Made by a program: the position numbers and the translations under genes
From: a virus
Lineage: Duplodnaviria > Heunggongvirae > Uroviricota > Caudoviricetes
Length of the DNA stretch: 64,000 nucleotides
IMG/VR virus record: IMGVR_UViG_2799112330_000002
Location: 96,001-160,000 of that record
Strand: one strand, 5' to 3'
The notes under the pieces: generated by a model
The model's database searches: none
What the model was told of the DNA's origin: nothing
What the model saw: the letters and a program-made list of their open reading frames with translations, nothing else
Shown: positions 1 to 64,000 of the stretch, in pieces
Position numbering within the stretch: position 1 is the stretch's first letter
Layout: each line of letters begins with the position of its first letter

Positions 1-1
1 T

Positions 2-3000
2 CATAATGCTGGTATTGGACGTTTATGGGGAGATGTATTACAAAATACTATAATATCAGGATCTGGATTTACATATAACGTTGATGGTGATAGATTCTCA
101 ACTGATACTCCTTGTAAGACAAATGCACAAAGAGCAGCTGACAAATATAATGCAGATCATCAAAAAGATAATGATGGCCAAGGATATAAATATGGAGATG
201 TTCGTACATCATGTGATGGATATCCTATAGTAATATTTAACAAACCAAGAAAGAGAAATGATCAAGGCAAGATTGAACCCGGTAAATTTGATGAAATAAG
301 ATTTATTGGTCTATATAATATTATGACTGATAAAGGTTCTACTCCTTTGTTCGGATTTGAAACACTTAATGAAGAAGACAAAGGTACTATCTTTGATGGT
401 GGAACAAATCTTGAAACACAAGAAGTTAAAATTGAAGGTGAAAAGGTAGAAGTAACAGAACATGTCAATCAACGTACAGAATGTTGGGAATGCTTACAAA
501 ATGGTTCACAACTTGCACAGATGAGTACATTGATTACCGATGAACAAGACGGTTCAACTGCTACAACAAATGAAAACAGATTGATCTGGAACACATATGA
601 AGCTCGTTGGCCAGACAATGATGATCTTAATGACACTTTGACAAACAATCTTGAAACATTCATCAGATTCATTAACTTCTGTAAGAATGCTGTTTCTGTA
701 AGAGTTGGTGAAGGAGAAGGAAAGGATGGTTATAACTTATCTGACTATAGCGAAATAGATATAGATACTGCAACATTCTTATTTGATAATAAAAACAATA
801 AGAGTGCTATTGCAGAAACATATCCTAATTTAGCTAACTGGGATGGAAGACTATTCTTAATTGTTCCTGCTACAAGTTATAAAGACAAGAGCTCTGATTT
901 CCAAACAACAAATGATGATGGAATACTAGTACCAAGATCTGTTGATGAGATCACTGCAATTATTCAGGCTCAAATGGACAAGGGAAAGAATACAATCTAT
1001 TTCTATCAATCATATGAATCTGGAAATGTAACAGGACAATCATTTGCTCCATTATTTGATGAAAATACTTCTGTAGCTGACAGAGCAGAAGCAATATTCA
1101 CTCAATTAAGTGGTGCACAAAATCAGGTATTTACAGAATCTGTTTCTGATGATCCAAGTGAAATTGATTATGTATTGACAAACCAAGCTCCTGAAATTGG
1201 TAATAACTATGCAATATTTGATAATACTTATGATAGAGCAATCATCAAGAAAGTAATCAGCACAGATACACTTAAAGAAACTGTAAAGACTGCAAGAGTT
1301 GCAACATTTGATGGTAAACGTATTTGGAATGCAAACGACAATCAAGTTAAAGCTGGTTTGAAAGAAGCTGGTGATTTCCGTTATCCAGATGGACAAGCAG
1401 ATGTTACTGTATATCTTACAACTGAAAACGGTAGATTATATTACACAAATGAAATGGGTGAAAAAACCCAATATACTGGTGAATATGAGGATGAAGGATA
1501 TAATGGTAGAACATTGATGGATTACTTCTCTGATAAGAAATATGAGCACTTAGATATCTGGAAGGTAGCAGCATATTATGTATATCTTATGAGATTTGCA
1601 GCTGTTGACCAAGTAATCAAGAATACCATGATGACAACTGAAGATGGTAAGCATTATTATTTCATCAATTATGATAATGATACTATCTTAGGTGTACGTA
1701 ATGACGGTTTCTTGGTATATGACTGGCAGATTGATAGAACAACATATGATGAGTCATTAGGATCTTATGCTTATGCAGGATTTGGTTCTGTACTTTGGAA
1801 CCTACTAGAGCAAGATGCGGACTTCATGGATAAAGTACAAACTGTAGCAAATGCTATGGTTACTTCAAATGCCTTGACATATGCTATTGCTTTGGATATG
1901 TTCAATGTTAAGCAATCTGGAACATGGTGTGAAAGACTTTATAACAGATCACAAGACTACAAATATCTTTCAATCTACAATAATGAATATGGAGACCAAA
2001 AGAGAGTAGGTAATGATAGATTCTTAGGCTTCTTACAAGGTTCAAGAAGATCTCATAGAGAATGGTGGTTAAGACATAGATTTGATCTATATGATTCAAA
2101 ATGGAGAGCTGGTGAGTATGCTCAATCATTCTTAACAGTATACATGCAAATTGATGGATCAACAGAAAAACCATTCCTTGATATTGAGGCAGCATCTAAA
2201 TATTACTTCACTGTTCTATCAAATGGACGTCTATATGGGAATAACTTTGTAGAATTGAATGCTGGAGACAAACATACATTTGTTGCACCTCGTGGAACTG
2301 GTACTACAATTGGTGACCCACCACAACTTTTAGGTGCTCATAAATGTAGAGTAATTGACTTTAGTCCTTACCGTGACATGCTATCTGGTGTAATGAGTTT
2401 TGACTGGACATCTGATATGTCAATGGTACAAGAAATTATATTAGGAGGTACTACACCTGAAGCTGGTCAACCTAACGGCGCTGCTAATTGTGGTGTAACA
2501 AATATCAATAACCTCCAAAACGTAATTTCATTACAGAAATTAGACATTAGAACATGTAAGAAGCTTGTTACAACTAACTTGCCATTTGATCAACTTCCTA
2601 ACTTGAAGGTTCTATATGCTGATTCATCAATCATCACTTCATTTGTAGGAGCAAAATCAAATATTTATGAAGAAATAACTTTACCAAGTGCTTCATTACA
2701 AACACTTAAGTTAGAAGAAAATGAAATCACAACAAGATTCAAGTATCAACCAACTTCTACACTTAAGAACTTGTCATTAAAATATGTAAAGGGTATTGAT
2801 ATTCCTCATCTATTATTTGACTGGTATAAGTCTATTGTAACTACAACTACATCTGAAACATTCAATGGATATACATGTACAATTACGCTTAATAATAATG
2901 AAGTATTAGACTTACCAAAATACATTGGTGCTTCTGATATGGCAACTGAAGCTGATGACAGCCCATCTGTTATATTAGTTGATCTTGAAACAGTTAGAAA

Positions 3001-6000
3001 CTTATCAGAAGAACAACGTATAGTATTAGGTGGTCAAGATGATTATGAAAAGGCTGTTAATTACTGGAAGCAACAAGTTTCATTAAATCCTGATAAAGAT
3101 GTAAGACTACATTCAATGATTTGGCTTGTAGCTATGAGAAGAGCATTTGGTACTAATTCATCAGGTAAGCATAACTTTGATTTTGTTGATAATGCAATCA
3201 TCAAACTTTGGGGTTCTACTAATAGTACAATTGCTAAGGAAGATGGTAAGTTGACAGAAGAAGACTATAACTTACTTATTGATGAGTCATTGTTTGGTCC
3301 TTCATATATGGCATCTACCTCAAGTGTAAGATTTGAAGCTGCATGTACTTCACAAGTAACATTCATTTCTATTGTAGAGGATGGAAAGATCATACAGCCA
3401 ACTCAAGAAATGAACCGTAATGTATATCGTCTTAATTCAGGATCTACTGCAAATATTGTTACAACAATATTCCCAATGGGTGGAAATGAAACACTCGTAT
3501 TTGCACCTTCATTATGCGGTGGTACTGGCGGATGGAATATAATCAATGGTTCATTCCAACCATCAGAAATTGATGGACAAATAGTATATACAAGAATAGG
3601 TAATATTGCTGGAGAAAATAGTGCTTCAGTTTTGACAAATAGATCACAAGGTGCAGAATTGTATATTGGTGAATTTATTGGATCACAATCAGATACTACA
3701 GTTAATATGCAAGTTTCTGTTATGACAAAGACTGGAAATGAACAACCTAATCCTACAGGTAATATTATTTATCTTTCTATTAATAAGATCATTCCGCCAT
3801 TAAATGAACAAATAGTTATTGAAGATGATAATCAGCAAGTCGTAAGTAATATTACAATAACTAAAGCTCAAAAATATACATATAGTATATATTATGATTT
3901 AGGAGTTGATAATACATTAGAGTTCATTAATCTAAAAGTTAGAAATATTAGTATTGGATATGATCTATCAGGATCAGGTATTACATTAGATCAAATAGGT
4001 CTTATTGGTACATTTACTCCACATCCTAATACAGAAAAACTTGTGGTTGAAAACAATAGAATCAAACTTGGTACTATTGAGTATGATGCAAAAATACATA
4101 AAGCAAATGTATCATTTATTACTAATATAACTATTGATTATGAAACTGTATTGAATAATCAAAATAATGCCGCATCATTAAGATTTGAGGTACAAAATAA
4201 CCCAATTGATGAAATTGATATTGAATTTAATGAGGAACTTCTTGAAAGAACTTCTTATAGTTATTCTGACTTAGAAACAAAACTTGTTGAAAATGGAATT
4301 AATTATATCAATTATCAAGGTATATTAGATCTAATTGGAAGTGATTATGCACAAAATATCAATTATATTGAGTTAACTCAATACTTACAAGAATCAGATA
4401 GCATTAATTATGACTATAATTTGAAGTTTGATAAAGATGACGGATATAACATTGATATTAAATCAGTTAATGTAACAGATGTATCTGGATTACTTAACGC
4501 AAATGTCATTTTGAATAACAGAAATGCCTTTACAGAAAACAAGTTCACTTTACAGTTTAATGATAATAAGTTCTCTTCAATATATATGGGTTATATCTTA
4601 GTAACATTAACTGATGAATTTGATAGAATAACATATCTTGTAATTAGATATGATGTTGGTATGCTATACCCAGATCAATATGTTATCTATAAGCAAGATT
4701 CATATGACAATGTTGGAGACATTACTGATACAACTGCTAAATATGTTATAAGCAATACTGGTAATATATCAAATACAATATTAGATACATATGTATTAAA
4801 TGAATTGAATTCAGAAAATGCATTAAAACAAAAAAATATTAGATATACAATTAAGATTGCTTCATTTGTAGATGGTATTACTAAAGAATGGGAAAGCATT
4901 GATAATATTAATCATAAAGCTATTAAAGACTATTTGTCTAAATTTGAATTAAGATATAGTGATGACACATTAATAATTAATGATAATTCTTCACAATCAG
5001 ATAATCAGTGGAATAATAGTGATACAACTACTATCAAATATGTACATATAGAAGGTCAAGATGATGCTATTTACATAGATGGTATAAAGACTGGATTTGT
5101 ATTTAATTTAGTTACTAAATATGACAAAGGAGTAAATAAACCTGATAGTATACATATTGATATTATAAAAACATTATCTGGTTCAACATCTGAATTTAAA
5201 TATTGTTATTATACCAATATATACAAAGTAATGGCAAAATATATCAATGGAGAAACCCCAACACAACCAGGAGTATATGTATTTGACAATAAACTCAATT
5301 TATATGACACAAGTGTTGAGGTAAGCCAAACAATTGGTCGTTCATATGAAGGTGTATGCATTGCGGTTGAAGTTGGTGATGATATTGTTACATACACAAT
5401 TGATAAAGATTGTTTCAGTAATGATAATAAGAAAGTATTCTTCAATCCTGGATCAAAATTTGCTCAAGCTATAACTACTCATCCAACAACAGGTTCTCCA
5501 AGTATACCTCGTATAATAACATTTGATCATTCAAATTCTGCCCAACATTATCTTAATACATTAATGCCATGTATAACTGATATTGAAAATCCATCAATTT
5601 CAGCAAATGTAAATAATAGGGAATGGAATCAAGACTGGTTTATGAGAGGCTATATTATGTTATGGATTATGATATGTTATCTAAATAATGATAATATTAA
5701 TGGTTTATATACAATATTGGATAATGGTTATATAAATATGAATACAGATAATAGTTTAGATAAAAGATATGTTAAATTTAATGATAGTAATAAATATGCA
5801 TGGGATAGAGATAATTTATCTGTAGTAATAAATGAGGTCATTAATCCACATATATATGAACTTATCAATGAAAATAAACTTTATGAATATATCTATAACT
5901 GGTATTGCTTTGTTTCTACAATGTTTACACTGGCCGACAATAATAATCAAAGAATGATTAATGGGCAAAAGGATGATATTAATATAATTATATCTTCTGT

Positions 6001-6781
6001 ATCATCATTAAAATCAATAGCAAATGGATCAATTCTTGGTTATGATAGCACAAATTCAATTGAAGAAATCACAGAGAATACAACGTTAGATGTTCTTTAT
6101 AAACTATTTGCATATAAGAAATATATGAAGAACAATAATGCAAGAACAAAATTTGTTCAAACTAATTCAATTATTGGTCTTCATGATAAATATGCAAACA
6201 ATATGGGTACAAATACTATTATCTATAATAAAGAACAAATATTCAATTTATATCAAATAATAGGAGATATACAATCTGATCTTAGTGCAGCTATCAGTAA
6301 GTTTGGTGATAATAACATATATAATATAAATAATTTATTCTATAACGCAACTAATACAGAAGGCGATAAATTAAGTAAGTATTTGAATAATTATCATACT
6401 ATAACTAATGATAGACCTGCTCTAAAATCAATGAATAGCGCTTATATAGCTGAAATTGCCGATAGTAAGTATAGAAATAGTACATCACCTATTGTTTCAA
6501 CTGAAGAAAGTGATTATAAAGTATATTGGACAGAAGATTCATTATTGAATTATGGCTATCCTAATGGAGATACTCTTTACATAAATGAATATGAAATGAT
6601 ATGTAATGAAGGATTGGTTGGACTTGGTGCTTGGTTATTCTATACTGGAACAAGCGGAGTAAGTGCTATGCAACTTGTAGATAATTATACAATATCTGGT
6701 GAAGGAAAAGTAATAAATAACTTACCAGTAAATAATAACTATAAATTATCTGTAATATATGGTCCTGAATTAAAGGGATAA
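2..6781 (+). CDS. Giant virion/tail-associated protein with N-terminal CotH-kinase-like domain and LRR-like region (5'-truncated by window edge, >2250 aa)
   Basis: Frame is open from nt 2 (HNAGIGRLW...DVRTSCDGYPIVIF...FIGLYNIMTDK) into the 323 ORF. FAAVDQVIKN and YFINYDNDTILG resemble CotH kinase motifs; LQKLDIRTCKKL/LPNLKVLYA are LRR-like. Confidence 0.6.
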   Translation, partial: HNAGIGRLWGDVLQNTIISGSGFTYNVDGDRFSTDTPCKTNAQRAADKYNADHQKDNDGQGYKYGDVRTSCDGYPIVIFNKPRKRNDQGKIEPGKFDEIRFIGLYNIMTDKGSTPLFGFETLNEEDKGTIFDGGTNLETQEVKIEGEKVEVTEHVNQRTECWECLQNGSQLAQMSTLITDEQDGSTATTNENRLIWNTYEARWPDNDDLNDTLTNNLETFIRFINFCKNAVSVRVGEGEGKDGYNLSDYSEIDIDTATFLFDNKNNKSAIAETYPNLANWDGRLFLIVPATSYKDKSSDFQTTNDDGILVPRSVDEITAIIQAQMDKGKNTIYFYQSYESGNVTGQSFAPLFDENTSVADRAEAIFTQLSGAQNQVFTESVSDDPSEIDYVLTNQAPEIGNNYAIFDNTYDRAIIKKVISTDTLKETVKTARVATFDGKRIWNANDNQVKAGLKEAGDFRYPDGQADVTVYLTTENGRLYYTNEMGEKTQYTGEYEDEGYNGRTLMDYFSDKKYEHLDIWKVAAYYVYLMRFAAVDQVIKNTMMTTEDGKHYYFINYDNDTILGVRNDGFLVYDWQIDRTTYDESLGSYAYAGFGSVLWNLLEQDADFMDKVQTVANAMVTSNALTYAIALDMFNVKQSGTWCERLYNRSQDYKYLSIYNNEYGDQKRVGNDRFLGFLQGSRRSHREWWLRHRFDLYDSKWRAGEYAQSFLTVYMQIDGSTEKPFLDIEAASKYYFTVLSNGRLYGNNFVELNAGDKHTFVAPRGTGTTIGDPPQLLGAHKCRVIDFSPYRDMLSGVMSFDWTSDMSMVQEIILGGTTPEAGQPNGAANCGVTNINNLQNVISLQKLDIRTCKKLVTTNLPFDQLPNLKVLYADSSIITSFVGAKSNIYEEITLPSASLQTLKLEENEITTRFKYQPTSTLKNLSLKYVKGIDIPHLLFDWYKSIVTTTTSETFNGYTCTITLNNNEVLDLPKYIGASDMATEADDSPSVILVDLETVRNLSEEQRIVLGGQDDYEKAVNYWKQQVSLNPDKDVRLHSMIWLVAMRRAFGTNSSGKHNFDFVDNAIIKLWGSTNSTIAKEDGKLTEEDYNLLIDESLFGPSYMASTSSVRFEAACTSQVTFISIVEDGKIIQPTQEMNRNVYRLNSGSTANIVTTIFPMGGNETLVFAPSLCGGTGGWNIINGSFQPSEIDGQIVYTRIGNIAGENSASVLTNRSQGAELYIGEFIGSQSDTTVNMQVSVMTKTGNEQPNPTGNIIYLSINKIIPPLNEQIVIEDDNQQVVSNITITKAQKYTYSIYYDLGVDNTLEFINLKVRNISIGYDLSGSGITLDQIGLIGTFTPHPNTEKLVVENNRIKLGTIEYDAKIHKANVSFITNITIDYETVLNNQNNAASLRFEVQNNPIDEIDIEFNEELLERTSYSYSDLETKLVENGINYINYQGILDLIGSDYAQNINYIELTQYLQESDSINYDYNLKFDKDDGYNIDIKSVNVTDVSGLLNANVILNNRNAFTENKFTLQFNDNKFSSIYMGYILVTLTDEFDRITYLVIRYDVGMLYPDQYVIYKQDSYDNVGDITDTTAKYVISNTGNISNTILDTYVLNELNSENALKQKNIRYTIKIASFVDGITKEWESIDNINHKAIKDYLSKFELRYSDDTLIINDNSSQSDNQWNNSDTTTIKYVHIEGQDDAIYIDGIKTGFVFNLVTKYDKGVNKPDSIHIDIIKTLSGSTSEFKYCYYTNIYKVMAKYINGETPTQPGVYVFDNKLNLYDTSVEVSQTIGRSYEGVCIAVEVGDDIVTYTIDKDCFSNDNKKVFFNPGSKFAQAITTHPTTGSPSIPRIITFDHSNSAQHYLNTLMPCITDIENPSISANVNNREWNQDWFMRGYIMLWIMICYLNNDNINGLYTILDNGYINMNTDNSLDKRYVKFNDSNKYAWDRDNLSVVINEVINPHIYELINENKLYEYIYNWYCFVSTMFTLADNNNQRMINGQKDDINIIISSVSSLKSIANGSILGYDSTNSIEEITENTTLDVLYKLFAYKKYMKNNNARTKFVQTNSIIGLHDKYANNMGTNTIIYNKEQIFNLYQIIGDIQSDLSAAISKFGDNNIYNINNLFYNATNTEGDKLSKYLNNYHTITNDRPALKSMNSAYIAEIADSKYRNSTSPIVSTEESDYKVYWTEDSLLNYGYPNGDTLYINEYEMICNEGLVGLGAWLFYTGTSGVSAMQLVDNYTISGEGKVINNLPVNNNYKLSVIYGPELKG

Positions 6782-6789
6782 GATGACAA

Positions 6790-6818
6790 AATGTTAGGGA
6801 ACTTAGTTCCCTAACATT
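6790..6818. terminator. Intrinsic terminator hairpin
   Basis: aatgttagggaac-tta-gttccctaacatt directly after the giant ORF stop. Confidence 0.7.
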
Positions 6819-6863
6819 TACAATATTTATTAAGAAAAAAATAAACATTATAATAATTTCATT

Positions 6864-7349
6864 ATGAATAAAATTTTTATAGAAACAGGAAGTTTTAACA
6901 AGTATATTCCATTATCACAAATCAAAAATGGTAAATATAAAATTTCTTGGGAATTAGAAGAAATTAATTCAGGAATGTATAAGTGGAAATATACAATTGT
7001 TGATAGCAAGCCATCATTATCATTTGTAAAAACATTAATTGAAGATAGCATTAATAATGATATTAAAAATGTTATTGTAAATGGTTTTTATTGGAATGAC
7101 ATGCATATTTATCTTACTGTTGAGCATCAATTAGACTATAAGTTATTATATGATTCTACAATGATACTTGATGGTACTAACTTACCAGAGAATGCAAGAT
7201 TTGAAGTAAATGGTAAACCAATTATCTATAAGTTCAAATCAATTGATGATCTACAGGATTTCATTTTATGTATGAATGAACATATTAGAAAATGCATTAA
7301 TGCTGGTTATGAAAGAAAAGAAAAGATAATATATTCTGACTATGAATAA
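6864..7349 (+). CDS. Tail-fibre assembly-like protein (DUF4376-like)
   Basis: NGFYWNDMHIYLTVEHQLDYKLLYD resembles small Bacteroidota phage proteins found next to fibre genes. Confidence 0.4.
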   Translation: MNKIFIETGSFNKYIPLSQIKNGKYKISWELEEINSGMYKWKYTIVDSKPSLSFVKTLIEDSINNDIKNVIVNGFYWNDMHIYLTVEHQLDYKLLYDSTMILDGTNLPENARFEVNGKPIIYKFKSIDDLQDFILCMNEHIRKCINAGYERKEKIIYSDYE

Positions 7350-7357
7350 ACAACAAG

Positions 7358-7384
7358 AAAGGTAGTATTTTATACTACCTTTTT
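7358..7384. terminator. Bidirectional terminator between convergent genes
   Basis: aaaggtagtat-ttt-atactaccttt. Confidence 0.7.
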
Positions 7385-7604
7385 ATATTTGTGCAAGAAT
7401 ACGATTACATTCATCAAATATTTCTAAAGCATTATTTCTTATATTGAAAACATTTGTCCGATCCATAAAATTCTGATCATTTTTTGTTTGTTGATTTTCA
7501 GATATTCTATTCTCTAATGATTTCTTAGATACCATATTGTTAAATGCTATAGACAAATTCATTAAGTTATTTCGTAGTTTATCTATTTCATACTGAGTTA
7601 TCAT
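7383..7604 (-). CDS. Hypothetical protein (73 aa)
   Basis: Fills the gap and ends at the bidirectional terminator. Confidence 0.55.
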   Translation of the reverse strand: MITQYEIDKLRNNLMNLSIAFNNMVSKKSLENRISENQQTKNDQNFMDRTNVFNIRNNALEIFDECNRILAQI

Positions 7605-7641
7605 AGTGTTAAACCTATATTTTTATTAAAAATAATTTTTT

Positions 7642-7656
7642 TTATTTTTAATTATA
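7642..7656 (+). promoter_or_regulatory. Putative late promoter motif TTATTTTTAATTATA
   Basis: Exact 15-mer found 8 times in intergenic DNA, always facing the adjacent gene. Confidence 0.6.
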
Positions 7657-7691
7657 TAAAATATACATAGAGCATATACATATATTATAAT

Positions 7692-8411
7692 ATGGGGAAT
7701 AGTTATAGTAATTCAGTGAAGACATCTGAATTGGCAAGAATAACTAATATTAACATCATTGAAGGTCTTGAAGATCAGTTTTGGATTCCTGTAGCTTATT
7801 ATAACAGTTTGACTAATTCATATAACAATTTAGCCATAAATCTATCTGCTATATTAAGTTACAGTAATTCTTATTCATATAACCTATTCTCATATGAACT
7901 ACAAAACATAGCTTATTATATTATAGATAACAATGATGTAAGCTATAGTTATGTTGAGCCTTATGATATAGATTATGATCAAATATATAATGTTTGCTAT
8001 ACGTATATAAATAGTGTCTATTCAGAAAAGCTGGCATATCTTATAGCAAATCAAAGACAGAAAACATCTTCTTCCTCAGCAATGAGATCAAATTCAAAGA
8101 AGATTTCTGAATTGACTGCAAGAGATGTAATTACTTATCATAAAGATCATTCTTGGTTCCCTGTTGCTCAATATGATTCACGAATTAATTCTTATGTCAA
8201 TCTAGCAATGAATCTTGAATCTATTACTTCATATTCTATCAATACTGTCAAGGATGACTATAAAGACTTAGAATCATTAAAGGGATTGGCATATTCATAT
8301 AATGATAGTTCAGAAATAGCATATGTCATCAATAATTCAAATATAGCTAACAATATAGTCTCATATGCTTTTGCATATAACAAAGACTATTTTGAATGGC
8401 AATTCTTATAA
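7692..8411 (+). CDS. Putative structural protein with two internal K(T/I)SEL...W.PVA.Y repeats, SY-rich
   Basis: KTSEL..FWIPVAYYNSLTNSYNNLAINL and KISEL..SWFPVAQYDSRINSYVNLAMNL. Confidence 0.55.
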   Translation: MGNSYSNSVKTSELARITNINIIEGLEDQFWIPVAYYNSLTNSYNNLAINLSAILSYSNSYSYNLFSYELQNIAYYIIDNNDVSYSYVEPYDIDYDQIYNVCYTYINSVYSEKLAYLIANQRQKTSSSSAMRSNSKKISELTARDVITYHKDHSWFPVAQYDSRINSYVNLAMNLESITSYSINTVKDDYKDLESLKGLAYSYNDSSEIAYVINNSNIANNIVSYAFAYNKDYFEWQFL

Positions 8412-8416
8412 TTAGC

Positions 8417-9445
8417 ATGCCAGACATAAACAATAAGATAACATTAGAAGAAATTCAGAATCTGTTGATTGAAAAGAAATTTGTAAGAATTGAATCTGAC
8501 AGATATACTGATGATGCTTATGATTTTATTCGTTCATTGATAGATCAGGAGCATGCTATATTATTTGACAAATCTAAACATCGTATCTATACATTAGGTG
8601 ATTATTATGGAGGTGATGTATTCAAGGAAAACTTATATTTTTATTCTAAGATAAAGCATGTAGATATAGATGACACTATAATTGAAGAGATCAATGCTAT
8701 AGCTCCAGAATCAGAATTATCTATAGAATCAAAGGATGGCATTAATATAAGTTTTGAAAATGAAAAGATAACATTTGGATTAACTATAAAAGAACTTATA
8801 GAAGAAAATTCAAATTCTAAATATAAGTTAATCATTAATGACAATAATAAGATTGATATTATTGAGTATCATTCTCCAGTTATTTCTATTAATAAAGTTG
8901 AATTCAATCCAAATAAGACACAGTTGACATTAGCATATCAGATTGATTCTATAAATAATCCTGATGACTGGGAAGAATTTGATGTAGAATGTGAAAACTG
9001 TGAACTAGTATCTTTGAATAAGACATCAAAATTAATAACAATTGGTACTAATAATGATAATTACTATAATCATATAAATGAAAAGATAAAGTTTGTTTAT
9101 AATGATTTATATGAAACAGGTGAAATCATAATAGATGGAATATATAACATATATGTATTCTATGGAACATATGACATTAACTATTCCAGATTTGTACAAT
9201 TAGGCAAGATCAATATTGATGATGTCTTTACTAGTGTTATTACAATCAATCAAAGAACAAATGAAAGAGCATATATACAATTACCAAGCAATATGAAAGT
9301 GATATTCATGGATAACATTAGAAATATTCAAGGGGCTTGGTATAAACAAAATACAACAGTCATAAACAATCTCAACTATAAGACTTATTGCACTACTAAT
9401 GACAAATTAGGAAAAATGAGTTGGAAAATTATTAATAATCAGTAA
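8417..9445 (+). CDS. Hypothetical, probably virion structural protein
   Basis: Long ORF in a tightly packed structural operon; ATG at 8417 preferred over the overlapping 8396 start. Confidence 0.55.
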   Translation: MPDINNKITLEEIQNLLIEKKFVRIESDRYTDDAYDFIRSLIDQEHAILFDKSKHRIYTLGDYYGGDVFKENLYFYSKIKHVDIDDTIIEEINAIAPESELSIESKDGINISFENEKITFGLTIKELIEENSNSKYKLIINDNNKIDIIEYHSPVISINKVEFNPNKTQLTLAYQIDSINNPDDWEEFDVECENCELVSLNKTSKLITIGTNNDNYYNHINEKIKFVYNDLYETGEIIIDGIYNIYVFYGTYDINYSRFVQLGKINIDDVFTSVITINQRTNERAYIQLPSNMKVIFMDNIRNIQGAWYKQNTTVINNLNYKTYCTTNDKLGKMSWKIINNQ

Positions 9446-9447
9446 GA

Positions 9448-10647
9448 ATGGATCTATCATATAATAGAAGTATTTTCACAAAGGTCAATAAATGGGATAA
9501 TGAATATTCATATAATGGAATACTAGTATCTGGTAAGCTTAATCAGTTGAATGGGCAAGGCTACAAGATATTAGATGTCATTGATCTTGACTGGGATGGG
9601 GCATACATCAATAATCTTAATTCTTATATCTATACAACAGAAGATCTTATAAAAGTATTAGACAAGTATGCAGATAACTTTTCTTATATTGGGGCAAACT
9701 ATGTAAAATATTCTTATCTTAATGACTTTATTGAAGAAACAAATGAAAATATTGAAAATCTTATTGATGATAGAGCAACATATATTCAGTCTTATGTTCT
9801 TGAAAATATTATTGAAGCATTGACATTTGACTATGATATTCTTAATTCTATTTCTGATCTTATTCTTGACCGTACAAAATATATTGAAATTAATTATGAT
9901 GACATAGATTTCAATGATCCTACGGCTGAATACTATATATATGAAGATAATGAATATAAGCTTGTTGATTTTGACTATATAAGAAATCATCCAGATCAGA
10001 CATACTATGAATTCTTAATTAAAGACATTATCAAACTTCAAAAGAACTATAATATATTAAGAGATATAGTTGGCTCAAAAGAATATAATGAGATTGATGA
10101 TAGTTATACATATACTGGTCTGCAAGAAGATATCTATAATATAAATAATGATATAGCATATCTTACAGAATATACTGACCAATCTTATTATTATGCTTAT
10201 ACTGCTTATAATACTTCAAATATAAACAAAGAAAGAATAGGATATCATTCAATATATAATATATATGAAGTATGTAAGGATCCTGCAAATTATGATGGAC
10301 AACTATATGTTTATGACAATGAATCATATATTCCCGCTTCTTATAATTCATTATATAATGGAGATTATTATGTATATTATCCAAAGATAGATGGTACTGG
10401 CATTGAAAAAGAATTAGAAGATATTAAAGACAAGATATCTAGCAGTACTATAGAAGCTAACAATTTAGATCCAGAAAATGTTATTTTTAATATAAATAAT
10501 GATGGCATTAATAACAAGAAAATCATTAATTTAGGAATAAAGAAAAGTGAATTGAATAAAGAAAGCGGTGACATTAGTTATGGAATTGTAACTACAGAAA
10601 CGTTAATTGATTCATTTACATATTTTTATGAATGGAAATTATTATAA
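9448..10647 (+). CDS. Putative fibre/structural protein with IDLDWDGA motif, Tyr-rich
   Basis: Shares ID.DW.GA...TT.(D/E)L with ORF 61560..63194. Confidence 0.55.
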   Translation: MDLSYNRSIFTKVNKWDNEYSYNGILVSGKLNQLNGQGYKILDVIDLDWDGAYINNLNSYIYTTEDLIKVLDKYADNFSYIGANYVKYSYLNDFIEETNENIENLIDDRATYIQSYVLENIIEALTFDYDILNSISDLILDRTKYIEINYDDIDFNDPTAEYYIYEDNEYKLVDFDYIRNHPDQTYYEFLIKDIIKLQKNYNILRDIVGSKEYNEIDDSYTYTGLQEDIYNINNDIAYLTEYTDQSYYYAYTAYNTSNINKERIGYHSIYNIYEVCKDPANYDGQLYVYDNESYIPASYNSLYNGDYYVYYPKIDGTGIEKELEDIKDKISSSTIEANNLDPENVIFNINNDGINNKKIINLGIKKSELNKESGDISYGIVTTETLIDSFTYFYEWKLL

Positions 10648-10692
10648 AAACAATATATAAATAATTAAAAAATATATAAAATATAAAATTTT

Positions 10693-12702
10693 ATGAGTAC
10701 AAAAATAGGAAATAAACTTTTTGCTTATCATAGTAGTTACGATTATGTTCAGCAACATGCTGATACTATTAGAGGAGAATATCCTAATTCTATTGTATTG
10801 ATTGGTGATGAGCAAATGTTATGGCAACCACTTACTAATTCATATGTAGGCGTTCCATATTCTAAATTTGCATATGCTTATAATCTTGCAATTCCAGACT
10901 TACAAGAAAGAATGGTTGAAATTGAAAAACAAGGTAATATTATAAGTAAAATTGATATTGATGGAACTAGTTCACCAACTGCGCAAGTTACACCTAATCT
11001 TTCTAACGAAATTGGATTAATTACAGTAAATACAGCTGCAGCAGGTAATGCATATCAATTAATAACAGTATCAGGACAAAACAGTGATATTACATTAGAT
11101 TCTGCTAATGCTTATAACTTTATTCTTGATCAAATTGAAGAAGCAAAGAAATATGCTGTAACTAATTCAATTGCTACATCTGATAATATCTACAAATTAT
11201 TATTAGGAGATGATAGCACATATATTGAACATGAAGCAACTGAATTTGTTAAAGAAAATACTTATACTGGAGATTATGATATATTCTATAACGGAGATAT
11301 ATATGGTAAACTAGATGGCAATTATCAAAAAATAAGATTTGTAAAAACTAATGATGGCTGGAAAGTCTACATTGATAGAGGAAATGCCACTGTTGATCCT
11401 AATGATGAAATTGGTGATTATGATCCTGCTACTGGTACATTTGATATTAATAGTAATAATACTAATAGATGGGAAATTGAAAATGGAGAAAATCTAGTAT
11501 TATATACTCTTAACAATACCACACAAAATTCATATAATATGAATATTACACAAGGTATTGAAACATTGAAAGAAGTTGCTTATATCTTAGATGTAATTAC
11601 AGATGGTTCTCAGGATGCTGGTATTAGTCTTGCATATAATATTGCTTATAATAATCAATATATTGATGCAACAAATGATAGAATTGATGATATTGTAGCT
11701 GGTTCTGTCGAAAATGTAAATAGTCTTTCATTATCAAATCCATTATCTGTTATAACAACATCATCTAAGGCAAATTATACGGGTAATGTTGTAACATATA
11801 ATAGTATTAAGACAGCAATAATTGGAGCAAATAAGGAAGCATATTGGAGTAGTGCACAATATGGAAATGTAGAAGGTGATATATTATCATATGTACAAAT
11901 ATTACCTACAACATTATCTGACGCGCAAATCAATGAACTTTATAACACAAATTCTGGATTATTTGTTGATAGTGTAGCTGGTAAACCAGCAGGAACATTT
12001 ATTCCAGTATCTCAAGGTAGTGGTGGTACATGGGGTAAAGATACTAGTAGTCCATCAAAATATCTCTTAACACATCAACCTGTAATACAAAAGGATGGTA
12101 ATACTATTGATGTTGAGGGTACCAATAATGATCTTGTTACAACTGTTAGTTGGGTTCTATCTTATGTAGATCAGGCAACAGCTGGTATAAAACAGGATAT
12201 GGATAGTCTTGATGTTAATGATAAGATACAGAAATATTTGGCAGGAGGCACATATGTAACATATACTCCTTATACTATTGATACATTAGGTGGTGCTAAT
12301 GATAGTTTACATGTTGTAAAATCAATCCCTACATCTTTTGCATCATATTTTATTACAAAAGATGATGCTGCAAATACGGTAGAATTTGTAACATTTGCAG
12401 GAGAAGAATACAATATTGTTAAGGATGAAATAAACATATCTCTTAGTTCAACATATTCATCTGATATTGTTGAATCATCATCTACTTATGGATATCAAAA
12501 TCATGCACTTGCTTATACAGTTCATGATGTTACATTACATACTCAAACATTACAAGAAGCAAGTGAAAGCAATGCAACATATACATATAATGGCTTTGCA
12601 TTAGCATATGATGTTGCATCTACAATTGAAGCAATGTTTACTTGGTATGATGTTTCAAGTGGTGATCCTATTGTAGATAATTGGAATTATAATAACCCAT
12701 AA
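10693..12702 (+). CDS. Putative tail fibre protein
   Basis: IETLKEVAYILD is a variant of the DTLQEI fibre motif; S/T/N/G/Y-rich. Confidence 0.55.
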   Translation: MSTKIGNKLFAYHSSYDYVQQHADTIRGEYPNSIVLIGDEQMLWQPLTNSYVGVPYSKFAYAYNLAIPDLQERMVEIEKQGNIISKIDIDGTSSPTAQVTPNLSNEIGLITVNTAAAGNAYQLITVSGQNSDITLDSANAYNFILDQIEEAKKYAVTNSIATSDNIYKLLLGDDSTYIEHEATEFVKENTYTGDYDIFYNGDIYGKLDGNYQKIRFVKTNDGWKVYIDRGNATVDPNDEIGDYDPATGTFDINSNNTNRWEIENGENLVLYTLNNTTQNSYNMNITQGIETLKEVAYILDVITDGSQDAGISLAYNIAYNNQYIDATNDRIDDIVAGSVENVNSLSLSNPLSVITTSSKANYTGNVVTYNSIKTAIIGANKEAYWSSAQYGNVEGDILSYVQILPTTLSDAQINELYNTNSGLFVDSVAGKPAGTFIPVSQGSGGTWGKDTSSPSKYLLTHQPVIQKDGNTIDVEGTNNDLVTTVSWVLSYVDQATAGIKQDMDSLDVNDKIQKYLAGGTYVTYTPYTIDTLGGANDSLHVVKSIPTSFASYFITKDDAANTVEFVTFAGEEYNIVKDEINISLSSTYSSDIVESSSTYGYQNHALAYTVHDVTLHTQTLQEASESNATYTYNGFALAYDVASTIEAMFTWYDVSSGDPIVDNWNYNNP

Positions 12703-12741
12703 TTCATATTAAGATAGTAACATTATAAATTATATAATAGA

Positions 12742-12769
12742 AAAGAGCAGATCTTAAGATCTGCTCTTT
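12742..12769. terminator. Terminator (perfect palindrome)
   Basis: aaagagcagatcttaagatctgctcttt. Confidence 0.75.
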
Positions 12770-12799
12770 ATTTTTGAATAAAATACACATAAAATATAT

Positions 12800-13420
12800 A
12801 TGAAAAGACATTTTATTTTATTCATTAGTTTAGTTATGACCTTGTCTATTATTGCTCAAAAGATACATAAGTATGATCAAGTAATAGATATGACATACTA
12901 TAAGTCATTTTATTCTAAAGATATCATGGCTCCATCATTTGTCATCTATAAGTTATATAAAGGTGGTGGTGATGTTTCAAGAAGTGGAATGAATTTCAAG
13001 GCTTATGATAATCTTCCTCATTTCTCTTATAGATTGACAGGATATGACAAAGGACATCTTGCTAATGCTGAAGACTTTGCTTGGTCTAAAGAATCATTAA
13101 GAAGTACATTCTATTATATTAATGCTGTACCGCAGACATCTAAGTTAAATAGAGGAATATGGAAGAAATTTGAGACAGAAATAAGAAAGCTTTCACAAAC
13201 AGATAGTCTTCTTATAATATGTGGTGGTTGTGACTATAATGACATTGATGTTGGTGTTCCTCAAAATTGTTTTAAGATAGTATATAATCTTAGAAATCAT
13301 AGATGTGTATATGCATTAATGTTCAAAAATAATTGGTTGAATGAATATTGGGATGAGCCTAAGCTTAAGAGAAAGATGTCATTCAAAAAAGCTATGAAAC
13401 TCTATGAATCTACAAAATAA
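12800..13420 (+). CDS. Secreted DNA/RNA non-specific endonuclease (Endonuclease_NS, beta-beta-alpha-Me)
   Basis: Signal peptide MKRHFILFISLVMTLSIIAQ; GYDKGHLA; TFYYINAVPQ...LNRGIWKKFE. Confidence 0.85.
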   Translation: MKRHFILFISLVMTLSIIAQKIHKYDQVIDMTYYKSFYSKDIMAPSFVIYKLYKGGGDVSRSGMNFKAYDNLPHFSYRLTGYDKGHLANAEDFAWSKESLRSTFYYINAVPQTSKLNRGIWKKFETEIRKLSQTDSLLIICGGCDYNDIDVGVPQNCFKIVYNLRNHRCVYALMFKNNWLNEYWDEPKLKRKMSFKKAMKLYESTK

Positions 13421-13478
13421 TAATGACTATTTTAATTTATAATTTTATATATATTTAGTTTAAGAGAAAAATTAGATA

Positions 13479-15416
13479 ATGATACATTTTGTTTTTTCAG
13501 ACAAAGACCCAAGATATTTGTTTTTGAAATATGATACAGAAGAAGATGATAAATGGCTAAGACCAAATAATAACTATAAGAAACAACCTAATCTCACAAA
13601 TCATCTTAATCTTGTTGATCCCACATGCTATCTTAAGTCTTACAATGGTCCAATGTATACTCAAGATTTCTTATTTGAGTTCATTCAATCATCGGGCAAG
13701 AAGATATATTATTGTTCAATCGGATTATGGCAGGAGATATATAAGTTCTTCAAAGAGAACAATGTTGAATATGATGGGTTGGAGCCTGGATTCTTCAAGA
13801 GAAGTCTATTGCATACATATGATGAGTTCAAGGAGATTGTCAATTCTTGGGGTCTTTCATTAGAGCCAAGAGAATACCAGTATAAAGCCGCTTATACAAT
13901 ATTGAACTGGAAACGTTCCGTATCTGAATTAGCAACACGTGCTGGTAAGACATTGATTGCCTATATGGTTTTCAGATATTGTATAGAATATTTAGACATG
14001 AAGAAGATTCTTGTCATTGTGCCATCTATTAGTCTTGTTAAGCAGATGTATGATGACTTCAAAGAATATAAAGAGTTCTTCAATACTGAATGTGTTTGGG
14101 GAGGTGGTAAACTTGTTGAGTCATCAAACATAACGGTTGGTACATTTCAAAGTCTAATTAAGTTCTTAGAAAAGAAAAGCAAGAAATATAATCCATCCTT
14201 TTTCAATAATTATGATTGTGTATTTGTAGATGAGACACATAGAGCATCAGCAGAGCAGATAAAAACAATCATATCACAACCATTTATGAAGAATGTCATC
14301 ATTGGCTTTGGTATGACAGGAACATTACCTAAGGAGAAGACAATTGAAAGATATTGCATACATAGTCTATTGGGAGCAAAAATACAAGAGATATCAACTG
14401 CTGAACTAAAGGAGCAAGGGTATATTTCAGACATAGAGATCTATCAGTACAGATTAAAATATAATGACATACATAAGCAAATAAGACTATATAATACTTG
14501 TGCTGAATATGCATTGTCTAACTATGTAGAAGTAGATGATGAAAAGCATCCAGGAAAGAAAAAGAAACAAGATCTTCCAAATGCAAGATTTCTCATTAAG
14601 AATGTAAAGCAATTGTCATTTGGACTACAACAGGTGAAAGCTAATATCTATGGGAATAATGAGTATTCTGAAATAATGAAAGATGTGAAATGGATGAATA
14701 TGCTTAAGAAGCTTGTATCAGATTCTGTTTCTGCTAATTCATTGTTCATTGAAAGAATGATGATACATTTCATGGAAGAGCGTATAGATCTATTATGTGA
14801 CAAGATCATTCCAAAATGTGATAAGAATACATTGATACTTTGTCATCATACAGAATATATTATGCATCTTGTTGACATACTTGAGAAAAAGTTTAGTGAC
14901 AATCATATCATATTGAAGATTACTGGTAGTGTCAATACAAAAAGAAGAGAAGAGATAAAGCAATTACTTAAAGAGAACAATAACTGTATATTAGTTGCAA
15001 GTTATGGTACAATGTCTACCGGAATCACTTTAGCCAATCTTTGCTATGGGGTGCTATTTGAAAGCTTTAAGTCAGATGTTGTTAATATGCAGTCAATTGG
15101 TCGTGGATTGGGATTGTCAAAGTTTAAAGACAAATATAGACTATTTGATATAGTAGATGTATTTGACAAGAACATAACAAACAAGATCTTCCTGCAAGGA
15201 TTAGCAAGAATAAAGATATATAATAAAGATTTCAATAAGCATAAGTATTTCATTATTGAAGAACATCTTGGAGAAAACAATGTATCATATAATGAGTCTT
15301 TTAGAATTGCTATAGAAAAATGCAAAGAAGAAGAAAAGGAAGACAAGCCAGTAAAGAAAGCTAAGAAAGAAAAGAATGTTGAAATTTCAAATTTTATGGA
15401 AGATTTGTTTAATTGA
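13479..15416 (+). CDS. uvsW: UvsW-like superfamily 2 DNA helicase
   Basis: PREYQ Q-motif, LATRAGKT Walker A, VDETH, GMTGT, MSTGI, QSIGRGL. Confidence 0.85.
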   Translation: MIHFVFSDKDPRYLFLKYDTEEDDKWLRPNNNYKKQPNLTNHLNLVDPTCYLKSYNGPMYTQDFLFEFIQSSGKKIYYCSIGLWQEIYKFFKENNVEYDGLEPGFFKRSLLHTYDEFKEIVNSWGLSLEPREYQYKAAYTILNWKRSVSELATRAGKTLIAYMVFRYCIEYLDMKKILVIVPSISLVKQMYDDFKEYKEFFNTECVWGGGKLVESSNITVGTFQSLIKFLEKKSKKYNPSFFNNYDCVFVDETHRASAEQIKTIISQPFMKNVIIGFGMTGTLPKEKTIERYCIHSLLGAKIQEISTAELKEQGYISDIEIYQYRLKYNDIHKQIRLYNTCAEYALSNYVEVDDEKHPGKKKKQDLPNARFLIKNVKQLSFGLQQVKANIYGNNEYSEIMKDVKWMNMLKKLVSDSVSANSLFIERMMIHFMEERIDLLCDKIIPKCDKNTLILCHHTEYIMHLVDILEKKFSDNHIILKITGSVNTKRREEIKQLLKENNNCILVASYGTMSTGITLANLCYGVLFESFKSDVVNMQSIGRGLGLSKFKDKYRLFDIVDVFDKNITNKIFLQGLARIKIYNKDFNKHKYFIIEEHLGENNVSYNESFRIAIEKCKEEEKEDKPVKKAKKEKNVEISNFMEDLFN

Positions 15417-15490
15417 TTTTAAACTTCTAAATTATTATTAACTATATTTAATAAAGATCACAAATTAAAATATATAAAACTTAAATAATT

Positions 15491-15889
15491 ATGTTAAATT
15501 TATTAGATAATATTATGAATACGTTAAATACGTTAAGTCTTATTGATACTCCTGATTTGAAAGATGAGTTAGACTTTACAAAGAAAGAAGATCTCGATAA
15601 ACTTGATGATGCTATTGATGCGCTTAAGAGTAATAAATGGTTTATGAGTTTAATGGATAGTAGTCTATTAGATGAAATAAAAACTCAGGCTCATAAGATC
15701 TATAATGAATCTCAACAAAAGAAAGAAACTGATGTTCCAGAAACAGTAAAGAATACAATTATCAATCTTGCAACAGAATATGTCAATACAAAGATTGTTC
15801 CAGAAATGGATACTACTTTAAATGCAACTACATATAAAGCTATTGTAGATACATTTGCTGATTTTGGAACATGGATCTATAAGAAATAA
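15491..15889 (+). CDS. Hypothetical protein
   Basis: 132-aa ORF with phage-like codon usage. Confidence 0.6.
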   Translation: MLNLLDNIMNTLNTLSLIDTPDLKDELDFTKKEDLDKLDDAIDALKSNKWFMSLMDSSLLDEIKTQAHKIYNESQQKKETDVPETVKNTIINLATEYVNTKIVPEMDTTLNATTYKAIVDTFADFGTWIYKK

Positions 15890-15906
15890 ATTGGTTGTTA
15901 TATATT

Positions 15907-16239
15907 ATGCTTAATAAGAAATTTCTAAAAGATGAATTTCAAAACTGTTTTGAAAAGACTATTCCGGTTGCATTTGAAAGAGCATTATTAGAGACTTTTC
16001 CTGGTGTGACGGCTAAAGGAAATAAAGTCGCTAAACAGTTTGGTCAAACATTATCTGATCTTTTAGCAGAACAATGGGCAAATTATATGGCTGATGCTAT
16101 TCATATATATGTTAAGAATATGCAAATCAAAGGAAAGATCATTACAACAGGTTCAGCAACAACCCAAATGGCAAATGTAAATAGCACATCAATGCCATCT
16201 ATAAATGGATCAATTCCTAATACATTAAAAGTAGAATAA
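15907..16239 (+). CDS. Hypothetical protein
   Basis: ORF; ATG at 15907. Confidence 0.6.
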   Translation: MLNKKFLKDEFQNCFEKTIPVAFERALLETFPGVTAKGNKVAKQFGQTLSDLLAEQWANYMADAIHIYVKNMQIKGKIITTGSATTQMANVNSTSMPSINGSIPNTLKVE

Positions 16240-16351
16240 GATAAAAAAAATTAAAAGAATATTAAAATTTTTAAAGAATGTTGTCTATATTAAATTATAT
16301 ACAAAATAACTTAACAAAAATTATACAAATATATTATTAAATTTTACAATT

Positions 16352-17473
16352 ATGACAGAACAAGAAATTTTGGGCTTTAACCCTCAAGACTTATTTAACG
16401 AAAATTCAAGTGAAACAACAACAAGTGGAAATTCAATGGTCTATAAGACACGTCCCGCAGATTCAAAATCAGAGGATGGTGTATATAGAGCAAAAATCAA
16501 AATTATCTATAATCCAGAGAATCCTCGCCAGTCATTCCTTGAGCAGCAGTCTTATGGTATGCAGGATGTTAATGGATATTTCTCAGCGGTTTCTTCATTA
16601 ACAGTAGAAGACAAGAGTTGTCCTATCTTTACAGCATGGAAAAAATGTCATTATGCAGAAGCAGGAAGTACATTACATAATCAAGCTGTTCCTACAAAGG
16701 ATGGCGGTAAGGGATTATTTGACAAGCGATTTGCACGTTATGTAATTGTACAGATTTTGAAGGACAAGAATCAGCCAGATTTGGTAGGATCATTTAAGAT
16801 CTGGAAGCTCCCAACATCTATCTATACAATGCTTCAGCAAAAGATGAAGCCTTCAAAGGAAAGTGGAAAGATGCCTATTCCAGTAATGGACTATTTGTTT
16901 GGTAGAGCAATCAATATTGAAGTACATCCTGGACCAGATGATCCAAAGAATCCTCAGAGAAAGACTCGTGAAATTACTTATCTTGGAGAGATCTCTAATG
17001 ATGTAGTATCATGTATTAATCCTGATGGAAGTCCTATTCTTAATGATGAAGAGCAGAGCATTCTTGATGCTTATGTAGCAAAGATTCAGAAGGCATGGAA
17101 TATGGAATGTGAGGATGATGAGGATCTTGAAAAGAGAAATGCATTAGTTACTCAGATCAATCAGTCAGAAGAGTACAAGGCATTGCTTCCTATTTATGGT
17201 AAGGTAATTGCACAAATCAAGGAATGGGCTCCTAAGTTGGACAGTTTCTCATACAAGCCTTGGCCAGAAGATTTGAAGAAACGTGTAGAGGATTGGATTG
17301 AGGTTGTACTTAGTGGTAATGATCCTGCAACAACTTCAATTGATATGATAAAAAAGGGTACTAGTAATGCAACTACTGAAACTCCAACTCCTGCACCAGC
17401 AGCTCCAAAAGTAGAGACACCAAGTCCAGTTGTAGTAGAAGCTTCAGATCCTGCAGATGACTTACCATTCTAA
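16352..17473 (+). CDS. gp32-like single-stranded DNA-binding protein
   Basis: CPIF...W and RYVIVQILKDKNQPDLVGSFKIWK match the gp32 core pattern; Pro/Ala linker and acidic DDLPF tail. Confidence 0.75.
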   Translation: MTEQEILGFNPQDLFNENSSETTTSGNSMVYKTRPADSKSEDGVYRAKIKIIYNPENPRQSFLEQQSYGMQDVNGYFSAVSSLTVEDKSCPIFTAWKKCHYAEAGSTLHNQAVPTKDGGKGLFDKRFARYVIVQILKDKNQPDLVGSFKIWKLPTSIYTMLQQKMKPSKESGKMPIPVMDYLFGRAINIEVHPGPDDPKNPQRKTREITYLGEISNDVVSCINPDGSPILNDEEQSILDAYVAKIQKAWNMECEDDEDLEKRNALVTQINQSEEYKALLPIYGKVIAQIKEWAPKLDSFSYKPWPEDLKKRVEDWIEVVLSGNDPATTSIDMIKKGTSNATTETPTPAPAAPKVETPSPVVVEASDPADDLPF

Positions 17474-17561
17474 TAATGGAATTTTTGAAAATTAGTATAA
17501 AAATTAGTATATATTTTTTCTATTTATATTTTATATATTTTAATTTTTTGTATATATTATT

Positions 17562-17596
17562 AAGAAGGATTTCTTTTTAGAGGTCCTTCTTTTTTT
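17562..17596 (+). terminator. Intrinsic terminator
   Basis: aagaaggatttct-tttt-agaggtccttctt plus T-run. Confidence 0.65.
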
Positions 17597-17663
17597 GTGA
17601 AATAATGACAGGATATGACTATCTTAAAATATAATAAATAAAATATATGTAATAATTAAGCTT

Positions 17664-17999
17664 ATGAACAGTAATGAGACAATTATGGATGTTGTAGAAA
17701 CTACAAAGGTAGAAGATACTACAGAATTCACAGGAACAAATGTAGCTCCTCAGGTAATAAATACAAACAATATAGACATGTCTAAGTTTGTTATGCCAAG
17801 AAAGACAAGGACAATTATTAGGGAATATAATAAGAAGATCGGTAGAAATGACCCATGCCCATGTGGTAGCGGAAAGAAGTATAAGCACTGCTGCATGAAT
17901 GAAGAAAAGTACAATAATCGTATTGAACTTACTAGTGAGCAAATGTACAAAGTTAAACAGAGTAGTGCAAAAATAAACGGCATCAAGAGGGCGGTTTAG
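17664..17999 (+). CDS. SEC-C motif (SecA C-terminal Zn-binding) protein
   Basis: [20 protein letters not shown]. Confidence 0.85.
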
Positions 18000-18004
18000 A
18001 TGAA

Positions 18005-18067
18005 TGAGATCATCATCAAATTCTATAGATATTAGTTTATATGTCTATTATATTTGAGATGAGCTCA
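18005..18067. repeat. Imperfect inverted repeat, CATCTCAA/TTGAGATGAG family
   Basis: tgagatcatcatcaaat ... atttgagatgagctca; shares its core with the 30510 element. Confidence 0.5.
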
Positions 18068-18137
18068 GATGAGAAGAATGGCGTTCTGATGAATATTTGA
18101 ATATAGTTTGTAATGTTAAAAATATTTAATCATAGAA

Positions 18138-19175
18138 ATGGATAAAAAATATTTAATAATATATCATAAAGAAGATAATGATGGTGTATTTTCTGGTGCA
18201 ATCTTTAAGGACTATCTGATGTATGAATTGAATATTGCTGAAGCTGATATTGATGTATTGCCAGCTGACTACAATATATTAGCAGATTTCTCAAAAGCTT
18301 ATTCCGACATGGAGAAACTTAAAGAAGAATATACTCATATCATAATGACTGACTTGTCTTTCAATGACTGGAAATATATGAAGAAGCTTTATAATGCATA
18401 TGAGTCTAATCTTGTTTGGGTAGATCATCATGCTCCTATTATACAATGTTCAATTGACAATAATTTTGATGATATCCCAGGATTGAGAGACACAAGTAGG
18501 TCAGCAATATTGAATGCTTGGAAATATCTTTATGATCAATTTGATGAAGCATACAAGCAGAAGAAAGTACCAGAACTGTTGAGAATATTGTCTGCTTGGG
18601 ATTCTTGGTCATATGAACGTGAAGGATATGATTTTGGTTATGTTAAAGATGTCAATAAGGGTGTTACCGACAAATATGATCTAAATTTGAAGAAAGTATG
18701 CAAGCTTATTGAAATCATCAAAGTATATTATAGAGATGAATCTGACTTGACAAAAGACAACAATATCATTTTAGACATGTATAATCATGGTCATGCTCTT
18801 AATGAATATGAAGACAAGAAGATGACAGACATTGTAAAGAACTCTGGTGATATGACATGGCAAGTATGGGATTATGATGAAGAAGATTCTGCCCATCCAA
18901 TTATTCATAAAGCATGTGCAATATTTCATCAAGGTGCTACAAATTCTACTATGTTCAAGTGCTTAGAAGGCTCAGTAATAAGACATGGTTTAGTATTCAA
19001 GCATCAACCAAATGGTAATTGGGTATTGTCAATGTATAATGTTGAGAACAAAGATCCATTCCACTGTGGAGAGTTCTTGAAAAACAAATACAATGGTGGA
19101 GGTCATGCCGGTGCTGCTGGTTGTACATTCACTTTAGAGCAGTTTATAAAAATATTGAAGAACAAGAGACTATAG
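18138..19175 (+). CDS. DHH/DHHA1 family phosphoesterase
   Basis: YHKEDNDG, MTD, WVDHH, GGGHAGAAG. Confidence 0.9.
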   Translation: MDKKYLIIYHKEDNDGVFSGAIFKDYLMYELNIAEADIDVLPADYNILADFSKAYSDMEKLKEEYTHIIMTDLSFNDWKYMKKLYNAYESNLVWVDHHAPIIQCSIDNNFDDIPGLRDTSRSAILNAWKYLYDQFDEAYKQKKVPELLRILSAWDSWSYEREGYDFGYVKDVNKGVTDKYDLNLKKVCKLIEIIKVYYRDESDLTKDNNIILDMYNHGHALNEYEDKKMTDIVKNSGDMTWQVWDYDEEDSAHPIIHKACAIFHQGATNSTMFKCLEGSVIRHGLVFKHQPNGNWVLSMYNVENKDPFHCGEFLKNKYNGGGHAGAAGCTFTLEQFIKILKNKRL

Positions 19176-19176
19176 T

Positions 19177-19587
19177 ATGAAAAGATGGGATCAGTTGAAA
19201 GCTGGTGACTACATATATTATTATGATCATCAGAAAATACATAAGCAATTAGTAAAGAAAGTAGACACAATAGCATTTACCAAAAACGAAAAGTCATTTG
19301 ACGGTAATTTCAATATTGTCACATCAAAGGTTGTTGAAGAATATTTATTGATCTATGCTGGAAAGAATACATTGATAAAACTTCCAAAGAACTGGATAAA
19401 GACTCAATGTGAGAAATATAATGACTATTCTATAAGATATGAGTGCATGCCAAGGTTTTGTGATGAAGAAGATGCTCGAGCATATATGGAGAAACTCATT
19501 TCTATTCGTAAGAAAAGAGTAGAAAAATATGAGAAAAAATATCTTAAAGAAAAGAAGATCTTGGACTCTTATTGCTTAGAAATTTAA
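19177..19587 (+). CDS. Hypothetical protein
   Basis: ORF starts 1 nt after the previous TAG. Confidence 0.6.
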   Translation: MKRWDQLKAGDYIYYYDHQKIHKQLVKKVDTIAFTKNEKSFDGNFNIVTSKVVEEYLLIYAGKNTLIKLPKNWIKTQCEKYNDYSIRYECMPRFCDEEDARAYMEKLISIRKKRVEKYEKKYLKEKKILDSYCLEI

Positions 19588-19636
19588 GATCTATTGTTTA
19601 TTTTTATATACAAATTTCCTATTTTTATAACGTATT

Positions 19637-19885
19637 ATGAAGACACTTGAAGGCTATATAAATGAAATGCATATTGAAGATAATATATTGAAGAGAATAT
19701 ATTTTCATACTTGTATAGAATTCAAACTGCCACATAATCTTTATCCTTATATAGTTGAAAGCAATGGAAAGTTTGAGCAATTAGGCCCAAGACTAGTTTG
19801 TCAATATATAGACATGAATCTTAAAGAAGTATGTTTTGACAATAGTCTATTAGATGAAGAAACATATTGGGACAATTTAATATAA
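19637..19885 (+). CDS. Small protein with capsid-targeting-like N-terminus
   Basis: MKTLEGYINE. Confidence 0.55.
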   Translation: MKTLEGYINEMHIEDNILKRIYFHTCIEFKLPHNLYPYIVESNGKFEQLGPRLVCQYIDMNLKEVCFDNSLLDEETYWDNLI

Positions 19886-19911
19886 AAGAAAAATATATAT
19901 GGAAGAAATTT

Positions 19912-20712
19912 ATGAAAGTAATCAAACGTGATGGCACTCCTCAGGAATATTCGTTCATAAAGATTGCAGATGCTATAAGTAAAGCATTTGAATCAGTTGG
20001 ACAGGATGTTCCTGAAAAGTTTTTAGAACAAGTGAAAGACTCAGTTGAAAAGCTAATAATCAAAAACAATGGTCAAGGAACACCAATTGAAGAAATTCAA
20101 GATGTCATACAAAAGGAATTGATAAAAAGAAACAAATATGAAGTTGTAGAAGCATTCATAAACTATAGAAGAAAACGTGAAGAGATTCGTGAGCAGAAGA
20201 CCGACTTAATGAAGCAAATTCAGGAAAAACTTTCTGCAAGTAATGTCCAAAATCAGAACGCCAATCTAGATGAAGCTTCATTTGGCGGAAGACTTGGAGA
20301 GACTGCAGGAGCTGTTGCCAAGAATCTTGCATTGAAGAAAATGTCAAAACAGTCACGAAAGAATCATGATGACAATATGATATATGAGCATGATCTAGAC
20401 CATTTTATGACAGGAGACCATAATTGCTTAAGTATTCCATTTGATAAGTTATTAGCGGAAGGATTTAAGACAAGACAGACAGATGTTAGACCCGCTGGTT
20501 CAGTAAATACCGCAATGCAATTAGTAGCAGTAATTTTCCAATTACAAAGTCTTCAACAGTTTGGTGGTGTAGGTGCAACTCATATTGACTGGACAATGGT
20601 ACCTTATGTAAGAAAATCATTTATGAAACATTTTAAAGAAGGACTGAAATATTGTGAAGGAAAGACTGATGAAGAAATTGAAAAGATAATTAATGATATA
20701 TTAAAAGATTAA
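19912..20712 (+). CDS. nrdD: Anaerobic ribonucleotide reductase NrdD, fragment A (ATP cone plus N-terminal barrel)
   Basis: MKVIKRDG ATP cone, YEHDLD, HNCL, QSLQQFGG, DWTMVPYVRKSF; ends in TAA. Confidence 0.9.
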   Translation: MKVIKRDGTPQEYSFIKIADAISKAFESVGQDVPEKFLEQVKDSVEKLIIKNNGQGTPIEEIQDVIQKELIKRNKYEVVEAFINYRRKREEIREQKTDLMKQIQEKLSASNVQNQNANLDEASFGGRLGETAGAVAKNLALKKMSKQSRKNHDDNMIYEHDLDHFMTGDHNCLSIPFDKLLAEGFKTRQTDVRPAGSVNTAMQLVAVIFQLQSLQQFGGVGATHIDWTMVPYVRKSFMKHFKEGLKYCEGKTDEEIEKIINDILKD

Positions 20713-20713
20713 T

Positions 20714-20869
20714 ATGAAAAGATATAAGATACATTATAGAAAGAATAGTTTAGAAAATTGGACTGAATATGATAATGTAGTATATGAAGACTATTGTCTG
20801 GCTTATTATGTTATGAGAGATATTCAAGAGCAGTTTTCTAATTATTGTTTTGAAATATATGAAATATAA
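20714..20869 (+). CDS. Small hypothetical protein (51 aa) inside nrdD gap 1
   Basis: MKRYKIHYRKNSLENWTEY...; ATG 1 nt after the nrdD-A stop; below the ORF-track cutoff. Confidence 0.5.
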   Translation: MKRYKIHYRKNSLENWTEYDNVVYEDYCLAYYVMRDIQEQFSNYCFEIYEI

Positions 20870-20887
20870 AAAAAAAATATATTATAT

Positions 20888-21124
20888 ATGAAAAGCTTTA
20901 AAAAATATATTAAAATAAATGAATCGGTCAAACCAGAAAATGGAAAAGACTGGGAAGTATATCTTGATGGTTCTTTAGACAATACTTTTACCGAATGGGC
21001 TAAGAAATGGAAGAAATATCCAAAAATAGGTAAAGGATGGTATGCCGGAGGAACTGTATTCAAGGTAGTAAAGATAGAAGACAATAAAGTATATGTTGAA
21101 GAAGATAAAAACTGCAAACCATAA
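20888..21124 (+). CDS. Small protein with capsid-targeting-like N-terminus inside nrdD gap 1
   Basis: MKSFKKYIKINE. Confidence 0.6.
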   Translation: MKSFKKYIKINESVKPENGKDWEVYLDGSLDNTFTEWAKKWKKYPKIGKGWYAGGTVFKVVKIEDNKVYVEEDKNCKP

Positions 21125-21175
21125 AAATTTATAAAAAATAATGTGAAAATAAGTTGATTTCCAAAGCAAAAATGA

Positions 21176-21190
21176 TTATTTTTAATTATA
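21176..21190 (+). promoter_or_regulatory. Putative late promoter of the homing endonuclease gene
   Basis: TTATTTTTAATTATA 20 nt upstream of the ATG. Confidence 0.55.
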
Positions 21191-21209
21191 AAAATATGAA
21201 TTATAAAAT

Positions 21210-22526
21210 ATGTTAAAAGAAGAAATATTAACTATATTTAAACAAAAAAATATAATATCTTCAAATAATAAAAAACATTTTTGTTGGAAGAAATATTGGG
21301 ATTTGGAAGCAGAACAAATATTTAATGAGTTTAAACAAAATTATAGAACTGATAAAGAAGCATGGTTTTGTCTTTTACATAATATTGAACCATACCATTG
21401 TGAGATATGTGGTGAATTAGCAAAATTTACAGGAAATATAAAATCTAAAATTATTGGATATAATACAACATGTGAAAATCATTCTCCAAATCAAGTTAAA
21501 AATAAATTAGAAAAATTTTCACAAACAATTAGTAATCATACTGATAATGATAGAAAAAAAATATTAGAAAAACGCAAAAAAACTAATTTAGAAAAATATG
21601 GAGATGAAAACTATACTTTATTTGGATCTGATAGTTTTAAGCAAACTTTAAAAGAAAAATATGGAAATGAACATTATAATAATAGAGAAAAATTTAAAGA
21701 AACATGTTTAGAAAAATATGGAGTTACATGCAATTTATCATTAAATTCTTCAGAAAGAAATAAAAAAATATGGGATGAAAAATATGATAAAATCATTAAT
21801 AAAATTAAACAAACAAATTTAGCTAATTTAGGAGTAGAATTTATAGGACAATCTAAAGAAATAATTGATAAAATTGTTAATACTAAAAAGAATAATGTTT
21901 TAAATATAGAAAAAACTTATAATTGTACTCAACAACGAAAATTATTTCAAAAATATGGGCAGGGGTGGAAATCTTTACATTTAGATAAAATTATTATACA
22001 TGGTAGAAAATTTATATCAAATGAATATATTCCGCTAATAGAAAAATATTTTAATGAATGTCATCATACAAATCAATTTACGTCTAAAGGAGAAAAAGAA
22101 CTATTAAAATATATAAAATCAATATATTCAGGTATTGTACTAGAAAATGTTACAAATATAGTTGCAAACAATAATTATAGATATTATGAATTAGATATAT
22201 ATTTACCTGAAAAAAATATAGCATTTGAATTTAATGGTATATATTGGCATTCAATAAATTATAAAGATAAATTTTATCATCAAAGAAAAACATTATTATG
22301 TTATGCTCAAAATGTACAATTAATACATATATGGGAAAATGAATGGTTAAATAAGCAAGATCAAATAAAACAACAAATAAAAGAATTACTAAATGGTCAA
22401 GATTGTTCAAAATATAATTGGATATCTGTTAATGATTATTCTAATTATATTTTATCTGAACCAGAAGAAATACATGTAGGAAATTTAACAATATTTAATG
22501 AAGGAAAATTTATTAAAAATATATAA
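21210..22526 (+). mobile_element. Free-standing homing endonuclease (Vsr/DUF559/EDxHD-like PD-(D/E)xK C-terminal domain)
   Basis: CEICG Zn motif, repeated KxTxLEKYG units, SKGEKEL...ELDIYLPEKNIAFEFNGIYWH; more AT-rich than its neighbours; lies within nrdD. Confidence 0.8.
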
Positions 22527-22536
22527 AGTAAAATAT

Positions 22537-22675
22537 ATGAATGTAACAGATATTGAAATTACAGATTCCAAGTATAAACAATATAAAAATGCTTGGAATT
22601 ATGCTATGGATATGACTGAAAAAGAAATCCATCAAGCAGTTGAAGGAATGTATCACAACTTAAATACTTTGCAGT
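22537..22675 (+). CDS. nrdD: NrdD fragment B, exon 1
   Basis: AWNYAMDMTEKEIHQAVEGMYHNLNTLQ followed by the first base of the Ser codon. Confidence 0.85.
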
Positions 22676-23025
22676 TGAATAAAAAATTTAATATGGCTGC
22701 CTAACTATATAATACATAAATAGTTATGAAAAAATGAGCAAAATCGGTAGCAGTTGGAATTAAGTTTCCGAGAGATAAGGTTAAATAACGAATAAGCTGC
22801 AGAAGAAAACCTAAGGTCCAAACATATATTTGGATAGCTGGTAATACCGAGGTAAATTTATAGATTACGAAAGGCTATAAATCACCGTAGAGCGTAGGAA
22901 ATGAATAAATATAATTTTCCCAAGAGTGCTCATCATCTTAGTTATTAAAAGATGAAAATGTACGCCGAACTTATGGAGAAATTACATAAGAAGTTAAGAT
23001 AAAAAGCTTAGCGATAACAAATTTG
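22676..23025 (+). ncRNA. ORF-less group I intron (350 nt) in nrdD
   Basis: Removal restores CAG T|CA AGG AGT GGG AAT CAG = QSRSGNQ. The 5' exon ends in U paired to G in P1 (GCAGU/GCUGC) and the intron ends in G. P3 GAGCA/UGCUC; P7 GCGUA/UACGC within ccgtagagcgta and aaatgtacgccga. Confidence 0.92.
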
Positions 23026-23438
23026 CAAGGAGTGGGAATCAGCTCCCGTTCACCAGTATCAATTATGGAACCTGTCCATTAGAAGCTGGACGTATGGTTA
23101 CTAAAGCATTGTTAGAAGTATCTATGGAGGGATTAGGCAATAATGGAGTAACATCAATTTTTCCATGTGGAATCTTCCAATATAAGAAAGGAATTAATGA
23201 CAAACCCGGAACACCAAACTATGACTTAAAGAGACTAGCATTAAAATCAACATCAATGAGAATATATCCAAATTATTGTAACGCTGACTGGACAAATAAT
23301 GCTAATGCACTAAAACAAGACAGAAAACAAAAGCAAGAATATATTGATTCATTGTCTGAAAAAGAATACGCAAAACTAGTGGAAGTTTTAGAACAAAATC
23401 CTAATGTTGCAGAAAAACTTGGATTAGAATTAGAATAA
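23026..23438 (+). CDS. nrdD: NrdD fragment B, exon 2
   Basis: RSGNQLPFTSINYGTC...TSIFPCGIFQ...PNYDL...RIYPNY; ends LELE then TAA TGA. Confidence 0.88.
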
Positions 23439-23461
23439 TGATTAATGAATAATATTACAAT

Positions 23462-23635
23462 ATGAAAACAACAGATAAAAATTTGCATATAATAGCAAAA
23501 AGAATATCTTATAAAGTAAATGAAGAAGACATAAAGACAATTATTCCTATTATTATGCCATATAGTTTACATACAATTGGAATTATGACTTTAGGAAACT
23601 ATAATGATGACAAAAAATACAAAAGAAATATATAA
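23462..23635 (+). CDS. Small hypothetical protein (57 aa) inside nrdD gap 2
   Basis: MKTTDKNLHIIAKRISYKV... fills the gap between fragments B and C. Confidence 0.45.
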   Translation: MKTTDKNLHIIAKRISYKVNEEDIKTIIPIIMPYSLHTIGIMTLGNYNDDKKYKRNI

Positions 23636-23647
23636 AGACATAAAGAT

Positions 23648-24814
23648 ATGAAGAAAATCAAAGTTAGTTTAGAAGAACGACCTATTGAATTATTTAACAC
23701 TATGGGGTGCCGCACGGTCAATTTATTAGATATAAATGCATTAGATAATTTCAAACAAAATATACAAAATGTCATTAATGGAGAATTCAACAAGATTGAT
23801 GATGTTTTCTCCGCTATTCAGAAAGATGGACGTGGAAATATATGCCCAGTAACTATCATATTACCTACTCTTGCTGCAATGACAAGAAGAAAACTTGAAA
23901 AGAAAGAACAGTTTGACAATAAAGAACTAGTATGGGAAGAATTCATGAAGTTAGTAGACAAGAAAATACATGAAGCAAAAGACATGTTATTAGAAAGATT
24001 CAACCATATCTGTTCACAATCACCAAAGTCTGCAAGATTTATGTATGAAAATAATACAATGTCGGGGTATCATAAAAATGAAGGAATCATATCAGCATTG
24101 AAGCATGGAACACTTGTAATAGGTCAAATCGGTATGTCTGAAACTTTATATCTTTTGTTTGGATTTGATCATACTACAGAAAAGGGAATGGAATATGCAA
24201 AACAGATTGAACAACTTTGGTTAGACAGAACATCAGAATTTAAGAAAGAATATAAACTAAACTTTGGAGTCTATTATACACCAGCAGAGAATCTTTGCTT
24301 CACTTCATTCAACAAATTTAGAAAAGCATTTCCTGAATATGACTTAGAAGGTGTCACTTATTTTGTTGATTCTAATGGAGAAAAGAACTACAAAAAATAT
24401 TTCACTAATTCTATTCATGTACCAGTATATTATAATTGCGATGTATTCAATAAGATTGATATAGAAAGTCAACTCACAGGTTATTCAAACGCCGGGTGCA
24501 TCACTTATGTAGAGTTAGACAGTACATGCTATAATAATATAGATGCTATTGAAAAGATTGTTGACTATGCTATGGATAAAGACATTCCTTACTTTGCATT
24601 GAACATACCATTGAACAGATGTGCAGAATGCGGTGAGCCTATCTATGATGAAGCATTGACAGAATGTCCAAAATGTGGTTGTGACAAGATAACAAGGCTT
24701 GGACGAATAACTGGCTATCTTTCTACAACTGTGGAACATTTCAATAAAGGAAAGCAAAAAGAATTCAAAGATAGAGTTGATCATATAGGACAAAGTATAT
24801 TTAGTGATTGTTGA
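23648..24814 (+). CDS. nrdD: NrdD fragment C (finger-loop Cys, Zn ribbon, glycyl-radical loop)
   Basis: TMGCRT, DGRGNICPVTIILP, YYTPAENLC, YFTNSIHVPV, CAEC..CPKC, RITGYL. Confidence 0.92.
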   Translation: MKKIKVSLEERPIELFNTMGCRTVNLLDINALDNFKQNIQNVINGEFNKIDDVFSAIQKDGRGNICPVTIILPTLAAMTRRKLEKKEQFDNKELVWEEFMKLVDKKIHEAKDMLLERFNHICSQSPKSARFMYENNTMSGYHKNEGIISALKHGTLVIGQIGMSETLYLLFGFDHTTEKGMEYAKQIEQLWLDRTSEFKKEYKLNFGVYYTPAENLCFTSFNKFRKAFPEYDLEGVTYFVDSNGEKNYKKYFTNSIHVPVYYNCDVFNKIDIESQLTGYSNAGCITYVELDSTCYNNIDAIEKIVDYAMDKDIPYFALNIPLNRCAECGEPIYDEALTECPKCGCDKITRLGRITGYLSTTVEHFNKGKQKEFKDRVDHIGQSIFSDC

Positions 24815-24958
24815 TAGATTATGAAAAGAATTATTGGAGAAACTATCTATATGTCATATGTCTTGATTGTAAGCTTGATTGGGATTTTCTTTACATTCAA
24901 AAAATAATACATGTTTAACAGAAAGAAACTGTTTTTGAACAATTAGAAACTAAAATAA

Positions 24959-24973
24959 TTATTTTTAATTATA
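24959..24973 (+). promoter_or_regulatory. Putative late promoter motif
   Basis: TTATTTTTAATTATA. Confidence 0.55.
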
Positions 24974-25008
24974 AAATACTCAATTAATTACAAGTTTATA
25001 ATATTATT

Positions 25009-25695
25009 ATGTTAACTATTCCTATTTTCATTACGGCTAGAGGCAATGACAAGAATACGTTTGCTAAAAATAAAGAAGCATTGAAGTTTTCTTATTTGTT
25101 TATAAGGGATCAGAATCTTTTTGATCAGACGTATATCATATCGGACAACAAAGATATGCTTAACTATGCATTAAAGATAGGCTTCAAACATATAATCCAT
25201 TATCCATGTGGATCTAAGAAAGACCTTAAATATCTAGAATATTTTGCTACATATAGATTTGCTGTTGATAATGACTATAGACCTGATTGGATCATATTAT
25301 TAAATATCAATCAATTGTTTAAAGACAATTCATTATTGATAAACTGTATAAATAATATTGATGACAAATACAATGTTGTAGCATCTTATACAGAAATATC
25401 AAATAGAAGCCATTTCTTTATTAATGATGATATGGAACTTAATAAGACTGATGAGCATCTACTATCAAGTGAATATCATAGAGTACGGATGATAGATGCT
25501 GCTATATATGCAGTAAAGACAACATTTGCTTTTGAATGTATGGAATATGATGATCCTTCTGAACATTTCTGGTCAACAAAGATAAAGTATTTCAAGAATA
25601 AGTCATTGTTTACAGACATATATGAAATTGCTGACATAAACAAATATTATACAGTAGGAGATGTAATTAATGAAGTAAAGATGATTGAAGACTAA
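25009..25695 (+). CDS. NeuA/KdsB-like cytidylyltransferase family protein (divergent)
   Basis: IPIFITARG...KNK, IISDN, D.AIY..K, TDIYE..D follow the CMP-sugar synthetase layout. Confidence 0.55.
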   Translation: MLTIPIFITARGNDKNTFAKNKEALKFSYLFIRDQNLFDQTYIISDNKDMLNYALKIGFKHIIHYPCGSKKDLKYLEYFATYRFAVDNDYRPDWIILLNINQLFKDNSLLINCINNIDDKYNVVASYTEISNRSHFFINDDMELNKTDEHLLSSEYHRVRMIDAAIYAVKTTFAFECMEYDDPSEHFWSTKIKYFKNKSLFTDIYEIADINKYYTVGDVINEVKMIED

Positions 25696-25701
25696 TTATA
25701 C

Positions 25702-25739
25702 AAAAAATGGTCAACTTGTTTCTCAACAAATCAACCATT
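25702..25739. terminator. Hairpin/terminator (T-run on the minus strand)
   Basis: aaaaaatggtcaacttgtt-tctc-aacaaatcaaccatt. Confidence 0.55.
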
Positions 25740-25774
25740 GTATAAACAATTAAAATTCAAAAATTATTAACAAC

Positions 25775-25812
25775 TTACAATAATAATATAGTTTAATTAG
25801 AGAAAAATTCAA
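25775..25812 (-). promoter_or_regulatory. Early-type promoter motif (minus strand)
   Basis: Reverse complement is ttgaatttttctctaattaaactatattattattgtaa, near-identical in form to 30169..30207. Confidence 0.6.
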
Positions 25813-25816
25813 AATA

Positions 25817-25847
25817 AAAATGAGAAATTCTTAGAATTTCTCATTTT
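25817..25847 (-). terminator. Terminator of the holin-like gene
   Basis: aaaatgagaaattc-tta-gaatttctcatttt. Confidence 0.7.
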
Positions 25848-25879
25848 GTTTTTATATATGATTATTTATACTTTCTTTT

Positions 25880-26656
25880 TTATTTTGTATACTTATATCT
25901 AAGATTAAGTATTGATGTAAGTTCTGCAACTTGTATATGTAATTGGTTCAGGTTAAGATGTTCAATAGAATTCTCTTTCTTGTATTCTAGTACAAATAGA
26001 CCAACTAACATATTGTTCTTGTCATACATTCCAGTATATATGATTGTCTCACTTAAGTCTTCTTTAAGTAATGCATATAAACTTGGACTGTTTTGTTGTA
26101 GATCATCAATATTATATATTACTTGTTGGTTTTCAGCTTGTTTCAATTCATTTACTACATAAGATAAAGAGCTAATAGACAAGTTTCTGCATTTGAATTG
26201 TAATGGTGACAATCCTTTATCAAACCATTCATAGAAACAAGAATATCTTGGGAAAGGAATACCAGACAAATTTTCTCCAGAGTTATGAAAAGAAAGAACA
26301 AAAGCACGTTGAGCATTATGTATATTCATTATGTCTTTGAGCGTCATATTGATCTCTTCTGACAATTCCATTTTCTTATTAAGCATGACATTATGATTCT
26401 CTTGCCTAGATATGTCTTTCTTTATTATATAGTCTACTAATTGTTTTTGTTGATCTATAATAGTATTTGTGAGCTTGTCATTTTGCTCGGACATTTTGTT
26501 TACTAGATTTTCACCAACTTTATCTAAACCATTGGTTACATCTTTAGTGATCTTTTTTGAGATATGTTTACTTATTAAATATAAGACAATGCAGATAACA
26601 ATTCCAAGTAATCCCCACCATCCGTAAAGTTTGAAAATTTCAAAAAGTACAGTCAT
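25880..26656 (-). CDS. Holin-like membrane protein with C-terminal GAF-like domain
   Basis: One N-terminal TM helix, a coiled coil, then FHNSG..G.PF..S..YE; architecture like the T4 gp t holin. Confidence 0.5.
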   Translation of the reverse strand: MTVLFEIFKLYGWWGLLGIVICIVLYLISKHISKKITKDVTNGLDKVGENLVNKMSEQNDKLTNTIIDQQKQLVDYIIKKDISRQENHNVMLNKKMELSEEINMTLKDIMNIHNAQRAFVLSFHNSGENLSGIPFPRYSCFYEWFDKGLSPLQFKCRNLSISSLSYVVNELKQAENQQVIYNIDDLQQNSPSLYALLKEDLSETIIYTGMYDKNNMLVGLFVLEYKKENSIEHLNLNQLHIQVAELTSILNLRYKYTK

Positions 26657-26952
26657 ATTTGTAATATTCTACATATAATTAATCATTGAATGATATATAT
26701 TAAAAATAAAAATTACCTCATTGGATAATTATTATACTTACTATATATTATCCTTATTTTATTTGCCTCCGTTCATATTTTAATGTCTTGAGCTCATAAA
26801 ACATTATGATCATTATGATGATAAAACATTAAAAAAATATTATTTATCTAATTAAAAATAAAACAAAAAATGTGACTATTTTTATTATATATAATATGTT
26901 GGGAAATCTACCCTAATTGATTGTCAGCATACGTTAGATACTTACTATTTTT

Positions 26953-26967
26953 TTATTTTTAATTATA
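26953..26967 (+). promoter_or_regulatory. Putative late promoter motif
   Basis: TTATTTTTAATTATA. Confidence 0.5.
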
Positions 26968-26989
26968 TCAAATATACATATATATAGAG

Positions 26990-27481
26990 GTGAATATGCT
27001 TAGAATTGTAGACATAACTGCTCCAGACATCAATAATGGAAATGGTATTAGAGTGACCTTATGGGTTGCGGGTTGTAAACATCATTGCAAAGGCTGTCAT
27101 AATCCTTGGACATGGAACTTTGATCAGGGAAAGTCTTGGTATTATGAAAAAGAATATATAAAGAAAAAATTGTCAGAATGGCTTTCGAAAGACTATGTTG
27201 AAGGTTTGACATTATCTGGAGGAGACCCATTATGCCAAGATATAGCAGGATTGCATGAGATAGTTGAAATTATTGGTTGGGTGCGAGAAACATTCCCTAC
27301 AAAAACTATCTGGCTTTATACTGGATATGTATATGAAGATCTTACTGATCTTAAAAAAGAAATTGCTAATTCAGTTGATGTATTAGTTGATGGTCCTTAT
27401 GTAGAAGAACTAAGAGACATTGCTCATACACCATTCAGAGGAAGCACAAACCAAAGACTTATTTATATGAAAGAAAAATAA
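26990..27481 (+). CDS. nrdG: Anaerobic RNR activase (radical SAM)
   Basis: NGNGIRVTLWVAGCKHHCKGCHNP, LSGGDP, FRGSTNQR. Confidence 0.95.
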   Translation: MNMLRIVDITAPDINNGNGIRVTLWVAGCKHHCKGCHNPWTWNFDQGKSWYYEKEYIKKKLSEWLSKDYVEGLTLSGGDPLCQDIAGLHEIVEIIGWVRETFPTKTIWLYTGYVYEDLTDLKKEIANSVDVLVDGPYVEELRDIAHTPFRGSTNQRLIYMKEK

Positions 27482-27500
27482 TAATGATATATAGAGACAA

Positions 27501-27971
27501 ATGAAGAAGACAAACATATTAGTAGTATTTGACTATGGAGATACTCCTGATTCCAAATATGTACAAGAACTTAATAACGTATTGAACAAGAACAAATACA
27601 ATATCATATCAGAATATTATGCCCAATACAGTCCTAAAGAAGCTAAGACAGATATTGAAAACATTTCAAGGGAAAAGAAGATTGATATCTATGTAGGTAT
27701 TGGACTTGGTGGATATATTTTGACTTTATTAGATAATGATTTCAAGAAGATATTGATAGATCCTATATTTGATCCTGAGACAGAACTTAAAGACATTCCT
27801 GCTCATGTAATTGATTTCTATAAGAAAGACAAAATAGAAATGAAGAACAAAAACATTATAACTATGTTTATTGATAAAATCCCTAATGGATATAAAGATA
27901 TAACAGATGTGGCTAATATTCATGAAGAAGACATCTACAAGACTATAAAGAACATAATAGAAAAATCATAA
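27501..27971 (+). CDS. YqiA/UPF0227-like alpha/beta-hydrolase fold, catalytic Ser absent
   Basis: YVGIGLGGY...KILIDP resembles GxSLGG...iliNP. Confidence 0.45.
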   Translation: MKKTNILVVFDYGDTPDSKYVQELNNVLNKNKYNIISEYYAQYSPKEAKTDIENISREKKIDIYVGIGLGGYILTLLDNDFKKILIDPIFDPETELKDIPAHVIDFYKKDKIEMKNKNIITMFIDKIPNGYKDITDVANIHEEDIYKTIKNIIEKS

Positions 27972-28007
27972 AATTATTTTTAATAAAATATAAATATATA
28001 CAAGAAT

Positions 28008-28319
28008 ATGAAGAATATAACAGAAAAAATATATGAAAATCAGCATTCATTATTTGGTGAAATTCAAAATGAAATAGAAAAGAATGCAGCATATCAGTCT
28101 TTTGACTATTCAGCAGGTTCTAAAAAATATAAGAATGGATTTATGATGTATAATAAAGATCAGGAATTTGTTTCTATAGTTGCATTCAATAAATATACTG
28201 ATCTTAATGAATTATTTGGTAATGATATTGACTATAAAGCACTAGAATCATTGAAGCCTGGTGAATATAGTGATATTGATGAACATGACTCTATTTGCAA
28301 ATATATTAAGATATGGTAA
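28008..28319 (+). CDS. Hypothetical protein with capsid-targeting-like N-terminus
   Basis: MKNITEKIYE. Confidence 0.6.
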   Translation: MKNITEKIYENQHSLFGEIQNEIEKNAAYQSFDYSAGSKKYKNGFMMYNKDQEFVSIVAFNKYTDLNELFGNDIDYKALESLKPGEYSDIDEHDSICKYIKIW

Positions 28320-28327
28320 AATAGTTT

Positions 28328-29002
28328 ATGAAGAAACTAAATCAGTTTATAACAGAAAAGTTTAGACTTTCAAAAGACAATCTTAATTCTAAATATAACT
28401 ATTTCCCAGAAACAAGAGATGAACTAAGAGATTTAATTGATAAATTAATTAAAGAAAGAGGTAATGATGCAGATCTTAATGATATAGATACTTCTAAGAT
28501 TACAGATATGTCTTTTTTATTTAGTGATTCTAAGTTTAATGGAGATATATCTGAATGGGATGTAAGTAATGTTGAAAATATGGAAAGTATGTTTGATAAA
28601 TCCATTTTTAACGGAGATATATCTGGATGGGATGTTAGTAATGTTAAGTACATGGACTGGATGTTTTCTGACTCATACTTTAATGGGGATATATCTAGTT
28701 GGAACGTTACAAATGTTACTAATATGTTTGCAATGTTTTATCTGTCAAAATTTAATGAAGATATATCTAATTGGAATGTTAGTAATGTTAAAAATATGGG
28801 TAGTATGTTTGAAAACTGTATTTTTAACGGAGATATCTCTCAATGGGATGTTAGCAATGTTAAGAATATGCAAGAAATGTTTTATAATTCTAAATTCAAT
28901 GGAGACATATCTCAATGGAATGTAAGTAATGTTGAAAAAATGAATGATATATTTCGAAGTTGTCCATTAGAACAGAATCCACCCAAATGGTATAAAAAAT
29001 AA
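28328..29002 (+). CDS. DUF285/BspA-type repeat protein, paralog 1
   Basis: 22-aa repeats FNGDISxWxVSNVxxMxxMF; leader MKKLNQFITE. Confidence 0.9.
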   Translation: MKKLNQFITEKFRLSKDNLNSKYNYFPETRDELRDLIDKLIKERGNDADLNDIDTSKITDMSFLFSDSKFNGDISEWDVSNVENMESMFDKSIFNGDISGWDVSNVKYMDWMFSDSYFNGDISSWNVTNVTNMFAMFYLSKFNEDISNWNVSNVKNMGSMFENCIFNGDISQWDVSNVKNMQEMFYNSKFNGDISQWNVSNVEKMNDIFRSCPLEQNPPKWYKK

Positions 29003-29021
29003 CATAAACTAATATATATAT

Positions 29022-29696
29022 ATGAAGAAACTAAATCAGTTTATAACGGAAAAGTTTAGGCTTTCAAAAGACAATCTTAATTCTAAATATAACTATTTCC
29101 CAGAGACAAGAGATGAACTTCAAAAATTAGTAAAAAAATTGATTAAAGAAAGAGGTAATAATGCTGATCTAAATGATATAGATACTTCTGAAATTACTGA
29201 TATGTTCGGTATATTTTCTTGGGAAAAATTCAATGGAGATATATCAGAATGGAATGTAAGTAATGTTGAAAATATGAATACAATGTTCATGCATTCTAAA
29301 TTTAACGGAGATATATCTAAATGGAATGTAAGTAAAGTTGAAAACATGCATGGAATGTTTGCTGGCGCCGAATTTGATGGAGATGTTTCTAAATGGAATG
29401 TTAGTAATGTTAAATATGCTGGGTATATGTTTAGTGGTTCTAAATTCAATGGAGATATATCTAATTGGAATGTAAGCAATGTTGAAAACATGGAAGCTAT
29501 GTTTAAAGATTCTATATTTAACAGAGATATTTCTCAGTGGGATATAAGTAATGTTAAAAATATGAAAGAGATGTTTTTGGGATCTGAATTCAATCAAGAT
29601 ATATCTAATTGGAATACATCTAATGTTAAAGATATGAGATATATGTTTAATAATTCGCCATTAGCAAAAAATCCGCCCGCATGGTATAAAGAATAA
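29022..29696 (+). CDS. DUF285/BspA-type repeat protein, paralog 2
   Basis: Same length (224 aa) and identical first 33 aa to paralog 1. Confidence 0.9.
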   Translation: MKKLNQFITEKFRLSKDNLNSKYNYFPETRDELQKLVKKLIKERGNNADLNDIDTSEITDMFGIFSWEKFNGDISEWNVSNVENMNTMFMHSKFNGDISKWNVSKVENMHGMFAGAEFDGDVSKWNVSNVKYAGYMFSGSKFNGDISNWNVSNVENMEAMFKDSIFNRDISQWDISNVKNMKEMFLGSEFNQDISNWNTSNVKDMRYMFNNSPLAKNPPAWYKE

Positions 29697-29718
29697 AATC
29701 AAGAATATAATAATATAT

Positions 29719-29907
29719 ATGAAAGAAATTAATGTAATATGTGTTGAAGACTTAAGTGTCAACAGAAAAGACATAAACATTACATTTAGAAAGAATGAAG
29801 AATATTCTGCTTCAAGAATAAACAGTAAATGGTGGATAGTGGAGCAGATAGGGATAGATAATGAGACATATGAAAAATATTTTATAGAAAAAATAAGTAA
29901 TAAATAA
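29719..29907 (+). CDS. Hypothetical protein
   Basis: Short ORF in a packed operon. Confidence 0.5.
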   Translation: MKEINVICVEDLSVNRKDINITFRKNEEYSASRINSKWWIVEQIGIDNETYEKYFIEKISNK

Positions 29908-29909
29908 AA

Positions 29910-30167
29910 ATGAAGCAAATAAATGAATATCTGCAAGGAGGAAATACTTTTAAGAATGAAGTAAGATACTCTAAATCTGATTGGGAAAAATGGAAGAAAG
30001 CAACTACAGAAGATGTATTGGTTGGAAACTATGAAGATGACAAGGATCTAGAACTTGTATATATTCCTGATCATAATGACAAAAAAATTGAACATATAGG
30101 TACATATAACAAGAAAAAGGAGATTCTATGGTGTGATGACATAGCTTTCTTTGGACATGAAGTATAG
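29910..30167 (+). CDS. Hypothetical protein with capsid-targeting-like N-terminus
   Basis: MKQINEYL. Confidence 0.55.
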   Translation: MKQINEYLQGGNTFKNEVRYSKSDWEKWKKATTEDVLVGNYEDDKDLELVYIPDHNDKKIEHIGTYNKKKEILWCDDIAFFGHEV

Positions 30168-30168
30168 A

Positions 30169-30207
30169 TTGAATTTTTTGAAATAATTTACTATATTATT
30201 ATTGTAA
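30169..30207 (+). promoter_or_regulatory. Early-type promoter TTGAATTTT-N-ACTATATTATTATTGTAA
   Basis: Recurring intergenic motif upstream of small non-structural genes. Confidence 0.6.
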
Positions 30208-30244
30208 ATATTTTATTGTAAATAACATTAAATATCTGTAAGTC

Positions 30245-30469
30245 ATGGAAAAGTATTTTGTAGTTTGGTTCACAGTTAATGCAAAGAATCCCTATCACAC
30301 TGAGGAACAGGAGACTATCTATAATGAAGACCACTTCAATACAAGAAATGAAGCTCATAAGCTCATCAATAATACAACTATTGACTATGAAGAGGCAATG
30401 GTCTATCAAGTTAAAAAATATGACAACAGAACCATTTATAAACAAGTAGATGTATTTTGTAAAGTATAA
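30245..30469 (+). CDS. Hypothetical protein
   Basis: ORF downstream of the early-type motif. Confidence 0.55.
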   Translation: MEKYFVVWFTVNAKNPYHTEEQETIYNEDHFNTRNEAHKLINNTTIDYEEAMVYQVKKYDNRTIYKQVDVFCKV

Positions 30470-30509
30470 TATATGAAACGTATAGAATAATTCACACAGA
30501 TATACACAG

Positions 30510-30585
30510 AATGAATCGGACTCATCTCAAATATATTTTATAAGTAATTTAATATTTACTAGAATTGAGATGAGTCCGATTCATT
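30510..30585. repeat. Perfect 21-bp inverted repeat with 34-nt AT-rich spacer
   Basis: aatgaatcggactcatctcaa ... ttgagatgagtccgattcatt. Confidence 0.85.
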
Positions 30586-30667
30586 TATGATGAGATTCTA
30601 CATATTTACTCTTAACATTTCTTTTATATTATTATTAAATATATATTAAATTAATTATACTAATATT

Positions 30668-31207
30668 ATGAAAAGTATTAATTCATTCTTAACGGAAGCT
30701 ATTAAAGATGTTGATAAGGGAATTATTGATATGCTTAATCTATTTGCTAATAATAGTGATGGATATAGAAAAGAACTGTATTCTCAAATGGCTAAAGATG
30801 CTAATTCAATTGATATAGTTTCATTAGATGAAGTTTTTACAAAAGAAGAAATAAAAGAAATAAAGAAAAGAGTACAACCACAACCAAAATGCTGTTATGA
30901 GAATGCTTGGAAACTTTGTGACAGATTTGAATATGAAGGAAAGCATAAGATAGAATACTGTGAAGGATATATGAACTATAAGGGACTGCCAATAGAACAT
31001 GCCTTCAATAAAGTAGACGGTAAATATGTAGACATAACAGTTGAGTTAGCGTTAAAAAGAGATCCCAATGATGACACTTATATAGTAATTGGAGAATTTG
31101 ATACCGATAAAGTAAGAGAAATACTTGTTCAAAACGGATTCTATGGTAATATCTATGATACAATATTTCTGAACAAATACAAAGAAAAAATATCTAAAGT
31201 TGCATAA
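30668..31207 (+). CDS. Transglutaminase/papain-like Cys-His-Asp protein with capsid-targeting-like N-terminus
   Basis: MKSINSFLTE; CYENA, YCEGY, PIEHAFN, YVDIT. Confidence 0.55.
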   Translation: MKSINSFLTEAIKDVDKGIIDMLNLFANNSDGYRKELYSQMAKDANSIDIVSLDEVFTKEEIKEIKKRVQPQPKCCYENAWKLCDRFEYEGKHKIEYCEGYMNYKGLPIEHAFNKVDGKYVDITVELALKRDPNDDTYIVIGEFDTDKVREILVQNGFYGNIYDTIFLNKYKEKISKVA

Positions 31208-31222
31208 TTATATTCATTCTTA

Positions 31223-31260
31223 TTGAATTTTTGAATATTGTTACTATATTAATAATGTAA
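31223..31260 (+). promoter_or_regulatory. Early-type promoter motif
   Basis: ttgaatttttgaatattgttactatattaataatgtaa. Confidence 0.6.
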
Positions 31261-31277
31261 TTAAAACAATTAAAGAT

Positions 31278-31502
31278 ATGGATATACTTATTTATTATTT
31301 GATAGGTTGGCTGATTTTTTCAGTATGTATATATCTCTATAATGTATACGGAGATGATTGCAAAGAAAGCAAAAAGCTTTGGGTATGGAGAAGTTTCTGG
31401 TATGGAATATATTCTTGGGCTGGAATTATTCTTTGGTTAGTCATCTTCATTGTTTTTATAGTGTTTGAAATTAATGATTGGGTTGAAGAAAAACTAAAGT
31501 AG
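31278..31502 (+). CDS. Small two-TM membrane protein
   Basis: Two hydrophobic segments. Confidence 0.6.
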   Translation: MDILIYYLIGWLIFSVCIYLYNVYGDDCKESKKLWVWRSFWYGIYSWAGIILWLVIFIVFIVFEINDWVEEKLK

Positions 31503-31530
31503 ACAAATTCATTATATATTATGAAAAACT

Positions 31531-31556
31531 AAGGGTAACTTTAATGTTACCCTTTT
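31531..31556. terminator. Terminator between convergent genes
   Basis: aagggtaac-tttaat-gttaccctttt. Confidence 0.7.
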
Positions 31557-31579
31557 CTTGTTTATATCTTAAATAATTA

Positions 31580-34500
31580 TTATCCCATTTCAAATGAGTC
31601 TTCTACATTACCGCAAGTTACTTTGATTTCATCTCCTTCATTGAATGTAGTAGCAGTAAATTGTGCAATATAATTTGAAGGATTGACTGTCTCTATAAAA
31701 GTATCATTTACATATAATGAAAGACTATCAGTTGTATCAAAGTTAGTATAGCATTTAATTACTCTGTCAACTTTCTTAGTATAGTTTTGTCCACATATAT
31801 GAATAAATGGAGTAGGATTCCACCACGCTTTATATAAGTAGAATGTATCTTTCTTAGTAATATGATCACGTTCTACAAGACCTTTATTGTTCAATCTTCT
31901 TAATGAATCATCTGTTGTTACTGTTTCTCCATCAAGACATACAGTATAACCTTCATTACGATTAGATACTGCAATATCAAATAATTGCCATTGTGATGTA
32001 AATGCTAATTGTGGATAGTTCTTGATAGCAGCAATCTGTCCTTCATGCAACCACATCATATATTCAATATCATGACGTTCATGGTTACCTCTTGTTGTTG
32101 TAGTCAAAGGATCATCAGAGTGACATGACTGAGTACCACCACATCCATACTCTGAATAACAAAGTATCTTAGATTTATTAGTTATAGTATTTGTAATACG
32201 CTTATTGATTTCAGATGATGGATTATTTGAATTAGGACTTGCATACCATCCTACATAAATATTACATCCAAACCAATCACAATTAGGATTATTATAATAA
32301 GCTGATGGATCTACAGCAGATTGTGCCATTACATATCCAACCCATGCTGTAGGAAGTACATTCTTAATAATTGTAACATACCCATTCATCTTTTCCTTTG
32401 CAAAATCTTTATCGTCAGTTGTTGTCTCATTACTTAATCCCCAGAAGATAATACATGGGTGATTCATATGTTGTTCAATCATATCTTGATATTGTGTTTC
32501 AAGGTGTGTGAAATAATCAGCAGGCATTGTACTTTGCATCTTATTGACACATGGCCCTTCAGTCTGAACTATAATACCAAGTTGATCACATCTATCATAT
32601 ACTTCCTTAGGATGTGGATAGTGAGCAAGACGTAAGAAATTAAGATTAAGCTCTTGTATAGTATTGAATGTATTGTTATAGTCAGTATCATCTAATGCAT
32701 TTGCTTTTCCATCTATATCATCGTGCATACAACATCCACGTAATAATAATGGTTGTCCATTCAATAAGAATCCTGTATATGGATCTTCATTAGCAAGAAC
32801 TGTTGTATCATTAATTACATAATCATAGAAACGTAATCCATAAGGACGAACAAATCTATGATAAAGAACATTATCTTTAGAAATTTCAAGTGTTATATTA
32901 TATAAGTGTGGATCTGCTTTACCATTCCAAAGATGTGGATTAGTAATTGTATTTGTAAATGTCATTTCTGTTCCATCACTTACTATAGTATCTGACCAAC
33001 TATATGTTCCATCACTTATCAAACATGTTACTGAAGCCCCTGTAGGAACAGTTGTCTTGATATTCAATGTTGCTGATGCTGCAGTTACTGTTGAATATAC
33101 ATGGAATCCATCATATCCATATTGTGTCCCTGGTAAGCATGGACTAGTAAATAGTTTAACTTTACCCAATGTTGCATTGAAGTTGAAGTCAGCATTTGCC
33201 GGAGCAAGATTATTTCCTTCATTATTCTTAAGTTGTATCTTTACATTATTTTGACCAGCATGTACAAAATTAGATATATCTACAGTAAATGCTGTATATC
33301 CTCCCCAGTGCTTTGTAACTTGTACATCATCAATATATATAGTTGCAGATTGGTCGGCATGTTGGAACCAAAGATAGGTAGGTTGAGCTTGACGTAATGC
33401 AAAGCTTGTTTCAAATGTGAATGTACCTTTTGAATAACTTGCTGAGTGACCATCAACACCATTAGCTGAGAATGGAGCTGTAACTTCTTGACCACCATAT
33501 TGCCATTTATTCAAATCACGATTAGATGCTTCAATAGGTACATCACTAACATATACACAAGTTTGTTTTACAATACGACTTTCTACACCATTTAATTCTG
33601 AATATGCTTGAACTACTGTATCACCGGTAATTGTTAGAGGTGTTGAATATGCAGTAAAGTCAGTATCACCAGTAAGTTTATAATATATTGTTGCTCCTTG
33701 AGTTTCACATGCTAATGTAATGGTTGAGAATCCATCATAAGTAATAGTTGGCGGAGCAACAGGAACATCATCATAAACTAGCCAGTTTATTGGAATTCCA
33801 TTTGCTCCTCTTGACCAAGTAGAAACTGATACCCCGCTATCTTTAACAAATGTACCTGATGATGCAACGCCAGTCACCCAGCCTTTTTTACAATCGGTTT
33901 GATTAAATCCTGTAATTGCCATACATTTGATGAAATTAAGACTTGAACATCCAGTAAACATACTTCCATAACAACTATTAACTAATGTTTCAGCAAGAAG
34001 ATCTGGAGCTTCTGTTATAGCACATGATTCAAACATATACCAATAACAGTATTTAGCAAGTGTTGTAGCAGGTAATGCTGGAGCCTTTGTTAAATTAGTT
34101 GCCCAACTAAACATAGCACGATAACATGCTTCTGTTAATGTTGTTACAGGTAATATAAGATTTTCAGCTGATACGACTTTTGCCTTCTTAAATAATGAAC
34201 ATAAATTATATGTACCGCTTGGAAATGATGTCTGATTTATAAAGTTATCTCCATATATTAATGACATTACGTTACCTTCAACATTAAATGATGCTGCATT
34301 GCTAACATAATCTCCATTCGTACCAGATTCTCCTAATCCGAATCCTGAATATTGTGATTTATTATTATTACAATATGTTGCATTATTACCACGGAATCTA
34401 ATAGTATCTCCTTGTGAAACATTTATCATAACACCATTTGATGTTGATGTTATTGATGTCCAAGGGCCGCCATTTAGACTATATTCAATAGTTTTTGATG

Positions 34501-37231
34501 TTGTATTTTGCTTCCAAGGTATTACACCATTTTCCAATATTTGGAATGTAAGATAATCCATGCTATAATCATGAACATCACTATATATACAAGTTTCAGA
34601 AACAACTGAGCTTTGTTTGCCTCTTAACATTGAATATGCCTGTACATATGTATCATCAAGTATAGGAATAGGACCACTATATTGCACAAAACTACCTGTA
34701 TTATTTAATTTATAGAATATTGTAGCATTTGCGGTTGGACAATTTATGACAACAGAAGGTCCATTACCAATAATTATTGGTGGGTCTAATAAAATAGGAT
34801 CATAGATACAGTTTTCAATAGCTGTATGTCCTTGTACATTATTAACCATTACATAAGCTTCAACTACAGTATCTGCAAGTATTTCAATAGCTGAATCATA
34901 ATGAGTGAATTCTCCGGTCTGATTCAAACGATAATATATTTCAGCATTTGCCTGATTACATCCAATTGTAACTATTTCACCATTACAGCTAATAATTGGA
35001 GTCTCAATACCGTTATCATAAAGAGCAGTTGCTATAATAATATCACTTCGTTCATTTCCTACTTGCGCATATGTCTGAATAACTGTATCTTCTTCCAATT
35101 CAATAGGTGTTGTATATTGAATATAACTTCCTAATTGGTTCAATCTATAGTATATAATGGCACCTTGAGTATCACATGTCAAAGTTACTATATTATTAGA
35201 ATTATTTATTTCAGGCTCATCAATACCATTGTCATATGTATAAGAACGTGTTATGATATCTGATTTCTCTGCTTCAAGTTGTGAATAAGCTTGAATAGTT
35301 GTATCTTCTGTAATTGATATTGGACCTGTGTATAAAATGTATTCTCCAGAATTATTTAATTTATAATATATTGATGCACCTTGAGTAGCACATGTTATGG
35401 TAATTGTCTGACCATCTGTACAGGTAATGACAGGATCCTCAATATTATGAAGTTTCTTGATATAGAATTCAGATACATCCATATTACAGAAACGATAAGG
35501 ATTACCATTTCCATCTAATGCACAACCTACAGTTACTTTAATATATTTAAGTTCATTAGTATCTGGGAATGTTCCAGTTTTTGCCGCATGATAACCACCA
35601 ATTAATTCATCACATACAAATTGATTTGAAGAAAGTGTTGGGTCATAAACAATTTTAATATTATATTCATGAACATCATTAGAACCATTTACCTTATTAT
35701 TAGCTGTAGCTGTTATTGTTGTATTGGTGTTGCTACCTGTGGCAAATTGTGTACCAAGTTGAATAGTTCTTGGGGCCGATTCCGCATATCTAATTTGAAA
35801 CCCATACCAAGGTGATGGATTTTGCCGTTTCATCGCCATCACATTATGGTGATTATCATTTTGATTTGGTGGTTGATTTGTGTAATCTATGGTAAAGTGT
35901 AATACCATTTCAAAACCATGTGTCAAATCAAATGCATAATAATCAGTATTAACACCGCTTGTACCATCCATATTCATTGAGCCTCCTTCACTTCCGGATG
36001 TATCAATATCATATCCAGTAACTACAGGATCACCATTGTCATTATACTCAACTGTTTGTGTAGATGTATTACCTGATGTATCTTGTGTCTGATTTACTTG
36101 ATCTGTTGGATCACCGTTTTCATTATAATTAGTTGTTGATGAACTTGATGAACCATCTGAATTAGTTGTTGTCTCATTAGTTGTTGAACCAGTTGTATTA
36201 CCGTTTTCATCATAATGAGTTGTCTCGGTTTGTGTCTGTGATGATCCATCTTGATTATCCACAGTTGTTGATGTTGTTTCAGAAGAAGTACCATCAGAAT
36301 TTGTAGTTGTAGTTGTTTCCTCAGTAGTAATAGCACCAGTTTCAGGATCAGGAGCAGAAGTGTTTGTTGTAGTCTCTGTAGTTGTACCTGTTGAATCTGT
36401 TGTCGTAGTTGTAGTAGATGATGAACCATCAGTATTCTCAGTAGTCTCTGTTGATGTTGTCTGAGAATAACCATTTTCATCAGTTGTAGTAGTGGTAGTA
36501 GTGGTTGTAGTTGCACCAGTCTCTTGGTCTGTAGTAGTTGTAGTAGTCTCTGTAGTAACAGTACCATTTTCGTCAACAGTTGTCTCTGTAGTTGTTCCTG
36601 CATCATACACCAAATTGATTTGTTTGGTCGCAGTATATGTATTATTATTACGAGTATATTCTGCTTCAACTTCTATAGTACCTGATGAAATAATAGTAAT
36701 ATTACCACGATTGTCAATTTGAGCAAAATTATTACCGTTTACAATTGTCCATTCTGGATTGACTATTGTTGAATTGAATCTACCGATGACATTTCCAGAT
36801 GTACCTGTAATAGTATCTGCACCTTCAATAGTCAATTGGTTGTCATAAGATATAGTAATAGTCTTTGTAGCTGTCTTTCCTCTATATACTGCTTGTACAA
36901 CTATAGGCTCATTTATGACACCAACATCAATAGTGACTTTACCGTTCTCATTGATTGTTGCATATTGACCACCTGAAATAATTGACCAAGTTGGAGCGAC
37001 TATTCTATTATTATATACATAAGTAAGATTGAATGTTTTACCAGTGAATGTATCAACACCAGAAATAACATAAGTGACTTCATCATCAATCTTGACTTCA
37101 CTATAGAAATAAATATTAGATGTCAATATACTTGACTGAACATCTGTTTGTAATACCCATTGCCCATCAACTTTTCTATAGACATCTAATACTTCAACCC
37201 ATTCACCATTTAGCTTTATATAATCCGCCAT
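31580..37231 (-). CDS. Modular virion glycosidase: Ig-like domains, Thr-rich stalk, FN3-associated/CHB_HEX_C repeats, BspA-like LRR and C-terminal GH2 domain
   Basis: GH2 motifs GFLLNG..LRGCCMHDD, FLRLAHYPH, HPCIIFWGLSNE, SEYG, NNKGLV; five (TIT.TC.T.GA.IYY.L..YT.PI.I..DT.IQAY) repeats. Confidence 0.85.
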   Translation of the reverse strand: MADYIKLNGEWVEVLDVYRKVDGQWVLQTDVQSSILTSNIYFYSEVKIDDEVTYVISGVDTFTGKTFNLTYVYNNRIVAPTWSIISGGQYATINENGKVTIDVGVINEPIVVQAVYRGKTATKTITISYDNQLTIEGADTITGTSGNVIGRFNSTIVNPEWTIVNGNNFAQIDNRGNITIISSGTIEVEAEYTRNNNTYTATKQINLVYDAGTTTETTVDENGTVTTETTTTTTDQETGATTTTTTTTTTDENGYSQTTSTETTENTDGSSSTTTTTTDSTGTTTETTTNTSAPDPETGAITTEETTTTTNSDGTSSETTSTTVDNQDGSSQTQTETTHYDENGNTTGSTTNETTTNSDGSSSSSTTNYNENGDPTDQVNQTQDTSGNTSTQTVEYNDNGDPVVTGYDIDTSGSEGGSMNMDGTSGVNTDYYAFDLTHGFEMVLHFTIDYTNQPPNQNDNHHNVMAMKRQNPSPWYGFQIRYAESAPRTIQLGTQFATGSNTNTTITATANNKVNGSNDVHEYNIKIVYDPTLSSNQFVCDELIGGYHAAKTGTFPDTNELKYIKVTVGCALDGNGNPYRFCNMDVSEFYIKKLHNIEDPVITCTDGQTITITCATQGASIYYKLNNSGEYILYTGPISITEDTTIQAYSQLEAEKSDIITRSYTYDNGIDEPEINNSNNIVTLTCDTQGAIIYYRLNQLGSYIQYTTPIELEEDTVIQTYAQVGNERSDIIIATALYDNGIETPIISCNGEIVTIGCNQANAEIYYRLNQTGEFTHYDSAIEILADTVVEAYVMVNNVQGHTAIENCIYDPILLDPPIIIGNGPSVVINCPTANATIFYKLNNTGSFVQYSGPIPILDDTYVQAYSMLRGKQSSVVSETCIYSDVHDYSMDYLTFQILENGVIPWKQNTTSKTIEYSLNGGPWTSITSTSNGVMINVSQGDTIRFRGNNATYCNNNKSQYSGFGLGESGTNGDYVSNAASFNVEGNVMSLIYGDNFINQTSFPSGTYNLCSLFKKAKVVSAENLILPVTTLTEACYRAMFSWATNLTKAPALPATTLAKYCYWYMFESCAITEAPDLLAETLVNSCYGSMFTGCSSLNFIKCMAITGFNQTDCKKGWVTGVASSGTFVKDSGVSVSTWSRGANGIPINWLVYDDVPVAPPTITYDGFSTITLACETQGATIYYKLTGDTDFTAYSTPLTITGDTVVQAYSELNGVESRIVKQTCVYVSDVPIEASNRDLNKWQYGGQEVTAPFSANGVDGHSASYSKGTFTFETSFALRQAQPTYLWFQHADQSATIYIDDVQVTKHWGGYTAFTVDISNFVHAGQNNVKIQLKNNEGNNLAPANADFNFNATLGKVKLFTSPCLPGTQYGYDGFHVYSTVTAASATLNIKTTVPTGASVTCLISDGTYSWSDTIVSDGTEMTFTNTITNPHLWNGKADPHLYNITLEISKDNVLYHRFVRPYGLRFYDYVINDTTVLANEDPYTGFLLNGQPLLLRGCCMHDDIDGKANALDDTDYNNTFNTIQELNLNFLRLAHYPHPKEVYDRCDQLGIIVQTEGPCVNKMQSTMPADYFTHLETQYQDMIEQHMNHPCIIFWGLSNETTTDDKDFAKEKMNGYVTIIKNVLPTAWVGYVMAQSAVDPSAYYNNPNCDWFGCNIYVGWYASPNSNNPSSEINKRITNTITNKSKILCYSEYGCGGTQSCHSDDPLTTTTRGNHERHDIEYMMWLHEGQIAAIKNYPQLAFTSQWQLFDIAVSNRNEGYTVCLDGETVTTDDSLRRLNNKGLVERDHITKKDTFYLYKAWWNPTPFIHICGQNYTKKVDRVIKCYTNFDTTDSLSLYVNDTFIETVNPSNYIAQFTATTFNEGDEIKVTCGNVEDSFEMG
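36060..36600 (-). repeat. Low-complexity Thr/Ser/Asp-rich coding repeat
   Basis: TTTETTTTTT..DG.SS.TTT units within the GH2 protein. Confidence 0.8.
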
Positions 37232-37283
37232 TACTACCTATAAAAATGTATTTCCTCTATATATTTTTATTATTCTGTAATAT

Positions 37284-37496
37284 TTATTTCATTTTATAGT
37301 TGTTATAATCACTCCACCATTTAATTACTTTATCTAATTGTTTATCATCTGGCTCACCATTACCAGCATTCTTTTTTCTATCATCATTATCTTTATATGC
37401 ATTTAATGCCTTTTTAATGACTTCATATTCAAATGGTGGAACTTCAAATACTCGTTCATATTTTTCATTAACTATATAGTCTTTAATATCTTTCAT
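37284..37496 (-). CDS. Putative internal head protein
   Basis: MKDIKDYIVNE. Confidence 0.65.
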   Translation of the reverse strand: MKDIKDYIVNEKYERVFEVPPFEYEVIKKALNAYKDNDDRKKNAGNGEPDDKQLDKVIKWWSDYNNYKMK

Positions 37497-37508
37497 AATT
37501 TTTATTTA

Positions 37509-37916
37509 CTATATATTTTTTGATTCATCCCAAATATCTTTAATGATTTGCTTTACTTTACTATCATTTCTGATTTTCTTTATAATTGGTGTTAAATCTT
37601 TTAATCTTTTATTTTTATTTTTAGACCATTTGATATAGTCTTCATCTTGATCTAATATCTTCTTAATTGCTTTTAACTCTCTTTTATGCTTAAATTCTTC
37701 AAATTTATCTTTAGTAATTTCTTTTAATGTACTTATACCAAATGTAGCATCTTCAAGTCCAGTGGCAAAAAATATGCCAGCCCATAGAAAATATAAAACA
37801 TACACAGCAATAGCATAAGGTTGCCATTCAGCTGGTAATAAATGTACTGGATATACAAAATTTTCATCAATTTGTTGTTCATTTTCATTAATGATATAGT
37901 CTTTAATGTCTTTCAT
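37509..37916 (-). CDS. Putative internal head protein with a TM segment
   Basis: MKDIKDYIINE; hydrophobic AIAVYVLYFLWAGIFFA. Confidence 0.65.
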   Translation of the reverse strand: MKDIKDYIINENEQQIDENFVYPVHLLPAEWQPYAIAVYVLYFLWAGIFFATGLEDATFGISTLKEITKDKFEEFKHKRELKAIKKILDQDEDYIKWSKNKNKRLKDLTPIIKKIRNDSKVKQIIKDIWDESKNI

Positions 37917-37950
37917 AAAATTATTATCTATATTTTTTTATTAAATTATT

Positions 37951-38466
37951 TTATAATACGGCTGAATAAATAATGCCATCCTTTTCTTCCCCATGGCCAA
38001 TATTACGATAAGATGTTACTTTCCCATAGTCATTACGAATGTTATAAACAACATCGTCAGTATCTTTGCATACAACAATTTTTTCTAATGTCTTAAACCA
38101 TTCATAACCGCGTTTCTTGTCTTTAAGTACATCTTTTGCTTCTTCTTCATTAGTTGTATAGAAAGCAACATAAGTCAATTTCTTAGCCATTGGACGTGAT
38201 GTAGTACAAACATATATTGATGCATCTTTATCAGTTATGTCAGATGAATAAGTTGATTGTACAGCAAATACTTTATCTTGACCTTCAATTTTACCACGTT
38301 CTTGATATATTGATCCAGTTGAACCAACAAATGAAAGTTTTTCTTCTGTATCTCCACCACCAGCACCATTAGCATATTTTAGACCAAGAAATTTTTGAAC
38401 ATTTTGGGGAGCTAATGTATCACCATTTCTCCAACCTTCTAGAATATATGTCTTTATATCTTTCAT
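37951..38466 (-). CDS. Putative internal head protein
   Basis: MKDIKTYILE. Confidence 0.65.
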   Translation of the reverse strand: MKDIKTYILEGWRNGDTLAPQNVQKFLGLKYANGAGGGDTEEKLSFVGSTGSIYQERGKIEGQDKVFAVQSTYSSDITDKDASIYVCTTSRPMAKKLTYVAFYTTNEEEAKDVLKDKKRGYEWFKTLEKIVVCKDTDDVVYNIRNDYGKVTSYRNIGHGEEKDGIIYSAVL

Positions 38467-38494
38467 AATTTTTATTTACTATATTTGATTTATT

Positions 38495-38761
38495 TTATAC
38501 TACTTTATAAGTGACATCAACTTGAATGATATCAATGTCCCCATAATGTCCTTTTGTTTCTCTATCTGCGGCGTTTTTCTCTACTTTGGCTTTATATAGT
38601 GTCTTACCTTTCCATGCATGACTTATATTTTTAGTAGTCTTCCACCATTCAGCATCAGAATATATATATTCGTCCTTGTGTTCACCATTTTTGATCCTAA
38701 GAACAAAATATCTTTCACTGCTTAATGATTCATTAACAAATCTTTCAGTAATGTCTTTCAT
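38495..38761 (-). CDS. Putative internal head protein
   Basis: MKDITERFVNE. Confidence 0.6.
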   Translation of the reverse strand: MKDITERFVNESLSSERYFVLRIKNGEHKDEYIYSDAEWWKTTKNISHAWKGKTLYKAKVEKNAADRETKGHYGDIDIIQVDVTYKVV

Positions 38762-39057
38762 ACTTTATGTTGTTTTTGATATTTTTCAAATTCTTCATCA
38801 GTTTTATCGCTAAGATACTTTTCTTCAAATTCATGCATTTCAGAAGAAGTAAAAGGTTGATTAGATTTATATTTTTTATCGAACTCATCAGAAGACCCAA
38901 ACCATGCTGTAAGTATATATTCTAATCCATCATTTGAGTTTTTATCTCCACAAAATTGTGAAGCCGCAGCATAAAATTTTGGACATTCATTTTTTATTTG
39001 TTTAATATTAATATTATCTTTAATTGATTCATTAATATATTGATTAATTGATTTCAT
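38758..39057 (-). CDS. Putative internal head protein
   Basis: MKSINQYINE. Confidence 0.65.
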   Translation of the reverse strand: MKSINQYINESIKDNINIKQIKNECPKFYAAASQFCGDKNSNDGLEYILTAWFGSSDEFDKKYKSNQPFTSSEMHEFEEKYLSDKTDEEFEKYQKQHKV

Positions 39058-39079
39058 AAGCTTTATATTTTATATGTTT

Positions 39080-40405
39080 TTACTCTGTTTGCATATATAA
39101 GTCTCCATTATTTCCATTAGCATTATTTGGTACACCTTGTCCTGAATATAAAACAGATGGAGAAACTAATTGCCATTGACCATTTACTACCATAAGTATC
39201 TTTCCATTATCAGAAGCAGAAACTTGTGGAAGTCCTGATACAACTATATTTCCAGTACCTACAAGTGATTCATTATTGATTGTCTTAAGTGATTGATGCT
39301 CTGTAAGGAATGTTGTACCTTTTGTCAATGTTATCTCATGATTATTTACTGTTATGTCTGTTACTGCATTTCCTGCACCTGTTGTAGTACCTTTTGATAG
39401 TGGAGTTTCGGTTTTCAAGAATGTATTATAGTTATAACTACTGTCTGCTATTGTTCCATCTGAATTAAAATAAGCAAAATTACCAGTTGTTGGATTTGAT
39501 ACTTTAGGAATCTTTGCACTTATTTGTGTTGTTAATGTGCCTGCCAAATCTGCATCATTATTTAATGCATATGCAATTTCTTGTAATGTATCTAATGCAT
39601 CAGGAGCTGTTCCTATCAAATCAGCAAACTTAGTATATACTGCACCACCAGAAACAGGATTAGTATCATTCTCAGTTACTGTTGTTGATGTTGTTGGAAC
39701 TGTTGGTATAGTTGGCTTGTTTAATATATAAGCATAACTAGTAGAATCAGAAATATTCCAGTCAGCCCTTATATTATTACGAGCATCAAGAGCCTGTTGG
39801 AGAGTTTCATTAGTTTGGTTTTTAAAAACAACTTTTATCCAATCCCAATTTGAAAACTGAGGAGCAATAGAATCCATTTTAATAAGTTCAGGCCCTATAA
39901 ATATATTCGTATCTATATCATTTGTAAATATTTTATTACCATAGATATATTCTTCTCCCATTGTATGAACCAAATTACTATCATTCGGAATTACTGGTTT
40001 ATTTAATATATAAGTATAACTTGTAGAATCGCTTTCATTCCAATCTGATTTTACTAACTCTGGTATAGTTGGTTTGTTTTGAATATATGCAGCACTTGAT
40101 GAATTAGTTTCATTCCAATTTGGATTAGTTTCAATTGTTAAGAAATTTGAAAGATCTGGTTTATTCAATATATATGTTTCTTTTGTAGAATCTGACTCAT
40201 CCCAATCTGATTGAACATTTTCATATGATGTGCCTTCAATACCACTAAGACGATCATTAAGATCATTTATTCTTTGAGATATTGCATTATTGTTTTGCGG
40301 TATAATCTCTAATATAGCTTGAACAGTTTGGTCAGAAATTATATATGATACACCATTTATATTGATTGCTGATAATTTATTTACTGGATATACTGGATCT
40401 GCCAT
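39080..40405 (-). CDS. Tail fibre-like protein
   Basis: Four (S/A)DWNxSDSTS..YILNKP-type repeats, APDALDTLQEIA, LPQVSASDNGKIL.V.NGQW. Confidence 0.75.
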   Translation of the reverse strand: MADPVYPVNKLSAININGVSYIISDQTVQAILEIIPQNNNAISQRINDLNDRLSGIEGTSYENVQSDWDESDSTKETYILNKPDLSNFLTIETNPNWNETNSSSAAYIQNKPTIPELVKSDWNESDSTSYTYILNKPVIPNDSNLVHTMGEEYIYGNKIFTNDIDTNIFIGPELIKMDSIAPQFSNWDWIKVVFKNQTNETLQQALDARNNIRADWNISDSTSYAYILNKPTIPTVPTTSTTVTENDTNPVSGGAVYTKFADLIGTAPDALDTLQEIAYALNNDADLAGTLTTQISAKIPKVSNPTTGNFAYFNSDGTIADSSYNYNTFLKTETPLSKGTTTGAGNAVTDITVNNHEITLTKGTTFLTEHQSLKTINNESLVGTGNIVVSGLPQVSASDNGKILMVVNGQWQLVSPSVLYSGQGVPNNANGNNGDLYMQTE

Positions 40406-40428
40406 TACTTATAAAACATATTTATTTA

Positions 40429-40443
40429 TATAATTAAAAATAA
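40429..40443 (-). promoter_or_regulatory. Putative late promoter motif
   Basis: TATAATTAAAAATAA, the reverse complement of the 15-mer. Confidence 0.55.
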
Positions 40444-40455
40444 TTTTTTTAGACG

Positions 40456-40486
40456 AAAAGAGAGCTATATTTCTATAACTCTCTTT
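40456..40486 (-). terminator. Probable terminator
   Basis: aaaagagagctata-tttc-tataactctcttt. Confidence 0.55.
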
Positions 40487-40521
40487 ATGTTTTTTCTTAA
40501 GTTGTATATTAACTATTTATA

Positions 40522-41598
40522 TTATGCATGTGCTGCACTTGTTACTCCATTTACTGCAAGAATAGTAGTTGTTGTGAAGTTCATTGTATAAGCATGAGTA
40601 TTATCATCAAATGATGTTCCAACATAATGCATCATTGTTTCATAAGAATAATATGCAAGTTCTAAGTTTCCAGATGTAGGAGCTACACCATTGATTGTCT
40701 TTACTGCTGCAGTAGCAAGTTCATTGATTTCAGATTTGTCTGCCTTTTGATTTAAATATGCATAAGCAACGCCTGAACTGATGACATTTGTTGAATTTTC
40801 TGTAGGAGCAGCATCAAATGTTAAAGCATCTTGTTTTGCATCAACATAAGTCTGTACATAAGATAATGTAGCATAGTCATCCAATGTTGTTTCTAATGAT
40901 GTAGAAGTTACATAACTTTGTTCACTTAATACAGCCTGTGTTACATAACCATCTAAACTAATTTGTGTAGTACCAATTAATTCCCAACTATAAGTATCAT
41001 TAGTAGTATCATGTATTAAAATGTATTCATCTTTAACATTTCGACCTGAACCTTCATTAGGAATTAAATAAATGATATACATATTATCAGCTCCTGGATT
41101 TGCTGGTAATGCACCGACTGTTTCATACTTAAATTGATCAATTCCATTTATTAAACCATTAATTTCATCCTTAGAATATGAATCATCGATTGTACGATAA
41201 TAAGATGCAACGTAAGAAAGTTCTGCGTAAGGAGTTAGATCTGTAGCTGCTGGTTTATCAATTAAATCGTTGAAACTACCAGTAAATGCAACAGCTGCTA
41301 AGTTTTCAGTATTTGCTTTAGCACTTAATCCAGTGTAAACAGCACCTGAACTAATAGCATTTGTTGAATTTTCTGTAGGAGCATTATCAAATGTCAAAGT
41401 GTCTTGCTTACCATTAATATATGATACTAATGTAGCTACTGTTCCATCAAATGTTGATGCTAAAGTATCAAGTGCAGGATCATGAATCTGATATAACTTG
41501 TTATCAATGTTTAACTTTTCAAGCAAATTAAGACTTGAATTGGTATGTAAAGCATCAATTTGACTTTGAGCTGTGTTTGTTATAACTAATTCTGCCAT
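40522..41598 (-). CDS. Tail fibre-like protein
   Basis: Two KQD.LTFD.APTENSTN.ISSG repeats; LAAVAFTGSFNDLIDKP; IYLIP..KDEYI..WELIG. Confidence 0.7.
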   Translation of the reverse strand: MAELVITNTAQSQIDALHTNSSLNLLEKLNIDNKLYQIHDPALDTLASTFDGTVATLVSYINGKQDTLTFDNAPTENSTNAISSGAVYTGLSAKANTENLAAVAFTGSFNDLIDKPAATDLTPYAELSYVASYYRTIDDSYSKDEINGLINGIDQFKYETVGALPANPGADNMYIIYLIPNEGSGRNVKDEYILIHDTTNDTYSWELIGTTQISLDGYVTQAVLSEQSYVTSTSLETTLDDYATLSYVQTYVDAKQDALTFDAAPTENSTNVISSGVAYAYLNQKADKSEINELATAAVKTINGVAPTSGNLELAYYSYETMMHYVGTSFDDNTHAYTMNFTTTTILAVNGVTSAAHA

Positions 41599-41650
41599 AT
41601 TTTTATCTTTTTATTTATATATTTTATATATTTTTGGTTTTATTTTGTTT

Positions 41651-42172
41651 TTAGTTATTTAACTGTAGTATGTTTCTAGCATATTTACTATGTAATTCAT
41701 CATTTATCTTAAGTGTATTACCATCATAGTCATAGTGTAGATCATAGATAATCATATCTGTCTTCTTATATGGAACATTTATCTTATTGTAGATCTTTTT
41801 TATCTTTTCATATAAAGTTGAACTTACAATGGTATCGTTTTCTTCATAAAGTTCCGAATCATCACATGTATTTATCTTTTCTTTTACTACCTTGTCATTT
41901 ACAATATTCTTATATACTAAACGGTTTTCTTTATTGAAAAAATGTCCATATACAATCTTATAAGGAATCTTCAATTCAGTAGTTATAAGTCCAAGAATGT
42001 ATAATGTTTGATTAATATAATAGTATTTTAGTTTCTTGTATGTACTAGCAATAGCATTATATACAATATTGTTTTCAATCTTTCTTATATAGTATCTATT
42101 GTTGAACTTATCAAATCCTACTTTATTGAATTTTTCTCCGTATATTCTTGAATAATTATTGCTAACAATCAT
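41651..42172 (-). CDS. Hypothetical protein
   Basis: ORF downstream of the late motif at 42198..42212. Confidence 0.55.
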   Translation of the reverse strand: MIVSNNYSRIYGEKFNKVGFDKFNNRYYIRKIENNIVYNAIASTYKKLKYYYINQTLYILGLITTELKIPYKIVYGHFFNKENRLVYKNIVNDKVVKEKINTCDDSELYEENDTIVSSTLYEKIKKIYNKINVPYKKTDMIIYDLHYDYDGNTLKINDELHSKYARNILQLNN

Positions 42173-42197
42173 AATTCATTAAAAATGAACTTAAATA

Positions 42198-42260
42198 TAT
42201 AATTAAAAATAAAACAAATTTAGATTGAATTTTATTTGTCTATTTGACTATTTTATTTTA
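42198..42260. promoter_or_regulatory. Divergent promoters: late motif (-) at 42198..42212 and early-type motif (+) from 42225
   Basis: tataattaaaaataa; ttgaattttatttgtctatttgactatttta. Confidence 0.5.
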
Positions 42261-42285
42261 TAAAAAATATTAAATTCATTTAAAA

Positions 42286-43314
42286 ATGATTAATAATCAA
42301 TTATTGTATATTGGACTAAACGGTTTAGCAGGATCAGGGAAAGACACACTTGCAAAAATGCTTAATGTAATACTAATGAAAGATTGGAAAAACATTGATG
42401 AATGTAAAGAATTCTATGATAAATTCTATGTTCGTCCTAATGTTTCTGCAACATATTATGAAAAGACAAAAGAATATGACAATAAAGTAATATGTCTGGC
42501 TTTTGCTGATCAGTTAAAGACAATATGTTCTGATATCTTCGGTATTCCACTTAAATATTTCTATTTCAACAAATCAACCGCATGGGTATGTATCAACCAT
42601 AATTTTGAATATACGGAAATACGTCCTGATAATGTTGTTACCTGTGAAGACTATTTCTATAATATATCAGAATATAGTGAATCAGAAACAAAATATTGGA
42701 TGTCATTACGTGATGTACTTGTCTATATAGGAACATATGTATTGCAATCCGAAGTCAATAAGAATGTATTTGTCAATATTGTCTCAAACAAGATAAACAA
42801 TCTTTTATTGAAGAATCATAGTTTGTCTTATGCTATCATAACAGATGTAAGATTCACTCATGAGATTGAATTCATCAGAAAGAATAACGGAATAACAATC
42901 AAGATAATCAGGGATAGTGTTGTTCCTTTGTCAAATATTGCAGAGCATGATCTTGATGATGAAGACAGATATGATTATGTAATCTACAATAATGATACCT
43001 ATGATGACTTGTTCAATCAGGTATGGGATATTGTCCATAGTAACAAAGAGTTTGAAAATGATGTTGTAGATATGACAACCAGAGAAAATATCAACAACTA
43101 TTTGAGAAAGATTGATGAAGATGAATATCAGGTTTGTTCTCCCTATGGTATACAACAAATTGGTCATGAAAATGGAGAGATATCAATGATAGACCTAAAG
43201 GGCGGTCCAACAATTTATATAGATCAAGAGATACCCGGTACATCTATCATACCATATAGTATTGTTATGGATGAAAATACAAGTAAGTTCATAATAAAAG
43301 GGAATAGCGATTAA
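42286..43314 (+). CDS. Deoxynucleoside monophosphate kinase (T4 gp1-like)
   Basis: IGLNGLAGSGKDT, AFADQLK, R..L..IGT, IITDVRF.HE, H..E..LD. Confidence 0.85.
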   Translation: MINNQLLYIGLNGLAGSGKDTLAKMLNVILMKDWKNIDECKEFYDKFYVRPNVSATYYEKTKEYDNKVICLAFADQLKTICSDIFGIPLKYFYFNKSTAWVCINHNFEYTEIRPDNVVTCEDYFYNISEYSESETKYWMSLRDVLVYIGTYVLQSEVNKNVFVNIVSNKINNLLLKNHSLSYAIITDVRFTHEIEFIRKNNGITIKIIRDSVVPLSNIAEHDLDDEDRYDYVIYNNDTYDDLFNQVWDIVHSNKEFENDVVDMTTRENINNYLRKIDEDEYQVCSPYGIQQIGHENGEISMIDLKGGPTIYIDQEIPGTSIIPYSIVMDENTSKFIIKGNSD

Positions 43315-43324
43315 CTATTCCCTT
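43298..43324. terminator. Terminator between convergent genes
   Basis: aagggaatag-cgattaa-ctattccctt. Confidence 0.7.
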
Positions 43325-43329
43325 AGTTT

Positions 43330-43908
43330 TTATACTTTATTTTGTGGTAATGGTTTTATGTTAGTAAATGGAAATATTTCCCAATTTGGATTCTTGCATT
43401 TCCATTTTGTTATGTCTCCAATTGTCTTTAGCCGTTCACAACCTTGAAACATACATTTTAGATCTATGTCTTCAGTTATATTCCAATTAGATATGTCCCC
43501 AATGTCTATAAGACTCCTACAGTTATTGAACATAAATGCCATGCTTTTCACATTAGATATATCCCAATTTTCTAATCCTATTACTTTTCGAAGATATTTG
43601 CAACCACCAAACATTGCAGATAGATTTGTAACATGAGATATATCCCAATCAGATACATCAACTTCAACAATGTTCCAAGATGAAAATGTATTTGAAAGAT
43701 TTTTAATATTTGATATATCCACATTATTCATATCAAGAATATTACTTTCTCCAATCTTATCACTTATTATATGTTGTAGTTCTGAAAAATTCTTTGGAAC
43801 AAGATTTGATTGAATATTGTCTCTTGATAACCTGAATTTCTCAGTTATATACCCATGCAAACATGGGATCCTTTCAGCTTCTGAAATATAGTGATTTAGG
43901 TTTTTCAT
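43330..43908 (-). CDS. DUF285/BspA-type repeat protein, paralog 3
   Basis: MKNLNHYISE...YITEKFRLSRDN; WDISNVKSMAFMF repeats. Confidence 0.85.
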   Translation of the reverse strand: MKNLNHYISEAERIPCLHGYITEKFRLSRDNIQSNLVPKNFSELQHIISDKIGESNILDMNNVDISNIKNLSNTFSSWNIVEVDVSDWDISHVTNLSAMFGGCKYLRKVIGLENWDISNVKSMAFMFNNCRSLIDIGDISNWNITEDIDLKCMFQGCERLKTIGDITKWKCKNPNWEIFPFTNIKPLPQNKV

Positions 43909-44489
43909 ACGTAATCAAATAGATGCAGTATATGTTTTGAAGATATCATTTTCTTAGTGATCTTTGGATTATTCTTTTCTGCATATCTCTTTATTGTCTG
44001 TCCAAGATTAAGATGTCTTATGTTATGAAAGAATGATTTGTCAACATGCCAATTGAATAGACAACAGTTGTATTCTTTTATTTCTTTTATGATATTTTCA
44101 TCAAACCATAATGTAGTCCATGGCTTCTTTATTCCATACCATATCAATGCTGGGTATATATGTTCTAGACCAGTTATTTCATCAATGAATGATTTCTTAA
44201 CTTTTTCATTTCCTCTTTCAAGTATTATTCTGAAATAAGCATCAGGATATTTTTCTGAAAAATATTTGCATAAGTTGTCAATTGACAAGAAAGAGAAGTC
44301 TTTTAATGTTGCCTTGTCATGACAGAATGTCCAATGCTTGTTCTTCAATGTTATACGAATATCAAAGAATCTTACATTTTCTGCGTATTGTTCATCTAAT
44401 GTCTTCTTTTGGCATCTCCAGACAAATGAAAACAATTCATTGAAGAAATTAGACTTTAGATATGTTAAAGAATCATGTGTACCTATCAT
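43905..44489 (-). CDS. PI-PLC X-domain-like phosphodiesterase
   Basis: IGTHDS, CQ..TL.EQY...VRFFDIR, FCH. Confidence 0.65.
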   Translation of the reverse strand: MIGTHDSLTYLKSNFFNELFSFVWRCQKKTLDEQYAENVRFFDIRITLKNKHWTFCHDKATLKDFSFLSIDNLCKYFSEKYPDAYFRIILERGNEKVKKSFIDEITGLEHIYPALIWYGIKKPWTTLWFDENIIKEIKEYNCCLFNWHVDKSFFHNIRHLNLGQTIKRYAEKNNPKITKKMISSKHILHLFDYV

Positions 44490-44508
44490 CTAAATATATA
44501 AATATATT

Positions 44509-46152
44509 TTATTTTTGAATTCTAAGTTCAGAATATTCATCTTCAAGTAGATGCTTCTTAGCAGGATTTACAAGATATGCTAATTTGCTCATTAAGTCTC
44601 TATTCAACAATACCTTTTGTTTCTTCTTTCTATTGTCAACTAAAGCAAACTTAGCATTAAGGAGTTTTCTTGTTCCTATTTGGATGCATGGGATCTCTAC
44701 AACTGTTCTTTCTTCAGTCACTTGTCCAACAATAGCTTTAGATACATCTACTTTCTTGAAGTTATATTCTTTTCCTTCAATTGTTGCAATGACATCATCA
44801 CCTTGTATAGATATCTTCTCACAGCCAATTGTTGATGCCTTTGCTCCATTTCCAGTATCAAATTTTGCTTCAAATGTTATCTCTTCTTCATTTTCCATTG
44901 TGAATGTAATGTCTTCAAGATATCCAACTGATTTTGGTGACAATACTAATTCATTTATGTCATTTATATTGTCTAATAATATTTTGCAGAAATTTTCATC
45001 AATTACATCACTTATACCTTCCGTACCAGGAGAAGCATTGAATTCAAGAACAACGTTGTCACCAATTTCTGGATTTGATCCCTTGACAAGTGGCATGATG
45101 TCAACAGCACACCAAGGCATTCCAGATATCTTTGCTACTTTAAGAGCTATCTCTTCTTGTTCTTTAGTCAATTCAACCTTTTCAGCAACAGCACCTAAAG
45201 AGACATTTGAACGGAAGTCACCACCAATCTTCTTACGTTTCATCTGAGCAAGAATCTTCTGTTTTGTTCTCATTGTCAATACATGTACTCTTATGTCACC
45301 ACCATCTGCTTCTTCTTTCTTCTGTACTAATAGTTCTCTTTCTTCATCAATAGCAAATATAGCTTGAAGGATTGAAAGAATAGTCTTGCCGTTTACCATG
45401 AATACACCAGTACCACCATGACCATCCAGGATCTTTACAACATATTCATATTTTTCAGATTCATCAGAATTCTGATCTTTATATATGTCTTTCAATTTCT
45501 TCTTAAGACTATCCATTCCGTCCTTTATGTCATTCTTAGATACTAATGTGAACTTTGGTTGTGGTATCTCATATCTTTCCATTAATACTGCGGACTGGTA
45601 TTTGTTGCATGCCTTCTTCAATGACTGAGCAGGATTGATTACAAATATACCCCAGTTCTGGATTTCTTTTATACATTCCATACATTCTTCAGACTCTTGA
45701 GCTCCAAGACGAACAATAGCAATAGTATCAATATTTGACTGATGATCAATAGTATACTTAAGCTTATCATCCCATATATCTATCTTGTCATCAGTTGCTT
45801 TATAGTTAAGCTGTTCTGCTACAAATATTTCTAGTTTGATGTCTTTTCCCTTTATAGCATCTTCCAAGTTCTTTAATGTCTTGTTCTTAGATGCATCTCT
45901 TTCATTAGTGAAGAACAATATATTTTTAAAGAAATATTCTTTGTTAGCTCCTAATGGGTCCTTTTCTGATGGTTCTATATCTAACTCATTTGTAGCTGAT
46001 TTGTCTTCTTGTGATTCACCAGGTTCTTCAAGATCTACTGGATCAATAGCAGAATCATCTTTTGGCAATAAGTCATCATCTGCTTCTAAGACTCTATTTA
46101 TGTCATTCAAATTAGTCAGATAAGTATGTAAATGTTCTTTAAACTTTTTCAT
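44509..46152 (-). CDS. RimK-like ATP-grasp ligase fused to a C-terminal retropepsin-like (RimB-type) protease
   Basis: VVKILDGHGGTGV, DIRVHV, DFRSNVSLGA, VLEFNASPG; AKFDTGNGA, VLLNRD. Confidence 0.85.
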   Translation of the reverse strand: MKKFKEHLHTYLTNLNDINRVLEADDDLLPKDDSAIDPVDLEEPGESQEDKSATNELDIEPSEKDPLGANKEYFFKNILFFTNERDASKNKTLKNLEDAIKGKDIKLEIFVAEQLNYKATDDKIDIWDDKLKYTIDHQSNIDTIAIVRLGAQESEECMECIKEIQNWGIFVINPAQSLKKACNKYQSAVLMERYEIPQPKFTLVSKNDIKDGMDSLKKKLKDIYKDQNSDESEKYEYVVKILDGHGGTGVFMVNGKTILSILQAIFAIDEERELLVQKKEEADGGDIRVHVLTMRTKQKILAQMKRKKIGGDFRSNVSLGAVAEKVELTKEQEEIALKVAKISGMPWCAVDIMPLVKGSNPEIGDNVVLEFNASPGTEGISDVIDENFCKILLDNINDINELVLSPKSVGYLEDITFTMENEEEITFEAKFDTGNGAKASTIGCEKISIQGDDVIATIEGKEYNFKKVDVSKAIVGQVTEERTVVEIPCIQIGTRKLLNAKFALVDNRKKKQKVLLNRDLMSKLAYLVNPAKKHLLEDEYSELRIQK

Positions 46153-46187
46153 GTATATATTATCTCATATATTTTATTATGTTTCTA

Positions 46188-46202
46188 TATAATTAAAAAT
46201 AA
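46188..46202 (-). promoter_or_regulatory. Putative late promoter motif
   Basis: TATAATTAAAAATAA. Confidence 0.55.
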
Positions 46203-46290
46203 AATTTGACTATTTTAATATTATGATAAGCCACATATAAATATGTTGATGATCATATGAAAAATATAAATATATGTAAAATATAGTTAA

Positions 46291-46851
46291 ATGAAGTTAA
46301 TAATTATAGAGGGAACAGACAATGTTGGAAAAGATACACTTATTTCAAGAATTATGGAAAACTACGATGTAATGACACTCATTCATTGTGGTAAGCCAAA
46401 GTCAAAAGATCATCCAAATGAATCACAGGACAGTTTATTCAATTTCTATATAAAAAGTATAATAAACAAGAAATATAATAATTCAGATGTCATTATTATG
46501 AACAGATCTCATATAGGTGAAGCAGTCTATGGAGTATTATATAGGAATAGGGACATAAATGAAGTATTGAAGAAGATTCATGATTGGAATGTTGAGCTTA
46601 TGAAATGTCCAGACCTTGAAGTAAAGTATATACAATTATTAAGTACATCCGAAAGACTATTGAAGAACAATGAAGATGGACAGTCATTATCAAAGGGAAA
46701 TAGTTCTAATATAATAAAAGAAACAGCATTGTTTACAGAAGCATATGTAAAGTCATTTTTAGACAAGAAACTTATATATGTAGATGATAATGGAGAATTC
46801 AGGACAAAAGAAGATATATTTGATGAAGCATGGGATTTCATTAATAAATAA
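46291..46851 (+). CDS. Thymidylate-kinase-like (modified dNMP) kinase
   Basis: IIIEGTDNVGKDT P-loop; NRSHIGEAVYG. Confidence 0.75.
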   Translation: MKLIIIEGTDNVGKDTLISRIMENYDVMTLIHCGKPKSKDHPNESQDSLFNFYIKSIINKKYNNSDVIIMNRSHIGEAVYGVLYRNRDINEVLKKIHDWNVELMKCPDLEVKYIQLLSTSERLLKNNEDGQSLSKGNSSNIIKETALFTEAYVKSFLDKKLIYVDDNGEFRTKEDIFDEAWDFINK

Positions 46852-46875
46852 AAAGATATTAGATAAGAAGATATT

Positions 46876-47580
46876 ATGATTAAGACAGAAGATATATTGA
46901 AACAGTTCAAAGAAAAGTATGATAATAAAGATTTTAGAATAATTGGCAATAATGTACAGCAAGCAAAGACAATTGAGTTACAGAATGTACAGTTTGAAGT
47001 AGATAAGCCATGGATAGTAAGAGAACCAAACTATGATTATTTCAATAGAGAGCTTGAATGGTATAAGTCAGAATCATTGAATGTGAATGATATCCCAGAA
47101 GGTGCTCCAACAATGTGGAAGTCTTGTGCAACACCAATAGGATATATTAATTCAAATTATGGGTGGATGATCTGGTCTAAAGACAACTATAATCAATTTG
47201 ATCATTGTCTACAAAAACTAATTGAGGATCCACATACAAGAGAGGCATGTATGATATATAATAGACCATCAATGCAGGAAGACTATAATAAATTTGGCAT
47301 GCATGATTTTTGTTGTACATATTCTGTTCAATGTTTCATAAATGAAGACAAAGAAGGAAAGAAGCATCTAAAATATATTGTATATATGAGAAGTAATGAT
47401 GCAGTATTTGGATTTGATAATGATGCATTATGGCATAAGTATGTTCAGCAAATGCTAAGGAATAGACTTAGTGAACATTTTAATGAAGAATTCATAGCAG
47501 ACAATATTATATGGAATGCAGGATCATTACATATTTATGAAAGACATTTCAAATATTTAGAGGATGGACAAAACGAGTGA
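46876..47580 (+). CDS. dCMP hydroxymethylase/hydroxylase-like (thymidylate synthase fold, T4 gp42 type)
   Basis: INSNYGW, IYNRPSM, DFCCT, MRSNDAVFGFDND (cytosine-specifying Asp as in gp42 MRSNDVVFGFRND), GSLHIYERHF. Confidence 0.85.
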   Translation: MIKTEDILKQFKEKYDNKDFRIIGNNVQQAKTIELQNVQFEVDKPWIVREPNYDYFNRELEWYKSESLNVNDIPEGAPTMWKSCATPIGYINSNYGWMIWSKDNYNQFDHCLQKLIEDPHTREACMIYNRPSMQEDYNKFGMHDFCCTYSVQCFINEDKEGKKHLKYIVYMRSNDAVFGFDNDALWHKYVQQMLRNRLSEHFNEEFIADNIIWNAGSLHIYERHFKYLEDGQNE

Positions 47581-48154
47581 CATAAAGAGAAAGTTGTTAG
47601 ATGAGCTTAAAGCTAATAATGTAAAAGATTGCGGATATAATTGCCAAAGTGGAAGAAGATATGTAGAAGTAAAGAATGCATTGTTTGAAGTTAACAAAGA
47701 TCGTATTTTTGAAAACATTCCTAAATTGTCTTATATGGATGATTCTTGGTATGTAGCAAATTATGAGCCTTTGCTAGAAAGGAATGATCAATATAATAAA
47801 TGCATTAATAAGTTGATTGAGAATCCAGCATCACGTCAAGCAGTTCTCATATTAGTAGATCCTAAAGAATATGACAATGAAGACAAAACATTCATATGTA
47901 CAATGTATATGCATATCTTTCTCAATCATATAGAAGAAAATAAATATGAATTGGAATATATTGTGCATATGAGGTCAAATGATGCTATAGAATTCATAAC
48001 CGATCATCAATGGCACCAGAAAATTTATTTTCGAATTTTTAATGAATTAATTGAGAAAACGAACTATATTATAATAAAGAAACCTATTGTTTGGAATGCA
48101 GATACTATTCATCTATATGAGCAGTTTTGGGATCAAGCAATAGACAATTATTAA
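47564..48154 (+). CDS. Second, divergent thymidylate-synthase-fold paralog
   Basis: NPASRQAV, FICT, MRSNDAIEFITD, WNADTIHLYE. Confidence 0.75.
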   Translation: MDKTSDIKRKLLDELKANNVKDCGYNCQSGRRYVEVKNALFEVNKDRIFENIPKLSYMDDSWYVANYEPLLERNDQYNKCINKLIENPASRQAVLILVDPKEYDNEDKTFICTMYMHIFLNHIEENKYELEYIVHMRSNDAIEFITDHQWHQKIYFRIFNELIEKTNYIIIKKPIVWNADTIHLYEQFWDQAIDNY

Positions 48155-48173
48155 CTTATAATATATATAGAGT

Positions 48174-48857
48174 ATGAAACATAAGATATCCGCATCAATA
48201 ATGTGTGTAGACAACCTATTAGATCTACAGTCAGAAATAAAGACATTAGAAGACATAGGTATTGACTATTTGCATTTGGATGCGATGGATGGGCATTTTG
48301 TAAATAATATTACATTTGGCCCAGATATTTTCAATGCTGTTCAAAAATGTTCTTCAATTCCTTGTGACTATCATCTTATGCTTGATAATCCATTACCATT
48401 CATACAAAGACTTGATCTTAACAATAATGATATTGTGACTATTCATGCTGAGATTGATTCACAAAGATTTGAAGAAGCATTTGAATATTTGAAGACATTA
48501 AAGAAAAGAGGAGTAAAGATAGGAGTAGCAATCAATCCGGGTACATCAATAGAATCATTGGTGAAATACTTGGATGATATTGATGTGATATTAGTCATGC
48601 TTATCAATCCTGGTTTTGCTGGTCAACCTATTATTGATGGAATATTACAAAAGCCTGTATATATCAGGAAATATCTAGATTCACTTAATCATAAGAAGAT
48701 AATGATATCTGTTGATGGTGGTGTATCAGTGGAAAGAGCAAAATATCTTTCAAAGAATGGTATAGACATGTTTGTTGGTGGTACTTCTGGTCTGTTCATA
48801 AAGAATAGTGATTTGAAAAAGAATGCAGAAATATTGAGAAAGAACATAAACAATTAA
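48174..48857 (+). CDS. Ribulose-phosphate 3-epimerase family, AlsE (D-allulose-6-P 3-epimerase)-like
   Basis: ISASIMC, HLDAMDGHFV, DYHLM, PGFAGQ, VDGG, FVGGTSGLF. Confidence 0.8.
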   Translation: MKHKISASIMCVDNLLDLQSEIKTLEDIGIDYLHLDAMDGHFVNNITFGPDIFNAVQKCSSIPCDYHLMLDNPLPFIQRLDLNNNDIVTIHAEIDSQRFEEAFEYLKTLKKRGVKIGVAINPGTSIESLVKYLDDIDVILVMLINPGFAGQPIIDGILQKPVYIRKYLDSLNHKKIMISVDGGVSVERAKYLSKNGIDMFVGGTSGLFIKNSDLKKNAEILRKNINN

Positions 48858-48891
48858 GACATAAATAAAACATAATAATTAGATAATATAT

Positions 48892-50553
48892 ATGAAAGTT
48901 TTTATTACAACATCTGGAATTGGATCAAGACTATTAGAGCTTACAAAATATACTAATAAGTCAATGATCAAAATAGGCAAGAAACCTGTTATATCTTATA
49001 TTATTGATGAATATCCTGAAGATACAGAGTTTGTCATTTCTCTTGGATATTTTGGTGATCACATCAAACAATATCTTGAGTTAGCATATCCTGACAAGAA
49101 GATTACATTTGTAAATGTTGATAACTATGCTGGTCCAGGATCATCTCAAGTCTATTCACAATTACAAGCTGAACAATATCTTCAAGAGCCATTTATCTAT
49201 CATGATTGTGATACTATTGTTCAGAACCTTCAAGAGCAGATACCAATGGATTTCAAATATAATTTCTTAGTAGGTTATGAGACAAATTCAGAGTTATATG
49301 ATGCTTTTGATTATGATGTGAATACTAAGACAAATGACAAGTATGACTCATATAAGCTTATAAAGACATATATGAAGCCTGATTCATTAGTAGGTATGCT
49401 TTCATTCATTGGTATTTGTGGTATATATGACTATAAGACATTCTGGAAATATATGCATAAAGCTTATGAGAATGAGACAGTTCCCTATGACTTCTTGGTC
49501 TATCACAAATATGGAATGTTCAAAAACAGTCTTAGAGCAATAAAAGTTGATAACTGGACAGATACTGGAAATATTGCTGGTGTAAAGAATGCAAGAAAGA
49601 TGTTCAAGGATCAGTTCTCAATATTAGACAAGAATGATCAGGCTATCTTCATCATAAAAGACAAGGTAATCAAGTTCTTTGCTAAAGATGGAGTAGTAGA
49701 CAATCTCCTTGTTCATTATAATGCTATAAAAGAATTCTGTCAGCCAATAACTCAGAAGACAAAGAACTTTATGTGCTATGACTATATTGATGCAGAGAAT
49801 GCTATAGACAAAATGAATCCTGTAAGATTTGAGTCATTTATGAACACACTTAAGGATTCAGGTTTCTGGGACAACAAGGAATGGATTGACAAAGAATTGT
49901 TCTTTACATGTATGCATAATTTCTATCTTAACAAGAACATACAACGTGTCAATCAGTTCAAGGAATTCTATCAGGTTACAGAAGACAAAGACATCTATGT
50001 GAATGACATTCTTATTCCAAAAGAATGGACTATTGAAAGGATGCTTAATGAGATGACAAAACTTGATGAATGGAAGAATAGTGTACCTTCTGGATGGCAT
50101 GGTGATTTTGTATTAGACAATATATTATATGATAGTAAGAATGAAAAATATATATTGTTAGACTGGAGACCTAACTTTGGGGAAATCATAGAATACGGAG
50201 ATAAAAACTATGACTTTGGAAAGATGAATCATAACATCACATTCAATTTCAATAGTGCTTATAATGATTTGTTCTCCATTGATGAATCCGATCCAGATAA
50301 TATCTATATTAATATATTATGCAACAATTATGTCTATGAATGCAAAGAGGTATTAAGAAAATTTGTAGAAGAAAACTATAATGTAAGATTCCCTTATATT
50401 GAAATGATTACTGGAGCATGTTGGGTAAGTATGTCACCATTGTATTTCCTCAATCCAGTATCAAAGTTCTTGTTCTATATGGGTAAACTTACTCTTTATG
50501 TAAACTTAATGAAATTACTTGGAAATAAGATAACAACAAAATTTGACAAATAA
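48892..50553 (+). CDS. Sugar-phosphate nucleotidyltransferase fused to an APH/choline-kinase-like domain
   Basis: SGIGSRL..LTK..NK, HDCD, WTDTG; HGDFVLDNIL and LLDWR. Confidence 0.8.
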   Translation: MKVFITTSGIGSRLLELTKYTNKSMIKIGKKPVISYIIDEYPEDTEFVISLGYFGDHIKQYLELAYPDKKITFVNVDNYAGPGSSQVYSQLQAEQYLQEPFIYHDCDTIVQNLQEQIPMDFKYNFLVGYETNSELYDAFDYDVNTKTNDKYDSYKLIKTYMKPDSLVGMLSFIGICGIYDYKTFWKYMHKAYENETVPYDFLVYHKYGMFKNSLRAIKVDNWTDTGNIAGVKNARKMFKDQFSILDKNDQAIFIIKDKVIKFFAKDGVVDNLLVHYNAIKEFCQPITQKTKNFMCYDYIDAENAIDKMNPVRFESFMNTLKDSGFWDNKEWIDKELFFTCMHNFYLNKNIQRVNQFKEFYQVTEDKDIYVNDILIPKEWTIERMLNEMTKLDEWKNSVPSGWHGDFVLDNILYDSKNEKYILLDWRPNFGEIIEYGDKNYDFGKMNHNITFNFNSAYNDLFSIDESDPDNIYINILCNNYVYECKEVLRKFVEENYNVRFPYIEMITGACWVSMSPLYFLNPVSKFLFYMGKLTLYVNLMKLLGNKITTKFDK

Positions 50554-50556
50554 GAT

Positions 50557-51471
50557 ATGAAGATAGCCGGAATTACAGTTGCTTACAATGAAGGTAATAT
50601 GGTGAAATATGTAATGCCATATTATGAGAAAATGGGTATTGATAAATTGATAGTCTATGACAATATGTCTACTGATGACATGTGTGAAAAACTTTCTAAA
50701 TATCCATTTGTGGAGATTCGTCATTTTGATACTAATGGGAAGTTTGATGACAGAAAGAATTCTGATCTCAAGGAAGAAGTGTCTTATGAATTACTTCAAG
50801 AAGGATATGATTGGGTATATACTGGAGACTTTGATGAAATAGTCTATTGTGAAGGTGATTTCAAGAAGGAACTTGAGAAAATTGAGGAATTAGGTGGAAC
50901 AGTACTTTGTAGAGACATGATCCAGCCATTCAATCCATTGCCTTATGACTTTGATGAGACAAAACTTATTCATGAACAATGTACTCATTTCCTTACATGG
51001 CATGACTGGTCAAGTACATGGGGTGGATCAAAGGTATTGTTGAGAAGTAAGAAAGTACCGAAGATAAAGTTGTCATTAGGTGCCCATGGAACAGGATTTC
51101 CAAAGAAGGGTATTGAGACAGATCCAGTATTGTTTGGCTATCCTTTCATCACATTCCATCTCAAATATGTTGACTTTACTGCATTAGAGCATAATTCTCA
51201 CGAAAAGCATGCAAGAATACAATGGAGATTAGATGTCCCAACATGTACAGCAGTAGATGCATCATTTACAAAACGTCTTTATTCTCGTACAATGGGTGAT
51301 GCTGGTATAAAGAATACTATAGATAAATTAATGAAGAAGACAAGTAAACTTAATATTGCTCCTGGTTGGGAATCATTCAAGGAATACTATGATAAAAACT
51401 ATAAGATGAATATGACTAAATTTAAAAATATTAAACACGTAAAAAGATTAGATTATGAACAGAACAGCTGA
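50557..51471 (+). CDS. GT-A (GT2-like) glycosyltransferase
   Basis: AYNE, IVYDNMSTD, WVYTGDFDE, HLKY. Confidence 0.8.
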   Translation: MKIAGITVAYNEGNMVKYVMPYYEKMGIDKLIVYDNMSTDDMCEKLSKYPFVEIRHFDTNGKFDDRKNSDLKEEVSYELLQEGYDWVYTGDFDEIVYCEGDFKKELEKIEELGGTVLCRDMIQPFNPLPYDFDETKLIHEQCTHFLTWHDWSSTWGGSKVLLRSKKVPKIKLSLGAHGTGFPKKGIETDPVLFGYPFITFHLKYVDFTALEHNSHEKHARIQWRLDVPTCTAVDASFTKRLYSRTMGDAGIKNTIDKLMKKTSKLNIAPGWESFKEYYDKNYKMNMTKFKNIKHVKRLDYEQNS

Positions 51472-52801
51472 AAAGAACATTTTGATCGGAAAAATTGGAA
51501 AATCAATTAAATTCAAGAACTTAGACATTAGAACGGGTGGTGATGCATGCATGATATTCTATTCATCAATTGCAAGAATGAATCCTGAATATAACTTCTA
51601 TTGGATTGGCCCAAACCAGATGAACAAGCTTAGTCAGGAGGAGTATGACTATATATTCCCTAACCATAACGTATTCTCTGCTTATGGATCAGATTATGAC
51701 AACCCTAATGCACATCCATTCCAGCCAATATTGGATTATTTCAAAAATAATGACATAAAGATTGACTTCGCTTTGCTTATGTCTGGAATGTGCTCAGGTC
51801 TCAATGTACCGAATTTCATGAAGAGTAAGAAGACTGGTGAATATGCTAAGATCTTGAATGCATTCAAAAACTATGTTGGTCCCTATATCTGGACACTTAA
51901 TGAAACAAATGTGCCTTTCTATCTTATTTCAGAGGATGCAAGATATATTACAACAAATGCTACTGATCTCTGTAACAGGGAAAGACTTATCTTTACACAA
52001 ACAAATGGTTATTTCAATCCTATTCCCCATATCACATCATTGACAGACTTCACATTGAAAGAAGATAGCTCAATCAAATGTATCTATGGATATGTTGAGA
52101 GAATATTTATGATGGGTCTTAGTCATGACTGGAAAGAGAAGATTGATATTGACAGGAAACTTCATTCTACTGGAAACAGACTTATTGTTATCTCAAATGG
52201 ATGTGGTCAGAAAGATATCAATAGAGCAAATGGCGGAAAGGGTTCAAGACTTCCTGAATACAAGAAATATATCATTGACAATCTTAAGAATACCGAATAT
52301 TCTGGTACAAAGATCTATGGACAGTGGGATGACAAGACATATGCTAAATATCCTGATACTGTCATTGACAAGCCACTTGTAGAACTTGAAGATGAAGTAG
52401 CAGATGCTCGTTATTCATTAGTATATTCTATCATGCCTGGGTTTGTTACTGTAAAAGCTTGGGAAATGATCATCAAGGGTCTTATCCCATTTATCCATCC
52501 CGATTATGACAAAGACAGACTTCTTGGACTTCCTGAATATTGTTATCTTAAGGATGAGAAAGACTTGTTGATAAAGATGAGAGAACTTGATGCTCATGAT
52601 GAATTATATCTACGCTTATTGAATAATTGCTTTAATTGCATATCAGAAGATGATCTCAATGGTAAGCGAATGAACAATTTCATATTCAACAAGATTGCAG
52701 AAGATCTGGGATTTGAGTATAAAGAGAAAGAAGGATGTGAATCTATTTTTGATCATTTCTCAAAGACTGTATTTGATCCTTCAAAAGTTATAAATAAATA
52801 G
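51455..52801 (+). CDS. GT-B-fold (beta-glucosyltransferase-like) putative DNA glycosyltransferase
   Basis: IGKIG...GGD N-terminus, EDAR, IYGQW, T.KAWEMI..GLIPF.HPDYD; position in the modification operon. Confidence 0.6.
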   Translation: MNRTAEKNILIGKIGKSIKFKNLDIRTGGDACMIFYSSIARMNPEYNFYWIGPNQMNKLSQEEYDYIFPNHNVFSAYGSDYDNPNAHPFQPILDYFKNNDIKIDFALLMSGMCSGLNVPNFMKSKKTGEYAKILNAFKNYVGPYIWTLNETNVPFYLISEDARYITTNATDLCNRERLIFTQTNGYFNPIPHITSLTDFTLKEDSSIKCIYGYVERIFMMGLSHDWKEKIDIDRKLHSTGNRLIVISNGCGQKDINRANGGKGSRLPEYKKYIIDNLKNTEYSGTKIYGQWDDKTYAKYPDTVIDKPLVELEDEVADARYSLVYSIMPGFVTVKAWEMIIKGLIPFIHPDYDKDRLLGLPEYCYLKDEKDLLIKMRELDAHDELYLRLLNNCFNCISEDDLNGKRMNNFIFNKIAEDLGFEYKEKEGCESIFDHFSKTVFDPSKVINK

Positions 52802-52810
52802 ACAATATAT

Positions 52811-53302
52811 ATGAACAAGATAATTGTAATTAGCGATATTGATGGTTGCTTGACAGATGGAGGACTTTATTATACTGCTGATGGCAAAGTAATGAAGAAG
52901 TTTGGAGTTGGTGATCATGAAGGAGTAAAGCTTTTACGAAAGAACAATATAGATATCCTGTTTATCACTGCCGATAAGACAGGATATCCTATTGTCAAAC
53001 GTAGAATAGATGATATGAAATGTGATCTTGTTGTTGTAAATGAAATAGAACGATTAGACTTCATTAAAGAATATGTGAAAGAATATGAACAAGTGGTATT
53101 CTTTGGAGATGGTCTTGGGGATGCTAATGTGAAGAGCAAAATCCCAGAAATATATTTCATAACTCCAAGAAACGCCAGAAATGAAGCTAAATATGTTTCT
53201 GACTATATCACCGAAAACAAAGGTAGTGAAGGAGCTTTCTTAGATCTTGCTATACATGTTTCTTGGAAAACAAATACATATTATAATAAACTATATGAAT
53301 AG
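52811..53302 (+). CDS. KdsC-like HAD phosphatase
   Basis: SDIDGCLTDG.LYY..DG..MKKF...D..G, FFGDGLGD, KG..GAF. Confidence 0.85.
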   Translation: MNKIIVISDIDGCLTDGGLYYTADGKVMKKFGVGDHEGVKLLRKNNIDILFITADKTGYPIVKRRIDDMKCDLVVVNEIERLDFIKEYVKEYEQVVFFGDGLGDANVKSKIPEIYFITPRNARNEAKYVSDYITENKGSEGAFLDLAIHVSWKTNTYYNKLYE

Positions 53303-54587
53303 ACAAATAAGATGGGCAGCAATACAACCGCTTACTGGAGGTATGTATCTTGGGGCTGAAGAAGCTATAGGAAATAAAGCCGAATGGATCATGTCATTCA
53401 AAGGATTAGATACTGTCAAATATTCAAAGACTGATCCAACACAAATGACATCTGTTGGCAATGAATATAACCTATTGAAATATCTAGAAAAGAAAGGGAG
53501 ATCTGTACCCTATTATGTCATTAATAGTCCAATGTTTGATATTGACATAAACAGTACAAATGTTGACATTACTTTAGATGGTGACAAGGCAACTCCTGAT
53601 TATAATGATATTGACATAATTGTTGGTGTTCCTGTTTGTTCAGGTCTTTCAATGGTCACAAGTGGTAGTGAAGAGACAAAGAAGCAGAGAAACTGCAATA
53701 TGCAATGGATGGCTAATTATACATTACAAGTAATAAGGCCAAAGGTATATATATTTGAGAATGCTCCAACATTGATGACAGAACGTGGTGAGTATCTAAG
53801 AGAATGGTTTAATGAATTAGCATCTTTGAATGGTTATTCTATTCTCTATTATAAGACAGATACTATTCTTCATAACAATCCGCAAAAACGTCCTCGTACA
53901 TTTGTCATTTTTGTAAAGCATAACAAGTATGAGGCACAACAAGATCCACCATTGTTTGATTGGGAAAAGAAACCTATATCATTAGAAGATTTTTTGAACA
54001 ATATACCAGAAGGACTTGAGCAAGATGTTCCTGTATCAACAAGCCCAAATAACTTCTATTTGAAAGACTTTATGAATGAAGAATATAATAATGACTGGAA
54101 GAAACTTATCAATGGATCCGTCATGAACTTCATCATCAAAGAAAAGAAATTAGACAAGTTGATTAAGCATACTGAAAATAATGACAAATATGGAGATGAG
54201 AACAAGGAGAAGACATTGAAATATTTCAATCATATTAAGAAGAAGAAAGAAATGGGATTGAATTTCTATGGTAATGATCTTGTATATTTCAAAGACAAAC
54301 TTCCTTCTGTTCAATTTAGAGCAATCCCTAATATGGTACATATAACAAAGGACAGAATATATACTATAAGAGAATATCTTACATTTATGGGAATGCCTTA
54401 TGACTTTATCTTATATGGAGACAAGTCTAATCTTCCAAAGATCGCTCAGAATGTTCCAGTAGGTACAGCAAAATTCATAGTTGAACAAGCAGTAAAGATC
54501 ATTGAGAACTGGGGACAAGAAAGAACAACAAATCATAATGCGTTATATCAAAACAATATAGAACAAAAGACAAGAAACGGGGATTAA
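53295..54587 (+). CDS. C5-cytosine DNA methyltransferase-like protein with atypical motif I
   Basis: PVCSGLS (motif IV), FENAP (VI), PQKRPRTF (VIII), IAQNVP (X); motif I reads IQPLTGG instead of FxGxGG. Confidence 0.75.
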   Translation: MNRQIRWAAIQPLTGGMYLGAEEAIGNKAEWIMSFKGLDTVKYSKTDPTQMTSVGNEYNLLKYLEKKGRSVPYYVINSPMFDIDINSTNVDITLDGDKATPDYNDIDIIVGVPVCSGLSMVTSGSEETKKQRNCNMQWMANYTLQVIRPKVYIFENAPTLMTERGEYLREWFNELASLNGYSILYYKTDTILHNNPQKRPRTFVIFVKHNKYEAQQDPPLFDWEKKPISLEDFLNNIPEGLEQDVPVSTSPNNFYLKDFMNEEYNNDWKKLINGSVMNFIIKEKKLDKLIKHTENNDKYGDENKEKTLKYFNHIKKKKEMGLNFYGNDLVYFKDKLPSVQFRAIPNMVHITKDRIYTIREYLTFMGMPYDFILYGDKSNLPKIAQNVPVGTAKFIVEQAVKIIENWGQERTTNHNALYQNNIEQKTRNGD

Positions 54588-54604
54588 TTTCCCTGTTTTT
54601 TTTT
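54574..54604 (+). terminator. Terminator of the modification operon
   Basis: aaacgggga-ttaatt-tccctgttt plus long T-run. Confidence 0.65.
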
Positions 54605-54615
54605 GTAAAATAATT

Positions 54616-54653
54616 GTGAATTTTTTCCGTAATGAACTATATTATATATGTAA
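54616..54653 (+). promoter_or_regulatory. Early-type promoter motif
   Basis: gtgaattttttccgtaatgaactatattatatatgtaa. Confidence 0.55.
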
Positions 54654-54675
54654 AAAATATTAAATATATATTATT

Positions 54676-54852
54676 ATGGAAAAAATTATCAATATTCTGA
54701 TTTCAAGAGACAACATGGAATATGAAGATGCCAGAGCTCTTGTTATTGAGACTAGGGATGAGATCATTTCAAATCCTGATTTAGCTGATGAGATCATTAT
54801 GGACTATCTTGGTCTGGAACCTGATTATCTTGAAGATCTATTGTTTTCTTAA
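54676..54852 (+). CDS. Small acidic protein (58 aa)
   Basis: MEKIINILISRD...DYLGLEPDYLEDLLFS; below the ORF-track cutoff. Confidence 0.65.
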   Translation: MEKIINILISRDNMEYEDARALVIETRDEIISNPDLADEIIMDYLGLEPDYLEDLLFS

Positions 54853-54865
54853 ATATATATAAGAT

Positions 54866-55555
54866 ATGAAGGCAGAAAATAAGATTATTGCTTTGTTTTT
54901 CTATGGTGCTATGGCTTACCAATTGTTCTATGTCAACAATACAGTAGCAGAAAACAAAACTAATGTTATTACAAGAGACCAGGTGTTCAATGAATTAACA
55001 ATGTTCAATGATGATGAACAACCAAAGAACATTGAACAAGTATCTTCTAAGAAAATTGTAAAGCATCATCCAAGAAAGAGATACAAGTTATCAAAGAAGG
55101 GAAAGAACTTCATTAAGAAACATGAGACTTGTGTACTTCATGCTTATAATGATCCAGACCCAAAACGTCGTTCAGTAGGTTGGGGACATCAGATTCAGCC
55201 AGGTGAGAACCTTGAACATATCACTAAAGCTAAAGCTGATGAGTTGTTTGAAAAAGATGTTGAATGGGTAAATGATGCAATCAACAGGCTTATTGCTCAA
55301 CAAGACAACAGGTTTACTTATTCACAAGGATTTATTGATGGTCTTGGTAGTCTTATCTACAACTGTGGAGAACGTGGAGTTACTTTGACAGAGTTCTGGG
55401 CAAGATGGAAGAAATGCCGTTATGATGCCAGCTCACCAGAATATATCAATAGGAATGACTGGAACTATACTATTGCAGCAGTAAAGACAAGCAGGATCTC
55501 AGCTCCCGGTCATGTAGAAAGAAGATATAATGAGCATATGCTAATGTTAGACTAA
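54866..55555 (+). CDS. Lysozyme (GH24-like) with N-terminal signal/anchor
   Basis: IKKHE..VLHAYND..R.SVGWGH, SLIYNCG, GHVERR..E. Confidence 0.75.
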   Translation: MKAENKIIALFFYGAMAYQLFYVNNTVAENKTNVITRDQVFNELTMFNDDEQPKNIEQVSSKKIVKHHPRKRYKLSKKGKNFIKKHETCVLHAYNDPDPKRRSVGWGHQIQPGENLEHITKAKADELFEKDVEWVNDAINRLIAQQDNRFTYSQGFIDGLGSLIYNCGERGVTLTEFWARWKKCRYDASSPEYINRNDWNYTIAAVKTSRISAPGHVERRYNEHMLMLD

Positions 55556-55707
55556 TAAAATGTTAATATAAGTTAAAAACTTTTATCAAATTTTGAATTA
55601 TTATTAAATAGTTGACTATATTATAAAAGAAATAATAAAATATATAAAGAGATTTTACTTTAAGAATTATTATTTTACAAATTTATTTAAACAAAAGACG
55701 TAGAAAG

Positions 55708-56760
55708 ATGAAGAAGTTTATTTTAAGTTTGATGCTGATGTTCAGCATGGTAATGGGTGTTTCCGCTCAGACCGCTATTGAGACACCCAAGTTTTTTGAC
55801 AATTGGTATGTTGGTGTAAATGCCGGCGCTACCACTAATTTAGAGTTCAATAAGGTTTTCCCAGTAAATGCAACTGTTGGTGCAGTACTTGGAAAAGAGT
55901 TTACTCCTGTATTTGGTGCACAGATTGAAGGTGTAACATGGCTTGGTGATGCTAATTTTGCTAATTCACATACTGCTTTCAAAGCAATTGATCTTTGTGT
56001 AAATGGAACAGTTAATTTTAGTAACTTGTTCTTTGGATATCTTGGAACACCTCGTAAGTTTGAAGTAAGTGGTGTAGCTGGTATCGGTTGGCTTCATATC
56101 TATGGTGACCACAATCTTGATGGCACTTATGGTCATGAAGACAATGATGAGTTTATAGCAAAGACTGCCGTAAATCTTGCTTGGAATCTTGGTAAGACAA
56201 GATCACATCAGTTATATGTACAGCCAGGTATCTATTGGAACTTGACAAATGGTCCTCGTGATTATGTACATTTCAATAGTAAGCATGCACAGGTTGGTGT
56301 ATCTGTTGGTTATGTCTACAAATTCAAGACAAGCAATGGAACACATAATTTCAAGACTTATGATGTAGGCATGATGCAGGATGAAATTTCAAGATTGAAT
56401 GATGCTCTTGCAGCTTGTGAGAATCGTCCTCCACGCGAAGTTACAAAGGAAGTTGCCGTAAGGGTTCCTGTACCTGCATTTGAGGTAATTGAGTTTGAGC
56501 TTGGTTCTTATGAATTGTTAGATGAGGCAAAGGCTAAGCTTGATAAGATTGATGAGCGAATGACTGTAGAAATTACAGCTACAGCTTCTCCTGATGGAAA
56601 AGAACAATTTAATAAAGAGTTGTCAGACAAACGTGCTCAGGCAGTAGCAGACTATCTTAAGGGTAGAGGAGTTACTGTAAAGAGTGCCGAAGGTCAGGGA
56701 GTCAAGTTGAACAGATTAGCTATAGTTACATTTGTTCGTCCTGAAAGACCACGTAGATAA
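55708..56760 (+). CDS. Bacteroidales-type OmpA family outer membrane protein
   Basis: Signal peptide (VSA/Q), FFDNWYVG beta-barrel, GKEFTPVFG, coiled linker, ASPDG..FN..LSDKRAQAV peptidoglycan-binding domain. Confidence 0.85.
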   Translation: MKKFILSLMLMFSMVMGVSAQTAIETPKFFDNWYVGVNAGATTNLEFNKVFPVNATVGAVLGKEFTPVFGAQIEGVTWLGDANFANSHTAFKAIDLCVNGTVNFSNLFFGYLGTPRKFEVSGVAGIGWLHIYGDHNLDGTYGHEDNDEFIAKTAVNLAWNLGKTRSHQLYVQPGIYWNLTNGPRDYVHFNSKHAQVGVSVGYVYKFKTSNGTHNFKTYDVGMMQDEISRLNDALAACENRPPREVTKEVAVRVPVPAFEVIEFELGSYELLDEAKAKLDKIDERMTVEITATASPDGKEQFNKELSDKRAQAVADYLKGRGVTVKSAEGQGVKLNRLAIVTFVRPERPRR

Positions 56761-56802
56761 CATCATTTGTTATATATTTTATATATTTTATTATACACAA
56801 AG

Positions 56803-56832
56803 AAAGAGTAGGATAACGTTATCCTACTCTTT
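56803..56832. terminator. Bidirectional terminator (perfect palindrome)
   Basis: aaagagtaggataacgttatcctactcttt. Confidence 0.75.
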
Positions 56833-56847
56833 GTTGATTATGTTTGA

Positions 56848-57243
56848 TTATAAATTTTCTTTATTTGTATATGAGAGTCCTGTTGTCTTGTCTTCAATGA
56901 TTTTCTTTAATATAAGATATAGTCCGTAAATATAGTCTTTAGTTTGATTAATATCTATATGTATAGTATCATCAATGAAGTCTATGAATATCTTTAAGTT
57001 TCCACCAAATATAGGGTTATTGTCTTTATTCATATTCATATAGTCTTCAATTGATTTCTGGTTAAACCCAGGTGTTTTCCTGAAATAGTCAACAACATCT
57101 ATAAATGATTTCTTTTCATCATCTTTCTTATTGAAATATGTATTAAGTTTCCAGAAGAAATTATCATCTATAGATTCTTCAATTTGTCTATGTCTTATAT
57201 ATTCATTATACTTTTTCATTTTTGTCTTCTTTATTGTCATCAT
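56848..57243 (-). CDS. Hypothetical protein, probable true start MKKYNEYI
   Basis: Capsid-targeting-like leader at the internal Met. Confidence 0.55.
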   Translation of the reverse strand: MMTIKKTKMKKYNEYIRHRQIEESIDDNFFWKLNTYFNKKDDEKKSFIDVVDYFRKTPGFNQKSIEDYMNMNKDNNPIFGGNLKIFIDFIDDTIHIDINQTKDYIYGLYLILKKIIEDKTTGLSYTNKENL

Positions 57244-57919
57244 ATTTGATTTCTTTAACAGCTACTGAACCAAATAACTTGTTTTCTTTTACAAAGTCAC
57301 AATCATTCAAAAGTTGATTATACAGTTCTTTATTTGCTTTCTCTTGACATTGTATTTTGACAAAATCTTTAGCTTTTAAGATATCTTTACTGTCTAAAAG
57401 AATTTCAACAACATTTTGGAGTTTTATAGATTTTTCATATTCGGTAATTATTTGAATCTTAAGTAAATCTAAGTCAAAATCATTCTTTCTACCTTTTATC
57501 AATGCAACAATATCTTTTATCTCTTCATCTTCATAGCATAGACCATAGTATAAATCATTTTTGTTATTTTCTTTTGTCACATAGTCTTCAATGAACTTAT
57601 AGAATCCAAGTTTATCATCTTCATTTGGAATGACACCTTGTGGAGCTATAATTTTCTTTATATGCTTTTGATCAATATACATCATTTTGCATTTGTTTAG
57701 ATCAAAATGCTTTTTAATATATTGCTTATATTTCTCTATACTATCTCCCTTAAATATCTTATCATATTCATCCGGATCATAACGGAATCTGTCATATTTC
57801 TTAGTTGATGGAGAAAAAAGATTATTAAACCATTCTTTTATAGCATCCCAAATCTTTCCTTCATGTATCTCATCATTGTATTCTAATTCTTCTAATAAAT
57901 ATTGTTGTAAAGTCTTCAT
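57206..57919 (-). CDS. Putative internal head protein, possible GNAT-like fold
   Basis: MKTLQQYLLE; EGKIWDAIKEWFNNLF. Confidence 0.55.
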   Translation of the reverse strand: MKTLQQYLLEELEYNDEIHEGKIWDAIKEWFNNLFSPSTKKYDRFRYDPDEYDKIFKGDSIEKYKQYIKKHFDLNKCKMMYIDQKHIKKIIAPQGVIPNEDDKLGFYKFIEDYVTKENNKNDLYYGLCYEDEEIKDIVALIKGRKNDFDLDLLKIQIITEYEKSIKLQNVVEILLDSKDILKAKDFVKIQCQEKANKELYNQLLNDCDFVKENKLFGSVAVKEIKYDDNKEDKNEKV

Positions 57920-58575
57920 TTAAAATTCTTAAAGAAAATATTTTTATTGTTGTTTTGAACTTTATAACCTAATAATGTAGTCATAGTCTTCTTTATTTCA
58001 GGCAAAGATAGAATATATTTAGCACCATTGAAATTTTTGTTCTTCATATTTGTTTCAAAGATACTATAGATATACTTTTCTACTGCTTCTTTGTTGTCAA
58101 TTGAATCAATCACTTCTACATTAAATACATTAACATAGTTTTCATCATTTTTTGTATCTTCATCAAACAATATTATACCTATATACTTCTTGTTGTCTGT
58201 CTTCTCATCCATTATATAGAAATATCTGTCTATCTTTATTGGATATTCAATTTTCTTCTTGTTGTCAGGAGATTCATGAACAAAATATTCATTCTTTTTA
58301 GATATCAACTTAGATGTAATAGGGAACCCAATATTCTCATCATTAATTATCTTCATTTCATTCTTATCTGCTAATGTGTCTGATAATTTTGATGGACTAT
58401 CAGGGCTTTTTATATTTTTGATATTCTTATTGTCTATTGTGAAAGTTACTTCATCGGGTGATAATTCTTGTTGTGATTTGAATAGATTCTTAAACCACTC
58501 AGATATCTTACCAAGTAATCCTTCATTAAGTGTTTCAATTTCTCTTTCTGTAATATATCTATTGAATGATTGCAT
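57916..58575 (-). CDS. Putative internal head protein, paralog of the previous gene
   Basis: MQSFNRYITE; EGLLGKISEWFKNLF. Confidence 0.55.
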   Translation of the reverse strand: MQSFNRYITEREIETLNEGLLGKISEWFKNLFKSQQELSPDEVTFTIDNKNIKNIKSPDSPSKLSDTLADKNEMKIINDENIGFPITSKLISKKNEYFVHESPDNKKKIEYPIKIDRYFYIMDEKTDNKKYIGIILFDEDTKNDENYVNVFNVEVIDSIDNKEAVEKYIYSIFETNMKNKNFNGAKYILSLPEIKKTMTTLLGYKVQNNNKNIFFKNFK

Positions 58576-58595
58576 AAAAAATACTATATTAATTA

Positions 58596-58655
58596 TATAA
58601 TTAAAAATAATTTTTTATGATGAATTATATCACTTTATGAACTATTTTATTATTA
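58596..58655. promoter_or_regulatory. Divergent promoters: late motif (-) at 58596..58610 and early-type motif (+) from 58620
   Basis: tataattaaaaataa; atgaattatatcactttatgaactatttta. Confidence 0.5.
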
Positions 58656-58681
58656 ACTAAAACATTAAATTATAGAATAAT

Positions 58682-58981
58682 ATGGAATGGATTAAACTTC
58701 ATTGGAAAGAGATTGTGATGGTAGTATTAGCTATATTTTGTTTGAATAAATGTACACAATCATGTTCAAGACAGAATGAACTTAATACACAGCAAATACA
58801 AATGTCACGACTTGATTCAATCAATACAGTAATGATAGATTCAATTGCAAAGCTTAATACAATAATAAAAGTATATGAAGAGAAAGTTTCAGGTCTAAAT
58901 CAGGCATTAAATATTCAAGATGAAGCCAATAAGAGACTTTCAGAAGCAAAAAAGAACATTAATGTAAATGTTAAGAAATAA
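58682..58981 (+). CDS. Membrane-anchored coiled-coil protein (spanin-like?)
   Basis: N-terminal TM followed by Cys residues and a coiled coil. Confidence 0.4.
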   Translation: MEWIKLHWKEIVMVVLAIFCLNKCTQSCSRQNELNTQQIQMSRLDSINTVMIDSIAKLNTIIKVYEEKVSGLNQALNIQDEANKRLSEAKKNINVNVKK

Positions 58982-59229
58982 TGAAAAAAGGAATAAAAAT
59001 ACCATTGATGAATTTGTGGTATGTAATATTGACATTAGTATTCATACTTGCAAAGAATAGTGGAATAATTGATTGGGGTCCATTATGGATATTGTCCCCT
59101 CTTTGGATCCCTTCAGCTATAGCATTATCTATTTGGGGTAGTGTAATGTTATTAAGGATATTACTAGAAATCATAGCATTTATTAATTCATTATATAGAA
59201 AATATTTGTCAAAGCATAAAATTAAATAA
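58981..59229 (+). CDS. Small membrane protein
   Basis: IIDWGPLWILSPLWIP motif and two TM segments. Confidence 0.6.
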   Translation: MKKGIKIPLMNLWYVILTLVFILAKNSGIIDWGPLWILSPLWIPSAIALSIWGSVMLLRILLEIIAFINSLYRKYLSKHKIK

Positions 59230-59232
59230 TTT

Positions 59233-60174
59233 ATGAAAATTACAATAGATACTAAAACAGGAGAAGTAAAAGTTGGTGGAAAGCCATTTAATGAAGCAAG
59301 TGAGGCAAACAAGAATCTTGCGGAAACTTATCTTAGGAAAGCAGTAAGAGAGAATACAATGCTTTCTGATTATGAAATAGATTCTATGTGGATGTCTTAT
59401 CGTTATTGTATTGGACGTCATACTATAGCATCTCATATGAGGGCTAATGATATTTGGAAGCATTGTAGAAATCGTATGACTAAGGAACGTCAATTGTTCA
59501 ATGCTTATGATATGAATAGAGAAATTGAACAGAGAATGGCATTCACATATCCATGCTTTAGATTTCCATTAACAAATCTTAACCGTATCTATACAACAGC
59601 GGTGGATATTGTTTGTGAATTCATGGAAGACTACAATATTCAGAGTAAGGAAGATTTTCTCAAATATAGAGATATTGATGTCATTCTTGCAGATAATGAA
59701 AGAGGCTATAAGCTTGAGACAACAACATGGGAAGAATGGTTACGTCCTCAGGTATTGAAGATATGCCAGAATATTTATGACAATAATGAATTGACTGAAG
59801 AAGAGGCATGGGCTATGTTTGAGAAATGGAATGAAGGTGACCAAGAAATGATAGATACATTTGACTGGAAATTCAAACCATTGACAAAAGACATTCCTAA
59901 TCCTGAAAACTTCTATTTCCTTGATTTTGAAGATCTATTTGTTTGGAATGATCTTGTACATTGTTTTGATCATGAGCATTATCATAAGTCTGTTCTTGTA
60001 GATGGAACTGAATGTGAATGGTTCTGGACATGGACTGAGAAATCTGAAAAACGAGATGATGGATATTATTATAAAGCATTCGGATACAAGAAGATTAGAG
60101 TTCCTGTAGACAAATGGAATGGAAGCTATACTACATGGATTCCTGATGAGGTAATTGAAAAAGATCTTTATTAA
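59233..60174 (+). CDS. Hypothetical protein
   Basis: 313-aa ORF containing SYRYCIGR. Confidence 0.65.
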   Translation: MKITIDTKTGEVKVGGKPFNEASEANKNLAETYLRKAVRENTMLSDYEIDSMWMSYRYCIGRHTIASHMRANDIWKHCRNRMTKERQLFNAYDMNREIEQRMAFTYPCFRFPLTNLNRIYTTAVDIVCEFMEDYNIQSKEDFLKYRDIDVILADNERGYKLETTTWEEWLRPQVLKICQNIYDNNELTEEEAWAMFEKWNEGDQEMIDTFDWKFKPLTKDIPNPENFYFLDFEDLFVWNDLVHCFDHEHYHKSVLVDGTECEWFWTWTEKSEKRDDGYYYKAFGYKKIRVPVDKWNGSYTTWIPDEVIEKDLY

Positions 60175-60191
60175 CTAAAATATAATAATTC

Positions 60192-60650
60192 ATGGAAAAA
60201 CAGAACATAAAAGAAGAGTTATTTCGTAAGCATCTATCATGTTGGCCTCCCGAGAATGAAGCAGCAAAACTTTATCATATGTTTTTAAAGGAACACCCTG
60301 AATATGAAGATGCCCCAATTAGGTGTATAATTGATTCTAAGGAAATGGAAGAGGATCATTATGGAAATGGCGGTGGAGTTGAAAATACATTAATCATCTA
60401 TAATGAAAGAGAAGAGACAGATGAAGAGTATGAGAGAAGAATTAAAGAATGTGAAAACCAATTAATTGATAAATATTCTAATGAAATTGTATTGGAGTTA
60501 ACCCATCTTGAATCTTCTTTACGAAAACCATCAAATGACTATCTTAACAAGGATAGAATTATCAATGAATTAAAATCAAATATAGACAAATATTTTAAAA
60601 ATCTTTATATTTTAGCTCACGAAAAAGATATTGATTACATTAAAAAATAA
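60192..60650 (+). CDS. Hypothetical protein
   Basis: REETDEEYERR motif, common in phage proteins. Confidence 0.6.
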   Translation: MEKQNIKEELFRKHLSCWPPENEAAKLYHMFLKEHPEYEDAPIRCIIDSKEMEEDHYGNGGGVENTLIIYNEREETDEEYERRIKECENQLIDKYSNEIVLELTHLESSLRKPSNDYLNKDRIINELKSNIDKYFKNLYILAHEKDIDYIKK

Positions 60651-60657
60651 ATAATTC

Positions 60658-60891
60658 ATGGATAAGAAAGACAAAAATGGACAAGTGATTGAATATGATT
60701 CACAACCGTATGGAAATTGTTATTTTCAATATAAAGATATTCGAATAGAAATTGATGAAGATGTTAATTTAATTAGAATTATGAAAGGTAATAATGTTAT
60801 TAAGTATTGGTATGCACAAGATACAATACAAGCATCAAAACTACCAAAGTGTTGTGATATTATTAATGAATATATAAAAGTATTTGAATAA
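60658..60891 (+). CDS. Hypothetical protein
   Basis: Packed ORF. Confidence 0.55.
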   Translation: MDKKDKNGQVIEYDSQPYGNCYFQYKDIRIEIDEDVNLIRIMKGNNVIKYWYAQDTIQASKLPKCCDIINEYIKVFE

Positions 60892-60892
60892 T

Positions 60893-61063
60893 ATGATATA
60901 CGAAGGAGTTGACAAATTTGAATATAAAGTTCAAAAGATTAGTTTTAGATCTCTTGAAAAGACATTAAATGAATTAGGATCGGATGGATGGGAACTAATC
61001 ATGATAGATGAAGATAATTATATATTTAAGAGGAAGGTTACTGAAATCTTAATTAACGAATAA
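60893..61063 (+). CDS. DUF4177-like small protein (56 aa)
   Basis: FEYKV...LNELGSDGWELI...IFKR; below the ORF-track cutoff. Confidence 0.65.
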   Translation: MIYEGVDKFEYKVQKISFRSLEKTLNELGSDGWELIMIDEDNYIFKRKVTEILINE

Positions 61064-61093
61064 AAAATGGAAGAACTTAAGTTCTTCCATTTT
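61063..61093. terminator. Bidirectional terminator (palindrome)
   Basis: aaaaatggaagaacttaagttcttccattttt. Confidence 0.75.
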
Positions 61094-61098
61094 TCTTT

Positions 61099-61536
61099 TT
61101 AGTCCTTTTCAATATAGTATCTTTTTAGCTTCTTGTCATATTTGATAATATCTAAATCTCCTTCATATCTTACTTCTTTATCATTGTCATCCAAATAAGA
61201 AAAATATTCCTTTTTTGCTTCTACAGCAGGATGATAGATTAGAGGAATTTCAATTTGCTGTATTGATAATAGAAAATATGTTGCATCTGGATTCTTCTTT
61301 ATTTTTGAACGTAATCCATTATATATTTTCTCTTCCCCGTTTTCAATATATGTAAAATATGAGTTCCATCCGTCTTGGGCTTGAATCTCAGGAAAATAAG
61401 TCAATTCTACTTTTTCTTCTATTATCTTTGTTTGAGTCAAGAAACCATCAATAGTATTCTCGGAAATATTCTTTACAACCTTTCCTACATAATATTTCTT
61501 ATTTCCTTCTTCATCTATATAATAATATTTGCCCAT
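61099..61536 (-). CDS. Hypothetical protein with three Y..Y.D..G.(K/E)..Y.G-like repeats
   Basis: YYYIDEEGNKKYYVG / YFTYIENGEEKIYNG / YFSYLDDNDKEVRYEG. Confidence 0.55.
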   Translation of the reverse strand: MGKYYYIDEEGNKKYYVGKVVKNISENTIDGFLTQTKIIEEKVELTYFPEIQAQDGWNSYFTYIENGEEKIYNGLRSKIKKNPDATYFLLSIQQIEIPLIYHPAVEAKKEYFSYLDDNDKEVRYEGDLDIIKYDKKLKRYYIEKD

Positions 61537-61559
61537 TTGTTATTTACGATATTTTTAAG

Positions 61560-63194
61560 TTATAATGATGCTTTGATCTTCTTGATTTCCATATCAACGT
61601 AAGCTTTAATTGCTGCAGGAATATTTACATTTGCACTTACACCAATTACTTTGAACTTGCTAGTATCAAATGCATTTTCTCCACCGTTTTCGGTAATTGC
61701 AAAATCATTGTCTCCAAATTCAGAAGCAGGAGAAGCTAAGCCCCATGCCTTATGACCTTCACCTGCTCCAAATACTGTGAAGTTCCAAGGTGTTACATCA
61801 TCTTTGCCTTCATATTGGAATTTGATCATTACATTAGCATCATCTTCAAAACTAATTGCTACCCATGGTAATTTTGCTCCTGGAGCATTAACTGTTCCTT
61901 CCCAACAATGTACACAATTTCCATTATATGCAACAGATTCAATTGTAAATACTAGTCCTGTAGATTCTGTCAAATTGATATCATTAAACAATTCTAGATC
62001 TTGAGCTTCCATACCATAGAAAATAGGTGCATAATATGTTACATCATTGATGACAAGTTTCTGTGCTCTTTCACTTGCCCATGTTGCTCCACATTCAACA
62101 GCTTCATTACCAATATTTCCATGATAATATCTATCATTGAAGTTTACTGCTCTATTTTCTACTGCATTCCAAAGATCTTCTTCTGGATATTTCTGATAAT
62201 ATTTCTTCAATACACCGTTTTCATATGATTCTTGCCAGCTTTGAGCATTATTGATGAATTCATATTCTAATTCTGTTTCTTCACCAAATGTACCTAATTC
62301 AGCCTTTGTTGCATACTTATTGTCAGATTCTTCTTTAGTATAAGAATCTCCAACATTAGCTTTACCTGAGATATCTTGTTCAGTTAAATATTCACCTATA
62401 GGTTGGAATGCAGCATTTGCTTCATCTTTAGTATAAACATTTTCAATATTTGCCTTTGCAGCAATAGAATTAGTTAATGCAGCTACAGCATCATCATTAT
62501 TTGCGAGTTTCTCACCGATTTCCTGTAATGTATCAAGAGCTTCTGGAGCAGCACCAACAATCTTCTGAATTTCTTGAGTTACATATGCAGTTGTAGCAAT
62601 ATGTTGATTATCATTTAGTGTAACACCATCTATTGAATTAAGATTCATATGAATTTGAGCTGATCCAAAATCTGCAACATTCCATTTACTTACCATTGCG
62701 AGATTATATGTTGATACATTATCAGTAGCTGTACCAAGAATAGTATCATGATTCTTTAATACAATATGATGTCTTTCGGCTGAAGATGCTACCCAAGAAA
62801 CTTTATCATCTAAATCGGTTTTTAAAGCATAGTTTTCTAAAGCTGATGCATCAAATGATCCATCTTTACCTTTTAATGATGCAAGCCATTCTTCTTCAGT
62901 ACCTTCAAAACCATTCTCTTGGGCAATTTCATAAGCAGATTTACCGTTTTCACCGGGTTGAGCTGCTGAAGTTCCAAGTTCTTTAATCCAAGATAATAAT
63001 TCGCCAGTGGTATTGATTTCTTTTTCCTCACTAACTTCTGCCCCATTCCAATCGATATCAATAGCATTTACAACCTTACCATCATCTGTTCCAATTTGAC
63101 CTTTTACAACAATAGGAGATGTAGATAGTTCGATTCCTTCATTTTTTACTGCATTGAAAGTGATTCCATTCTGTGTTATTTCTATGTTTGCCAT
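61560..63194 (-). CDS. Tail fibre-like protein
   Basis: GKSAYEIA..NGFEGTEEEWLASLKG, APEALDTLQEI, AIDIDWNGA. Confidence 0.75.
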   Translation of the reverse strand: MANIEITQNGITFNAVKNEGIELSTSPIVVKGQIGTDDGKVVNAIDIDWNGAEVSEEKEINTTGELLSWIKELGTSAAQPGENGKSAYEIAQENGFEGTEEEWLASLKGKDGSFDASALENYALKTDLDDKVSWVASSAERHHIVLKNHDTILGTATDNVSTYNLAMVSKWNVADFGSAQIHMNLNSIDGVTLNDNQHIATTAYVTQEIQKIVGAAPEALDTLQEIGEKLANNDDAVAALTNSIAAKANIENVYTKDEANAAFQPIGEYLTEQDISGKANVGDSYTKEESDNKYATKAELGTFGEETELEYEFINNAQSWQESYENGVLKKYYQKYPEEDLWNAVENRAVNFNDRYYHGNIGNEAVECGATWASERAQKLVINDVTYYAPIFYGMEAQDLELFNDINLTESTGLVFTIESVAYNGNCVHCWEGTVNAPGAKLPWVAISFEDDANVMIKFQYEGKDDVTPWNFTVFGAGEGHKAWGLASPASEFGDNDFAITENGGENAFDTSKFKVIGVSANVNIPAAIKAYVDMEIKKIKASL

Positions 63195-63232
63195 ATTTGT
63201 TATATATGTTATATATTTTTATATTTATTAAT

Positions 63233-64000
63233 TTAACTTATCTTTATCTTAATAATACCTGTTTCAACTATTTTTGCTGATCTATAGACTTTATATCCTT
63301 CAATATTAGCCTCTGTATCAACTGTAGTAATATCTGCATCATTAAAGCCTGGATCTACAAATTGTACTGTCTTATCATCTTTTACCAAAACATATACATA
63401 ACCAGTAGCTGGTGCCTCATATGTAGATTCTTCAGGATATTCTTCAATCTCTTGAGCACCATTTGCCGTTGTATAATTATCAGTAGTTATTTCAGTTTGT
63501 CCATAAGAGAAATAATATTTTGGAACTTCAGGAGTATCAGGTTCTTCTTGAATGTTTACACTTAATGTTTTTGTAAATATTGCTTCATTATATGTTTCAG
63601 TTTCCAGTAGATGAGCTGTCAAAATAGTTTCACCATTATTACCTGTTAAAGTAACAATACCATTACTATTAATTGTAGCAATATTTGTATTAGATGAAGT
63701 GAATTCAATTTGGTTTACTGTAATATTTGGAATAGCAATCACTAGTTCTGGTAATTCATCATTAGCATTTGTTATTTCCCAAGGATCAACATATTGATGT
63801 TCAGGTTGTATTCTCCAATACATATCTCCAATGGTAACATTATACTTAAATGATTTAGGATTAACATGAATAATATCCAACAGTTTTTCTTTTGATTCTG
63901 AACTAAGATTTGTCAATCCAGCAAAAGCACCATCTTTAACAGTTATTTCTTCATTTAATTCAATATTTACAATTTGTGGATTATTTGCAAATATATCATC
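63233..64000 (-). CDS. LRR_5/Ig-like (Big_2) virion surface protein (5' end beyond window)
   Basis: Frame open to nt 64000 (..ITVKDGAFAGLTNL); FTSSNTNIATINSNGIVT Big_2 motif. Confidence 0.6.
   Translation of the reverse strand, partial: DDIFANNPQIVNIELNEEITVKDGAFAGLTNLSSESKEKLLDIIHVNPKSFKYNVTIGDMYWRIQPEHQYVDPWEITNANDELPELVIAIPNITVNQIEFTSSNTNIATINSNGIVTLTGNNGETILTAHLLETETYNEAIFTKTLSVNIQEEPDTPEVPKYYFSYGQTEITTDNYTTANGAQEIEEYPEESTYEAPATGYVYVLVKDDKTVQFVDPGFNDADITTVDTEANIEGYKVYRSAKIVETGIIKIKIS

Follow-up and report, generated by a model that had tools for sequence, protein, structure and literature searches.

In Aeromonas phage Aeh1, a free-standing homing endonuclease gene, and neither an intron nor an intein, splits the catalytic subunit of the class Ia ribonucleotide reductase (RNR) into the arrangement NrdA-a/mobE/NrdA-b; both pieces carry a start and a stop of their own, the active-site residues are spread over the chains, and the new tails produced by the mobE insertion are essential (PMC3045599). 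Separate polypeptides also form the class II catalytic subunit NrdJa/NrdJb of Pseudomonas aeruginosa (PMC4520616), and PMC3653736 cites Thermus phage phiYS40 as a further split class II RNR from adjacent genes. For glycyl-radical enzymes, PMC13450708 cites YfiD/GrcA and T4 Y06I as autonomous "spare parts", in which a separate chain completes the glycyl-radical fold non-covalently, although these are repair modules of pyruvate formate-lyase and not constitutive RNR subunits. Among the Jug phages, huge gut phages of 360-402 kb with 27-30% GC and genetic code 11, 95 of 104 genomes carry the class III gene nrdD in fragments, with four fragments in one example (PMC12880540 / PMC12363816), and for one of the nrdD breaks a metatranscriptome gave no evidence of splicing (PMC12880540). 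The Jug papers describe this fragmentation without an analysis of break positions, terminus conservation, selection, or a multi-chain enzyme.

The window, that is, the whole stretch of 64,000 nucleotides analysed here, belongs to a gut phage of 410 kb, in which NrdD, the catalytic subunit of an anaerobic, oxygen-sensitive enzyme that makes DNA precursors, is encoded by three separate ORFs, A, B, and C, with other genes between them (Table 1). In the best reading, with a probability of roughly 80%, a functional NrdD is assembled non-covalently from the three chains; both the assembly and the activity are inferred. Like the Jug phages, this phage combines a genome of that order with a low GC content (29%) and encodes an eIF-1a-like protein, while the sizes of its pieces differ from the Jug fragments, quoted at 230 and 91 aa. 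As in Aeh1, a catalytic subunit is interrupted by a free-standing homing endonuclease gene, each piece has a start and a stop, and the active-site residues are distributed over the chains; in contrast, the Aeh1 enzyme is of class I and has two chains, whereas here a class III glycyl-radical enzyme is predicted to have three, and genes other than endonucleases also occupy the gaps. Moreover, the terminal residues match those of contiguous relatives, so that added interaction tails of the Aeh1 type are not evident. The split NrdJ differs in being B12-dependent, with two pieces and no intervening genes. A preliminary description had proposed a three-piece glycyl-radical enzyme that would go beyond the Aeh1 precedent, and every sequence-level condition that it had named as refuting turned out in favour of that proposal, whereas its novelty is tempered by the fragmented nrdD of the Jug phages (PMC12880540) and by the split class I and II RNRs (PMC3045599, PMC4520616). 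The closest isolate is Thomasclavelia phage TR-TP1, whose nrdD (55-56% identity) belongs to the same NrdD lineage and is interrupted near the catalytic cysteine; unlike here, its A and B are contiguous (421 aa) and its sole interruption, with an HNH endonuclease, lies directly before GCRT. Because of that position and because the downstream part has no start codon, the TR-TP1 interruption looks like an intron and not a gene split.

Table 1. Features of the split nrdD locus (positions are those of the window)
Feature	Position	Strand	Description
Piece A	19912..20712	+	266 aa; ATP-cone and N-terminal part of the catalytic domain with the HNC cysteine
Gap 1	20713-22536		ORFs of 51, 78, and 438 aa
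51-aa ORF, gap 1	20714..20869	+	ATG one base past the stop of A
78-aa ORF, gap 1	20888..21124	+	conserved in gap 1 of relatives
438-aa ORF, gap 1	21210..22526	+	free-standing homing endonuclease, putatively I-Bth0305I-like; its end lies 10 nt ahead of the B start codon
Piece B, exon 1	22537..22675	+	ends ...HNLNTLQ plus the first base of a Ser codon
Intron in B	22676..23025	+	350 nt, ORF-less, structured, group I-like (putative)
Piece B, exon 2	23026..23438	+	ends ...KLGLELE-stop; Pfam NRDD 152-254
Gap 2	23439-23647		single ORF of 57 aa
57-aa ORF, gap 2	23462..23635	+	few homologues
Piece C	23648..24814	+	388 aa; finger-loop Cys (TMGCRT), second barrel half, zinc ribbon, glycyl radical motif RITGYL
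nrdG activase	26990..27481	+	Fer4_12 (E 2.6e-42) and Radical_SAM (Pfam)

Each of the three pieces has its own ATG and its own stop, and together they cover PF13597 (NRDD) collinearly, with profile positions 2-140 on A (E 1.7e-26), 152-254 on exon 2 of B (E 5e-19), and 254-562 on C (E 2e-71), in agreement with the collinear order first proposed from the reading frames. Piece A also matches the Pfam ATP-cone (E 7e-20) and piece C the Gly_radical domain. The HNC cysteine lies on A, while MGCRT, the RITGYL glycyl motif, and the Cys4 zinc site (C-x-x-C...C-x-x-C) lie on C; the catalytic and zinc columns are invariant across 60 contiguous homologues, which bears out the earlier claim that all expected NrdD motifs are present. 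The nrdG gene is intact, as had been noted, and probably starts at ATG 26996; two inserted ORFs separate it from nrdD, whereas in most relatives it lies directly 3' of nrdD. The start of A at ATG 19912 yields the N-terminus MKVIKRDG, common to all homologues, which leaves the TTG at 19867 chosen by the ORF finder unsupported, and the C-terminal end of A reads ...EIEKIINDILKD-stop. Likewise, the B proteins of relatives open with the same M-x-x-T-D-I-E-I-T-D at the equivalent of 22537, and not at an in-frame ATG upstream (22498). The start contexts of B and C resemble those of the other genes of the window, which all lack a Shine-Dalgarno sequence.

Piece B is itself interrupted by an intron, the removal of which restores NTLQ-S-RSGNQLPF and gives a protein of 183 aa without an internal stop and with 96% identity over exon 2 to a stand-alone B from an intron-less allele (P0121). 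The 5' exon has U as its last base and the intron G, the predicted fold of the intron is more stable than that of shuffled sequences (z = -2.9), and compensatory changes affect 16 of the 30 predicted pairs. The intron is 88% identical to that of a related locus (L260), and related cores occur in four others (L096, L019, L024, L147); on these sequence features, it is putatively classified as group I-like. An Rfam scan of positions 19000-28000, with E values up to 1, returned no match, not even for this evident intron, and the silence of Rfam is therefore uninformative for phage introns.

The positions of the breaks were examined on AlphaFold single-chain models of two contiguous relatives, L235 (pLDDT 91.1), the protein of which is 80% identical to A+B+C, and L011 (pLDDT 90.5). 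On the L235 model, break 1 maps to a loop that follows helix 253-264, within the block of lowest confidence in that region (pLDDT 74), and break 2 separates strand 450-452 from strand 458-460; on the L011 model, break 2 lies at the turn D464-N465 of the hairpin 460-463/466-469. In these models, break 1 thus lies within a surface loop of lower confidence and break 2 at a beta-hairpin turn, consistent with the loop positions initially suspected. The residues at both breaks align one for one with contiguous homologues (L235, L011, and P0032-type fusions). Several relatives carry endonucleases at these sites, namely of DUF7487 type at break 1 (L024) and of NUMOD3 type (L044), HNH/I-HmuI type (L074, L178), or DUF7487 type (L060) at break 2, and the ORFs that flank them abut or overlap. 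In the window, break 1 contains the 438-aa endonuclease and break 2 has no endonuclease, so that the origin of the latter is extrapolated from relatives. The breaks probably arose when free-standing homing endonuclease genes entered two surface loops, and the new intergenic spaces may later have gathered small accessory genes.

The gaps are packed with same-strand ORFs at 19-27% GC, three in gap 1 and one in gap 2, as the preliminary description had listed them. The 438-aa ORF, present once in the assembly, matches PHROG 3339 "homing endonuclease" (E 1.9e-44) and DUF7487 (Pfam), and residues 328-392 at its C-terminus match PDB 3R3P "mobile intron protein" only weakly (E 0.006), which makes it a candidate I-Bth0305I-type (PD-(D/E)xK, Vsr-like) enzyme; a homologue with 38% identity alone fills the same gap in L024. 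Copies of the 78-aa ORF with 76-80% identity lie in gap 1 of L009 and L013, its dN/dS is 0.09-0.20, and it weakly matches PHROG 13424; its N-terminus, MKSFKKYIKINE, may resemble a T4-type capsid-targeting leader. The 51-aa ORF had no match in Pfam and PHROG, nor had the 57-aa ORF, which has 4 homologues only among 1.84 billion representative proteins, the best with 82% identity and likewise of 57 aa.

The rival reading that survives best, still an improbable one, is that a hidden mechanism joins the pieces after transcription or translation into one polypeptide, by an unrecognised type of intron, trans-splicing, ribosomal bypass, or intein-free ligation. The nrdD genes of the clade are indeed rich in true introns and inteins at other sites, and the lack of an Rfam match is weak evidence, as the B intron illustrates. 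On the other hand, gap 2 measures 209 nt, 577 nt, or about 1.7 kb across loci, with unrelated contents, yet the protein termini, the starts, and the stops are kept; the gaps are filled by ORFs, one of them conserved under purifying selection; and gap 2 folds no better than shuffled sequences (z = -0.15). Compared with 116 insert sequences from related nrdD loci, the gaps showed no similarity except for the 78-aa ORF and the endonuclease. A group I intron was accordingly rejected for either gap, which resembles none of the intron cores of the clade, and neither gap has space for a ribozyme or an intein. A split intein with protein trans-splicing was rejected because neither junction has residues beyond those of contiguous homologues and no Pfam intein domain was found; the initial statement that no intein motif or intron core is visible at the breaks was thus borne out. 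The bypassed gap in T4 gene 60 is 50 nt long, and the gaps here are far longer and variable in content, for which reason ribosomal bypass was rejected. Programmed DNA excision was discarded since the flanking direct repeats are AT-rich chance matches only and the gap ORFs, screened with Pfam and PHROG, included no recombinase gene, and stop-codon reassignment in the window since the gap ORFs are in other frames and both nrdD pieces concerned end in TAA.

The conservation of the pieces was assessed in IMG/VR, JGI, and GTDB loci and in protein records. Public metagenomes repeatedly encode stand-alone A, B, and C proteins whose termini coincide with those in the window (59-100% identity). Specifically, the end point of A is common to 84 of the 120 best protein clusters (64-99% identity) and that of B to at least 97 of the 120 best, 40 of which are complete stand-alone B proteins, while the head of C, M-K-K-I-K-V...ERPIE, starts 27 of the 120 best alike (59-100% identity); one locus (L234) holds B, a gap ORF, and C with termini as in the window. 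Because many related phages retain all three pieces, three protein chains most likely make up the enzyme. A megablast search against a phage collection gave no close relative, and in a scan of genome contigs the relatives did not exceed 72% identity and included no three-piece arrangement. Between split-bearing genomes, dN/dS is 0.08-0.10 for A, 0.09-0.14 for the whole of B, and 0.09-0.12 for C, within an overall range of 0.08-0.19, these ratios being approximate because dS is about 1-2 and near saturation. The same clade includes contiguous forms (L010, L011, L235, L237, L240) and two-piece forms that are either A|B+C (L009, L013) or A+B|C (445-465 aa). In a tree of the A core, explaining the split and contiguous states of break 1 takes no fewer than 24 changes, well-supported branches force 14 of these, and some split/contiguous pairs have almost identical A cores; these repeated changes and near-identical pairs indicate that the split form persists beside the fused form. 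Several relatives read through TAG or TGA.

It is very unlikely that only some of the pieces still serve nucleotide reduction, for example with A as a free ATP-cone regulator or with C working with the host enzyme. The whole allosteric ATP-cone does sit on A, and split and fused states interchange freely, but A also bears barrel elements and the invariant HNC cysteine, B alone has no conceivable function and is equally constrained, and the pieces adjoin each other in the readable loci (the window, L009, L013, and L234). Even less credit is due to a broken, non-functional gene in a phage that draws its dNTPs from the host NrdD, despite the ordinary reading of a three-fold interruption as a pseudogene, the precedent of phiAS4, whose nrdD is a broken case without an explanation (PMC3653736), and two nrdD-like genes of full length, found on other contigs of the assembly; if these belong to the host, the phage enzyme need not be essential. 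Every piece has a dN/dS far below the value near 1 that the preliminary description had associated with a pseudogene, the catalytic residues are all intact, nrdG is kept, and lineages as distant as about 60% identity still share the termini. Lastly, the sequence comes from a metagenome-assembled bin contaminated at 7%, but a misassembled or chimeric contig is practically negligible as the cause of the breaks, which had been raised as a concern, given that the same break termini recur in dozens of independent metagenomic proteins on many independent contigs, that identical or near-identical pieces stand on other contigs (17 members in the C cluster, on 5 contigs, the longest of about 410 kb), and that independent JGI and IMG/VR contigs have the same architecture.

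In the three-chain reading, the three genes are probably co-transcribed, and a search of the + strand between A and C for terminator-like sites found none; each would be translated from its own ATG. A would supply the ATP-cone and the first active-site cysteine, B, which needs one RNA splice, the middle piece, and C the thiyl-radical cysteine, the zinc ribbon, and the glycyl radical site. Most likely, a single NrdD fold forms from the chains by non-covalent association and would then be activated by NrdG on chain C. It is a speculative and rather unlikely extension that the phage makes use of this layout, either with the glycyl-radical chain C, the part that oxygen destroys, as a disposable cartridge that is replaced by itself, as GrcA does for pyruvate formate-lyase, or with the ATP-cone chain A swapped as a regulatory subunit between co-infecting phages; if true, such replacement or exchange would explain the frequent interchange of split and fused alleles in the clade.

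The three-piece nrdD adds to the known "genes-in-pieces" RNRs, represented by the Aeh1 NrdA and the split NrdJ. In glycyl-radical enzymes, a barrel of ten strands encloses the radical, and no report of a natural multi-chain member was found in the literature searched, with none mentioned in a 2026 review of the family. Natural alleles of the contiguous, two-piece, and three-piece kind differ only at two loop positions, which makes several questions directly testable, namely whether an NrdD barrel and its radical transfer path can be built from three polypeptides, how the three-chain split affects activation by NrdG, and how a gene recovers from homing-endonuclease invasion without splicing. 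For annotation, pseudogene should not be the default label for the fragmented nrdD of huge gut phages.

The 410,106-bp parent contig (29.2% GC), from which the window takes bases 96001-160000, is by far the largest in a 1.9-Mb low-GC metagenome bin, has a phage-like gene content and encodes an eIF-1a-like protein; it is like the Jug huge gut phages (PMC12880540) in size, GC and use of code 11, the only traits on which this likeness is drawn. Two full-length nrdD-like genes of the bin lie on other contigs, and the 410-kb contig carries the split copy only. Pfam NRDD matches on the three nrdD pieces (A, B and C) are collinear, and the ORF calls agree with the preliminary description, both in its ordered NrdD fragments as separate ORFs and in its count of three genes in gap 1 (between A and B) and one in gap 2 (between B and C). 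Gap 1 (20713-22536) is packed with its ORFs, all on the nrdD strand, and has a GC content of 19-27% versus 30-38% in the nrdD pieces.

Split nrdD pieces and gap ORFs in the window (L009 and L013, related nrdD loci)
Feature	Position	Strand	Match or conservation
nrdD A	19912-20712	+	Pfam NRDD: ATP-cone and profile 2-140
51-aa ORF	gap 1, begins one base past A stop	+	
78-aa ORF	gap 1, 20888-21124	+	76-80% conserved in gap 1 of L009, L013
438-aa ORF	gap 1, 21210-22526, 10 nt short of B ATG	+	PHROG 3339 "homing endonuclease", E 1.9e-44
nrdD B	ORF-finder parts 22537-22704 and 23094-23438	+	exon 2, NRDD profile 152-254
57-aa ORF	gap 2 (23439-23647), sole ORF	+	
nrdD C	23648-24814	+	Pfam NRDD profile 254-562

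The three pieces are probably (roughly 80%) translated separately and active together, and comparison of relatives, through conserved termini and dN/dS, weighs most in support of this reading, which the preliminary description had also reached. In searches limited to proteins of similar length and counted over the best 120 clusters per piece, A-type proteins (84 clusters, 64-99% identity) measure 265-269 aa (288 aa when an N-terminal insert is present) and end in ...E-I-x-x-I-x-x-I-L-x-D. Forty complete stand-alone B-type proteins (183-197 aa) start with M-x-x-T/E-D-I-E-I and end in ...K-L-G-L-E-I/L-x-E, an end shared by 57 more, while C-type proteins (27 clusters, 361-393 aa, 59-100% identity), one of them on a 660-kb NCBI contig, start with M-K-K-I-K-V-x-L-E-E-R-P-I-E-x-F-x-T-M-G-C-R-T. 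The same clade includes forms with A separate from a fused B+C (L009, L013 and proteins of 571-582 aa), forms in which a fused A+B stops at break 2 (445-465 aa), and contiguous genes (L010, L011, L235, L237, L240, L157). L234 has B, an unrelated 183-aa ORF and C in series, and gap 2 of L274 holds three unrelated ORFs; across these loci, gap contents change but protein termini do not. Compared pairwise across the window, L009, L013 and L234 at dS about 1-2, A and B give dN/dS values of 0.08-0.14 and C gives 0.09-0.19, instead of the value near 1 expected of a decaying pseudogene. A quick maximum-likelihood tree built on 126 short, recombining A-core rows (break 1 split in 87, contiguous in 39) requires no fewer than 24 changes of the break 1 state, 14 of them forced by branches with SH-aLRT >=95, and several split/contiguous pairs have almost identical A cores; the sole reading drawn from this tree is that switches between the two forms are frequent and that both occur side by side.

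Nothing was found that could remove either gap. The longest non-coding stretch in either is 85 nt, in a comparison of both gaps with 116 inserts from related nrdD loci only the 78-aa ORF and the endonuclease gave a match, shuffled sequences fold as well as gap 2 RNA does (z = -0.15), and no meaningful direct repeats flanking the gaps were found. These comparisons bear out the earlier statement that no intron core or intein motif is visible at the breaks; a split intein is ruled out because the residues on either side of both breaks match contiguous relatives one for one, leaving no intein-sized surplus. Expression signals from A to C are compatible with a single transcript, as far as weak consensus scans indicate: no terminator-like site was found on the + strand in 20014-25817, Shine-Dalgarno sequences are absent from all 30 window gene starts that were checked, and A, B and C, like other window genes, have A/T-rich sequence in the 30 nt before the ATG. 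The interval between nrdD-C and the activase gene nrdG (24815-26989) contains a 228-aa ORF (+) without a family match and a 258-aa ORF (-); in most relatives, nrdG lies within ~20 nt downstream of nrdD.

Among solved structures, the NrdD of Prevotella copri (8P23, E 3e-87) is nearest, and both break regions are absent from it or align poorly. Models of contiguous L235 (837 aa, 80% identical to A+B+C, pLDDT 91.1, pTM 0.87) and L011 (856 aa, pLDDT 90.5, pTM 0.86) uphold the proposed location of the breaks in loops. Break 1 falls in the loop after L235 helix 253-264, in the least confident ten-residue block of this part of the model (pLDDT 74 versus 90-97 on either side), and break 2 between two short beta-hairpin strands (450-452/458-460 in L235; 460-463/466-469 in L011, turn D464-N465) within a helical insertion particular to this lineage. 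Since break 2 lies inside a hairpin, the B end (LELE) and C start (KIKV) would pair as adjacent strands in the split enzyme, a plausible docking element between B and C.

Endonucleases occupy both break sites in relatives, where the nrdD ORFs on either side touch or overlap the endonuclease gene, so the likely cause of the breaks is insertion of free-standing endonuclease genes. Specifically, break 1 of L024 (~50% identity) is occupied solely by a homologue (457 aa) of the endonuclease found in the window. The window's enzyme matches, at its C-terminus, the catalytic domain of I-Bth0305I (3R3P, E 0.006). In relatives, break 2 holds NUMOD3-type (L044), HNH/I-HmuI-type (L074, L178) or DUF7487-type (L060) enzymes. 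The window's gap 2 endonuclease was either lost or never present. Unlike the breaks, the clade's true introns and inteins fall where codons are best conserved (MG|CRT, NTLQ|S, RITG|YL; reference positions 160, 223, 626, 680), with a downstream part lacking a start codon. Three nrdD ORFs of 1041-1085 aa (L020 8001-11255, L209 4263-7385, L192 8212-11334) carry in-frame insertions of ~300 residues, in L020 directly before MGCRT, that are probably inteins at the site of other relatives' introns. C pieces ending in ...GRITGW-K-x-A-A-stop (P0251, P0275, P0284, P0286, P0328; L234 ~4680-4710) indicate that some relatives have one more intron, directly behind the codon for the glycyl-radical glycine. 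Numerous nrdD genes of related phages contain in-frame TAG (L187, L030, L058, L281, L312) or TGA (L019) but are otherwise intact, which suggests that these phages have reassigned stop codons; the window itself reads normally under code 11.

Piece B contains an insert (22676-23025) after exon 1 (...NTLQ + U) with G as its last base; the joined exons read NTLQ-S-RSGNQLPF without a stop, and P0121, an intronless stand-alone B protein, shares 96% identity across exon 2. L260 has an 88% identical insert at the same site, and core blocks of the window's insert recur in inserts of L096, L019, L024 and L147 and at another nrdD site. Of its 30 predicted base pairs, 16 carry compensatory changes, and its fold beats 100 of 100 shuffles (z = -2.9). 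Because an Rfam scan gave no match, it is termed a group I-like structured intron without a class. The homing endonuclease ends 150 nt upstream of this ORF-less intron, a pairing repeated in L260, so the intron could spread via the endonuclease's cut (collaborative homing).

As for the smaller gap ORFs, the 78-aa ORF has a dN/dS of 0.09-0.20, and the 57-aa ORF has only four homologues in 1.84 billion representative proteins. A leader, M-K-x-(L/F)-x-E-Y-I-x-E, is common to most ORFs in this clade's nrdD gaps (window 20888-21124 and 19637-19885; L009 5077-6272; L013 9924-11976; L234 833-3591; L274 480-2141). The internal-protein capsid-targeting sequence of T4 is MKTYQEFIAE, which this leader presumably resembles, and its bearers may be packaged cargo proteins settling in new intergenic spaces. 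The 82-aa ORF just 5' of nrdD-A (19637-19885) matches both ends of a 317-326-aa HExxH-motif protein found in gap 1 of L009 (5077-6057) and L234 (833-1786), and looks like an internally deleted remnant.

Separately, in nrdD of bacterial MAGs recorded as Lachnospiraceae, Desulfovibrionaceae and Butyricicoccus (L107 3126-5633, L116 8957-11559, L129 9107-11678, L138 9047-11558), the main ORF ends after the zinc ribbon, and a separate short reading frame of ~50-120 codons, immediately 3' and in most cases out of frame with the main ORF, carries the glycyl-radical motif RRITGYLVGT...DRVKH. Three readings are possible: a natural NrdD of two chains in which the glycyl-radical subunit is free, a frameshift, or a spare part.

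Split catalytic subunits are known in class Ia (Aeh1 NrdA-a/NrdA-b, cut by mobE; PMC3045599) and class II (P. aeruginosa NrdJa/NrdJb, PMC4520616; phiYS40, as cited in PMC3653736); the insertion-derived tails of Aeh1 NrdA (PMC3045599) are not seen in the window's NrdD. A 2013 survey found nrdD to be the phage RNR gene most often interrupted and ascribed the cases to introns or inteins, leaving others, such as phiAS4, without explanation (PMC3653736). In Jug phages, nrdD is fragmented in 95 of 104 genomes, and one example with four fragments showed no mRNA splicing across one break and was not taken further (PMC12880540). A 2026 review of glycyl-radical enzymes lists no natural multi-chain member but the GrcA/Y06I spare parts (cited in PMC13450708). 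The claim that a three-piece NrdD goes beyond Aeh1 therefore holds for the three chains and for class III, but not for the principle, which has precedents, nor for nrdD fragmentation in huge gut phages, already published. The window's nrdD is the first well-supported case of a three-chain RNR, in class III and widespread, and comparison across relatives makes of a curiosity a natural series that can be put to the test.

Follow-up and report, generated by a model that had tools for sequence, protein, structure and literature searches.

In T-even phages, 5-hydroxymethylcytosine (hmC) in DNA is glucosylated with host UDP-glucose, and RB69, HY126 and DLP3 form arabinosyl-5-hydroxycytosine by means of AfhE, AfhF and an arabinose-5-P isomerase, the AfhE/AfhF donor route having been proven for HY126 (PMC13326640). 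Both phage-made donors for BGT-like enzymes and a large variety of hmC-linked sugars have already been published (10.1101/2023.12.21.572611; PMC13326640). Among the latter systems, subclass III contig 53 of Pyle et al. (10.1101/2023.12.21.572611), which puts a non-glucose sugar on hmC, resembles the operon described here in its gene set (APH-type kinase, HAD, nucleotidyltransferase, BGT-like GT-B), but makes hmC with a methyltransferase plus TET, has the kinase fused to the HAD and lacks a sugar-phosphate epimerase. An AlsE-type epimerase and a biosynthetic psicose unit on a nucleobase are found in the angustmycin route (AgmD/AlsE, AgmC, AgmE; PMC8599513), which differs in using pyrophosphate activation and N-glycosidic transfer to free adenine, with no NDP-sugar and no DNA. 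Coating of DNA with sugars is thus a known camouflage strategy, whereas we found no report of allose, altrose or psicose on DNA; an incomplete literature search for phage DNA modification involving allulose or psicose yielded nothing relevant.

The operon analysed here occupies positions 46291-54587 of a 64,000-nt stretch of viral DNA (the window), which is part of a 410-kb jumbo-phage contig (C82) from rumen/cattle gut. From the gene identities, diagnostic residues, fold and conserved synteny reported below, it is probable that cytosine in this phage is replaced by hmC and capped with a phage-made rare hexose. The operon would combine pre-replicative hmC synthesis with post-replicative glycosylation: TS1 would convert dCMP to hmdCMP, which phage kinases would raise towards the triphosphate for incorporation by the phage polymerase. 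In parallel, the epimerase would convert host fructose-6-P to allulose-6-P. The latter would take one of two routes, isomerization to allose-6-P or altrose-6-P through a host enzyme or use as the ketose (psicose). The kinase domain of a fusion protein would phosphorylate the anomeric carbon, a HAD phosphatase would remove the 6-phosphate, the nucleotidyltransferase domain would make the NDP-sugar, and a BGT-like GT-B would move the sugar to hmC in DNA, protecting the DNA from host nucleases. The order kinase-phosphatase-transferase is the one suggested by homology.

Inspection of the ORFs in the window confirmed nine co-oriented, tightly packed and partly overlapping genes on the + strand, with intergenic gaps of -17 to +34 nt. 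All nine are genuine, and the families to which the sequence-only reading had assigned them hold in profile searches (for the GT-B, by fold and family profile). Because the same stretch is present in independent bovine-gut assemblies at ~96-98% identity, with a single contig spanning 47881-53470, the operon is no assembly artefact. When synteny across other phage loci was examined, a seven-gene core was found again in L004, L005, L253 and L256, its genes being arranged in two alternative orders. A probable intrinsic terminator (54579..54593, + strand), consisting of a 5-bp hairpin plus T-run, overlaps the stop of the last gene; its position fits the terminator proposed earlier, but hairpins of this kind are no more frequent in the region than expected by chance (5 found vs 4.3 +/- 2.2 in shuffles), so that position is what backs it. 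Alternative genetic codes were rejected, as coding density is alike under tables 11, 15 and 4 and TAG serves as stop 24 times. In an RNA run, contig pieces over several operon genes were seen, which is no demonstration of transcription.

Both thymidylate synthase (TS) folds of the operon match PF00303 (E 1e-13 and 5e-6). TS1 (46876..47580) is a gp42-type dCMP 5-hydroxymethylase (phmmer to T4 gp42 1b49, E 4e-61) that, in alignment and E. coli ThyA numbering, has D at L143, the catalytic C (Cys146), a conserved D169 and D at N177. We applied to it the residue rules that separate TS-family base chemistries (PMC13326640): the D169N change of the hydroxylases is missing, TS1 and TS2 both reading RSND where RB69 gp48 reads RSQN. 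Hydroxy-C, which had been left open as an alternative base, was rejected on this residue in both proteins; retention of D169 and the close homology of TS1 to gp42 make it unlikely and favor hmC, which homology predicts as the product of TS1. TS2 (47564..48154), assigned by alignment, is an accessory, shortened TS paralogue that has the Cys, RSND and the D177 equivalent but no acidic residue at 143, and from which ~35 residues are missing; among the GT-B loci compared it occurs in the window, L005 and L008 only. The first gene, a thymidylate-kinase-like nucleotide kinase (46291..46851; phrog_761, E 1e-13), belongs to the core, lies upstream of TS in L004, L005, L015, L018 and phage 9183, and is the positional analogue of RB69 gp45. 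Outside the operon, a T4 gp1-type dNMP kinase (42286..43314, + strand; PF21448 E 4e-11, phrog_139 E 1e-35) is a candidate hmdCMP kinase, and dTMP comes from a separate ThyX (C82:41112), which makes TS1 dispensable for thymidine. Neither a gp56/MazG dCTPase (no PF08761 or MazG match) nor a dCMP deaminase was found on the phage contig, a trimeric dUTPase-like gene at C82:182824 being a candidate dCTPase, and full replacement of cytosine is accordingly tentative. Depletion is seen for some palindromes that contain C (GGTACC, 20 vs 64 expected) and was counted against our preferred explanation; palindrome avoidance as a whole is mixed and was discarded as uninformative.

The GT-B gene (51455..52801) encodes a T4 BGT-like DNA glycosyltransferase. 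Its single sequence has no Pfam match, including to the Pfam BGT family, and its structure model (pLDDT 93) has BGT as all of the top five Foldseek matches, superposes on BGT 1c3j (VIA Z 21.7, rmsd 3.6, 310 aligned), and its family profile matches BGT (E 1e-7). By these three methods the protein is closest to T4 BGT; in structure it resembles BGT rather than the HY126 GT (Z 21.7 vs 14.2). Residues D161/R163 align with BGT D100/R102, and D161 is present in 72/72 distinct copies; by homology, the acceptor is expected to be DNA. Relatives of the GT-B stand beside a gp42-type TS and a sugar-activation module in >100 viral loci. Among cultured phages, Enterococcus phages 9183, TJE4 and Planchet and Pseudoalteromonas phage XG4 carry a GT of this family and lack the epimerase. 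The locus thus shares with the T-even system the gp42-type hydroxymethylase, a gp1-type kinase in the genome and the BGT fold with its D100/R102 equivalents. It departs from it in a GT just 12-15% identical to BGT, in the lack of a detectable gp56 on C82, in the additional TS paralogue and methyltransferase-like partner, and in a donor cassette of its own, which argues against glucose. The remaining transferase, a GT-A (50557..51471; PF13704, E 1e-12), is accessory, with a possible role as second-sugar transferase or an unrelated target: among the GT-B loci it was found in the window and L005 (53%) only, and a weak, distant paralogue is encoded at C82:163645, within a glycan cluster apart from the operon. 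The earlier suggestion that it adds a second sugar is consequently weak.

The donor module centers on a nucleotidyltransferase-kinase fusion (48892..50553), a predicted anomeric kinase plus NDP-sugar pyrophosphorylase distantly homologous to AfhE/RB69 gp52:53. An N-terminal nucleotidyltransferase domain, which matches G1P and phosphocholine cytidylyltransferases, is followed by an APH-type kinase domain at the C terminus (HGDxxxxN motif, position 403); identity to RB69 gp52 is 24% (hhalign, E 3e-6), and in the tree the fusion forms a separate subfamily. The KdsC/Kdn-9-P phosphatase-like HAD (52811..53302; NF058599 E 5e-23 and TIGR01670 E 4e-21, both below cut-off) is predicted to remove the distal phosphate, as AfhF does, and adjoins the fusion in most bacterial cassettes. 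Fusion and HAD parallel the donor route of RB69/HY126, a likeness extended by the TMK-like gene beside TS, in support of the make-your-own-donor logic first proposed. Unlike in RB69, HY126 and DLP3, the base would be hmC rather than hydroxycytosine, the fusion belongs to another subfamily, the HAD is of the KdsC type, and a 3-epimerase is present with no isomerase.

This epimerase (48174..48857; PF00834, E 8e-50), placed in the donor pathway as an Rpe-family 3-epimerase by the sequence-only reading, indeed belongs there, as an AlsE-type rather than a housekeeping enzyme, and is predicted to convert fructose-6-P to allulose-6-P. It has the motifs SxMC and GTSGLF, and its phosphate loop after strand 8 is one residue longer than in Rpe (GTSGLF as in AlsE vs GSAIF). 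The longer loop reportedly distinguishes AlsE from Rpe, and the two enzymes are said to be cross-promiscuous. The best PDB match is AlsE 3ct7 (130 bits vs 127 for Rpe), yet the protein misses the cut-offs of both equivalog models (NF007266 for AlsE, 181 vs 271 bits; TIGR01163 for Rpe, 184 vs 213 bits), and in the tree its clade can be placed with neither reference, both being long branches. In sister loci a GatZ/KbaZ-like protein stands in place of the epimerase, and as this family has fructose-6-P 4-epimerase activity (PMC11907403), the swap indicates fructose-6-P as the entry point. Hexulose specificity is faintly suggested by these data. In the same DNA system the sugar might instead be a pentose or pentulose, ribulose-5-P giving xylulose-5-P and then NDP-xylulose or NDP-xylose/lyxose (+132). 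The slightly higher Rpe score would agree with this, as would the pentose phosphate substrate of the sole characterised homologous kinase and the closest bacterial relatives of the epimerase, which sit in IspD-dehydrogenase-LicD operons beside IspD/TarI-like genes typical for CDP-pentitol routes. We consider it unlikely, given that the AlsE-length loop is present in all phage and 39/39 scored bacterial cassette epimerases, that the replacement in sister loci is a GatZ-like hexulose 4-epimerase, that the adjoining bacterial dehydrogenase best matches galactitol-1-P dehydrogenase, and that hosts already make xylulose-5-P.

A hexose, namely allose, altrose or psicose, is therefore the most likely sugar, and pentose and heptose are less likely than either allose/altrose or psicose; that the sugar is neither glucose nor arabinose, as first predicted, is probable. 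Its aldose or ketose nature and the nucleotide of the donor are faintly indicated. The initial proposal had the 3-epimerase acting instead of an isomerase. No isomerase is present in this phage clade (window, L004, L005, L010, L253, L256), but L018 and L129 have one, and epimerase and isomerase occur together in 41/44 bacterial cassettes, loci that are not phylogenetically independent; an aldose made via a host isomerase is thus at least as likely as psicose. For a SIS isomerase, tblastn, a custom HMM and PF01380 gave no match on C82, which may be an incomplete genome, and an isomerase elsewhere on C82 was discarded after RpiB, API, SIS and cupin searches. Isomerase matches do occur in the mis-binned MAG, on contigs other than C82. 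Allose or altrose, formed with a host isomerase, is a tenable but tentative identification, and psicose activated directly as the ketose a somewhat less likely one. Any of these sugars on hmC would add to those known from DNA and would be relevant to the question of which type IV restriction systems can recognise rumen jumbo phages.

The bacterial SIS-epimerase-NTK-KdsC cassette (Patescibacteria and Bdellovibrionales glycan loci) shares with the phage operon a sister fusion subfamily (32-40% identity), an AlsE-length epimerase and a KdsC-like HAD, and differs in having an HxlB-like isomerase and in serving surface glycans. It is conceivable, then, that the phage pathway feeds virion-protein or host-surface glycosylation and that hmC is bare or glucosylated from host UDP-glucose; the cassette also occurs in glycan islands of other viruses, and separate GT clusters exist elsewhere in the phage genome. 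This is rather improbable, because the phage cassette has TS on one side and the BGT homologue on the other, because donor modules differ between phage loci yet stay beside the GT-B, and because the glycan-island copies come without TS and GT-B. With DNA as the probable target, the operon offers a compact, isomerase-free test bed for an epimerase-kinase-phosphatase-nucleotidyltransferase cassette that is widespread in bacterial and viral glycan loci, and its product, once named, would annotate those loci as well.

A heptose (+192), arising from epimerization of sedoheptulose-7-P and a host GmhA-type isomerase to an unusual heptose-7-P, would follow the isomerase-kinase-phosphatase-transferase logic of NDP-heptose synthesis. 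Contig 53, with its HAD-APH kinase, cytidylyltransferase and BGT-like GT, made mono- and di-heptosyl-hmC in E. coli (10.1101/2023.12.21.572611), and its architecture is frequent among the GT-B relatives found here. The SIS partners of the cassette, however, score as HxlB-like, far above GmhA. Moreover, we know of no 3-epimerase of heptulose-7-P, and a heptose is very doubtful.

The last gene encodes a C5-cytosine methyltransferase (MTase)-fold protein (53295..54587; PF00145, E 6e-21), whose identity stands as first given but whose start probably moves from TTG 53247 to ATG 53295, judging from homologue alignment. It keeps motifs IV (Cys), VI (EN) and VIII (QxRxR), that is, the catalytic C/E/R/R, and SAM motif I is changed family-wide from FxGxG to PL[IT]GG, with Ser for the acid of motif II. 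Its fold is similar to 3g7u (Z 24.4), the carboxymethyltransferase 8yf3 (23.4) and M.HaeIII (22.9). Present near 52/72 distinct GT-B copies, it is a conserved partner of the GT-B, and no such gene lies near the GT in the close relatives L008, L010, L015-L017 and L019. CpG depletion (0.34) was dropped as its footprint, having no link to the presence of the gene. A product other than simple glycosyl-hmC, through distal-phosphate activation (CDP-6-ketose or CDP-alditol type) with sugar-phosphate transfer or through further decoration by the GT-A and the MTase-like protein, is as poorly favored as a heptose: a CDP-6-glucitol precedent is mentioned for Campylobacter (PMC10918830), the fusion N-domain resembles cytidylyltransferases, and the tightly linked partner has an altered cofactor loop and a carboxymethyltransferase among its tied best folds, but distal activation would make the fused kinase and HAD superfluous, anomeric NDP-sugars are the donors of BGT-like enzymes, and the partner is missing in the relatives named above. 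A bolder form of the psicose route, speculative and slightly less likely than psicose as such, is that loss of the isomerase in this clade reflects a kinase that acts on C2 of the ketose, leading to NDP-psicose and psicosyl-hmC, with the MTase-fold partner carrying out a further non-standard C5 reaction. Psicosyl-hmC would then be a ketohexose glycoside on DNA made by an NDP-ketohexose route, and we found no report of either. Many uncultured phages link this partner to BGT-like genes even though C5 is presumably taken already, which poses a mechanistic question. The S-TIM54 homologue, annotated as a methylase, shares the altered motif I, so that the family may still have MTase activity.

The nine genes at 46291-54587 are confirmed to run in one direction, with gaps of -17 to +34 nt, and the family assignments proposed for them stand after profile searches; the last, MTase-like gene probably starts at 53295. 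As for the terminator proposed at the operon end, a hairpin overlaps the stop of that gene, but the region shows no excess of sites of this kind.

The GT-B glycosyltransferase (448 aa; 293 relatives at the 50% cluster level) gave a structure model with pLDDT 93, for which the top five Foldseek matches were T4 beta-glucosyltransferase (BGT), with VIA Z scores of 21.7 for BGT vs 15.7 for T4 AGT and 14.2 for the HY126 glycosyltransferase. The family profile also finds BGT (E 1e-7), aligning D161/R163 with BGT D100/R102, and D161 is invariant among 72 distinct copies. In 128 loci, GT-B relatives neighbour gp42-type thymidylate-synthase-fold (TS) genes and a sugar-activation module. Given this likeness to BGT and this neighbourhood, DNA is well supported as the acceptor, and very probably the true one.

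The first TS gene, TS1, matches T4 gp42 at E 4e-61, with Asp at the sites of both L143 and N177 and with the catalytic Cys and D169 retained. D177 selects dCMP, an acidic residue 143 accompanies hydroxymethylation and D169N marks hydroxylases (PMC13326640); because of the gp42 match and these residues, the TS1 product is predicted to be hmdCMP. Of the hydroxymethyl- or hydroxycytosine first proposed as sugar acceptor, the former fits these residues, but the hydroxylase mark of the latter is absent, TS1 reading RSND where RB69 gp48 reads RSQN. TS2 retains the Cys, RSND and a counterpart of D177, but some 35 residues and the acidic residue 143 are missing; seen elsewhere in L005 and L008 alone, it could act as a partner subunit or form a different C5 product. 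A kinase of the gp1 type is encoded 3 kb ahead of the operon, and ThyX is the predicted dTMP source on the phage contig, C82, where no gp56, MazG or dCMP deaminase was found. Since the sole dCTPase candidate there is a trimeric dUTPase-like gene, complete replacement of C in the phage DNA is something we infer. Marine and freshwater T4-like relatives (L022-L134) contrast with C82 and its ThyX, a dCMP deaminase adjoining TS in 63 of the 128 loci.

In HY126, AfhE phosphorylates C1 of arabinose-5-P, AfhF strips the 5-phosphate and the AfhE N-domain forms UDP-arabinose (PMC13326640). Because the kinase domain of the nucleotidyltransferase-kinase fusion (48892-50553) is homologous to RB69 gp52 (24%, E 3e-6), the same order would apply here, with phosphorylation of the anomeric carbon, dephosphorylation by the KdsC-like HAD phosphatase (52811-53302) and formation of the NDP-sugar by the N-domain. 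In a tree the fusions split into two deep subfamilies, one, including phages 9183 and XG4, without an epimerase, and the other, that of the window, paired with an Rpe-family 3-epimerase or a GatZ/KbaZ-like protein, from a family with fructose-6-P 4-epimerase activity (PMC11907403). AlsE and Rpe models score the window epimerase about equally, both under the cut-off, and it shares an AlsE-length loop with all phage cassette copies and 39 of 39 scored bacterial ones. According to Chan et al. in 2008, this loop reportedly sets hexulose preference. The loop and the alternation with GatZ/KbaZ together point to fructose-6-P, which the epimerase would turn into allulose-6-P.

The sequence-only reading had the epimerase standing in for an isomerase, which is not the usual arrangement: bacterial cassettes, made up of isomerase, epimerase, fusion and KdsC-like HAD, nearly always carry both, with an HxlB-like sugar isomerase (SIS) gene in 41 of 44 epimerase loci, two of the other three being cut by a contig end. 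A PMI-like cupin is present in 22 of 25 distinct GatZ-type viral loci, and SIS and epimerase occur together in two phage loci, L018 and L129. As an isomerase is usual in these relatives, the family norm suggests an aldose. No isomerase was found in the operons of the window, L004, L005, L010, L253 and L256, nor anywhere on C82; a host enzyme would supply the missing step, or this clade would activate the ketose itself. In E. coli, RpiB isomerises allose-6-P, and a host RpiB-type enzyme would give allose; by our own reasoning, stereochemistry like that of arabinose-5-P isomerase would give altrose. We tentatively favour an aldose, at less than even confidence. Psicose, the ketose itself, is possible if rather unlikely: against the family norm, the fusion of the window clade forms a separate well-supported branch, its epimerase falls with enzymes of Bacteroidales-type alditol operons and not with SIS-cassette enzymes, and angustmycin biosynthesis makes use of psicose (PMC8599513). 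A pentose would agree with the Rpe score and the HY126 precedent but not with the loop, and is improbable. A heptose, which an APH/HAD enzyme, a cytidylyltransferase and a BGT-like glycosyltransferase can place on hmC (Pyle et al., 10.1101/2023.12.21.572611), is very improbable.

Bacterial operons at L012:8261-10675 and L257:5416-9628, which adjoin LicD or CDP-alcohol transferase genes, combine an IspD/TarI-like cytidylyltransferase and a Zn dehydrogenase with an AlsE-length epimerase; they may encode a route to a CDP-hexitol, either allitol or altritol.

The window system resembles T4 in base and transferase and RB69/HY126 in donor route, and is a member of neither. Many sugars have already been reconstituted on hmC, and GT-B clusters that are linked to ThyS and include epimerases and APH kinases are described from metagenomes (Pyle et al., 10.1101/2023.12.21.572611). 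A literature search of incomplete coverage turned up no publication describing allose, altrose or psicose in DNA, and the sugar is probably undescribed there. In Enterococcus phage 9183 (L001:6263-11215; also TJE4 and Planchet) and Pseudoalteromonas phage XG4 (L002:100-6580), TS, HAD and nucleotidyltransferase-kinase genes accompany the same BGT-like family, with no epimerase or isomerase in these neighbourhoods; the DNA sugar of these four cultured phages is directly measurable.

Donor modules are freely swapped within one phage group (L008, L015-L017 and L019), in which the epimerase module is exchanged for an SDR epimerase, a stand-alone APH kinase, extra nucleotidyltransferases, a GT-A of the TAGT family (PF20691) and, in many cases, a pair of GT-B genes; these close relatives have no MTase-like gene nearby. 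One phage, at L018:637-13066, nests two modules, with two each of MTase-like, GT-B and fusion genes plus a SIS isomerase and an epimerase. Viral glycan islands (L136-L179) have neither TS nor BGT; they combine a cupin, a nucleotidyltransferase-kinase, a GatZ-like protein and a HAD, predicted to make an NDP-sugar from tagatose-6-P.

The second sugar earlier ascribed to GT-A is possible though weakly supported; among GT-B loci this gene is confined to the window and L005, and a weak paralogue lies at C82:163645, in a separate glycan cluster. That second glycosyltransferase cluster (C82:163645-171951; PF13704/PF01697, DUF5672, GT2) lies amid structural genes and more likely serves virion glycosylation. 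Of 72 distinct GT-B copies, 52 have the gene for the MTase-fold protein close by, and this gene remains in the operon despite changed gene order. In the protein the catalytic Cys, EN and QxRxR are retained, with motif I reading PL[IT]GG family-wide; its best folds are C5-MTases, tied with one C5-carboxymethyltransferase, and its homologues from S-TIM5-group cyanophages carry methylase annotations. Most likely it caps residual unmodified cytosines at C5, although action on hmC or use of another cofactor is possible; since several close relatives lack the gene nearby, it is not essential for glycosylation.

The window (G000:C82:96001-160000) belongs to a contig of 410 kb with 29% GC and 32 tRNAs, binned with a bacterial MAG of about 1.5-1.9 Mb. 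Its size, content and gene type, including a family B polymerase, ThyX, helicase and endolysin, mark it as a jumbo phage and not part of the MAG chromosome. Bovine-gut metagenomes from several studies contain nearly identical DNA, one independent contig covering 47881-53470. Immediately upstream of the operon, the other strand (44509-46152) encodes a RimK-like ATP-grasp ligase fused to a protease-like domain, an arrangement kept in many relatives. A signal-peptide protein at 55708-56760 (+), OmpA-like by eye and a possible hint of a Gram-negative host, is followed by a 13-bp bidirectional terminator hairpin (56803-56832). CpG is depleted on C82 (0.34), and the palindromes GGTACC (20 vs 64) and GTTAAC (48 vs 89) are scarce although modified C should shield such sites.
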